Assembly (NCBI GenBank): GCA_039934315.1 | Contig: JBDTMK010000001.1 | Span: forward strand, 1-31,814 | Origin: Pyrinomonadaceae bacterium | Lineage (GTDB): Bacteria > Acidobacteriota > Blastocatellia > Pyrinomonadales > Pyrinomonadaceae | Direction of reading: 5' to 3' | Length of the DNA: 31,814 bases | Shown: positions 1 to 31,814 of the stretch, one piece after another | Layout: each line of letters opens with the position of its first letter | How positions within the stretch are numbered: position 1 is the stretch's first letter | The notes under the pieces: generated by a model | Database searches by the model: none | The model's input: only the letters and a program-made list of their open reading frames with translations | Told to the model about the DNA's origin: nothing | Translations under genes and position numbers: made by a program

Positions 1-30
1 AAGACTGCGGCCCGGGATATGTACGAGGCG

Positions 31-267
31 GGTCTTTCTTTTCGTGTAATTCGTGTGTTTTGTGGTTCGCTTTGTTCGTGTTCTTTGGTATGGGTTCGTG
101 GTTTCAGTTCTTACGAAAGATAACCACGAAATCACACGAAAGGACATGAACAAGAAAGATGCACGAAACGGGAAAGGCTCGAAAATCCACCTATGACTTT
201 GTCGCTTCGCGGGTGTATCGAAGAAAAGCTGAAATCACTATACACACGAATAACACGAAATAAGACC
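31..267. repeat. Nested inverted-repeat (REP/BIME-like) element built from CACGAAA-type units
   Basis: 31-58 (ggtctttcttttcgtgtaattcgtgtgt) is nearly the reverse complement of 242-267 (acacacgaataacacgaaataagacc). An inner pair ttcgtggtt / aaccacgaa lies around 95-130. Confidence 0.8.
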
Positions 268-377
268 TAACTGCGGTGTCTGCGGCGCGCGAACTCCCGT
301 CGTTCTTAAGTAGGGAGTCTTTTTGTTGCGCTGTTCACTGTGCGACCGGCCATTATTTTTGTTATTTTTATACCCGT

Positions 378-1538
378 ATGTCCGAAGCAAAAGTTAAGAA
401 GATCAAGCCCGACATTCGGGCGATAACCCGGCTCGTTCCACCGAGCGGCAACCTAGTACAAGGTCAATCAGAACTTCCCATCGATCCGCAATTGGCGAAA
501 GAGGCCGCTGAAATAATCGCGGCGAGCCAGAACCATTACGGGGGCAGCGAAGGTGATGCGAATCTCCGGTCGGCGGTAGCCGAAAAGATCAAAAGGTATA
601 ACGGGATCGAGATCGACGTTAATGCTAAGCCGCTACAGCTGATGATCACAACCGGCGGCACGGGAGCGTTGATCGGCCTGACCCAAAGCTATCTGCGTGG
701 GAAATCAGCGCTGGTTTTCGAGCCTTACTATCCGTATCACCGCCGCATACTCGAGGAGTTTGGCGCAAAGACCGAGTCGTTCGCGTTGGATGAAAAGCTG
801 ACGTTCGAAAAAGATGCTCTGCTTGCGCGGTGCAAGGAGCTCATCAGCCGAAACGAATTTCCTTTGAAAGCGATCATCGTCTGCTCACCCGCAAACCCGA
901 GTGGAAAAGTGATGACGCAAACCGAGCTCGAAGCCGTTGCCGATGTTGCGCAGGAGCTTGATCTGCTCGTGATCTCGGACGAGGTTTACGAACATTACGT
1001 CACGGGTGAGAATCCGCATACTCCCATCGCGACGCTTCCCGGGATGTGGGACCGGACGATCACAGTAAATTCTTTCTCTAAGTCGTGGAATATCTCTGGC
1101 TGGCGTCTCGGATATGCTTATGGGAAGGGCGAGTTGATCGCTCCGATCAACAACGCTGCCAACGTCATTTACGTTTGTCCCGCCACGCCGCTGCAGGCTG
1201 CGTTGTCGCGAGTGTTAATGCGAGATGAGGCGTACTATCCCGAACTCCGCGACAAGTTCGACGCAAAGCGGCGGAGCTTCGGTGAGGGGATTAGCGATCT
1301 CGGTTTCGACATTTACGATTCAGGTTCCGCGTTTTACCTCTGGGCAAAGATCCCGCCGGACTTCACCGACGCTCTTACATTCAATGAAATGCTGATGGAA
1401 AAAGCCGGCGTGGGAATGACGCCCGGCAGCGCATTCGCCGACAACGACATGTGGGACGCTCACGTCCGGATCTGTATCGCACGGGAAGACTCGATTCTCG
1501 AAGGTGCTTTGGAGAAGCTTAAAACGGTTCTTGGTTAG
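378..1538 (+). CDS. PLP-dependent aminotransferase, class I/II
   Basis: Motifs SPANPSG, ISDEVYE and SFSKSWNISGWRLG (PLP lysine). ATG 378 is preferred over the GTG 276 extension, which looks non-coding. Confidence 0.9.
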   Translation: MSEAKVKKIKPDIRAITRLVPPSGNLVQGQSELPIDPQLAKEAAEIIAASQNHYGGSEGDANLRSAVAEKIKRYNGIEIDVNAKPLQLMITTGGTGALIGLTQSYLRGKSALVFEPYYPYHRRILEEFGAKTESFALDEKLTFEKDALLARCKELISRNEFPLKAIIVCSPANPSGKVMTQTELEAVADVAQELDLLVISDEVYEHYVTGENPHTPIATLPGMWDRTITVNSFSKSWNISGWRLGYAYGKGELIAPINNAANVIYVCPATPLQAALSRVLMRDEAYYPELRDKFDAKRRSFGEGISDLGFDIYDSGSAFYLWAKIPPDFTDALTFNEMLMEKAGVGMTPGSAFADNDMWDAHVRICIAREDSILEGALEKLKTVLG

Positions 1539-1548
1539 ACACGATCTA

Positions 1549-2598
1549 TCAAAAACACGTATTTGCGATAGTGATGAATTTGGTGCTTTCACGGAAACCG
1601 TAGTCCATGCCATACCAGCGGCTCAACTCACGGCTGTAATTCGCGTATTCCAGCTTTGTTCTACCCGGGGATAACGACCGCCACTGCCGGCAGCTTTGCT
1701 TTTTCACGATGCCGCGTATCGAGGATCGTAAACCCGGGATAAAAAGGGACGGATTAAGAGCCTCGTTCAAATGATCTGAAATGAACGGTCTGAGTAGCAT
1801 ATCGCGGGACGCTTCAATGAATTTCCATTGACCGTCCGTCAATGCAACTGTCGGGATCCGGACGACGTCGCCGAAGCGGATAGTTTCTGTCAGACCTCTG
1901 TAAAACATGATTCCCGCATAATTTGCGGCCAGGTCAGCGTTCGAAAAAACACCGCTCACAAAGGTTCCGAAGTACGTCTTCTCTGAAGAGACCCCATTCT
2001 TTACGGCCTTTCGCTCGGCCGCCGCGTCCGTCTCTCCTTTCCCCAGAGCTTCGTTGCGGATCCTGTAATATTCGAACCCCTGCTGAAAAATATGCGCGAT
2101 CTTATCAGTGCCGAAGCTCGACCCGTACATGTTGACCGTCGGGCTGATCGTTAAGTAATTCGTCGGGACCCACACAAAGATCGACCGCCCATAGCCGGTC
2201 TGGTACCTTGCCGGTTGGGATCGGAAATTGTGCGAATTCAACCAAGTTTGCGATCGTGTGAACGGAATTATCCCGTCGCCCAGACGTTTGAAAACCTCTC
2301 GCGCCACAGCCTCGTCAGAGCGAAGGTATGCAAGCTGCTTGCTCTCGCGTTCCGGCGAACCGCAATCACCCGAGCGCGTTGAGCCGTTCACACAAAGTTG
2401 CCGTACGGCGATCTCGGCGTTTATTTTTCCGATCGCGATGCGGATATTGTCTTCCACATACTCGGACACCTCGTCGCCGATGTCCGCCAACGGCACCGGT
2501 GGCAGGTTGTACTGGTCAGTTTCGAAGGCGTGCAGCGAACTGTAGTTCGCTAGCAGCGAAAACAGCAGACAAACTCCGAATATCTTGCGGAGATTCAT
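1549..2598 (-). CDS. Secreted hypothetical protein
   Basis: 349-aa ORF with an N-terminal signal peptide (MNLRKIFGVCLLFSLLANYSSLHA). No family recognised with certainty. Confidence 0.75.
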   Translation of the reverse strand: MNLRKIFGVCLLFSLLANYSSLHAFETDQYNLPPVPLADIGDEVSEYVEDNIRIAIGKINAEIAVRQLCVNGSTRSGDCGSPERESKQLAYLRSDEAVAREVFKRLGDGIIPFTRSQTWLNSHNFRSQPARYQTGYGRSIFVWVPTNYLTISPTVNMYGSSFGTDKIAHIFQQGFEYYRIRNEALGKGETDAAAERKAVKNGVSSEKTYFGTFVSGVFSNADLAANYAGIMFYRGLTETIRFGDVVRIPTVALTDGQWKFIEASRDMLLRPFISDHLNEALNPSLFIPGLRSSIRGIVKKQSCRQWRSLSPGRTKLEYANYSRELSRWYGMDYGFRESTKFITIANTCF

Positions 2599-2715
2599 AC
2601 TTTAATTCGAAACGGGTTGAGATTGACCCGGTAAGATGCTAACACTAAAACAATGCCGCGCCGCACGTTGGTCGGGCGGCGCCGGCACATATCACGCGAT
2701 CGGATAATCTCAACA

Positions 2716-4131
2716 ATGCATTATCACCTCATCGGAATTTGCGGGACCGCAATGGCGTCGCTCGCGGGAATGCTGCAGGCTCGCGGGCATCGCGTCACGG
2801 GCTCGGACCAGAACGTCTATCCGCCGATGTCGACGCAGCTTGGAGCGCTCGGCATCGAGATCCTCAACGGCTACAAGAGCGAAAATGCGGACATCGGAGC
2901 TGACTGCGTTGTTGTGGGAAATGCCATAAGCCGCGGCAATCCGGAGCTCGAGGAAATCCTAAACCGCAAGATGCTTTATCGATCCCAGGCGGAGATCGTA
3001 AAAGAAGAATTCATTCGCGGCCGGAGGTCGCTGGTGGTCGCAGGAACGCACGGAAAGACGACAACGACAAGCATCGCGACATGGATTTGCGAAGTCGGCG
3101 GCCTTGATCCGAGCTTCCTCGTTGGTGGCGTAGTGCAGAATTTCGGCGCCAGCTTTCGTGTGACGGAAGGTCAGCACTTCGTTATCGAGGGCGACGAATA
3201 TGACACAGCGTATTTCGACAAGAAGCCGAAATTCATGCACTACTTGCCCGAGATCGCGATCGTAAATAACGTCGAGTTCGATCATGCGGATATTTACCGC
3301 GACCTGCAGGAGATAAAGTTTCAATTTTCCCGTTTGATGAATCTCGTTCCGGGAAACGGAACGCTTATTGTCGGGATCGACTCGCCTGTCGCGAAAGAAG
3401 TCGTGGACGAAATGCAGGGCAAGCTGTTCACAACAGTCGAGACTTTCGGATTGTCCGACGATGCGAAGTGGCAGGCGCGTTACATTGACTTCTCCGGCGA
3501 CACGACGCGCTTCACAGTTTTTCGAGACGGCGTAAGTTGGAGCGAGTTCGAAACGCATCTGATCGGTGAGTTCAATGTGCGGAACTGTCTTGCCGTGATC
3601 ATCGCTGCCGATGCGTGGGGAATCTCAAAGGAAAAGATCCAGGAGGCGTTTCATTCATTCAAATCTGTAAAGAGACGTGTCGAGGTGCGTGGTGAAATTG
3701 GCGGCGTGACCGTCATCGACGATTTTGCGCATCATCCGACGGCGGTGGAAGAAACGCTGAAAGCCCTTCGCATGAAATACGAGGGCCGACGGCTCATCGC
3801 CGTCTTCGAACCGCGCTCGTGGTCGTCACGCCTCGCGATATTTCAGGAACCTTACGGCAAAGCCTTTTCATACGCCGACTATGTCATCATCGCCGGCGTT
3901 TATAATACTTCGGGGGCGAGCGAGCTTGGCAAAGTCCTCGACACGGAGAGCCTGGTTAAAGACATCGAGCTGCAAGGCAAACCCGCGATGAGTTTTCCGG
4001 ACGCCGATGCGATCGTCGAGCATCTTCACCCCGAGCTCAAGCGGGGCGATGTCGTGGCCATCATGTCGAACGGCGGATTCGGCGGCATCCATGACAAGAT
4101 TCTCGGCGTGTTAGAAGCCCGCCAGAGCTAG
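2716..4131 (+). CDS. mpl: UDP-N-acetylmuramate:L-alanyl-gamma-D-glutamyl-meso-diaminopimelate ligase (murein peptide ligase)
   Basis: HYHLIGICGTAMASLA N-terminus, GTHGKTTT P-loop, EGDEYDTAYFDK, DDFAHHPTA. Start at ATG 2716. Confidence 0.92.
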   Translation: MHYHLIGICGTAMASLAGMLQARGHRVTGSDQNVYPPMSTQLGALGIEILNGYKSENADIGADCVVVGNAISRGNPELEEILNRKMLYRSQAEIVKEEFIRGRRSLVVAGTHGKTTTTSIATWICEVGGLDPSFLVGGVVQNFGASFRVTEGQHFVIEGDEYDTAYFDKKPKFMHYLPEIAIVNNVEFDHADIYRDLQEIKFQFSRLMNLVPGNGTLIVGIDSPVAKEVVDEMQGKLFTTVETFGLSDDAKWQARYIDFSGDTTRFTVFRDGVSWSEFETHLIGEFNVRNCLAVIIAADAWGISKEKIQEAFHSFKSVKRRVEVRGEIGGVTVIDDFAHHPTAVEETLKALRMKYEGRRLIAVFEPRSWSSRLAIFQEPYGKAFSYADYVIIAGVYNTSGASELGKVLDTESLVKDIELQGKPAMSFPDADAIVEHLHPELKRGDVVAIMSNGGFGGIHDKILGVLEARQS

Positions 4132-4143
4132 GGGATAAAGAGA

Positions 4144-4221
4144 GACGCGGAGAAAAGAGAGATGCGACTTTGCGCGGAGACATCGATCTCCGCGTCACCG
4201 CGTGTCTCTTTTCTCCGCGTC
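4144..4221. repeat. Palindromic REP-like element (GACGCGGA unit) between convergent mpl and dacB; probably also a terminator
   Basis: Perfect 17-bp inverted repeat 4144-4160 / 4205-4221 enclosing an 8-bp hairpin 4173-4180 / 4187-4194. Confidence 0.85.
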
Positions 4222-4226
4222 GCGTT

Positions 4227-5810
4227 TCAATCAACCCGCCCGTCAAAATTTGCGAGGTTTACAACGATCTCGTCCATCGCCGCCGTTCGCGTCGAACCTT
4301 CGTTTACGCCGTTGACGACCATCGAGAACGCGAGCTCTTCCCCTGCCGCTGTTTTCACGTAACCAGATAGTGCCGAGACCTGATCGATCGTTCCTGTTTT
4401 CCCGCGAACATTTCCTGCGGCGCGGGTATTTTTAAAACGATTCCGCAACGTGCCATCGACTCCGCCGATCGTCAAACTATCGCGCCATGCCTGCGAGACT
4501 CTGCTTCGCTTACCCATGTAGCTGTAAAGCTGGACGACAGCCGCCGGAGTTATTAAATTGTGTCTCGACAACCCGCTTCCGTCGTGCTGAATGATCCCGT
4601 CCGGAGCGACGCCGATCTCCGTCAGAAATCTTTTCACCTCGGAGAGGCCGAGCTCTGCACTATCACCACCACAGTTGGAGGGTGCTCCGCCAGGTAGTGT
4701 GAAGCAACTTACGTTAGCCCGCCTGTTCTCGCCCAGCGCCCACAGCAGTGTTTCCGTGTACATGTTCTGACTCGGCTTCATCGTCTTCTGTGCTATCAAA
4801 CTCAACGGCGGCGATTCAAGTTTTGCAATCTCCACCGAAGTGTCGGGGGATTCGGTTAAGGGTCTCGAATTGATCGCACGCGTCTGGCCAGTGACCGTTA
4901 TCCCCTTTGCAGCAAGACGCTCCCTTAACAGGGCGACAAACAATTCGGCCGGGCGTGAGACTGTCACTGAACCGTTGAATCCCGCATTTCCAACCGGCAA
5001 TGAGCCGCTGATCTCTAAAATGTTTCGATCGATCTTCTTCTCGATCTTCAACGTTCGAAATGTTCCGGCGGTCGAGGTTGTGCATTGGTTAACGACCCGC
5101 ACGACAAGGTTGTAAGGCGAGACTTTTACGGCACACGGATAACCTACCGGCCCTGGCGTAACGCTCAGATCGATCGCGTTATCGTTGAGCGGGAGAGCCG
5201 AGATCTCTGCTCCGTAATCCCACTGCAGATCGTCCCATTCCCACTCGCCCGGTACCGGAGTGCCCTTAAAAAAGGTCTCGTCAGCGATGAGATCGCCTTC
5301 GACCCGCTTCACGCCGGCTGCCGAGATCTTGTCAGCCAGATCATCCAGACCTTTGTAATAATTGCCCTCGGAAAAAGCGGTTGAGATCGAAACGTCACCG
5401 CGTCCAACGATGCGAAGGTTGCCTTTAACAACCCCCGTCGGATCCGGCCGCGCCGCATAGACGCTCGTAACAAACCGGAAATCCGATCCAAGTCTTTCGA
5501 GGGCCGTAGCGACGGTAAAGTTCTTCATGTTGGACGCGGGCATGAAGTATTTTTCCGCATTTTGTTCAAAAATCACCTTCCCGGTATTTAGCGAAACGAT
5601 CTTGACTCCGACTTGCCCGCGCTGAAGTTCGGGTGCGAGCAGCCTTCCGCGAATCCTCGATTGCAGATCTGCAAGCGACTGGCGGGAGTTCGGCACGATC
5701 ACCGGCGAGGGCTGCGAAATTGGAGTTGGTGTGGGGATCGGCGTCTGCCCCGAGGATGCAAATGCGAATACCGTCGAGAGTACAAAGAGGCTCAGGATTG
5801 TTTCTTTCAT
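4227..5810 (-). CDS. dacB: D-alanyl-D-alanine carboxypeptidase/endopeptidase (PBP4, peptidase S13)
   Basis: Signal peptide; PASNMK (SxxK), SQN (SxN) and KTG motifs; DGSGLSRHN. Confidence 0.92.
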   Translation of the reverse strand: MKETILSLFVLSTVFAFASSGQTPIPTPTPISQPSPVIVPNSRQSLADLQSRIRGRLLAPELQRGQVGVKIVSLNTGKVIFEQNAEKYFMPASNMKNFTVATALERLGSDFRFVTSVYAARPDPTGVVKGNLRIVGRGDVSISTAFSEGNYYKGLDDLADKISAAGVKRVEGDLIADETFFKGTPVPGEWEWDDLQWDYGAEISALPLNDNAIDLSVTPGPVGYPCAVKVSPYNLVVRVVNQCTTSTAGTFRTLKIEKKIDRNILEISGSLPVGNAGFNGSVTVSRPAELFVALLRERLAAKGITVTGQTRAINSRPLTESPDTSVEIAKLESPPLSLIAQKTMKPSQNMYTETLLWALGENRRANVSCFTLPGGAPSNCGGDSAELGLSEVKRFLTEIGVAPDGIIQHDGSGLSRHNLITPAAVVQLYSYMGKRSRVSQAWRDSLTIGGVDGTLRNRFKNTRAAGNVRGKTGTIDQVSALSGYVKTAAGEELAFSMVVNGVNEGSTRTAAMDEIVVNLANFDGRVD

Positions 5811-5952
5811 CGCGTCGATTCTACCGAAAACTCAGATGTACTAAAAGCTGAACCCGGTCGCTCGTTGTTGAGGATGCGCGTAACAGAATGATAAACTCGT
5901 TGAGTTTTTGTAACCACGTCTTTATTTCGTATTGAATTCTTAAAACCCGCTG

Positions 5953-8790
5953 ATGAATTTCACGTTGTCCTTGCGACGCATAAAGTTCGTAATTGTCGTG
6001 GCTTTTGCCTTCGCTATTTTCTGCGTGTGCTTTTACCGTCCTTTGGGGGTCGTTAACGGAAAGGCAGCGGGTGATTCGTTGAGCTCGCCGAGCGGGCTTA
6101 CTGCTTCGGACGCGGACTATGCGACGAAAGTGGGCGTGCATTGGCAGCCGGTACGCGGGGCGATCGTCTACCGGATCTTTCGAAACACCGCGAACGATAG
6201 TTCATCGGCAGTTGACGTTGGAACAACTCCGGCAAATTATTTCTTTGACAGCGCAGCGACGGCGGGGCAGCAATATTTTTATTGGGTGCGGGCCGAATCC
6301 GCGCAGACCAATAGTGGGTTTAGCAATTCCGATCAGGGAATCCGCGCCGTGGGCGACAACAATCCGGGACCTCCTTTCCCGCCCCTTCAGCCGCCGATCG
6401 TCCCATCCGGCAATCAGATCACCGCTGCGAAAGCTTACCTCGGCAAAACTCTTTTCTGGGACGAGCAGCTCTCGTCAACGAAAACAGTTTCCTGCGGGAC
6501 GTGCCATCGCCCTTCGCACGGCGGTTCGGATCCGCGGACGTCTGTGGCGACACGCAATCCCGGATTCGACGGAACGTTCGCGACGCCCGACGACATTTTT
6601 GGATCGCCCGGCGTGCCGGTGAATTACTCTGACGGTAACTACGGATTGTCCGGCATTTTCGGCATGGGCCTTCAAGTCACCGGCCGCAAGGCTCCTTCGT
6701 ATTTGAATGCGGGTTATTCAGATCTCGGACTCTTCTGGGACGGTCGTGCGAATGACGTGTTCCGCGACCCGATAACGAATACCGTTATTCTCGGAACGAA
6801 CGGATCATTGGAAAGCCAGTCGATCTTTCCGCCGATCTCGGACGCGGAGATGGGACATAGCGGCCGTGATTGGCCGCAGGTTGCAGCTCGAGTATCGGCC
6901 TCCAAGCCCCTGGTACTCGCGCAAAACATTCCCGCAGGGCTGATGGCGTGGATCGACGGCCGCACTTACGCCGAGCTTTTCGAAGAAGCTTTCGGATCGC
7001 CCGGGATCACACCGGCCCGCATCGCCATGGCGATCGGCACACATGAGCGAACTCTCATTTCCGATAGAACCCCGCTCGACAGATACTCCGCCAATATTGG
7101 GACGCTCACGGTCCAGGAAGAGGATGGACGCGATTTGTTCCTTGCGCTGCAATGCAATTTTTGTCACGGCGGCCCGCTGATGAGCGATCAATCTTTTAAT
7201 AACGTCGGCGTCCGTCCGCAGATCGAGGATCGCGGCCGCGGCGCGATCACCGGTTTTCCGGTCGACGACGCGCGATTCAAGACGCCCAGTCTGCGAAACC
7301 TGGAACTTCGGGCGCCTTACATGCACAACGGCCGCTTTGCGACGGTTGAAGACGTAGTGGAGTTCTACAATCGCGGCGGCGATTTTGACGCACCCAATAT
7401 CGATCACACTCGAATTCGTGCGCGAAACCTGACCGCTCAGCAAAAGACCGATCTGGCCGCATTTATGAAGCGCCCGCTGACCGACGAGCGGGTGAAGTTC
7501 GAGCTGCCGCCGTTTGATCGTCCACAACTTTTTACAGAATCGAATCGCGTGCCTGTTGTTTCGGGCAGTGGCCGTTCCGGGTCCGGCGCGTTCGAACCGA
7601 ATCCGATCGCGATCGAGCCGCCCATGGTTGGCAATCCTAGTTTTACAGTGGGCGTTTCAAATGCGCTTGGCGGAGCTCCGGCCGTTGTCGTTATCGACTC
7701 GGCCGATCCGAGTGTGGGTGCGAGCATCCCTGGCTCGGGTTCTTTTGCCCGCATCAGCGTCAACCTGGCCGGCGGTGGATTCGGCAATGGATACGGATCG
7801 GCGAATCTGTCGATCCCCAATAACCCGGCGTTGGTCGGTCAGACATTTTACGGCCGATGGTATGTCACGGACGCGGGCGCGACAAACGGCTTTTCCGTCT
7901 CGCGCGTTTTTCAATTCACGATCTTTGGCAACGCGGCCGTCCAGCATGCTGTGCCTTTCGATTTTGATGGCGACCGCAAAACCGACATCGGAATCTTCCG
8001 TCCTGCAGGCGCCGCTTCCGAATGGTGGGTGAATCGAAGCGGCAATGGCCAGACGTTCGCTCTTCAGTTCGGAGCATCGACTGACAAGATCACTCCGGCC
8101 GATTACACCGGCGACGGGAAGGCCGATATCGCGTTCTTCCGTCCTGCATCGGGCGAATGGTATGTCCTGCGGTCCGAAGACTTCTCCTTCTTCGCTCTTC
8201 CTTTCGGGACCAACGGCGACGTGCCAGTAACGGCCGATTATGACGCTGACGGGAAGGCAGACTTCGCCGTTTTTAGACCGTCGTCATCGACGTGGTTCCT
8301 CTCACAATCCGCCGGCGCTCCGACCCGAATCCTTCAGTTCGGAATAGCCGGTGATCAACCCGTCGTGGCCGATTACGATGGCGATGGAATGGCGGATGTC
8401 GGGATCTTTCGTCAGGCCCAGGGCGGAGCTGAGTGGTGGATCAATCGGAGCACTGCAGGATCACTTGCGATGCAGTTCGGGGCGAACACGGATAAACCCG
8501 TGCAGGGCGATTACACAGGTGACGGTAAATCGGACGTCGCAATTTGGCGACCGGCGAGCGGTGAGTGGTTCATCGTGCGAAGTGAAGATTCTTCTTTCTA
8601 CGGATTCCCGTTCGGCACGAACGGCGACGTGCCCGCTCCCGGCGATTATGATGGGGACGGGAAGTTCGACGCGGCCGTGTTCCGGCCATCCAACTCAACC
8701 TGGTTCATTGGACGGACGACCGCGGGAACGCAGATCGTGCAGTTCGGCGCGACGGGCGACAGGCCGATACCGAATGCGTTCGTGCCTTGA
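5953..8790 (+). CDS. Secreted di-heme cytochrome c peroxidase/MauG-family protein with an N-terminal FN3-like domain and a C-terminal FG-GAP cassette
   Basis: Two CxxCH motifs (CGTCH, CNFCH), FWDGRA, FKTPSLRN, PYMHNG; six DxxGDxKxD-like repeats at the C-terminus. Confidence 0.85.
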   Translation: MNFTLSLRRIKFVIVVAFAFAIFCVCFYRPLGVVNGKAAGDSLSSPSGLTASDADYATKVGVHWQPVRGAIVYRIFRNTANDSSSAVDVGTTPANYFFDSAATAGQQYFYWVRAESAQTNSGFSNSDQGIRAVGDNNPGPPFPPLQPPIVPSGNQITAAKAYLGKTLFWDEQLSSTKTVSCGTCHRPSHGGSDPRTSVATRNPGFDGTFATPDDIFGSPGVPVNYSDGNYGLSGIFGMGLQVTGRKAPSYLNAGYSDLGLFWDGRANDVFRDPITNTVILGTNGSLESQSIFPPISDAEMGHSGRDWPQVAARVSASKPLVLAQNIPAGLMAWIDGRTYAELFEEAFGSPGITPARIAMAIGTHERTLISDRTPLDRYSANIGTLTVQEEDGRDLFLALQCNFCHGGPLMSDQSFNNVGVRPQIEDRGRGAITGFPVDDARFKTPSLRNLELRAPYMHNGRFATVEDVVEFYNRGGDFDAPNIDHTRIRARNLTAQQKTDLAAFMKRPLTDERVKFELPPFDRPQLFTESNRVPVVSGSGRSGSGAFEPNPIAIEPPMVGNPSFTVGVSNALGGAPAVVVIDSADPSVGASIPGSGSFARISVNLAGGGFGNGYGSANLSIPNNPALVGQTFYGRWYVTDAGATNGFSVSRVFQFTIFGNAAVQHAVPFDFDGDRKTDIGIFRPAGAASEWWVNRSGNGQTFALQFGASTDKITPADYTGDGKADIAFFRPASGEWYVLRSEDFSFFALPFGTNGDVPVTADYDADGKADFAVFRPSSSTWFLSQSAGAPTRILQFGIAGDQPVVADYDGDGMADVGIFRQAQGGAEWWINRSTAGSLAMQFGANTDKPVQGDYTGDGKSDVAIWRPASGEWFIVRSEDSSFYGFPFGTNGDVPAPGDYDGDGKFDAAVFRPSNSTWFIGRTTAGTQIVQFGATGDRPIPNAFVP
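7951..8790 (+). repeat. FG-GAP-like C-terminal cassette, copy 1
   Basis: 840 nt, collinear with 11462-12301. About 31 amino-acid differences over 279 aa by manual count. Confidence 0.9.
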
Positions 8791-9013
8791 TTCGAAAGCC
8801 TGTTAAGAGTGAACTGGGACTGACAACTTGTTGCGCGGCTTGAGCCTACACCTATCATCTCGCTCGGTGAAATCATTGCAATAAACTGCAACACCGACTA
8901 TAGTTTTCGTCAGTTTCAATCAAGCTAATCACAAAATCTTTATACCGTTTTAAGTCAAACTGCCGCACGCGGTCCGGCTGTAAACGCACCGAATATTTAA
9001 CGGAGGTCCTTGC

Positions 9014-12000
9014 GTGAAAGTTGTAAGAATAGTTTTCTTTTTTTTCGCCATCGCTGTAATTGCAGCACCGGTATGGTGGTACATATCCGCAGACGTCAAC
9101 GAGAAGGAGTTCGATGATGACGAACCGGATCTGCCGACATCCGTAAAGATCACGGATAAAGAAGAATATTTCCGACTGCGCAATGAGCATCTGGATCTGC
9201 TCCGCGGTTATGACACGGCCGAACAGGATTCCCGCACCAACGCCGTGCGTAAAATGGAGCAGGCCGAACGCGAGCTCGCGGCGCAAAGAGCGATTGAAGG
9301 CGTGCCAACTCTTGTGCGCGCGTGGCGTCCGCTCGGCCCCGCGCCGATCCCGGTGCCACCCAGCGCGACAAACAGCGGACGCGTTTCAGCGATCGCCGTT
9401 CACCCGACCAATCCGAATATCGTTTATGTCGGCACGGCGCAGGGCGGACTTTACCGCACTTTGGATGGCGGGGCCACATGGACGCCGTTGATGGACAGCG
9501 CTTTGACGCTTGCGATCGGTGCAGTAGCGATAGCTCCGTCTGATCCCACGACGGTTTTTGTCGGCACGGGCGAGGCCGCTCTTTGCGGGAGCGGTTGCTT
9601 TATCGGGGTCGGGCTTTATCGGATCACGAATGCCGATACGGCACCGCTTCTATCGCAAGTCATAAACAAAGACGCAGGTGGGAACGACGTCTTTACCGGT
9701 CGGGCCGTCGGCGAGATCATTATCCACCCGACGGATCCGAATATTGTATTTGCCGGAACAACCACTGGTGTCGCGGGCCTCGGGCAGGGAACTACCGGAG
9801 CGACTCTTCCAAACGCGGGACTTTTCCGCACGACGAATGCAATGTCGGCGGACCCAAGGTTTGCAAAAATTGCGATCAGCGGAACTCTTGGCTTAAGCCG
9901 TTCGGTTGTCGATCTCGCGATCGAACCAGGCAATCCCAACCGGATGGTTGCCGCGGTCATCGGCAGCGGTAACGACGGCGGAGTTTATCTTTCGACCGAC
10001 GCCCTCGCGACCACGCCGACCTTTACACGCACCCTTGCTACCGGCGATGGTTCGACCCTTGGACGAACCGAGTTTGCGGTCAACAAAACCGGCGACGTCG
10101 TCACGATCTTTGCGGCGACCGGTACCTCCAACGGAACACTTTTCAAATCCGTTGATGCGGGCGCAACCTTCAATCCCGCCGGCGGCGGCACGGGTTTCTG
10201 CAGCTCTCAGTGTTTTTACGACATCGCCGTGGAAGTGGATCCGACAGACGTGAATCGTGTTTATCTCGGTGGTTCGCCAAGCCTCGTTTTTGGGCGTTCG
10301 ACTACGGGTGGGGCGGCCTTTACGAACAGCTCGAACGGGTTGCACGTCGACACACAAGCATTCGCTCTCGCACCTTCCAATCCGAGCATTATGTACTTTG
10401 GAAGCGACGGCGGGATCTGGAAAACGGGCGACGTTCGATCGGTGGGAGCCGTTACCTGGACAAGCCTCAACAACACGACCTTTAGTGCGACGCAGTTCAT
10501 GGGATTAGCTCTGCACCCGGTCGATCGCAACTATCTGCTCGGCGGCACGCAGGACAACGGTACCGAATTTCTCGCTCCCGACGGCTTCACCTGGGTCCGA
10601 TCGGACGGCGGCGACGGTGGCTTCGCGGCCATCGATCAGAACGCGACGACGCCGACAAACGTCGTGGCTTATCACACGTACTTCAGCCAGACCACGACGC
10701 AGGTTGGTTTCGAGCGCGCCTTAGCGACCGAACCGAGCGGCGATCCTTTCTGGTCTACTTTTCAGGGCTGCCGAAACGGAACATCGAACAACGGTATCCT
10801 ATGTGCCGACCCGGTCTTGTTCTACGCTCCGCTTGTCCGCGGACCGGGAACGCCGAATACGATTTACTACGGGACAAATCGCCTTTATCGTTCGATGAAC
10901 ATGGGAACAACGATGACGGACGTGAGCGGGACTTTGCCGGCGCGACTCGGCGCGATCGCGATCGCGCCCCAGGACGATAATGTGCGTCTTGTCGGCCTGA
11001 CGACCGGGGCCGTTTACCTTTCGATGACCGCCGGAGCTACGACGATGACAAACGTCACGGGACCGATCCCGGCACGTTACATCGGACGCATTGCGATCGA
11101 CCCGACAAATGCGAACGTGGCCTACGTCGCTCTTAACGGTTTCGGTTTGCCTGCCGGGCAGCACGTCTGGAAAACGACGAACCTTTTGACCGGGGCTCCG
11201 ACATGGGCTCCCGCCGGAGCGGGAATTCCCGACACTCCGGCAAATGCTTTTGCGATTGATCCTGCGAACACTCAGAACATTTTTGCCGGCACCGACATCG
11301 GTGTCTTTAGATCCGAGAACGGCGGCGCATCCTGGCAGCCTTTCAGTCCCGGGCTGCCGCGAGTAGCAATTTTTGGAATGGAGTTCCAGGCGATGCATCG
11401 AGTCCTGCGCATCGCCACGCACGGTCGGGGAATTTACGAATACCCGTTTGCGAACCAGCGTGCGCCGTTCGATTTTGATGGCGACAACAAGACGGACATC
11501 GGGATCTTCCGTCCCGCCGGTTCGGCTTCAGAATGGTGGATCAATCGAAGCGGCAATGGCCAGACGTTCGCACTTCAGTTCGGAGCGTCGACGGACAAGA
11601 TCGCCCCGGCCGATTACACCGGCGACGGGAAAACGGACATTGCTTTCTTCCGTCCTGCATCTGGCGAATGGTTCATTTTACGGAGCGAAGATTTCTCGTT
11701 CTTCGCACTTCCGTTTGGAACGAATGGCGATGTCCCCGTGCCCGCAGATTACGACGCGGACGGGAAGGCCGACTTCGCAGTGTTCCGGCCCTCGAACTCG
11801 AACTGGTTCATCTCGCAGTCCTCGGGAGCCCCAACCCGCATATTCCAATTCGGTATCACGGGTGATCAACCCGTCGTCGCGGACTACGACGGAGACGGGA
11901 AGGCGGATGTGGGAATCTTTCGTCAAGCCGCGGGCGGAGCGGAATGGTGGATCAGTCGAAGCACAGCCGGACCGCTCGCGATCCAGTTCGGTGCGAACAC

Positions 12001-12301
12001 AGACAAAGCGGTGCAAGGAGATTACACTGGTGACGGAAAATCCGATGTCGCAGTTTGGCGGCCGGCGAGCGGTGAGTGGTTTATTGTGCGGAGCGAGGAC
12101 TTCTCCTTCTACGGATTCCCGTTCGGAGCGAACGGGGACGTTCCGGCTTCGGGCGACTACGATGGAGACGGCAAGTTCGACCCGACCGTGTTTCGTCCCT
12201 CATCCGCGACATGGTTCATTGCGAGAACGACCGCAGGAACACAGATCGTGCAGTTCGGTGCAAACGGTGATAGGCCGATCCCGAACGCGTTCGTACCTTG
12301 A
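9014..12301 (+). CDS. Secreted BNR/Asp-box (Vps10/GH74-like) beta-propeller protein with C-terminal FG-GAP cassette
   Basis: N-terminal signal/TM segment, Asp-box-like repeats (YRTLDGGATW, FKSVDAGATF, FRSENGGASW), same FG-GAP tail as the upstream gene. Confidence 0.8.
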   Translation: MKVVRIVFFFFAIAVIAAPVWWYISADVNEKEFDDDEPDLPTSVKITDKEEYFRLRNEHLDLLRGYDTAEQDSRTNAVRKMEQAERELAAQRAIEGVPTLVRAWRPLGPAPIPVPPSATNSGRVSAIAVHPTNPNIVYVGTAQGGLYRTLDGGATWTPLMDSALTLAIGAVAIAPSDPTTVFVGTGEAALCGSGCFIGVGLYRITNADTAPLLSQVINKDAGGNDVFTGRAVGEIIIHPTDPNIVFAGTTTGVAGLGQGTTGATLPNAGLFRTTNAMSADPRFAKIAISGTLGLSRSVVDLAIEPGNPNRMVAAVIGSGNDGGVYLSTDALATTPTFTRTLATGDGSTLGRTEFAVNKTGDVVTIFAATGTSNGTLFKSVDAGATFNPAGGGTGFCSSQCFYDIAVEVDPTDVNRVYLGGSPSLVFGRSTTGGAAFTNSSNGLHVDTQAFALAPSNPSIMYFGSDGGIWKTGDVRSVGAVTWTSLNNTTFSATQFMGLALHPVDRNYLLGGTQDNGTEFLAPDGFTWVRSDGGDGGFAAIDQNATTPTNVVAYHTYFSQTTTQVGFERALATEPSGDPFWSTFQGCRNGTSNNGILCADPVLFYAPLVRGPGTPNTIYYGTNRLYRSMNMGTTMTDVSGTLPARLGAIAIAPQDDNVRLVGLTTGAVYLSMTAGATTMTNVTGPIPARYIGRIAIDPTNANVAYVALNGFGLPAGQHVWKTTNLLTGAPTWAPAGAGIPDTPANAFAIDPANTQNIFAGTDIGVFRSENGGASWQPFSPGLPRVAIFGMEFQAMHRVLRIATHGRGIYEYPFANQRAPFDFDGDNKTDIGIFRPAGSASEWWINRSGNGQTFALQFGASTDKIAPADYTGDGKTDIAFFRPASGEWFILRSEDFSFFALPFGTNGDVPVPADYDADGKADFAVFRPSNSNWFISQSSGAPTRIFQFGITGDQPVVADYDGDGKADVGIFRQAAGGAEWWISRSTAGPLAIQFGANTDKAVQGDYTGDGKSDVAVWRPASGEWFIVRSEDFSFYGFPFGANGDVPASGDYDGDGKFDPTVFRPSSATWFIARTTAGTQIVQFGANGDRPIPNAFVP
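11462..12301 (+). repeat. FG-GAP-like C-terminal cassette, copy 2
   Basis: Same length and terminal motif (GDRPIPNAFVP-stop) as 7951-8790. Confidence 0.9.
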
Positions 12302-12325
12302 CCAAATACTATGCAACGCAAGACG

Positions 12326-12365
12326 AAGAGAAGGCGGCGTTCTATTGACGCCGCCTTCTCTTTTG
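12326..12365. terminator. Intrinsic terminator between convergent genes, probably bidirectional
   Basis: Perfect 15-bp stem aagagaaggcggcgt / acgccgccttctctt, followed by a T run. Confidence 0.85.
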
Positions 12366-12380
12366 CAACAGCTAAATGAT

Positions 12381-14111
12381 CTACCAGCGAACCGGCCGAA
12401 GATCCGGGCCGATGACGTGCTCGCCGGAAAGGATTTCCGGCGAACGGTTGGGATCCAACAGATTCGCACCGTCGCTATGAATGAAGTGGCCGCCGTACCA
12501 GACAACGACGTCCTGACCCACGATCGACTCGCCGTTTATGAACGGATTGATCTGAATGAACGCGTTCGCACTGGTTGTCTGATTGAATCCATCGTCAATT
12601 TCGTTTTGAAGCGCTGTGCCGCCGATAACTTCCTTGTAACGAAGGACCCAGAAATCACTGACGGCAAAAGCGTCGGCGGGTCCATCGAGCCTACCCGGTA
12701 CCAGCTCATATGCCTCGTTGCCAGACGAATTTTGAATAAGCAAACTTCGGTTTGTCCCAATATTCCGCTGTCGCGTCAGCTCGGTCGTTAACGGCTGTAG
12801 AAACTTCCGCCCACGTTCAACCTGAAAGACTTTATTGTTCGGCTGCACGACGTCGAAATCGAACCGCCAGTAAGCGTGGTGATTGTGAACATCGCACACG
12901 CAAGAATTATTAGTCGTACCGAATGCGTAGCGTGGCCTGATTGTCCCGTCCGCCGCGAATCGCCACTCCATTAGATAACGGTACCAGCCCGCCTGCATTT
13001 CCGAGACTAAGACTGCTTCGGGTCCATACTGGGTATTTTGGACATAAATTGCTACACCACGGAAATTGCCTGTGTCGCTTCCGGTTTCGAGAACAGTTGT
13101 GGCAACCTGTCCGGCGGCGAGCAGTCGAATCCCGGGTGCTAGATCCGTCGCTCCCGCATCCGGCGCGTTAAACATGTCCTCCTGCCACTGCCAGTCACGA
13201 TAAGGGCCGCAGGTCGACGGATTGTACTGGACGTTCAGGACCGGAACATGGCCTCGCTTCAAGACACTCTTGCCTTTGTATTTCACATCGCGGATCTCAA
13301 TGCCTGATTTGCGGGTTCCCGACGAAGCGGATGGCCTAATGACAAGCATCTCCCAAAGGGTCGTCATGCTCGTCTGGTCGATAACCGTCAGGGTCGCCTG
13401 TCCGGCAGTGCCGTTCGACGTAGTAGTTTGACCTGCGGAACTTGGGCCGCACGAGCCCTCAACCGATCTGGACTGCGGCGGGGCGTTCCCCTCGTAACGA
13501 ACAGCTTCGCCACGTTTTATACTGACGCCGACAATTTCGTTCTGCGTTCCGGCACCTCGGAGGCCGACATTTAGAAGGCGTTCTACCGTGCCGTCCAGGA
13601 TGGTCGTCGGCGGCATCGGCTGGTATGCCTTCATCGCACCGCTCGCGAGATCGTTTGAATACCTCGAGTCCCCGCGAAGTATCGCGAGAGCTTCATTGAA
13701 CTCCTCGTCGTTCGGCAGCGGATCGCTATATTCTTCGCGCACGGTAATGGACTCGCGGCCCGCGAAATCCGCTTCGGCGACGATCGCGCGGTCGTTTGTA
13801 TAATCGTAAAACACCAGGCGAAAGCGCGTCGGGGGCCGTTCCGATTTCGACTTCGATTCGGCGAGATAGTCGAGACTCAGCAGGCGATACCTAACGCCAT
13901 TGAGAAAAGACTGAACGGCGGGACTGTTTTCGACGCGCCTTGCAGCGGCATTCGCCTCCTCTTGCGAAGGACCCCATATGGCGGCTTTGATTATCAAACC
14001 GCCTTTTTTCTTCGAGCCGCGTGGCCCCGAGTACTTCGCCATTGCACACGAAACGAGAACAAAAATCAGCATTACGGAAGCGGCAGCAAGGTAACGTGGT
14101 TGGACAGACAT
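12381..14111 (-). CDS. Secreted copper amine oxidase-like protein with a non-canonical cofactor motif
   Basis: Start MSVQPRY at 14111 with an AAGGAG SD and a signal peptide. QAGWYRYLMEWRFAADGTI aligns to the CAO TxxNYDY..W....DGTI motif, HNHHAYWRFDFDV to HQH...RLDxD, and DVVVWYGGHFIH to the third Cu-His motif. Confidence 0.7.
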   Translation of the reverse strand: MSVQPRYLAAASVMLIFVLVSCAMAKYSGPRGSKKKGGLIIKAAIWGPSQEEANAAARRVENSPAVQSFLNGVRYRLLSLDYLAESKSKSERPPTRFRLVFYDYTNDRAIVAEADFAGRESITVREEYSDPLPNDEEFNEALAILRGDSRYSNDLASGAMKAYQPMPPTTILDGTVERLLNVGLRGAGTQNEIVGVSIKRGEAVRYEGNAPPQSRSVEGSCGPSSAGQTTTSNGTAGQATLTVIDQTSMTTLWEMLVIRPSASSGTRKSGIEIRDVKYKGKSVLKRGHVPVLNVQYNPSTCGPYRDWQWQEDMFNAPDAGATDLAPGIRLLAAGQVATTVLETGSDTGNFRGVAIYVQNTQYGPEAVLVSEMQAGWYRYLMEWRFAADGTIRPRYAFGTTNNSCVCDVHNHHAYWRFDFDVVQPNNKVFQVERGRKFLQPLTTELTRQRNIGTNRSLLIQNSSGNEAYELVPGRLDGPADAFAVSDFWVLRYKEVIGGTALQNEIDDGFNQTTSANAFIQINPFINGESIVGQDVVVWYGGHFIHSDGANLLDPNRSPEILSGEHVIGPDLRPVRW

Positions 14112-14263
14112 TTCGACTCCTTCTTGTGAAAAAATAACGAGATCGGTCAGCAGAAGTATCACCGAGAGGGGCCCGTTTCGCAAGCTTTGTGAGGGCGCTA
14201 GAAAAATACGCCCGCGAGTCTGATAAACATCGCGGGCGGATAAAGAGATTGGAAACATTCGAT

Positions 14264-16798
14264 CTACTTACACTTCGAGTAACCGCAGTCGCGGCAGAAG
14301 TCGCAACCGGAAGCATGTTCGAGTTGACCGCGGCATTCCGGACACTCGCCGATGAGATTCGACATCAAGGTAGAATTTGTAACCTCGGCTGCTGAGCCTT
14401 TCGCGATCTGCCGTTCACTTGCCGGCAGGTTTTTCAACCTTCGATCGATCAGCAACAGACATTCTGCGACGGCCTGCTCGGGTGAGGTCAGCAGTCGTTC
14501 GTTGAACCAGACCGCGTGCGTCGCCGTGACTTTGTTAAGACTGCGAGCGACGTCAGAAACCGTGAATCCTCCGCGAAGCATTTTTGAAGCGAGAAGGCCC
14601 ACGCCTGCGCTGATAGGCCCGGTCGCGAACACTTCAAGAATGCGATGCCCGTCGTGGTTTACCGTAACGTAAAGATTCTGGTTCTCGAACGGGATCCGCC
14701 AGGTCGAGCCCTGAAGTTCGCGTGGACGCTGGACTCGAGGCGAATCAACTTCTTGGGAGGCGTCGAGTGAGTGACGCGGGGACGCGGCGGTCTCCGCATC
14801 TCCGTGTCCGGCTGTCTCCGCCTCGCTTGAAGATTTCATCGTAGAGAGAACCTGCCCTTCACGGCTTCCATCGCGGTAATAGCTGACGGCCTTGCAGCCG
14901 AGCTTTCGTGCGAGATGATAAAGTTCGTCTACAGACTCGACCGTGTCGTCGCGTGCTCCGTTGCAGGTTTTCGAGATGGAATTGTCCGTATGCTTCTGCG
15001 CCGCGGCGAGTACGTGAACGTGTTGGATCGATTTGATATTCATTGCCGAGATGAAATGTTCCGGCAATTCGTTTTCGTGATCGACGACGTGCTCGGCAGC
15101 GGACTTGATCGACTCTATGTCGGTCTGGTCGACATCGATCCCAAGTGCTTCCGCCGCGACCGAATGAACATAAGTGCGCGTGCCGAGCGTATCCTGCCTA
15201 ACATATGCCCACGAAAAATTCGGCTCGATACCGGATGAAGTTTCGGCGACGAGCGAGATCGTGCCCGTCGGGGCGATCGTCGTCACCTCATAGTTGCGCG
15301 GGGTTAACGGAACGTCTCGGGAAATTCCGACCTCGTCATAAAGAAACGTTGCGTAAGAATCGCGGTTCTTCTCGAGCTCCGGAAAAACTCCTTTCTCTGC
15401 GCCCAATCGCAGCGAAGCTATCCACGCTTCACGGCGAACAAACCCCATCACTTGTTCCATCAGCTCTAGCGACTCGTTTTCTCCGTATGTGATCCCGAGA
15501 TTCAAACACAAATCGGCGAAGCCCATGATCCCGAGGCCGACCGGGCGTGTCCGTTTGACGACGTCATCGATCTCGGCAAGCGGGAAGTGACCCGCGTCGA
15601 TCACGTTATCGAGAAACCTGGTGCACGCGTGCGTGACAGCAGCCAGCCGCTCCCACTCAACGCAGGCGTCCGGATCGCTTCCATCACCGACGTGTTTGTA
15701 AAATTTCGCAACGTCGATCGAACCAAGATTGCACGAGTTGTTGAAGTGGAGCTGCTGCTCGCCGCATGGGTTGCATGCGTAGATCGGGCCCATCGACGCC
15801 ATCATGTGGTTATGCCGATTCACTTCGTCGATGAAGATTATTCCAGGCTCGGCATATTTGTGTGCCGACGCGATGATGCGATTCCAGATGTCGGGTGCAT
15901 AGACCATCCCGGCCATCGGCGGCTGCTCGATCGTGCAATCGGAAAGGTCAGCGGTTTCGAATGCTAATTTGTCCGCGAACGTCGCCGTAGATCCGTCGGG
16001 CCGGCGGTAGACTACATAATCGGTCCCGGTTACTGCATCGAAAACCGGCTGCGTCCACGGCTCGTCGCTAAACTCAGTCTGAAACCAGGTGCCGCTGTCG
16101 ACGGCGTCCATGAACATGTCGGTAACGGTGACGGAAATGTTGAAATTTGTAAGGCTGGTCTGGTCATTCTTGGCGTGAACGAAGCGCAAAATATCCGGAT
16201 GGGTCACGGCGAGAATTCCCATGTTCGCTCCGCGCCGCACGCCGCCTTGCTTCACGACTTCCGTCGTCTGGTTGACGATATTCATAAAGCTCACAGGCCC
16301 TGACGCGACGCCGCGGGTCGAATTCACCATTGATCCGGCCGGACGCAAAAATTCATACGTCATCCCTGTTCCGCCTCCAGTTTGGTGAATGATCGCCACG
16401 TTCTGCGCGTGCTCCATGATCCCTTCGATCGAATCAGGAACGCTCAATACGAAACACGCCGCAAGTTGACCCTTGGGCTTGCCGGCGTTGACAAGGCACG
16501 GAGTATTCGGGATAAATTCACGCGCCTGCATGACAGCGGTCATGTCGTTGTAAAATGCGGCTTGTTTTTGCGGATCGCTTTCGGCGGTGGCGACATGCCC
16601 GACGACCCGTCGAACGATGTCAGCCCAGGTTTCGAGCGCTTCCCCGTTCTCATCTTTGAGCGCATAACGTTTCGCGATGACTTTCTCGGCGTTGATCCCT
16701 AGCGGTCTGATATCCCGGCCGACCGCGGTCCCGGCGCCGTTTCCGCCGCTTTTCGCAACAAATCCCCCCGCTTTTGAAGGTTCGAAAACTGTGCTCAT
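14264..16798 (-). CDS. nrdJ: Adenosylcobalamin-dependent (class II) ribonucleotide reductase with a C-terminal TSCPD-like domain and Zn ribbon
   Basis: [36 protein letters not shown]; C-terminal CPEC...[15 protein letters not shown] 16798 with an AAGGAG SD; no ATP cone apparent. Confidence 0.92.
14773..14808. repeat. GACGCGGA-family palindromic repeat inside the nrdJ coding sequence
   Basis: gacgcggggacgcgg (14773-14787) pairs with ccgcatctccgtgtc (14794-14808), 14/15 including G-U. Same unit as 4144-4221. Confidence 0.7.
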
Positions 16799-16941
16799 TC
16801 GCCTCTCCTTTGTGCCGTACGACACCAATATTTACGTGATGCTATTTTAACATCTCGGCTGTGTATCCAGAAGTTTTTCGAAGTCCGATTTGGATTGATT
16901 TAGGGTTTCAGAAATGCTGAGAAATCTATCTTCAAGCGAGC

Positions 16942-16999
16942 CCATAGTAAATGGTGGCGGAGGCTTCTGTCAACAAAAACTTTCCACAGCATATTGTGG
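16942..16999. promoter_or_regulatory. Tandem NrdR boxes
   Basis: CCACAGCATATTGTGG (16984-16999) and CCATAGTAAATGGTGG (16942-16957) match the palindromic NrdR consensus. They start 42 bp apart and flank or overlap the nrdJ promoter. Confidence 0.8.
16944..16973 (-). promoter_or_regulatory. sigma70-type promoter for nrdJ
   Basis: Minus strand TTGACA (16973-16968), 18-nt spacer, TACTAT (16949-16944). Confidence 0.75.
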
Positions 17000-17214
17000 C
17001 GGAAAGCGTTGCACCGTCTACATAGGACGGGCGTTGAAATCTGGCGGCGGGCGGTACCGAGTGGTTTAGAACCTACCGCTCGGGTGTTCGTGCGGCCCTT
17101 CCCACTGACTCGCATTACCACCGAATGTTCGGGAGTAAAAGAACCTAAACGAAAGGCAAACCGGCCAGATATGGATTTGACTTTATCTGATGCGGTTTTC
17201 GAAACTGTTTTTGC

Positions 17215-18108
17215 ATGGACAAGCTAATACACGGGACAGCCGCCGAAGGAACCATCCGTATCCTATCGGCCATCACAACGGACATTGTTTCCGAGGCGGT
17301 AAGGCGACATCAGACCTCTCCGACGGCATCGGCGGCTCTCGGCCGCGTCATGACGGGAACGCTCTTGATGGCGGCGACACTCAAAGATTTTGATCGACTG
17401 TCTACGAGAATAGAATGCAGCGGTCCGATCGGCGGCATCATTGCTGAAGCGACCAGAGACGGATCGGTGCGGGGCTACGTGAAGAATCCCGACGCCGAAT
17501 TGCCTCCACGAGACGATGGAAAGTTCGATGTCGCCGGCATCGTCGGCGAAGGAATGTTTTACGTGATCCGCGAGTCCGGTTTCGACATCGGCCTTCATCA
17601 TGATCCATACGTAGGCTCGGTCCCGATCGTATCGGGCGAGGTCGCTGAGGACTTCGCGTACTACTTGGCGAAGTCGGAACAAATTCCATCGGCGGTGATG
17701 CTGGGCGTGCTGCTTCAGAATGCTGAACCTTACGTGAGATCCGCGGGCGGTGTTTTTGTCCAGATGATGCCCGGCGCTAACGAACACTTGATCACTATGA
17801 TCGAAGATTCGATCGCGCATGCTCCTCATCTAACGACGGTCATCGATGAAAACGCGACGCCGGAGGATCTTGCACGGCTGGCATTGGGTGAAATCGATTT
17901 CGAGATCCTCGAGGAAAAAGAGGTTGCGTTTCGATGCAACTGTTCGATCGAGCGAGCTCGTAGTTTGATCTCAGCGCTTGGAAAAACAGAGGTTGAATCG
18001 ATGCTTGCCGACGACAAGGGAGCCGTGATGTCATGCGGTTTCTGCAGCGAAGTTTATCAACTCGACGAGGGCGATCTGGAAGATATGCTCCGGACGGACT
18101 TTGCCTAA
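17215..18108 (+). CDS. hslO: Hsp33 redox-regulated chaperone
   Basis: HQTSPTASAALGR, GSVRGYV, SEQIPSA, and C-terminal CxC (CNC) plus CxxC (CGFC) zinc motifs. Confidence 0.95.
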   Translation: MDKLIHGTAAEGTIRILSAITTDIVSEAVRRHQTSPTASAALGRVMTGTLLMAATLKDFDRLSTRIECSGPIGGIIAEATRDGSVRGYVKNPDAELPPRDDGKFDVAGIVGEGMFYVIRESGFDIGLHHDPYVGSVPIVSGEVAEDFAYYLAKSEQIPSAVMLGVLLQNAEPYVRSAGGVFVQMMPGANEHLITMIEDSIAHAPHLTTVIDENATPEDLARLALGEIDFEILEEKEVAFRCNCSIERARSLISALGKTEVESMLADDKGAVMSCGFCSEVYQLDEGDLEDMLRTDFA

Positions 18109-18584
18109 GCGTCAAGCAGGTCACGGTAATTTCCGTGGAAATAAACCAGCGGATCACCGTCTTTGATCGAAACGTTTTCTACTTCACCAACAAAGACCAT
18201 ATGATCGCCGCCGTCAAAAGCATTTGCGAGTCGGCACTCGAGCGTGACCAAAGCCGCAGCCAATACCGGCACCTCCCCGATGCCGGCTGTATACTTCACA
18301 CCTTCGAACTTATCCGGTACTGGGAGCGAGAAACGCTCTGACAGCTCATCCTGGCCGGCGGCCAAAATGTTCACGACGAAATAGCCTGTCGCTTGTATCG
18401 CGTGATAACTCCCCGTTGTTTTTTCGATGCACGCAAGAACGAGAGGCGGATTTAGTGACACCGAGCAAAAAGCAGATACGGTGATCCCGTGGAGGTCGCC
18501 GTCCGCTGCACGCGATGTGACGACGGTAATACCGCTGGGAAACCTCGATAATGCAGCTCGGAAATCGTCCAGTGTGACGGGCAT
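18105..18584 (-). CDS. Flavin reductase family protein
   Basis: FRAALSRFPSGITVVT, SFCS-like SAFCSVSLNPPL, GGDH motifs. Confidence 0.9.
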   Translation of the reverse strand: MPVTLDDFRAALSRFPSGITVVTSRAADGDLHGITVSAFCSVSLNPPLVLACIEKTTGSYHAIQATGYFVVNILAAGQDELSERFSLPVPDKFEGVKYTAGIGEVPVLAAALVTLECRLANAFDGGDHMVFVGEVENVSIKDGDPLVYFHGNYRDLLDA

Positions 18585-18591
18585 ATATTTA

Positions 18592-18670
18592 TGAAGGATA
18601 AAGGATGAAGGATAAAGTGGGAAACCTGTGACCCTTACTTTATGCCATCGCCTTTATCCTTTATCCTTCA
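18592..18670. repeat. Heptamer-unit (GGATAAA/GGATGAA) palindromic repeat
   Basis: 18592-18611 matches the reverse complement of 18651-18670 at 19/20 positions, with an inner ataaagt/actttat pair. Confidence 0.85.
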
Positions 18671-18674
18671 GAAA

Positions 18675-19553
18675 ATGCCACAACTTGATGATTTCTTCGC
18701 CGAAGTGACCAGCCTGCTTGATGCTGAGATGGAGTGGCTGGTCCCGGTCGAAGGCGGCAAGCCGCACAGTTTGCGCGACGCGATTCGCTGGAGTCTTTTT
18801 GCGGGCGGCAAACATTTTCGACCCGCTCTCGTTTTCGCGGTCGGCCGGGCGTTCAATGCTACGAATGAAAAACTCATTCGTACGGCATCGGCGATCGAGA
18901 TGCTACACACATACTCGCTTATTCATGACGATCTGCCCTCAATGGATGATGACGATCTCCGTCGCGGGCGTGAAACCTGTCACAGGAAATTCGGCGAAGC
19001 TACCGCGATCCTGGCCGGCGACGCTCTACAGGCTCTGGCATTTCAGGTGATCAGCGAAGACGGAAGGCTTTCCGTAGAGACCCGTGTCGATCTGGTCTCG
19101 AAACTCGCGCAGGCTGCCGCAAAGATGGTAGTCGGACAGCAGCTTGATCTCGAGGCCGAAGGAACTATACGCTCGCTTGAAGAGATCGAAAACATTCATC
19201 GCAACAAGACCGGAGCACTGATCCGCTTCTCGGCTCAGGCCGGCGCCATCATCGGAGCTGCCGACCTCGCTAGCCGCGAGACGGTTTCGTCATTCGGTGA
19301 AAAAATTGGGCTGCTCTTTCAGATGAAAGACGATCTGCTCGATGTCACAAAAACCACCGAAGAACTTGGGAAGACAGCCGGCAAGGATACGGCAGCCGCG
19401 AAGGCGACGTATCCGGCGATCAGTGGGATCGAACGTACGGAGATTTTGGCGAAACAACTTCACGCCGAGGCAAAATTTGCGATCTCGAACCTTGGAGAAC
19501 GGGGCGCTCTTTTGAATCAGATTGCAGATTTTATTTTGACGCGGAACTCGTAG
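18675..19553 (+). CDS. ispA: Polyprenyl (farnesyl/geranylgeranyl) diphosphate synthase
   Basis: GGKHFRP, SLIHDDLPSMDDDDLRRG (FARM), KTGAL, FQMKDDLLD (SARM). ATG 18675 preferred because the 18642 extension is repeat-derived. Confidence 0.9.
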   Translation: MPQLDDFFAEVTSLLDAEMEWLVPVEGGKPHSLRDAIRWSLFAGGKHFRPALVFAVGRAFNATNEKLIRTASAIEMLHTYSLIHDDLPSMDDDDLRRGRETCHRKFGEATAILAGDALQALAFQVISEDGRLSVETRVDLVSKLAQAAAKMVVGQQLDLEAEGTIRSLEEIENIHRNKTGALIRFSAQAGAIIGAADLASRETVSSFGEKIGLLFQMKDDLLDVTKTTEELGKTAGKDTAAAKATYPAISGIERTEILAKQLHAEAKFAISNLGERGALLNQIADFILTRNS

Positions 19554-19572
19554 GATGCTGGAAATGCTCTTG

Positions 19573-19601
19573 TTGTAATCGAAACTACACCCTAGTATAT
19601 T
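19573..19601 (+). promoter_or_regulatory. Putative sigma70 promoter for the oligopeptidase B gene
   Basis: TTGTAA-N17-TATATT, about 47 bp upstream of the start codon. Confidence 0.55.
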
Positions 19602-19647
19602 GCGTACTTCAAACGTCAAAGTTCCATTTAAGTAAGGAGTGCAGGTT

Positions 19648-21765
19648 GTGACAAGAATACTACTTTGCCTTAGTGCAATGATCGCAGGCAGCTTGATCGT
19701 TGCCGCCCAGGAAACGATGAAACCACCCGTTGCGAAGAAAGAACCAAAAGTCCTGAAGATCCACGGTTACACGATAACCGACAACTACGCGTGGCTGCGC
19801 GATCGTGAGACGCCGAAGAAGCCTGAGATCGTCAAGTACCTCGAAGAAGAGAACGCGTACACCGAGCATCACATGGGCCAGCACAAAGAGTTTGTCGCCG
19901 ATCTCTACAAAGAAATGCTCGGCCGCATAAAGCAGACCGATCTGAGCGTTCCGTACAAGCTCGGCGATTACTGGTATTTCAATAAGACGGAAGAGGGCAA
20001 ACAGTATCCGACCTATCTTCGAAGCAAGACCAAGGACGGCGCCAATCCGGAAATGCTGCTTGATCAGAACGAGATGGCGAAAGGCCTGAAATTTCTGTCG
20101 ATCGGCGCCTTCGAGCCGAGCGACGCCGGGAATCTACTTGCGTTTGCGACCGATTCAACCGGTTACCGGCAATACACTTTGCAAATAAAAGATCTCCGAA
20201 CCGGCACAATACTTCCGGAAAAGATCGAGCGAGTTACAACGCAGGAATGGTCGAACGACGGCAAGTACATTTTTTACGTTCAAGAGGACGCAGTATCGAA
20301 GCGTTCCGACAAACTTTTCCGGCATACCGTCGGCAGCCGCGATCCCGACAAATTGATCTTTGACGAAAAGGATGTGCTGTTCGGAATCACCATCGGCCGT
20401 TCGCGCGACAGGAAGATGATGTTTCTTTCTTCTTACGCAAAGACAATGCGCGAGGAGCGATATCTTGCGGCGGATGATCCGCTTGGCGAGTTCAAGTTAA
20501 TAAGCCCGCGTCGTGAAGGTCACGAATACTCGGTCGATTACGACAACGGTGAGTTTTATATCGTGACCAACAAGGACGCCGAGAATTTCAGAGTGATGCG
20601 TGCACCGGCAAATGATCCCGGGGAAAAAAGCTGGGTAGAGTTCATCGCGCACGACCCGGCGATCAAGATCGAAGATATAAACTTTTTCAAAGATTACGCG
20701 GTTGTCTCCGAGCTCGAAAATGGCCTGGAATATATTCGTGTGATGGATCGAAAGACGCGCCGGGCCACGACTCGGATCGCGACTCCCGAGAGCGTGTACA
20801 CGATGTCTCTTGGTGCAAACCCTGAATATGACACGCCCATAATTCGGTACATCTATGCATCGATGATCACGCCGAACTCGACATACGAATTCGACTTCAA
20901 AACGCGAAAGAGCGAGCTGATCAAACAGCAGGAGATCCCGAGCGGCTACGACAAAGCGCAATACGAGACTACGCGAGTGTGGGCGACGGCTCGCGACGGT
21001 GTGAAAGTTCCGATCTCCATCGTGATGAAGAAAGGAACCAAGCTCGACGGAAAATCGCCTATGCTGCTGTACGCGTACGGCTCGTATGGTGCTTCGATGA
21101 CACCGAGTTTTTCGACTGCCCGGCTGAGTCTCGTGGATCGCGGAATGATCTATGCGATCGCTCACATTCGCGGCGGCGGCGAGCTTGGTGAGAGGTGGCG
21201 CATGGAAGGACGGATGTTCAAGAAGCTGAACACCTTCTACGACTTTGTCGACTCGGCGAAATGGCTGGTCACAAATAAATACACCTCCACCGATCGATTG
21301 GTTATCCAGGGCGGATCGGCCGGTGGCCTGTTAATGGGCGCTGTCAGCAATATATCTCCCGAAACGTTTCACGCGGTGATCGCGCAGGTGCCGTTCGTCG
21401 ATGTCATGAATACGATGCTCGACGAAACGCTGCCGCTCACGACTGACGAATGGATCGAGTGGGGAAATCCGAATGAGAAAGCGGCGTGGGACTACATGGT
21501 CCAGTATTCTCCTTACGAGAACGTGAAGGCCCAAAAATATCCGAACATGCTGATCGAGATCTCTCTGAACGATTCGCAGGTGCCCTATTGGGAAGGGGCA
21601 AAACTCGCGGCCAAGATCCGGGAGCTGAAGACGGATGACAATACCGTGCTGCTAAAAGCAAATATGGGGGCGGGACACGGCGGCTCGTCGGGCCGCTACG
21701 ATCGTCTCAAGGAGATCGCGTTCGACTACGCTTACGCGTTGACCCAGGTCGGCATCACTAAGTAG
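19648..21765 (+). CDS. ptrB: Oligopeptidase B (S9A serine peptidase), secreted
   Basis: DNYAWLRD, GGSAGG nucleophile, NDSQVPYWE, GAGHGG. GTG 19648 has an AAGGAG SD; signal peptide present. Confidence 0.9.
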   Translation: MTRILLCLSAMIAGSLIVAAQETMKPPVAKKEPKVLKIHGYTITDNYAWLRDRETPKKPEIVKYLEEENAYTEHHMGQHKEFVADLYKEMLGRIKQTDLSVPYKLGDYWYFNKTEEGKQYPTYLRSKTKDGANPEMLLDQNEMAKGLKFLSIGAFEPSDAGNLLAFATDSTGYRQYTLQIKDLRTGTILPEKIERVTTQEWSNDGKYIFYVQEDAVSKRSDKLFRHTVGSRDPDKLIFDEKDVLFGITIGRSRDRKMMFLSSYAKTMREERYLAADDPLGEFKLISPRREGHEYSVDYDNGEFYIVTNKDAENFRVMRAPANDPGEKSWVEFIAHDPAIKIEDINFFKDYAVVSELENGLEYIRVMDRKTRRATTRIATPESVYTMSLGANPEYDTPIIRYIYASMITPNSTYEFDFKTRKSELIKQQEIPSGYDKAQYETTRVWATARDGVKVPISIVMKKGTKLDGKSPMLLYAYGSYGASMTPSFSTARLSLVDRGMIYAIAHIRGGGELGERWRMEGRMFKKLNTFYDFVDSAKWLVTNKYTSTDRLVIQGGSAGGLLMGAVSNISPETFHAVIAQVPFVDVMNTMLDETLPLTTDEWIEWGNPNEKAAWDYMVQYSPYENVKAQKYPNMLIEISLNDSQVPYWEGAKLAAKIRELKTDDNTVLLKANMGAGHGGSSGRYDRLKEIAFDYAYALTQVGITK

Positions 21766-21799
21766 AAATATCGAGCAGACATTAAAGTCTCGACAAACG

Positions 21800-21836
21800 A
21801 GTCGGGAGGCGTTAACAAAACGCTTCCCGACTTTTT
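21800..21836 (+). terminator. Intrinsic terminator after ptrB
   Basis: 14-bp stem agtcgggaggcgtt / aacgcttcccgact (one G-U) followed by a T run. Confidence 0.85.
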
Positions 21837-21997
21837 GCATTCCGGAGCCGTGTAATTCTCTCATCTTGAAGCATCGGTCCGTCATTGTGACCGATGCGTA
21901 ATTAGAGGCTCCACGCTGAGGTGGTTCTAAAATCCTTGTTTACTGCGTTCATCACCAAAGAAGAGGCTCGGGATTATTGATATCCGATAACTTCACG

Positions 21998-22141
21998 ATG
22001 GCTGCCAATTCGGCGATCGCCGACGGCCTGCTGATCAGCGATGGGCTGCTGATCAGCGACGGCCCGCTCATCAGCGACACTGCTAACTCCCTGTCAAATA
22101 GGGTTCGCGCGAAGGGTGATCTCACGTCGAAAATGCGGTAA
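21998..22141 (+). CDS. Small repeat peptide MAANSAIADGLLISDGLLISDGPLISDTANSLSNRVRAKGDLTSKMR (47 aa), not in the ORF track; the frame is open back to 21920
   Basis: Translated by hand. Three 18-nt tandem units encode DG(L/P)LIS, and a fourth GLLISD copy with different codons lies upstream in frame (21971-21988). Confidence 0.6.
   Translation: MAANSAIADGLLISDGLLISDGPLISDTANSLSNRVRAKGDLTSKMR
22022..22078 (+). repeat. 18-bp tandem repeat, about 3 copies
   Basis: gacggcctgctgatcagc / gatgggctgctgatcagc / gacggcccgctcatcagc / gac. Confidence 0.9.
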
Positions 22142-22316
22142 ATTCCCTTCGCAGGTCAATAGATAGGCTGCCCGAGAGATCGGCGGCCTATCGGTTTCCA
22201 AGGGCCTAGATTATTTTTATGGAAAAATTGCTGCCGTCCGGGATATATTAATAGCGGCGAACTTTCTATCTTTTCGCTCCATCCTTTCTGCCCCCTAAGT
22301 TACCCCGACTCGTCAG

Positions 22317-24542
22317 ATGCCTTCCAAAAGATCCCTCGAGAATATTTATATAGCCCTTCTGTCGCCAGTGGCCGTCTATGCGCTCGGCTGGGCCCTCTAT
22401 AATTTTCCAAGTTCTGTGGTGGACATGCGGTTGGGCGGCCTCGCGATCATTACCGTTTTTTTTAGCTCATTCCTCAGAATCCAACTTCCGAGAACAAAAA
22501 TCCACGTTACAACGTCGGACGCCGCCATCATCCTCACCTTTCTCTGGTACGGCGGTGAGACTGCAATAATACTTTCTTTCCTCGAGGCAGCGTTCACGTC
22601 GGTCAGCTACCGACGGCAGGGCGGGAACATCGGCTACAAAACGATCTTGATAAATATAATGGTCGCGGTCGTCGGGCTCTTCGCCACCACCGTCATAGTA
22701 CATGCGATGTTTTCATCTGAGGCTCCGCAGGTGGTCGAGGCCGGGGATGTGACCCAGATGATCCTGCTGCTCGCAGTGATGGGGTTCGCTCTGTTCTTGT
22801 TCAATTCGACTCTCGTCTCGCTTTTCATCGCGGCGAAAACGGAGAAATCCGTTTTGAGTGTTTGGACGGAGTACTGCCTGAATGCACTCGTAATGTATCT
22901 AAGCGGGGCCGTCCTCGCCGGTTTTACGACGAAAGCGATACAAGACATCAACATTTTTTTGTTCGCCGCGGTGTGCGTTTTTTTCGGAACGGTCTACCTC
23001 ACTTATCGCCGCTACATTAACGACATAAAGACAACCGCTGCCCCGGCCGAGAAAGCCGAGCGGCAACGTGCCGAACAAGCCGAACGCCACGTGCGGGAAC
23101 TCAAACATTATGTCGAACAGCTCGAAAGGAGCGGCGCGGAACTTAAACAAAGTCATGCTCGTTTTCGTCACGCGGCTTATCATGATGCCCTAACGGGATT
23201 GCCGAACCGAAACTATTTCGTCGATACGATACGAAAGCTCATCGAACAAAAAATGACCCAGCCTCTCGTATCGTACGCCGTGCTGTTTCTCGATTTGAAC
23301 GGATTCCGAAAGATCAACGACAGCCTCGGCCACTCGGTCGGCGACCAGTTGGTCAAACAAGTTGCCGGAAGGCTGCTGCAAGTTCAGAGAAAAGACAGCA
23401 TCGTAGGAAGATTCAGCGGTGATGAGTTTGCGATCATTTTGATCGGCGATGCCGACGAGCGCGGCGCCACTGAGTTTGCTCAATCAGTCGTTGATACGAT
23501 CTCGCAGCCTTTCATTCTCAATTCAAAGCAGGTTTTCACAAGCGTGAGCGTCGGAATCGCTTTTGGGAATCTCAATTATGACGAACCCGAAGAAATACTC
23601 CGGGACGTTGACATTGCAATGTACTTCGCCAAAGATCACGGAAATGAGTACGAGGTTTTTGACGAGAAGATGCACACGCGGGCCGTCTCGCTTCTGGAGC
23701 TTGAGACCGATCTGCGATATGCAGTCGAACGGAATGAGTTCGAGCTTCACTATCAGCCAATCGTGGATCTCAAGAATCTGCAGCTTGCCGGTTTCGAAGC
23801 CCTGGTCCGATGGAACCACCCGACGCTCGGTCAGATACCTCCGGACCGTTTTATCCCGATCTGCGAATCCACCGGGCTGATCGTGCCGATCACGCTGACG
23901 ATCCTTGAAACGGCGTGCCAGCAAACCGTGGATTGGCAGAAACGCTTTAGCGAATCGCCACCCGGTTTTGTCAGCGTTAATATTTCGGGGGTTCATTTCG
24001 GGAACCCGTCGCTGGTTGAACAGATCAAGGATGTTCTCCACAAGACCGGCCTCAACCCACAAAGTCTAAAGTTGGAAATAACGGAAACCGCGATCATGGA
24101 GAACGGCGAGAATGCCGTTGCCATGCTGCGTCAGATAAAAGAGCTGGGCGTTCAGTTGAGTATCGACGACTTCGGTACGGGCTATTCAAGCCTCGGTTAC
24201 CTACAGCAATTTCCGATCGACACCCTAAAGATCGACCGCGTTTTCGTCCGGTCGATGGAAGAGGGAAGGCAGAACGGAGAGATAGTTCGCGCGGTCCTTG
24301 CGCTGGCTGGTTCTTTGAGTTTGGACGTGGTGGCGGAGGGGATCGAAAGCATTCACCAGTATCATCAGCTCCGCATATTGTCTTGCGATTACGGTCAGGG
24401 CTTTCTGTTTTCACGGCCGCTCGCAGCCGCTGCTGCCGAAAGCCTGCTTTCGGACCCGAACCGTTGGCAGAGCCTTCTCGCCGGCGGAGATTTTGCGATC
24501 GTTAACCCCGAATACGAGTCCACGAGCTATCAGCTTCACTAA
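22317..24542 (+). CDS. Membrane-bound GGDEF-EAL c-di-GMP enzyme with a multi-TM N-terminal sensor (MASE9-like)
   Basis: About 7 hydrophobic segments; HDALTGLPNR; RFSGDEF; intact EAL set (FEALVRW, VNIS, LEITE, DDFGTGYSSL, LKID, AEGIE, GQG). Confidence 0.9.
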   Translation: MPSKRSLENIYIALLSPVAVYALGWALYNFPSSVVDMRLGGLAIITVFFSSFLRIQLPRTKIHVTTSDAAIILTFLWYGGETAIILSFLEAAFTSVSYRRQGGNIGYKTILINIMVAVVGLFATTVIVHAMFSSEAPQVVEAGDVTQMILLLAVMGFALFLFNSTLVSLFIAAKTEKSVLSVWTEYCLNALVMYLSGAVLAGFTTKAIQDINIFLFAAVCVFFGTVYLTYRRYINDIKTTAAPAEKAERQRAEQAERHVRELKHYVEQLERSGAELKQSHARFRHAAYHDALTGLPNRNYFVDTIRKLIEQKMTQPLVSYAVLFLDLNGFRKINDSLGHSVGDQLVKQVAGRLLQVQRKDSIVGRFSGDEFAIILIGDADERGATEFAQSVVDTISQPFILNSKQVFTSVSVGIAFGNLNYDEPEEILRDVDIAMYFAKDHGNEYEVFDEKMHTRAVSLLELETDLRYAVERNEFELHYQPIVDLKNLQLAGFEALVRWNHPTLGQIPPDRFIPICESTGLIVPITLTILETACQQTVDWQKRFSESPPGFVSVNISGVHFGNPSLVEQIKDVLHKTGLNPQSLKLEITETAIMENGENAVAMLRQIKELGVQLSIDDFGTGYSSLGYLQQFPIDTLKIDRVFVRSMEEGRQNGEIVRAVLALAGSLSLDVVAEGIESIHQYHQLRILSCDYGQGFLFSRPLAAAAAESLLSDPNRWQSLLAGGDFAIVNPEYESTSYQLH

Positions 24543-24545
24543 GCA

Positions 24546-25952
24546 TCACTCGGCGAAAATCGCAGGCTTTGAGTTGAGCGGGAATTCCGTTCCATAGCGG
24601 TGAGCTAGATTTAGCAGCTGCTGTTCCGACCAGAAGGTGCCGATCAGCTGCGTGCCTATCGGCAACCCGTCGCTGGACAGGCCGCATGGAATGCTTAGTG
24701 CGGGAGTCCCGGCGAGGTTCGCCGAAACTGTATAAACATCATTCAGATACATCGCCAAGGGGTCGTCGGATTTCTCGCCGATCTTGAAGGCGACGGACGG
24801 CGACGTCGGAGTAAGGATCGCGTCGCAGGTCGCGAACGCTTTCTGGTAGTCGCGCTTTACGAGAGCTCTTACTTTCTGCGCCTTCGAATAATAGGCATCG
24901 TAATAGCCGCTCGATAGAACATACGTGCCGAGCATGATGCGCCGCTTCACTTCCTCACCGAATCCTTCTTCACGCGTTTTGAAATACATTTCGCGAAGCT
25001 TGGTCGCTTCTTCGGCGCGGAAACCATATCGGACACCGTCGTAGCGGGCCAGATTCGACGATGCCTCGGCCGTCGCGATAATGTAATAGACTGCGATCCC
25101 GAATTTCGCATACGGAAGTTCGACATCCACGATCGTCGCCCCGAGAGAGCGGAAGTTATCAATTGACGTTTCCACGGCGTTTCGGACTTCGTCGTCGAGC
25201 CCTTCGCCAAACAACTCGCGCGGTACCCCGATCGTTTTTCCCGCGATTTCGTTTTCAAGACCCGCCGAATAATCGGGCACCGGCACATCCGCTGATGTGG
25301 AATCCATTTCGTCTCGGCCGGCAATTACGCTAAGCACGTCAGCAACATCCGTTACCGTTTGACCAAAGATGCCGATGTTGTCGAGCGACGAAGCAAACGC
25401 AACGAGTCCGTAGCGGGATATGCGTCCGTATGTCGGCTTAAATCCGACGATGCCGCAAAGCGAGGCCGGCTGACGTACTGAGCCGCCGGTTTCCGAACCA
25501 AGGGCCGCACGCGCTACTCCGGACGCGACAGCTGCCGCAGAACCGCCCGAGCTACCGCCCGGAACCCGCGTCGTGTCCCAAGGATTTTTCACCGGGCCGA
25601 ATGCCGAGCTCTCGTTCGACGAGCCCATCGCGAACTCGTCCATGTTTGTCTTGCCGATGACGATCGCCCCCGCGCCGTTCAATCGTTTGATCGCCGTCGC
25701 ATCATACTGAGCGCGGTAGTTGCGCAGGATCCGTGAGCCGCATGTCGTCTGCAAACCCTTAGTGCAGATATTGTCCTTTACCGCGATCGCGAGACCGCGC
25801 AAGCTGAGGTCGGAGCCGTTGCCGTCAACTTGTCCAACGCGTGCCTCGGCGTGCGCACGTTCGATCGAAAGAAACGAGTTCAACTCCGGGTTTAGCTTCT
25901 CTGCATTGTCGAGCGTCTTTGTAATTGCCGCTCGGATATTCGTATCAGTCAT
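24546..25952 (-). CDS. gatA: Asp/Glu-tRNA amidotransferase subunit A
   Basis: [61 protein letters not shown]. Confidence 0.97.
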
Positions 25953-26446
25953 TTATCTAATGGCGAAACAGAATCGATGAGCCAATTGTCATCTTCCTTT
26001 TTTAACGATGCGGACACATGTCTTTGCTCGGTCCGGATATCGTCTTTCCAAAACAGCAGAACGTCGAATTGCACCGCGTCTCCTGGCTGAACAACCTTGC
26101 ATTCGCCGACGCGAAACGCTTTCGGGAGGTCATTTGTGGCCGTGGCCGTAAAATATTCGGTAGTTTTCACCGGCAGAGCGACAGCCTCATTGAGGAGATC
26201 GCGAAACAGACGGCGCGTTAAATGCTTCTCTCGAAGCCGGACGTTTTCCTCCGTCAGATGCATGTCATTTCCAAAATGAAAAGAATAGAATTCCCGTACT
26301 CGGTCACGGGCTTCACGACAATCCGTCTCCTCGAGGTTCGGTATACTGCACGAAGCCAAAAGGCAGGCCGCACAAAGCAGAAGGCACGCTCTCGACAGAG
26401 CCGCATGGCTGATAAACGACAACGGACCGCTGACAACTGCCTTCAT
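25949..26446 (-). CDS. Lipoprotein, DUF3828/YbjP-like
   Basis: Lipobox LLAS-C; VREFYSFH and C-terminal WLIDSV pattern. ATGA overlaps with both neighbours. Confidence 0.7.
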
Positions 26447-26724
26447 AAAACTTTCGGGACCTGGAAGTGTCCGGCTACAGGCGACGGCGCCTGATCGAGC
26501 GCGGCTTTTTGACCCAGCGAATCGCGCACGAGATCTTCTCGCATCGTCTTGGTCGCTTCTCCCTGATCGGTCAGGCCTCCAAGCATCGGCTCGATATTCT
26601 CAATGTCGAGCTCGTTCAACTGCTCAACGTACTTTACGATCTCCGCCATCTGCGGAGTATAGAGCGCGACTTCCTCATCGGTTATTTCAAGATGCGCAAG
26701 TGTTGCGATTTTTCTAACGTCCAT
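26443..26724 (-). CDS. gatC: Asp/Glu-tRNA amidotransferase subunit C
   Basis: MDVRKIATLAHLE...MRED...[11 protein letters not shown]. The true start is ATG 26724; the track's extension is repeat or overlap sequence. Confidence 0.92.
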   Translation of the reverse strand: MDVRKIATLAHLEITDEEVALYTPQMAEIVKYVEQLNELDIENIEPMLGGLTDQGEATKTMREDLVRDSLGQKAALDQAPSPVAGHFQVPKVL

Positions 26725-26730
26725 AATTTT

Positions 26731-26799
26731 GTCAAAACCGGAAGCGGTTGCGACCGGGTTTTTATTTCTTGTCAGAACGGGAGCAGCAGCGACCGGGCT
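26731..26799. repeat. Two direct copies of a ~30-bp REP-like unit between dciA and gatC
   Basis: gtcaaaaccggaagcggttgcgaccgggtt (26731-26760) and gtcagaacgggagcagcagcgaccgggct (26771-26799), 40-bp period. Confidence 0.7.
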
Positions 26800-27274
26800 A
26801 TGACCGATCCATCCTCTTTTTCTTTCGTGCGAGGCAATTCCCCGCAGCGAGGAGAAATTGCTTGCGAAGCTCTTCGTCATCTATGCGTTGGGCGGCGCTC
26901 GCAAGCTCGGGCGAAATTTCTTTTTCCGCCTCGCGTCGAAGTTCCGCATCACTTGGCGTCGACTCTTTCGATCGCCTCGATCGAACGGCCTCGTCGTCGA
27001 TCTGCAGCTCTATAAACATTACAGTCGCAGTACCGAGCGTCGCGTTAAGCTTGAAGACCATCTGACTGCACAGATCTTTCAGCTGACGCTGCCACATCAG
27101 GTTTGATACGGCGACAAACAACCTTCCTTTCTCGAGCCGCAAAGGTACAGCGTGTTCGGCAAGCCCATCGCCCGCGATTCGTCGCCACGCCGCAAAGACG
27201 ACAGCCTCACGGACCATTTCCGCGCCCTCTACATCGTCAAAAATGCCGGGCAGCGTGCGAAAAATGTCGAGCAT
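26798..27274 (-). CDS. dciA: DUF721/DciA-family protein
   Basis: VFAAWRRIAG...HAVPLRLEKGRLFVAVSNLMWQRQL pattern typical of DUF721. Confidence 0.75.
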   Translation of the reverse strand: MLDIFRTLPGIFDDVEGAEMVREAVVFAAWRRIAGDGLAEHAVPLRLEKGRLFVAVSNLMWQRQLKDLCSQMVFKLNATLGTATVMFIELQIDDEAVRSRRSKESTPSDAELRREAEKEISPELASAAQRIDDEELRKQFLLAAGNCLARKKKRMDRS

Positions 27275-27324
27275 GGCTATTATCTTAAACGAGAAAACTA
27301 CTATTTGCTAAATTCAACTTTTGC

Positions 27325-27906
27325 ATGATCAATCTGCCTAAATTGGTACTGGCGTCGGGAAGTCCGCGTCGGTCTGAAATAATGAACTCGGTCGGATGGG
27401 AGTTCATAAAAGACGTTCCTGATATCGATGAAAGCGAGAACCCCGCCGAAGAAGCAGACGTTTATGTCCAGCGGCTGGCGAGAGAAAAGGCAGACGCTGT
27501 GGGGGCTTCCCACCCGGACCAGATAATACTTGCGGCCGACACGACGGTCGTAATAGATGGCCAAATAATCGGGAAGCCGGTCGACTTGGAGGACGCGCGA
27601 AGGATGTTAGGAATGTTGTCCGGCAAATGGCACGAGGTGCTGACAGGGATCGCCGTAATGAAAAACGGGAATGCGGAAATCGGACTGCAGCGAACGCGTG
27701 TGAAATTTGCGCGTATGAACCAGAACGAGATTAATTTTCTGGTTGCAAAGGGAGATCCACTCGACAAGGCCGGAGCATACGCTGTCCAGGCCCAAGCGGC
27801 GTTATTCATCGAAGGTATCGAAGGTGATTATTGGAATGTGGTTGGGCTGCCGATCGGTCTGGTTTATCAATTGGTGGGTAAAGTGATGAGTGATGGTGAT
27901 GACTGA
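27325..27906 (+). CDS. maf: Maf family nucleoside-triphosphate pyrophosphatase
   Basis: LVLASGSPRR, ILAADT, GKP, DKAGAY, NVVGLP. The plus strand reads ATG ATC AAT at 27325 and TGA at 27904-27906, so the track's minus label is wrong. Confidence 0.95.
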   Translation: MINLPKLVLASGSPRRSEIMNSVGWEFIKDVPDIDESENPAEEADVYVQRLAREKADAVGASHPDQIILAADTTVVIDGQIIGKPVDLEDARRMLGMLSGKWHEVLTGIAVMKNGNAEIGLQRTRVKFARMNQNEINFLVAKGDPLDKAGAYAVQAQAALFIEGIEGDYWNVVGLPIGLVYQLVGKVMSDGDD

Positions 27907-27919
27907 TCCGTGATGAGGA

Positions 27920-27948
27920 AAAAGAGCCGGTATGAAACTGGCTCTTTT
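27920..27948. terminator. Bidirectional intrinsic terminator between convergent maf and the TlpA-like gene
   Basis: aaaagagccggt / actggctctttt stem with an A run before and a T run after. Confidence 0.8.
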
Positions 27949-27978
27949 CGTCCCCTATCACTTATGACCTATAACTCG

Positions 27979-28485
27979 TCACAGCAGAGCATCAACGGAC
28001 TTCGAGATCGGGATCGTGACGTCGAATTTCGGATCGATGCCGCCGAATGCCGAGCCGGAAACATTACCCTGCTTATCGAGGATCACGAACGATGGAAGCT
28101 GATCGACGCTAAATTTTTTCAGCGTCACCGTCCCGTCCGAATCGCGGAGCACCGGCACGTTGAGCTTACTACCCGCGACGAACTTCTCGATGTCTGCGTT
28201 GGTCGCAAAATTCTTCGATTTTGCATTGGTCGAGTCGGTCGCCACAAAATAAACGACGACGTCCTTGCCCGTGTAACGCTTTGCAAGAACGTTTGTGTAT
28301 TCTGCCTGCTTGTTCGAAAGCGGCAGCCAGCTCGCACCTAAAGCAAGGATAACCACCTTGCCGCGCTGAGCCTGAATATCAACCTGCCCGCCACTAAGCG
28401 AAGCGAGTGAAGTTTGGGCGGACGCGCTCGCGACAGCCGCGACCGTGACAATAAAAACCGCAATCAGATTCTTTATCGATCTCAT
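27979..28485 (-). CDS. Secreted thioredoxin-fold (TlpA/AhpC-TSA-like) protein lacking CxxC
   Basis: Signal peptide from MRSIKNL; RGKVVILALGASWLPLS, DVVVYFV, PVLRDSDG, LPSFVILDKQG. Confidence 0.75.
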   Translation of the reverse strand: MRSIKNLIAVFIVTVAAVASASAQTSLASLSGGQVDIQAQRGKVVILALGASWLPLSNKQAEYTNVLAKRYTGKDVVVYFVATDSTNAKSKNFATNADIEKFVAGSKLNVPVLRDSDGTVTLKKFSVDQLPSFVILDKQGNVSGSAFGGIDPKFDVTIPISKSVDALL

Positions 28486-28542
28486 ATTATTTGAAACACG
28501 GACATCCATGTACCGCGAGTTTAGATGCATATTTGATACCAA

Positions 28543-29397
28543 TCACTGTCCCCGGTTTAGCACGATGTTGTCGATCAGCCGCACTGCCCCAAACCTGACC
28601 GCCGCAGCGATCAATGTTTCCGTATCACTAACCTTTTCAACGGGTTCCAAGGTGCGGGAATCGACCACGGATACATAGTCGACCGCGGCCAGAGGCTCTC
28701 CCGCGATTTGCTCCTGCACTATTTCGATCAAATTCGCGGCATTTCGTTCGCCCTTCTTGAACGCGATCTTCGCCGCGCGGAGTGCGCTAAAAATCACGGC
28801 GGCTTTCTCTCGTTCTTCGTGTGAAAGGATCCGGTTGCGCGACGATAGCGCCAAGCCGGATTCTTCACGCACGGTCGGCACGACGACGATCTCGGTCTCG
28901 AAGCCCAGATCAGCGGTCATGCGCTTTATCACGGCGACTTGCTGCGCGTCCTTTTGACCAAAGAATGCAAGGTCCGGCCGCACCGCATTGAAAAGAATAG
29001 TCACGATCGTCGCGACGCCGCGAAAATGTCCCGGGCGAGACGCACCTTCCAATCCCTCGGAAACACCCTCAACATAAACGTAAGTCGAGAAGCCTCGAGG
29101 GTAAACCTCGGAAACTTCCGGAGCGAAAATGTAGTCGACCTCATACTCCGCAAGAATTGCGGCGTCGGCTGTCAGGTCGCGGGGATAACGCTCGAGGTCG
29201 CCCTTGTCATTGAATTGTTCGGGGTTTACGAAGATCGAAACGATGACGACGTCCGAGGCCGCGTGGGCTTCTTTGACCAGAGCGAGATGCCCCTCGTGCA
29301 AGGCGCCCATCGTCGGGACGAAAGCAACCGTCTTGTTCTCACGCCGAAGCTTGCGTGAGATCGACGCCATCCGTTGCCGGCGGTTAATGATCTCCAT
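28543..29397 (-). CDS. panC: Pantoate--beta-alanine ligase
   Basis: FVPTMGALHEGH, SIFVNPEQF, RPGHFRGV, FGQKDAQQ, GLALSSRN, RLIDN. Confidence 0.97.
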   Translation of the reverse strand: MEIINRRQRMASISRKLRRENKTVAFVPTMGALHEGHLALVKEAHAASDVVIVSIFVNPEQFNDKGDLERYPRDLTADAAILAEYEVDYIFAPEVSEVYPRGFSTYVYVEGVSEGLEGASRPGHFRGVATIVTILFNAVRPDLAFFGQKDAQQVAVIKRMTADLGFETEIVVVPTVREESGLALSSRNRILSHEEREKAAVIFSALRAAKIAFKKGERNAANLIEIVQEQIAGEPLAAVDYVSVVDSRTLEPVEKVSDTETLIAAAVRFGAVRLIDNIVLNRGQ

Positions 29398-29401
29398 AGG
29401 A

Positions 29402-30277
29402 TCAGCGAGAAAACTTTGCCGACTTGGGCTCGATAAGTTTTACGTCTTTCGGCAGACCGTACGATTCTTCTTTGTTCGGATAGTTTCCCGATTTTACGTC
29501 GTCCATCCAGTGCGTGATCGCGTCGGTGATGACTTGGCTGACATTCGCGTACTGCCGCACGAATCGAGGCTGGCGGCCAAACGTGAATCCGATCAGATCG
29601 TGCAGGACGAGAACCTGGATATCGCACGAGCTTCCAGCGCCAATGCCGACCGTCGAGATCGTCAACTCTTTCGTCGCGATCTCTGCGACCTCGCGAGGGA
29701 CGAGCTCGAGGACGATCGAAAATGCTCCCGCCTCTTCCAGCATCTTTGCATCTTCTATCAAAATTTTCGCTGCATCGGCAGTCTTCGCCTGAACCCTGTA
29801 GCCGCCCATCTTATGAACCGACTGCGGCGTCAGACCGACGTGAGCCATGACGGGAATTTCTTCGTCTACCAGCCGCTTCACAAGGCCGATACGATTGCGG
29901 CCGCCCTCGAGTTTGACGGCTTCTGCGCCGCCGTCTTTCATCAGGCGAAGCGCGTTGCGCACGGCATCGTTGTCACCTGTGTGAAAGCTGCCATAGGGCA
30001 TGTCGGCTACAACGAGTGCGCGGCTTGATCCTCGCTTCACGGCCTTTGTCGCAGAACAGATCTCGTCGAGCGTGACAGGGATCGTGTTCCCATAACCGTG
30101 GATGACGTTGCCCATGCTGTCACCGACGAGGATGATGTCGACACCTGCTTCGTCGACGATGCGGGCGGTCGGGTAATCGTATGCCGTAAGGCAAACCAGC
30201 TTATCGCCCTTTTCTTTCGCCGCTCGAAGCGCCGGAACGTAGACCTTTTCGGGTTTATCGGGTTTTAGATAGGCCAT
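29402..30277 (-). CDS. panB: 3-methyl-2-oxobutanoate hydroxymethyltransferase
   Basis: LTAYDY, LVGDSMG, ADMPYGS, AVKLEGG, HVGLTPQ, GIGAG. Confidence 0.97.
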   Translation of the reverse strand: MAYLKPDKPEKVYVPALRAAKEKGDKLVCLTAYDYPTARIVDEAGVDIILVGDSMGNVIHGYGNTIPVTLDEICSATKAVKRGSSRALVVADMPYGSFHTGDNDAVRNALRLMKDGGAEAVKLEGGRNRIGLVKRLVDEEIPVMAHVGLTPQSVHKMGGYRVQAKTADAAKILIEDAKMLEEAGAFSIVLELVPREVAEIATKELTISTVGIGAGSSCDIQVLVLHDLIGFTFGRQPRFVRQYANVSQVITDAITHWMDDVKSGNYPNKEESYGLPKDVKLIEPKSAKFSR

Positions 30278-30314
30278 AAATCGTGAATAGGATAGACCTT
30301 TGCCGAAATCAAGT

Positions 30315-30851
30315 CTAGTGGTTCCGATCTCCGGCGGAACCGATCGTAGATGTTGGGTTCCATCGCGTTACCGCGGATGTGTCGACCGACCCGGCGAGTA
30401 AGGTCTTGATGTCTTTTTGCATGATCGGGTGAACAAAAGTCGGCGCGATCTCACACATTGGGACGAGGACAAAGTTCCGCAGATGCAGGCGAGGATGCGG
30501 CAGCGTGAGGAATTCCGTATCGGTCTGTTCGTGATTGTAAAAAAGCAGGTCAAGGTCGATCGTACGCGGTTTCTTCAGAGATTTGTCCTTGCGTCCAAGC
30601 AGGTACTCGATCCTAAGCATTCTCGCCATCATCTGTGACGGAGTGATGCTCTCGCATTTCAGCTCCGCGACCATGTTGAGAAAATTAGTTTCACTTTCGA
30701 TCTCGACGGGCTCGGTCTCGTAGATTCCGGAAAGTTTGGTTACGGTAAAACTGGCCTCCATCAAACCACGCACAGCAAGCAAAAGATTTCCCGCCCGGTC
30801 TCCGAGGTTCGAACCTATGCTGATATAAGCTGTGATGGTTTCAGTGTCCAA
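30315..30851 (-). CDS. folK: 2-amino-4-hydroxy-6-hydroxymethyldihydropteridine pyrophosphokinase
   Basis: AYISIGSNLGDR, YETEPV, FLNMV, PRTIDLDLL, LPHPRLHLRNFVLVP. The TTG 30851 start is tentative. Confidence 0.9.
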   Translation of the reverse strand: MDTETITAYISIGSNLGDRAGNLLLAVRGLMEASFTVTKLSGIYETEPVEIESETNFLNMVAELKCESITPSQMMARMLRIEYLLGRKDKSLKKPRTIDLDLLFYNHEQTDTEFLTLPHPRLHLRNFVLVPMCEIAPTFVHPIMQKDIKTLLAGSVDTSAVTRWNPTSTIGSAGDRNH

Positions 30852-30906
30852 GCGAGTCAATAATAAAATTGTTGAAGCGTTCTCACAACCTCCCAAAAGT
30901 TCTTCA

Positions 30907-31001
30907 TTACAAAATTAATAATTGCGGAATTACAAAATTGACCGACCAAAGTATGCTGGCGGATTTTTATCGAGGTAATTCTGTAATTCGGTAATTATTA
31001 A
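30907..31001. repeat. AATTAC/GTAATT 8-nt-unit repeat arms (BIME-like mosaic) left of the IS
   Basis: ttacaaaatt...aattgcggaattacaaaattg (30907-30940) and gtaattctgtaattcggtaatt (30975-30996). The complementary arm aattaccgaatttccgcattac resumes right of the IS (31756-31777). Confidence 0.75.
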
Positions 31002-31750
31002 GGGTCTAGAGTACTTGAGCGATCATAATGGATGAGACCCCAACAACGACAACAGCGTTTTGTATAGATTGTCACGGCGGTGATTGAACCTATACTCGCA
31101 CTCTTTGAGGTGGAGCAGAAACTTGTCCTGGCGAAGGCCGTTGAACTTCTGCATCCGTCTTTTGGCGAATGACCAAAAGCTTTCGATTCCGTTTATATGA
31201 CCGGTCTTGTTGGCGAATTCATTCATGTGATGATTAACGCGAAAATGCTTCTTGAATCCGACATCGACCAACCCGTCATAACCACGCCAGCGGTCCGAGT
31301 GGATGACAACGTCGAGACCGACTTTGCCCCGTATAATCGCTTGCAAAGTCTGCTTTTGGCAGTTCGGAACAATCTCGGTATAAACCCATCCGTTACGTTT
31401 GAAAATACCGAAGACGATTGTCTTGCCGCTGGCTCCGCGACCACGCTTTCCCCGGATCCTTCGACGACCAAAATAGGACTCGTCGACCTCGATCTCTCCG
31501 GTCTGAAAAGGAGCGTGTCGCTCGCATTCTTCCAGCAGCCGGACGCGTATTTTTTGAAAGATCAGATTAACGCTTTTTCGAGTTATACCGGTCAGCTCGC
31601 TCGTCTTTGCCGCGGTCAGATCCATCGCAAAATAACGAATTATTTGGCGAAATTTCTTCTCCGCGATTCGGGAACGGCGATAATACCGGTTTACTCGTTG
31701 CACTTCAGTAGCTTAGCACCCCTGTAATTGTGCTTAACTACTCTAGACCC
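31002..31750 (-). mobile_element. Complete IS1595-family insertion sequence (IS1016-like), 749 bp
   Basis: Terminal inverted repeats GGGTCTAGAGTA(C/G)TT(G/A)AGC, 17/19 identical; TTAA directly outside both ends; a single transposase ORF inside. Confidence 0.9.
31023..31703 (-). CDS. IS1595-family DDE transposase
   Basis: EVDESYFG (D), HSDRWRGY (D), NGIESFWS (E), HLKECEYRFN; N-terminal RRSRIAEKKFRQII typical of the IS1016 group. Confidence 0.92.
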   Translation of the reverse strand: MQRVNRYYRRSRIAEKKFRQIIRYFAMDLTAAKTSELTGITRKSVNLIFQKIRVRLLEECERHAPFQTGEIEVDESYFGRRRIRGKRGRGASGKTIVFGIFKRNGWVYTEIVPNCQKQTLQAIIRGKVGLDVVIHSDRWRGYDGLVDVGFKKHFRVNHHMNEFANKTGHINGIESFWSFAKRRMQKFNGLRQDKFLLHLKECEYRFNHRRDNLYKTLLSLLGSHPL

Positions 31751-31814
31751 TTAACAATTACCGAATTTCCGCATTACAGGCCAAGAAACTTCCTGCAAGT
31801 AATTCGTGATCCTG

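Follow-up and report, generated by a model that had tools for sequence, protein, structure and literature searches.

The gene P0001 of this Pyrinomonadaceae bacterium encodes a protein with the copper amine oxidase (CAO) fold in which W-Y-R-Y replaces N-Y-D/E-Y around the cofactor-precursor tyrosine, and which lacks the long inter-subunit arms. Failing both the consensus and the arms, P0001 and its homologues are not canonical CAOs and form a sister family within the PF01179 fold. We favour, at slightly better than even confidence, an amine oxidase that depends on copper and a tyrosine quinone (probably TPQ) and whose pocket is open and re-lined.

The gene and its fold

P0001 is a single open reading frame of 576 aa on the minus strand of the 31,814-nucleotide stretch analysed here (the window), running from an ATG at 14111 to a stop at 12381 (Table 1). 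A longer start at the ATG at 14258, giving 625 aa, was rejected because the AAGGAG site and the length of the near homologues (approximately 576–580 aa) favour 14111. The plus-strand reading of 12381–14111 contains stops and was also rejected. From its signal region the protein is predicted to be exported, in keeping with the secretion proposed by an earlier sequence-only reading: the model has an N-terminal helix, and an N-terminal hydrophobic region occurs in 117/120 near homologues and 68 of 109 distant ones. In a second clade, a rough window test found such a region in 2/71 proteins. Past the stop, the 14-bp inverted repeat is, judging from its sequence, likely a terminator; a promoter and terminator scan made no calls, this repeat included. 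The source genome carries a single P0001-type copy, and a search of its assembly (72% complete) found no canonical CAO, tyrosinase or galactose oxidase.

From end to end, the chain follows the CAO fold (D2-D3-D4, with a beta-sandwich catalytic domain). The structure model (pLDDT 80, pTM 0.80) had only CAOs as its top structural matches, with AGAO found by Foldseek at E 2e-18, and its comparison with AGAO gave a Z of 26.4 over 440 residues (rmsd 3.8). Pfam PF01179 was matched at 35.7 bits against a cut-off of 27, whereas a search of NCBIfam with P0001 gave no match. Identity to solved CAOs is only 15–19% (18% to AGAO). The CAO fold claimed from the letters alone was thus confirmed.

Table 1. 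Features of P0001 and its flanks (window positions)
Feature	Position	Strand	Basis
CAO-fold gene P0001, 576 aa	12381..14111	-	homology and structure model
Ribosome-binding site AAGGAG, 5 nt upstream of ATG	14117..14122	-	read from sequence
Signal peptide (predicted), residues 1 to ~25	14037..14111	-	helix 6-23 in model; homologue N-termini
D2 and D3-like domains, residues ~39-206	13494..13997	-	model, structure match, profile alignments
D4 catalytic beta-sandwich with shortened arms, residues ~236-576	12384..13406	-	model, profile alignments
Tyr296, equivalent of ECAO Tyr369 / AGAO Tyr284 (H-bond to quinone O4)	13224..13226	-	alignment, clear
Tyr304-Arg305-Asp306	13194..13202	-	conservation, register score, bridging sequences
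W376-Y377-R378-Y379 replacing N-Y-D/E-Y; Tyr377 at cofactor-precursor position	12975..12986	-	alignment
Cys404, Cys406; putative partners Cys301 (13209-13211), Cys221 (13449-13451)	12894..12902	-	covariation
His409, His411 (Cu ligands by alignment) and extra His412	12876..12887	-	alignment
Asp418, Asp420; Asp534 (12510-12512)	12852..12860	-	aligned to CAO second-metal aspartates
His545 (third Cu ligand by alignment) and extra His542	12477..12488	-	alignment
Perfect 14-bp inverted repeat, 7-nt loop, between convergent genes	12327..12361	.	read from sequence

Active-site residues

The register of the motif was set by hmmsearch onto AGAO and by hhalign onto ECAO (E 1e-26, 489 columns). In these profile alignments Q-A-G-W-Y-R occupies the columns of the consensus T-x-x-N-Y-D/E without matching it, and Tyr377 aligns with Tyr466 of ECAO and Tyr382 of AGAO. 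The sequence-only reading had Asn and Asp changed to Trp and Arg around a kept Tyr, and the W-Y-R-Y codons do lie at 12986–12975. An alignment, the check proposed for WYxY, revealed almost complete conservation: W376, Y377, R378, Y379, H409, H411 and H545 are identical in 120/120 near homologues, and among 151 distant representatives the motif residues are kept in at least 142 of the 144–145 scored (W376 143/145, Y377 142/144, R378 144/145).

The histidine ligands were also claimed to be kept, and three aligned copper histidines are indeed present. Residue 409 (12887) opens the H-N-H-H block and residue 538 (12500) the late W-Y-G-G-H-F-I-H block; His409, His411 and His545 lie on the expected strands in the model. 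The assignment within the C-terminal block needed correction, the ligand being His545 and His542, like His412, an extra residue. These two extra histidines (His412, 12876–12878; His542, 12486–12488) are predicted cross-strand neighbours facing opposite the copper site, where they may form a second site for a metal or ligand. His542 is found in 40/40 of the Arg-type members described below versus 117/146 of the His-type.

Asp306 is likely the catalytic base, equivalent to ECAO Asp383, and Tyr304 the gate aromatic, an assignment made from sequence comparison with moderate confidence. The position is Asp in 140/143 distant representatives, Y-R-D gives the best three-column score when set against canonical Y/F-x-D, and both base motifs are bridged by short CAO-fold proteins with an unchanged Tyr-to-Asp spacing; hhalign placed the base region differently, shifted several columns from the Asp306 register. 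Asp418, Asp420 and Asp534 correspond to what we take, from the ECAO structure, to be the second-metal (Ca) site of CAOs. The active-site residues are 97–100% conserved among His-triad members. All four cysteines occur in 247/264 members, and three members without both Cys301 and Cys404 keep Cys221 and Cys406, a pattern suggestive of disulfides Cys301-Cys404 and Cys221-Cys406. In the hhalign alignment P0001 lacks the Met that known CAOs have near the O2 site.

Loss of the arms and the altered motif

Canonical CAOs are dimers in which arms wall the active site of the partner subunit (PMC3382800, PMC7144023). Arm I, including its invariant His, is deleted in P0001, where hhalign leaves a 15-column gap and a short turn is present instead; the other two inter-subunit hairpins, one between the Tyr and HxH and one after HxH, are shortened. 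The Tyr-to-HxH spacing is 32 in 249/259 members versus 50–58 in canonical enzymes, so the shortening noted from the sequence (about 32 against about 50) holds across the family. In ECAO, His440 of arm I is presumably hydrogen-bonded across the dimer to Asp467 at the +1 position. Each of 25 canonical sequences carries both the arm-I His and a +1 Asp or Glu (25/25 for both), the consensus Thr being present in only 12/25. Arm loss would plausibly explain the replacement of the +1 Asp by Arg, because this acid no longer has its partner, the His on arm I of the second subunit. Other short CAO-fold lineages have no +1 acid either (N-Y-N-Y, H-Y-R, A-Y-H) and keep the Tyr.

TPQ needs to rotate between on- and off-copper positions. 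In AGAO, Asn381 at the −1 position sits on the TPQ ring and controls this rotation, and the N381A mutant still forms TPQ, 180-fold more slowly (PMC9491219). More generally, replacing the Asn or the acid in known enzymes makes TPQ formation or catalysis 10 to 180 times slower (PMC3382800, PMC9491219). By analogy, Trp376 is best read as a larger lid than Asn on the quinone ring.

Distribution and architecture of the family

Among 8000 scored candidates, 1456 were homologues (90% clustering), and a profile search with hits clustered at 50% identity gave 337 clusters scoring E below 1e-30. Pyrinomonadaceae (Acidobacteriota) supply the closest named homologues, while the nearest Atlas clusters belong to Acidobacteriota, Actinomycetota and Chloroflexota; Variovorax, Bacillus, Nonomuraea, Fimbriimonadia and the fungus Calcarisporiella also have members. 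None of the conclusions draws on the unpublished genome G062. The spread is patchy, with a match in 6/24 same-genus genomes, one of the six being weak, and one genome (G029) holds both the WYRY type and a canonical CAO. Longer members carry additional FN3, P-domain, DUF11, Ig-like or M4 peptidase modules, fusions typical of surface proteins. A literature search, covering few subscription papers, returned nothing on the family, on CAO pseudoenzymes or on any oxidase with WYRY.

Several members are unusual. Stand-alone catalytic-domain proteins of 376–419 aa with W-Y-R-Y or N-Y-N-Y were seen at L126:6232-7482, L127:5984-7114, L128:5502-6761 and L130:4785-6715; at L127 and L130 the N-terminal domains are encoded by a separate upstream gene. 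On a Bacillus wiedmannii plasmid (L133:2837-6745) an H-Y-R CAO-fold gene lies in pieces flanking a group II intron reverse transcriptase. The fungal member (P0139), on a 1.3 Mb contig of Calcarisporiella thermophila, is a candidate for transfer or contamination.

Branches with arginine in place of copper ligands

In 40 of 191 members His409 is changed to Arg and His545 is lost (to Arg, Gln, Lys, Leu or Phe); 30 of these 40 Arg-type members form one clade. The sequence-only reading noted neither these branches nor the absence of the arms. The Arg409 trait requires five changes, four of them forced by starred branches, on a quick IQ-TREE phylogeny built with the trait columns removed, in which gain and loss are indistinguishable and stars are less reliable. 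W-Y-R-Y, Asp306, Glu311, His411 and His542 are each present in 40/40 Arg-type members at a median mutual identity of 55%, and 44 of the 48 most conserved positions are retained, the two histidines being among the four exceptions. The one Arg-type member that was modelled has the CAO fold with identical strands (pTM 0.85, Z 25). In Pyrinomonadaceae both types share one locus behind nrdJ. Tandem copies also occur, three of the His-type at L057 and an Arg-type followed by a His-type at L085 and L092.

With this ligand set, Arg-type proteins are unlikely to self-process TPQ. Consequently, the residues that they retain would serve folding or ligand binding, or else the chemistry of the family would not be redox. 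Since these branches keep 44/48 positions, conservation of Tyr377 and Asp306 alone is no proof of quinone chemistry.

Genomic neighbourhood

The neighbours in 80 Blastocatellia loci are housekeeping genes (nrdJ in 38, Hsp33 in 23, DacB in 22). A functional linkage to these genes was rejected in favour of lineage synteny, as they do not recur among the shared neighbours of the other clade; nrdJ does lie close by at one locus from Armatimonadota (L137). At L050, L055, L067 and L072 the upstream NrdJ is 1100–1620 aa long versus approximately 850 elsewhere, a length suggesting inteins. No genes of amine or aldehyde catabolism recur beside family members in the Blastocatellia and second-clade loci, and gene context gave no clue to the substrate.

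A MauG-like di-heme gene lies two genes from P0001 in the window. Such a gene is convergent or upstream in 7/80 Blastocatellia loci and in 0/82 of the other clade, and is not a fixed partner of the family. In the window, a MauG/CCP-like di-heme protein (5953–8790) and a BNR-repeat protein (9014–12301) end in a near-identical FG-GAP repeat cassette, and an open reading frame that by eye resembles an IS1595-type transposase (31023–31703) lies in a stretch of lower GC. In the second clade, tyrosinase-like genes are nearby in five distinct loci (one a weak match) and a galactose-oxidase-like sequence in three; as raw counts, these neighbours are a modest hint of copper/O2 chemistry. A Variovorax plasmid (L123:4950-11713) carries a tyrosinase-FG-GAP gene, a member of the family and a galactose-oxidase-like gene in a row on one strand, a cluster that unites three types of copper oxidase.

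Comparison with known enzymes and proposed function

P0001 shares with AGAO (EC 1.4.3.21, PF01179) the D2-D3-D4 fold, the precursor Tyr, the three copper histidines, the putative base Asp, the O4-anchoring Tyr and the Tyr two residues past the cofactor. It differs in having W-Y-R-Y for N-Y-D-Y, a deleted arm I, short hairpins, a predicted signal peptide, four conserved cysteines and the extra His412 and His542, and in belonging to a family with branches devoid of copper ligands. Like E. coli TynA (ECAO) it is exported, in its case by prediction, and the second-metal aspartates align; unlike ECAO it has no D1 stalk, no His440 arm and no phenylacetaldehyde dehydrogenase or paa neighbours, and its Tyr-to-HxH distance is 32 instead of 58. 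Lysyl oxidase (LTQ), galactose oxidase (Tyr-Cys, stacked Trp) and the MauG-made TTQ enzymes also have cofactors derived from Tyr or Trp, the first two with copper. Their folds are unrelated to that of P0001, which has neither a LOX fold nor a seven-bladed propeller with Tyr-Cys, and they serve as chemical analogies only.

In the amine oxidase that we propose, an exported CAO-like enzyme built without long inter-subunit arms would hold copper by His409, His411 and His545. Reacting with O2, Tyr377 would oxidise itself to a quinone, in all likelihood TPQ, which Tyr296 would hold; with Asp306 acting as base, a primary amine would yield an aldehyde, ammonia and H2O2. Arg378 would probably pair with Glu371 and residue 373 of the same hairpin, Trp376 would take over from Asn as the lid and limit ring movement by stacking, and the two disulfides would brace the shortened loops. 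The Arg409 branches would represent copper-free derivatives that use the pocket for binding. As no arm lies along the channel, the site would be more open, which makes a bulky or polymer-bound amine a reasonable guess as substrate; a substrate class different from that of known CAOs is plausible. TPQ could form despite the missing Asn, because AGAO N381A forms it without this residue. The mutants AGAO N381A and HPAO N404A and E406Q make TPQ without the consensus Asn or acid, but they are engineered, slow and carry small side chains, unlike the natural Trp of P0001; no Trp variant was found in the AGAO/HPAO mutant literature searched. The indole of Trp376 may even block rotation of TPQ, which would speak against this cofactor.

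The Arg-type branches bear on an alternative that we consider unlikely, in which the site is non-redox. In a hydrolase, a lyase or a protein that binds a ligand, the metal would supply a positive charge, as Lewis acid or as anchor for an anion, for which one or two arginines could substitute; a ligand that is cationic or zwitterionic would sit in a pocket, aromatic and acidic, made of Trp376, Tyr377, Tyr304, Trp307 and Asp306. Arginine is incapable of redox chemistry, and yet Arg409 with loss of His545 is seen in 40/191 members, through at least four changes on the tree, with the pocket residues kept in 40/40, the CAO fold preserved (pTM 0.85, Z 25) and both types occupying the same Pyrinomonadaceae locus behind nrdJ. 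However, His to Arg takes one base change, repeated pseudoenzyme formation is common and 30 of the 40 belong to one clade. The triad is intact in about three-quarters of members, the retained residues may serve folding, and the tandem Arg-type and His-type pairs of L085 and L092 fit a helper beside an active copy.

Another protein-derived cofactor (Trp376 cross-linked to Tyr377, an LTQ-like adduct of trapped dopaquinone, or a Tyr radical tuned by stacking of the Trp) seems to us quite improbable. The CAO scaffold can reportedly trap dopaquinone with a nearby nucleophile, as in AGAO D298K (PDB 2yx9), and a MauG-like gene is close to P0001 in the window; moreover, Trp376 is near-invariant and placed where Asn381 of AGAO lies on the ring (PMC9491219). 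Against this, P0001 still has the Asp306 and O4-anchoring Tyr296 that the TPQ mechanism uses, Trp persists in branches that have lost two copper ligands, and other short CAO-fold lineages have Asn, His or Ala just ahead of the Tyr; the ring-face location of this residue would also suit bonding between adjacent residues poorly. With the MauG-like gene in only 7/80 and 0/82 loci, no modifying enzyme travels with the family. The Trp-Tyr cross-link suggested by the sequence-only reading therefore finds little in its favour. Taken jointly, a new protein-derived cofactor or a non-redox chemistry in which arginine repeatedly replaces copper while the Trp-Tyr-Asp pocket stays in use appears rather unlikely. 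The low identity to solved CAOs and the lack of an NCBIfam match might also indicate that the gene is decayed or misread, or that the motif arose by chance, a notion that the intact frame, the ribosome site, the confident fold and the family data (1456 homologues, 337 clusters) refute and that we regard as negligible.

Significance

To our knowledge, all structurally characterised CAOs are armed dimers with N-Y-D/E, and both features are considered important for the choice of substrate and the formation of TPQ. With neither the arms nor the consensus, this natural family offers a direct test of what TPQ biogenesis requires, and the paired His-type and Arg-type proteins make a ready-made experiment on the repurposing of a redox copper site. 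We know of no CAO-fold protein other than TPQ oxidases; if the new-cofactor or non-redox reading were true, this family would be the first, possibly with a monomeric protein. The small stand-alone catalytic-domain versions could be useful as biocatalyst scaffolds. Finally, with its spread over Acidobacteria, Actinomycetota, Betaproteobacteria, Bacillus, Armatimonadota and a fungus, the family could be an unrecognised source of extracellular H2O2 or amine oxidation in soil.

Follow-up and report, generated by a model that had tools for sequence, protein, structure and literature searches.

Described systems closest to the repeat locus

The describers of the MASE9 membrane domain state that its signal is unknown (bioRxiv 10.1101/2021.11.05.467447), and a literature search on subtilase hexapeptide repeats in Acidobacteria returned nothing relevant and no paper on modules combining a repeat-tailed S8 subtilase with a MASE9 sensor. 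The 31,814-nt stretch of Pyrinomonadaceae DNA analyzed here (hereafter the window) contains a locus that resembles such a module in its gene order, in its six-residue units of the form G-hydrophobic-x-D, in the GD..M end that follows them, and in the c-di-GMP enzyme encoded downstream. The intact orthologues in the genus and a paralogue on contig C13 of the same genome belong to this group; the locus in the window differs in that the protease is gone, leaving the sensor alone with what is very probably a dead tail fragment.

The locus may also be compared to unitary pseudogenes formed by 5' deletion, with which it has in common that only a collinear 3' piece is present of a gene found whole at this syntenic position in sister species, that the promoter, the start codon and the catalytic part have been lost, and that private replacements are in excess. 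However, the frame of the remnant is open, with its six hexapeptide units and end motif complete. Further, the period of six and the hydrophobic-small-x-x pattern recall the hexapeptide repeats of the left-handed beta-helix (LbH; PF00132), although known LbH domains occur in cytoplasmic acyltransferases and not at the ends of exported proteases. The (GVLIGD)8 tail of the C13 paralogue passes the Pfam Hexapep cut-off (30.2 bits versus 27), while neither the remnant nor the GLLISD-type S8 proteins match this family. With AlphaFold2 both tail types stayed at pLDDT 21-45, too low for a confident fold, the inputs being the full S8 protein of a related genome, G102, with 18 sequences and a 200-aa tail with 12 sequences. 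Finally, precursors of the Phr/CSF type of Bacillus or of the RRNPP systems are comparable in that a small ORF lies beside a sensor gene and that a protease might in principle release the repeated units. In contrast to these, the remnant has no leader peptide, conserved start or close stand-alone homologues, and appears to have come from a protease gene by deletion.

The repeat-bearing frame and its neighbours

A sequence-only reading of the window had picked out a 47-aa ORF, an 18-bp repeat in three copies, a further GLLISD upstream and two flanking hairpins, all of which were recovered at the same positions, and had proposed the ORF as a stand-alone precursor in a peptide-signalling module. 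The ORF runs from ATG 21998 to 22141 on the forward strand (54 aa if the start is TTG 21977), in a frame that is open from 21920, just after a TGA at 21917-21919. Tandem Repeats Finder detects 3.2 copies of the 18-bp unit at 22021-22078 (85% matches, score 88), coding for DGLLIS DGLLIS DGPLIS; the upstream GLLISD lies at 21971-21988 (codons gga tta ttg ata tcc gat). Taken in register, positions 21971-22078 encode six hexapeptides, GLLISD NFTMAA NSAIAD GLLISD GLLISD GPLISD, which make up the second of the S8 tail's repeat blocks in full (alignments A4 and A5). These are followed at 22079-22138 by the C-terminal 20 residues with the family-invariant G-D ... M end motif, whose G51, D52 and M57 are unchanged in 15 sequences and are kept in the remnant (alignment A5). 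As had already been noted for the 47 residues, no signal peptide is visible, and the longest frame, starting at 21920, likewise shows neither a signal peptide nor a hydrophobic N-terminus. Additionally, this 73-aa frame has no Pfam match, S8 (PF00082) and Hexapep (PF00132) included, and a search of the source genome with a degenerate two-unit pattern hit only this site.

Upstream lies an S9 prolyl-oligopeptidase-family gene (19639-21765, forward strand; Pfam Peptidase_S9_N 1.4e-98, Peptidase_S9 1.1e-60), which is 91% identical in amino acids to its G102 ortholog and is the conserved upstream neighbour of S8 in relatives. It is followed on the same strand by an intrinsic terminator at 21799-21833 (15-bp stem then a T run; -25.9 kcal/mol, z -5.7), alignable in G102 (alignment A1), and by a conserved S9-S8 intergenic block at 21859-21897, whose core CCGTCATTGTGACCG is common to the window and the genomes G102, G089 and G046 (alignment A1), and which holds the first of the two hairpins (21871-21897; -17 kcal/mol, z -4.1). 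By blastn, window positions 21650-21893 are 75% identical to the S9 end and intergenic region of G102; beyond this, 21894-21964 appear to be what is left, in degenerate form, of the S8 5' leader, with only patchy alignment to G102 L017 3430-3530. On the other side, the former S8 stop codon is followed by a terminator-like hairpin at 22162-22192 (-21.8 kcal/mol, z -3.8; alignment A2), whose MFE structure has a GAGA loop; relatives have a hairpin at this position, the G102 equivalent reaching -18.3 kcal/mol. Next comes the sensor gene's own predicted promoter region at 22213-22262, where a promoter scan places a -35-like hexamer at 22220 and the end of a -10-like one at 22249; the block is nearly invariant in G102 and G089 (alignment A2).

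The downstream gene (22317-24542, forward strand) is intact and, as the sequence-only reading had recognized, encodes a multi-TM GGDEF-EAL protein, with about 250 aa of membrane helices (a MASE9-like 8-TM domain) ahead of GGDEF (Pfam 3.3e-39) and EAL (2.5e-72). It is orthologous to the genes directly downstream of intact S8 in G102, G089 and G046, and its dN/dS versus G102 is 0.04. By hmmscan, PF20972 (MASE9) has no match at E<=1 in this sensor or in four homologues. Comparison to MASE9 clusters gave an Atlas feature score of 0.91 with 206 shared features, and a predicted-structure TM of 0.84 (range 0.79-0.86) to clusters that partly carry PF20972; hence, the N-terminus may be said to resemble MASE9, as a likeness and not as proven membership. 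An exact-protein look-up of the sensor returned no record. A co-fold of its membrane domain with the 58-aa remnant scored 0.02, a value that speaks neither for nor against binding.

Intact subtilase genes at the same site and the extent of the loss

Comparison to related genomes indicates, with a probability of about 0.9, that the ORF is what remains, without function, of the 3' end of an S8 subtilase gene, i.e., a recent pseudogene relic and not a signalling-peptide gene. In the closest relatives, G102, G089 and G046, an intact 848-aa S8 ORF (in open frames of 869-892 aa) lies between the S9 and MASE9-like GGDEF-EAL genes, in the order IspA-S9-S8-sensor-GatA with GatA convergent; in G098 the order IspA-S9-S8-sensor is followed by the contig end. 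The flanking proteins are 77-92% identical to those of the window in the first three genomes and 65-79% in G098, and it is only S8 that the window lacks, the rest of the syntenic order being kept. In its place, positions 21965-22141 of the forward strand hold the last 58 codons and stop of an S8 gene (tblastn, alignment A2), containing both the TTG 21977 and the ATG 21998 ORFs. This segment is codon-for-codon collinear with the S8 end and 88% identical in amino acids to the end of the 871-aa G102 frame, and DNA collinearity with G102 runs from 21968 through the stop codon and hairpin to the sensor promoter (alignment A2). A tblastn search of the window with intact S8 proteins matches only at 21968-22135 (residues 813-868 of the G006 protein, for example, at 66% identity and E 8.6e-20), and with six intact S8 proteins no catalytic-domain similarity is found in any frame of 21700-22330.

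ATG 21998 aligns with a conserved internal Met codon of intact S8, and the upstream GLLISD with a conserved SGLLISDNF segment of the intact G102 gene. The differing codons of the GLLISD copies had been taken as a sign of selection on a separate peptide; however, the intact G102 gene has the same codons here, which points to past selection on the protease tail instead.

The survey of the tail covers 191 genus genomes, the window's own included, and finds it in 114; among the other 190 there are 113 in which the 58-aa frame finds its match at the C-terminus of a subtilase frame of 840-920 aa, the best E being 2.3e-25. Nearly all of the matches listed are the ends of frames several hundred aa long, typically 840-920. 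Apart from the window's own, the frames of <100 aa proved to be contig ends (G017, G048), a nonsense allele (G124) or products of an error-rich long-read assembly (G187); the short frames of G187 were discarded as evidence of decay, S9 and GatA being fragmented there too, as from long-read indel errors. Further, the pairing of S8 tail and sensor is conserved across genera, and a paralogous intact module of repeat-tailed S8 and sensor is present on contig C13. The intact relatives show a real, still undescribed pairing of repeat-tailed S8 proteases with a membrane c-di-GMP sensor. The statement in the sequence-only reading that some Acidobacteriota have S8 proteins ending in such repeats beside membrane c-di-GMP enzymes was correct, and the synteny comparison that it proposed, in finding intact S8 at this site in G102, G089 and G046, an outcome it had itself set against a peptide gene, strongly supports its alternative suggestion of a retained tail of a deleted peptidase.

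About 2.4 kb is absent from the window, comprising the sigma-54 promoter element, ribosome-binding site, start codon, signal peptide, catalytic domain and first repeat block. In 10 of 11 orthologous loci, the S8 start is preceded at a distance of 40-90 nt by a sigma-54 -24/-12 element, GGCAC-N5-TTGC; in window positions 20450-23075 the pattern GGYAY-N5-YTGY has no match even with 1 mismatch. The ancestor would have had the order IspA, S9 peptidase, S8 subtilase, MASE9-like GGDEF-EAL sensor and GatA, as the closest relatives do today, with an S8 gene comprising a sigma-54 promoter, signal peptide, catalytic domain, two blocks of G-hydrophobic3-S-D hexapeptides and the GD..M end motif. A single deletion of ~2.4 kb would then have begun in the 5' leader and extended as far as codon 790 of the G102 ORF, which has 848 codons (residue ~813 in the stop-to-stop frame). 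It would have spared the final block of repeats together with the C-terminal motif, the stop codon and the hairpin of the terminator. The deletion may have run between CGGG microhomologies, which are found on both deletion flanks in G102. The deletion is probably recent, i.e., young relative to the G102 split, which would explain why no stop or frameshift has so far arisen; the synonymous differences between repeats, the openness of the frame and the GLLISD found in frame upstream would all be inherited from a gene that was under purifying selection until recently.

Constraint on the remnant, rival readings and tail-only proteins

Lineage-specific singleton replacements affect 5 of 58 remnant codons (D14A, L34P, T40A, T44S and R50K) versus none in G102 and none in G089, the comparison value for the flanking genes of the window being 2.5%. 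L34P places a proline inside a repeat unit and D14A removes a near-invariant aspartate. The excess of 5 versus 0 involves small numbers (one-sided p about 0.03) and hints at relaxed constraint on the remnant.

A separate observation concerns the state of the frame, which is still open and 86-88% identical to intact tails; continued purifying selection would give the same picture.

That the missing S8 gene is an artefact, with a collapsed or chimeric contig standing in for a full gene in the organism, is a thought invited by the source genome, a fragmented MAG of 363 contigs and 72% completeness, and by the tandem repeats of the region. Against this, a separately built 334-nt Logan contig of run X1 (record 5) aligns without gaps and with 2 mismatches over 21758-22091, crossing from the S9 stop over the terminator and junction into the repeats, and record 6 continues into the sensor gene; the deletion is thus not a product of MAG assembly, even if the read depth in X1 is only about 4x. 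In run X2 the flanking genes are partly represented, at 100% identity, but nothing spans the junction, so that this run does not bear on an intact conspecific allele. Moreover, what meets at the junction is the 5' leader and codon ~813 (stop-to-stop frame), not two repeat copies, and neither the lost sigma-54 element nor the private substitutions of the tail would be products of assembly collapse, which together leave an artefact very improbable. A DNA or RNA regulatory element for the sensor that was never coding, such as an operator array or leader RNA, appears hardly credible: two perfect 10-bp copies of the palindrome GCTGATCAGC (22030-22039, 22048-22057) and a near-perfect one (22065-22075) do occur, and hairpins flank the region, but the palindrome is made of the L-I-S codons (CTG ATC AGC), is part of the sequence that encodes the tail in intact S8 genes, and is absent from relatives with GLLVSD or GVLIGD tails, the sensor has its own conserved promoter block, and an Rfam scan of 21600-22500 found nothing near the gathering score.

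It is also conceivable that translation of the remnant continues, from TTG 21977 or ATG 21998, and yields a leaderless tail peptide of 47-54 aa acting on the sensor, as a reduced form of the module. Its open frame and 88% identity to intact tails are in keeping with this, as are the purine-rich stretch AAGAAGAGG at 21958-21966, 10 nt 5' of TTG 21977, which could be a ribosome-binding site, the persistence of the S8-tail/sensor pairing across genera and in the paralogous locus of the same genome, and the existence at four other loci of tail-only mini-genes near MASE9-like or GNAT genes. However, all of those mini-genes have a signal peptide, and some a clear SD or the sigma-54 element, none of which the ORF has; the intact tail is carried by an exported protein, whereas the remnant product would stay cytoplasmic; L34P and D14A fall at near-invariant positions; and a strong S9 terminator lies upstream. 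We accordingly rate a translated peptide as very unlikely, and have equally low expectations of its extension, in which the remnant would mark the beginning of a reduction that happens repeatedly, the protease being lost and the tail kept as a partner or signal of the sensor, with a leaderless 54-aa peptide from TTG 21977 modulating the GGDEF-EAL protein. The stand-alone precursor first proposed for this ORF, devoid as it is of promoter element, signal peptide and native start, is not supported, since the intact S8 genes and the tail-only mini-genes elsewhere possess the very parts that are missing. The pseudogene reading thus corrects the annotation, the small ORF being a subtilase fragment that is probably not expressed. 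It also makes the locus a natural experiment, in which one species has lost the protease partner while the sensor is kept under strong purifying selection and a second intact module remains.

A search for 30-94-aa homologues of the 54-aa product in 5.8 billion protein clusters gave one match, P0001, which was rejected as an inverted chimera (a 531-bp contig of 0.8x, with the antisense 5' part of a sensor gene joined to an S8 tail). By these comparisons, remnant-like peptides do not appear to form a close stand-alone family. The tail-only genes at the four other loci are of a different kind: each is a small gene in the S8 slot, coding for an N-terminal signal peptide and an S8-like tail, and adjoins a MASE9-like or GNAT gene. 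The SD is clear at L050 and L054, and the sigma-54 element is kept at L049 and L050. An origin of these mini-proteins by in-frame deletion is suggested by position and promoter and not by sequence homology, blastp against S8 signal peptides giving a single weak match (E 0.028). They indicate that tail-only products can be kept by selection in this module. The natural protease-loss allele, the conserved sigma-54 element and the exported mini-proteins all appear to be new, and the latter two narrow the idea that the hexapeptide tail links S8 proteases to MASE9. Given these four loci, at which an exported tail-only mini-protein replaces S8, one might tentatively entertain the notion, likelier than a translated remnant but still doubtful and not specific to the window, that what matters to MASE9 in these S8 proteins is the tail rather than the protease domain.

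A reading frame at the site of an S8 gene

Inspection of the 31.8-kb contig, which makes up the entire window and belongs to a MAG that is 72% complete, confirms the 47-aa ORF at 21998-22141 on the forward strand; it can be extended to a TTG at 21977 (54 aa), and its frame stays open upstream as far as 21920. An 18-bp unit present in 3.2 copies (22021-22078) encodes DGLLIS, DGLLIS and DGPLIS, while a further GLLISD lies upstream at 21971-21988, and both flanking hairpins (21871-21897 and 22162-22192) are likewise as the sequence-only reading described them. The 5' neighbor is an S9 (prolyl-oligopeptidase family) gene at 19639-21765 with a strong terminator, and the 3' neighbor (22317-24542, hereafter the sensor gene) encodes a GGDEF-EAL protein with a multi-helix membrane N-terminus.

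The sequence-only reading had taken the ORF to be either a stand-alone peptide precursor sensed by the transmembrane domain or the retained tail of a deleted peptidase, and had proposed a search of relatives for an intact S8 gene at this site. A DNA search of relatives matched only the repeat, several times per contig; in these loci an orthologue of the sensor gene directly follows a long S8 subtilase frame with (DGLL[IV]S)n repeats at its end. The three closest relatives (G102, G089 and G046) share the gene order IspA - S9 - S8 (848 aa) - sensor - GatA, and G098 has the same order with an 847-aa S8, its contig breaking off inside the sensor gene. Identity of the flanking proteins to those of the window is 77-92% in the first three genomes and 65-79% in G098; the order in the window is that of the relatives minus S8. 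Matches of intact S8 proteins to the window are confined to 21968-22135 (the best being residues 813-868 of the G006 protein, 66% identity, E 8.6e-20), and no similarity to their catalytic domain was detected in any frame.

In nucleotide alignments, window 21650-21893 corresponds to the S9 end and S9-S8 intergenic region of G102, and 21968-22393 to its last 58 S8 codons, stop, terminator hairpin, sensor promoter block and sensor start. The missing piece spans 2,424 bp in G102 coordinates, beginning 47 nt 5' of the S8 ATG and reaching codon 790 of the ORF's 848 (residue ~813 when counted in the 871-aa stop-to-stop frame), and the CGGG at both its edges would be compatible with a microhomology-mediated deletion. 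Read in register, the stretch left behind (21965-22141) comprises six hexapeptide units (GLLISD, NFTMAA, NSAIAD, GLLISD, GLLISD, GPLISD), which make up the second repeat block of the S8 tail in full, followed by 20 residues with an invariant GD..M motif at the end (alignments A4 and A5). We therefore regard the ORF, with a probability of about 0.9, as the 3' remnant of a repeat-tailed S8 subtilase gene that became a pseudogene recently. The hairpin 5' of this remnant sits in an intergenic block (21859-21897) and may be an operator of the former S8 gene; G102, G089, G046 and a metagenomic locus (L050) share the conserved core of the block, GTCATTGTGAC (GTCA-N3-TGAC).

Status of the remnant and competing explanations

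That the junction is an assembly artefact is very improbable, as an independently built 334-nt Logan contig of sequencing run X1 crosses it, covering 21758-22091 with 2 mismatches and no gaps and taking in the S9 stop, terminator, junction and repeats; a second X1 contig runs on into the sensor gene. Since X1 is probably the source sample, these contigs test the assembler rather than the biology. Least probable of all is a repeat acting as a DNA or RNA regulatory element, no Rfam family being found at the ORF region. A leaderless peptide that is still translated is slightly less remote, yet improbable. The sequence-only reading had taken the different codons of the fourth GLLISD as a mark of selection on the peptide, an argument that falls because the G102 S8 gene has the same codons (GGA TTA TTG ATA TCC GAC; alignment A2), this unit belonging to a conserved SGLLISDNF segment. 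Further, the ATG at 21998 falls opposite an internal S8 Met codon in the alignment. Taken with the repeat register of the S8 tail, these features indicate that synonymous variation among the units is a record of purifying selection on the protease tail and not on a separate peptide.

Several observations speak against the fragment still being a gene. It has no signal peptide, native Shine-Dalgarno (SD) sequence or start codon. Ten of 11 orthologous loci, and the paralogue on another contig (C13) of the same genome, have a sigma-54 type element (GGCAC-N5-TTGC) 40-90 nt 5' of the S8 start; none was found in window 20450-23075, even with one mismatch permitted. On the tree ((G000,G102),G089),G046, where G000 is the genome of the window, the remnant has five private replacements in 58 codons and G102 and G089 none, the three flanking genes of the window having 2.5%. 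Two of the five, D14A and L34P (the latter at a hydrophobic position of the repeat), alter sites conserved throughout the other 14 tails. Between G000 and G102, synonymous divergence has reached saturation (dS above 1.1), which, together with an open frame still 88% identical, suggests that the deletion would be recent, falling in about the last several percent of the branch.

The tail is present in 114 of the 191 genomes of the genus and, among the matches listed, nearly always as the terminus of a frame several hundred residues long, typically 840-920; the few short frames are accounted for by contig ends, by a nonsense allele in G124 and by G187, an error-rich long-read assembly. Homologues of 30-94 aa among 5.8 billion clusters amount to a single one, on a 531-bp chimeric contig. 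The G124 gene (L020:1-1543) has an in-frame stop within the first repeat block (…GIMISD*IMISD…), removing the second block and end motif; this could be a second route of tail loss or a sequencing error.

Exported tail-only mini-proteins

Of 1.84 billion representative proteins, the tail profile matched only 245, and most short matches are contig-edge fragments. Four loci are complete small genes (82-123 aa) encoding a signal peptide and the hexapeptide tail, exactly in the S8 slot, which suggests that selection can maintain a product consisting of the tail alone. The four belong to four other lineages and stand before a MASE9-like or a GNAT gene: L049:5876-6166 (96 aa, NCBI assembly) has a sigma-54 element 5' and is followed by a sensor gene; L050:2103-2390, with L051 (95 aa, two metagenomes), shows the order S9 - sigma-54 element - SD - mini-gene - sensor; L053:214-462 (82 aa), on an ENA metagenome contig and also in a second ENA sample, precedes a GNAT gene; and L054:135-506 (123 aa), on a Logan contig of a public sequencing run, has an SD 5' and a sensor gene following. 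The export signal is retained in all four, and the SD and/or the sigma-54 element in those with sufficient sequence upstream; the window remnant lacks all three. The mini-genes resemble forms of the module without the protease.

The S8/MASE9-like module in intact genomes

Contig C13 (L024:1105-5360) carries a second, intact paralogous module, in the order S8 (929 aa), GNAT-like gene (302 aa) and a protein with the sensor-type membrane domain; its S8 tail, (GVLIGD)8, passes Pfam Hexapep at 30.2 bits. A GNAT gene between S8 and sensor also occurs in G009 and four loci of other genera. The sensor membrane domain resembles MASE9 (Atlas features 0.91; predicted-structure TM 0.79-0.86), the Pfam MASE9 model not reaching it; those who described MASE9 reported no known ligand (bioRxiv 10.1101/2021.11.05.467447). 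S8 lies directly upstream in nine of 20 sampled loci of this membrane domain from other genera, four of the nine with GNAT between, and these nine represent four genera of the family and one other family. A literature search returned no paper on the pairing.

The S8 genes are probably RpoN-dependent, the -24/-12 type element lying at L017:3505-3520 with equivalents in L018, L023, L022, L012, L011, L010, L021, L019 and L024. In the window sensor, the GGDEF motif reads SGDEF and the EAL motif is intact (FEALVRW), so that it may act mainly as a phosphodiesterase; in NCBIfam it scores best against phosphodiesterases, in every case far under cut-off. In another family of the phylum (G243, L047), S8 ends in irregularly spaced SGLIWG units and is followed by a 290-aa stand-alone MASE9-like protein without an output domain. 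Behind the S8 signal peptide lies a confidently predicted alpha/beta fold (pLDDT 75-90; residues ~60-290 in G102, L017:3581-6124, and 105-290 in L024) that matches ClpB/ClpA/ClpV nucleotide-binding-domain models with E down to 2.7e-17, far under family cut-offs, an odd domain in an exported protease.
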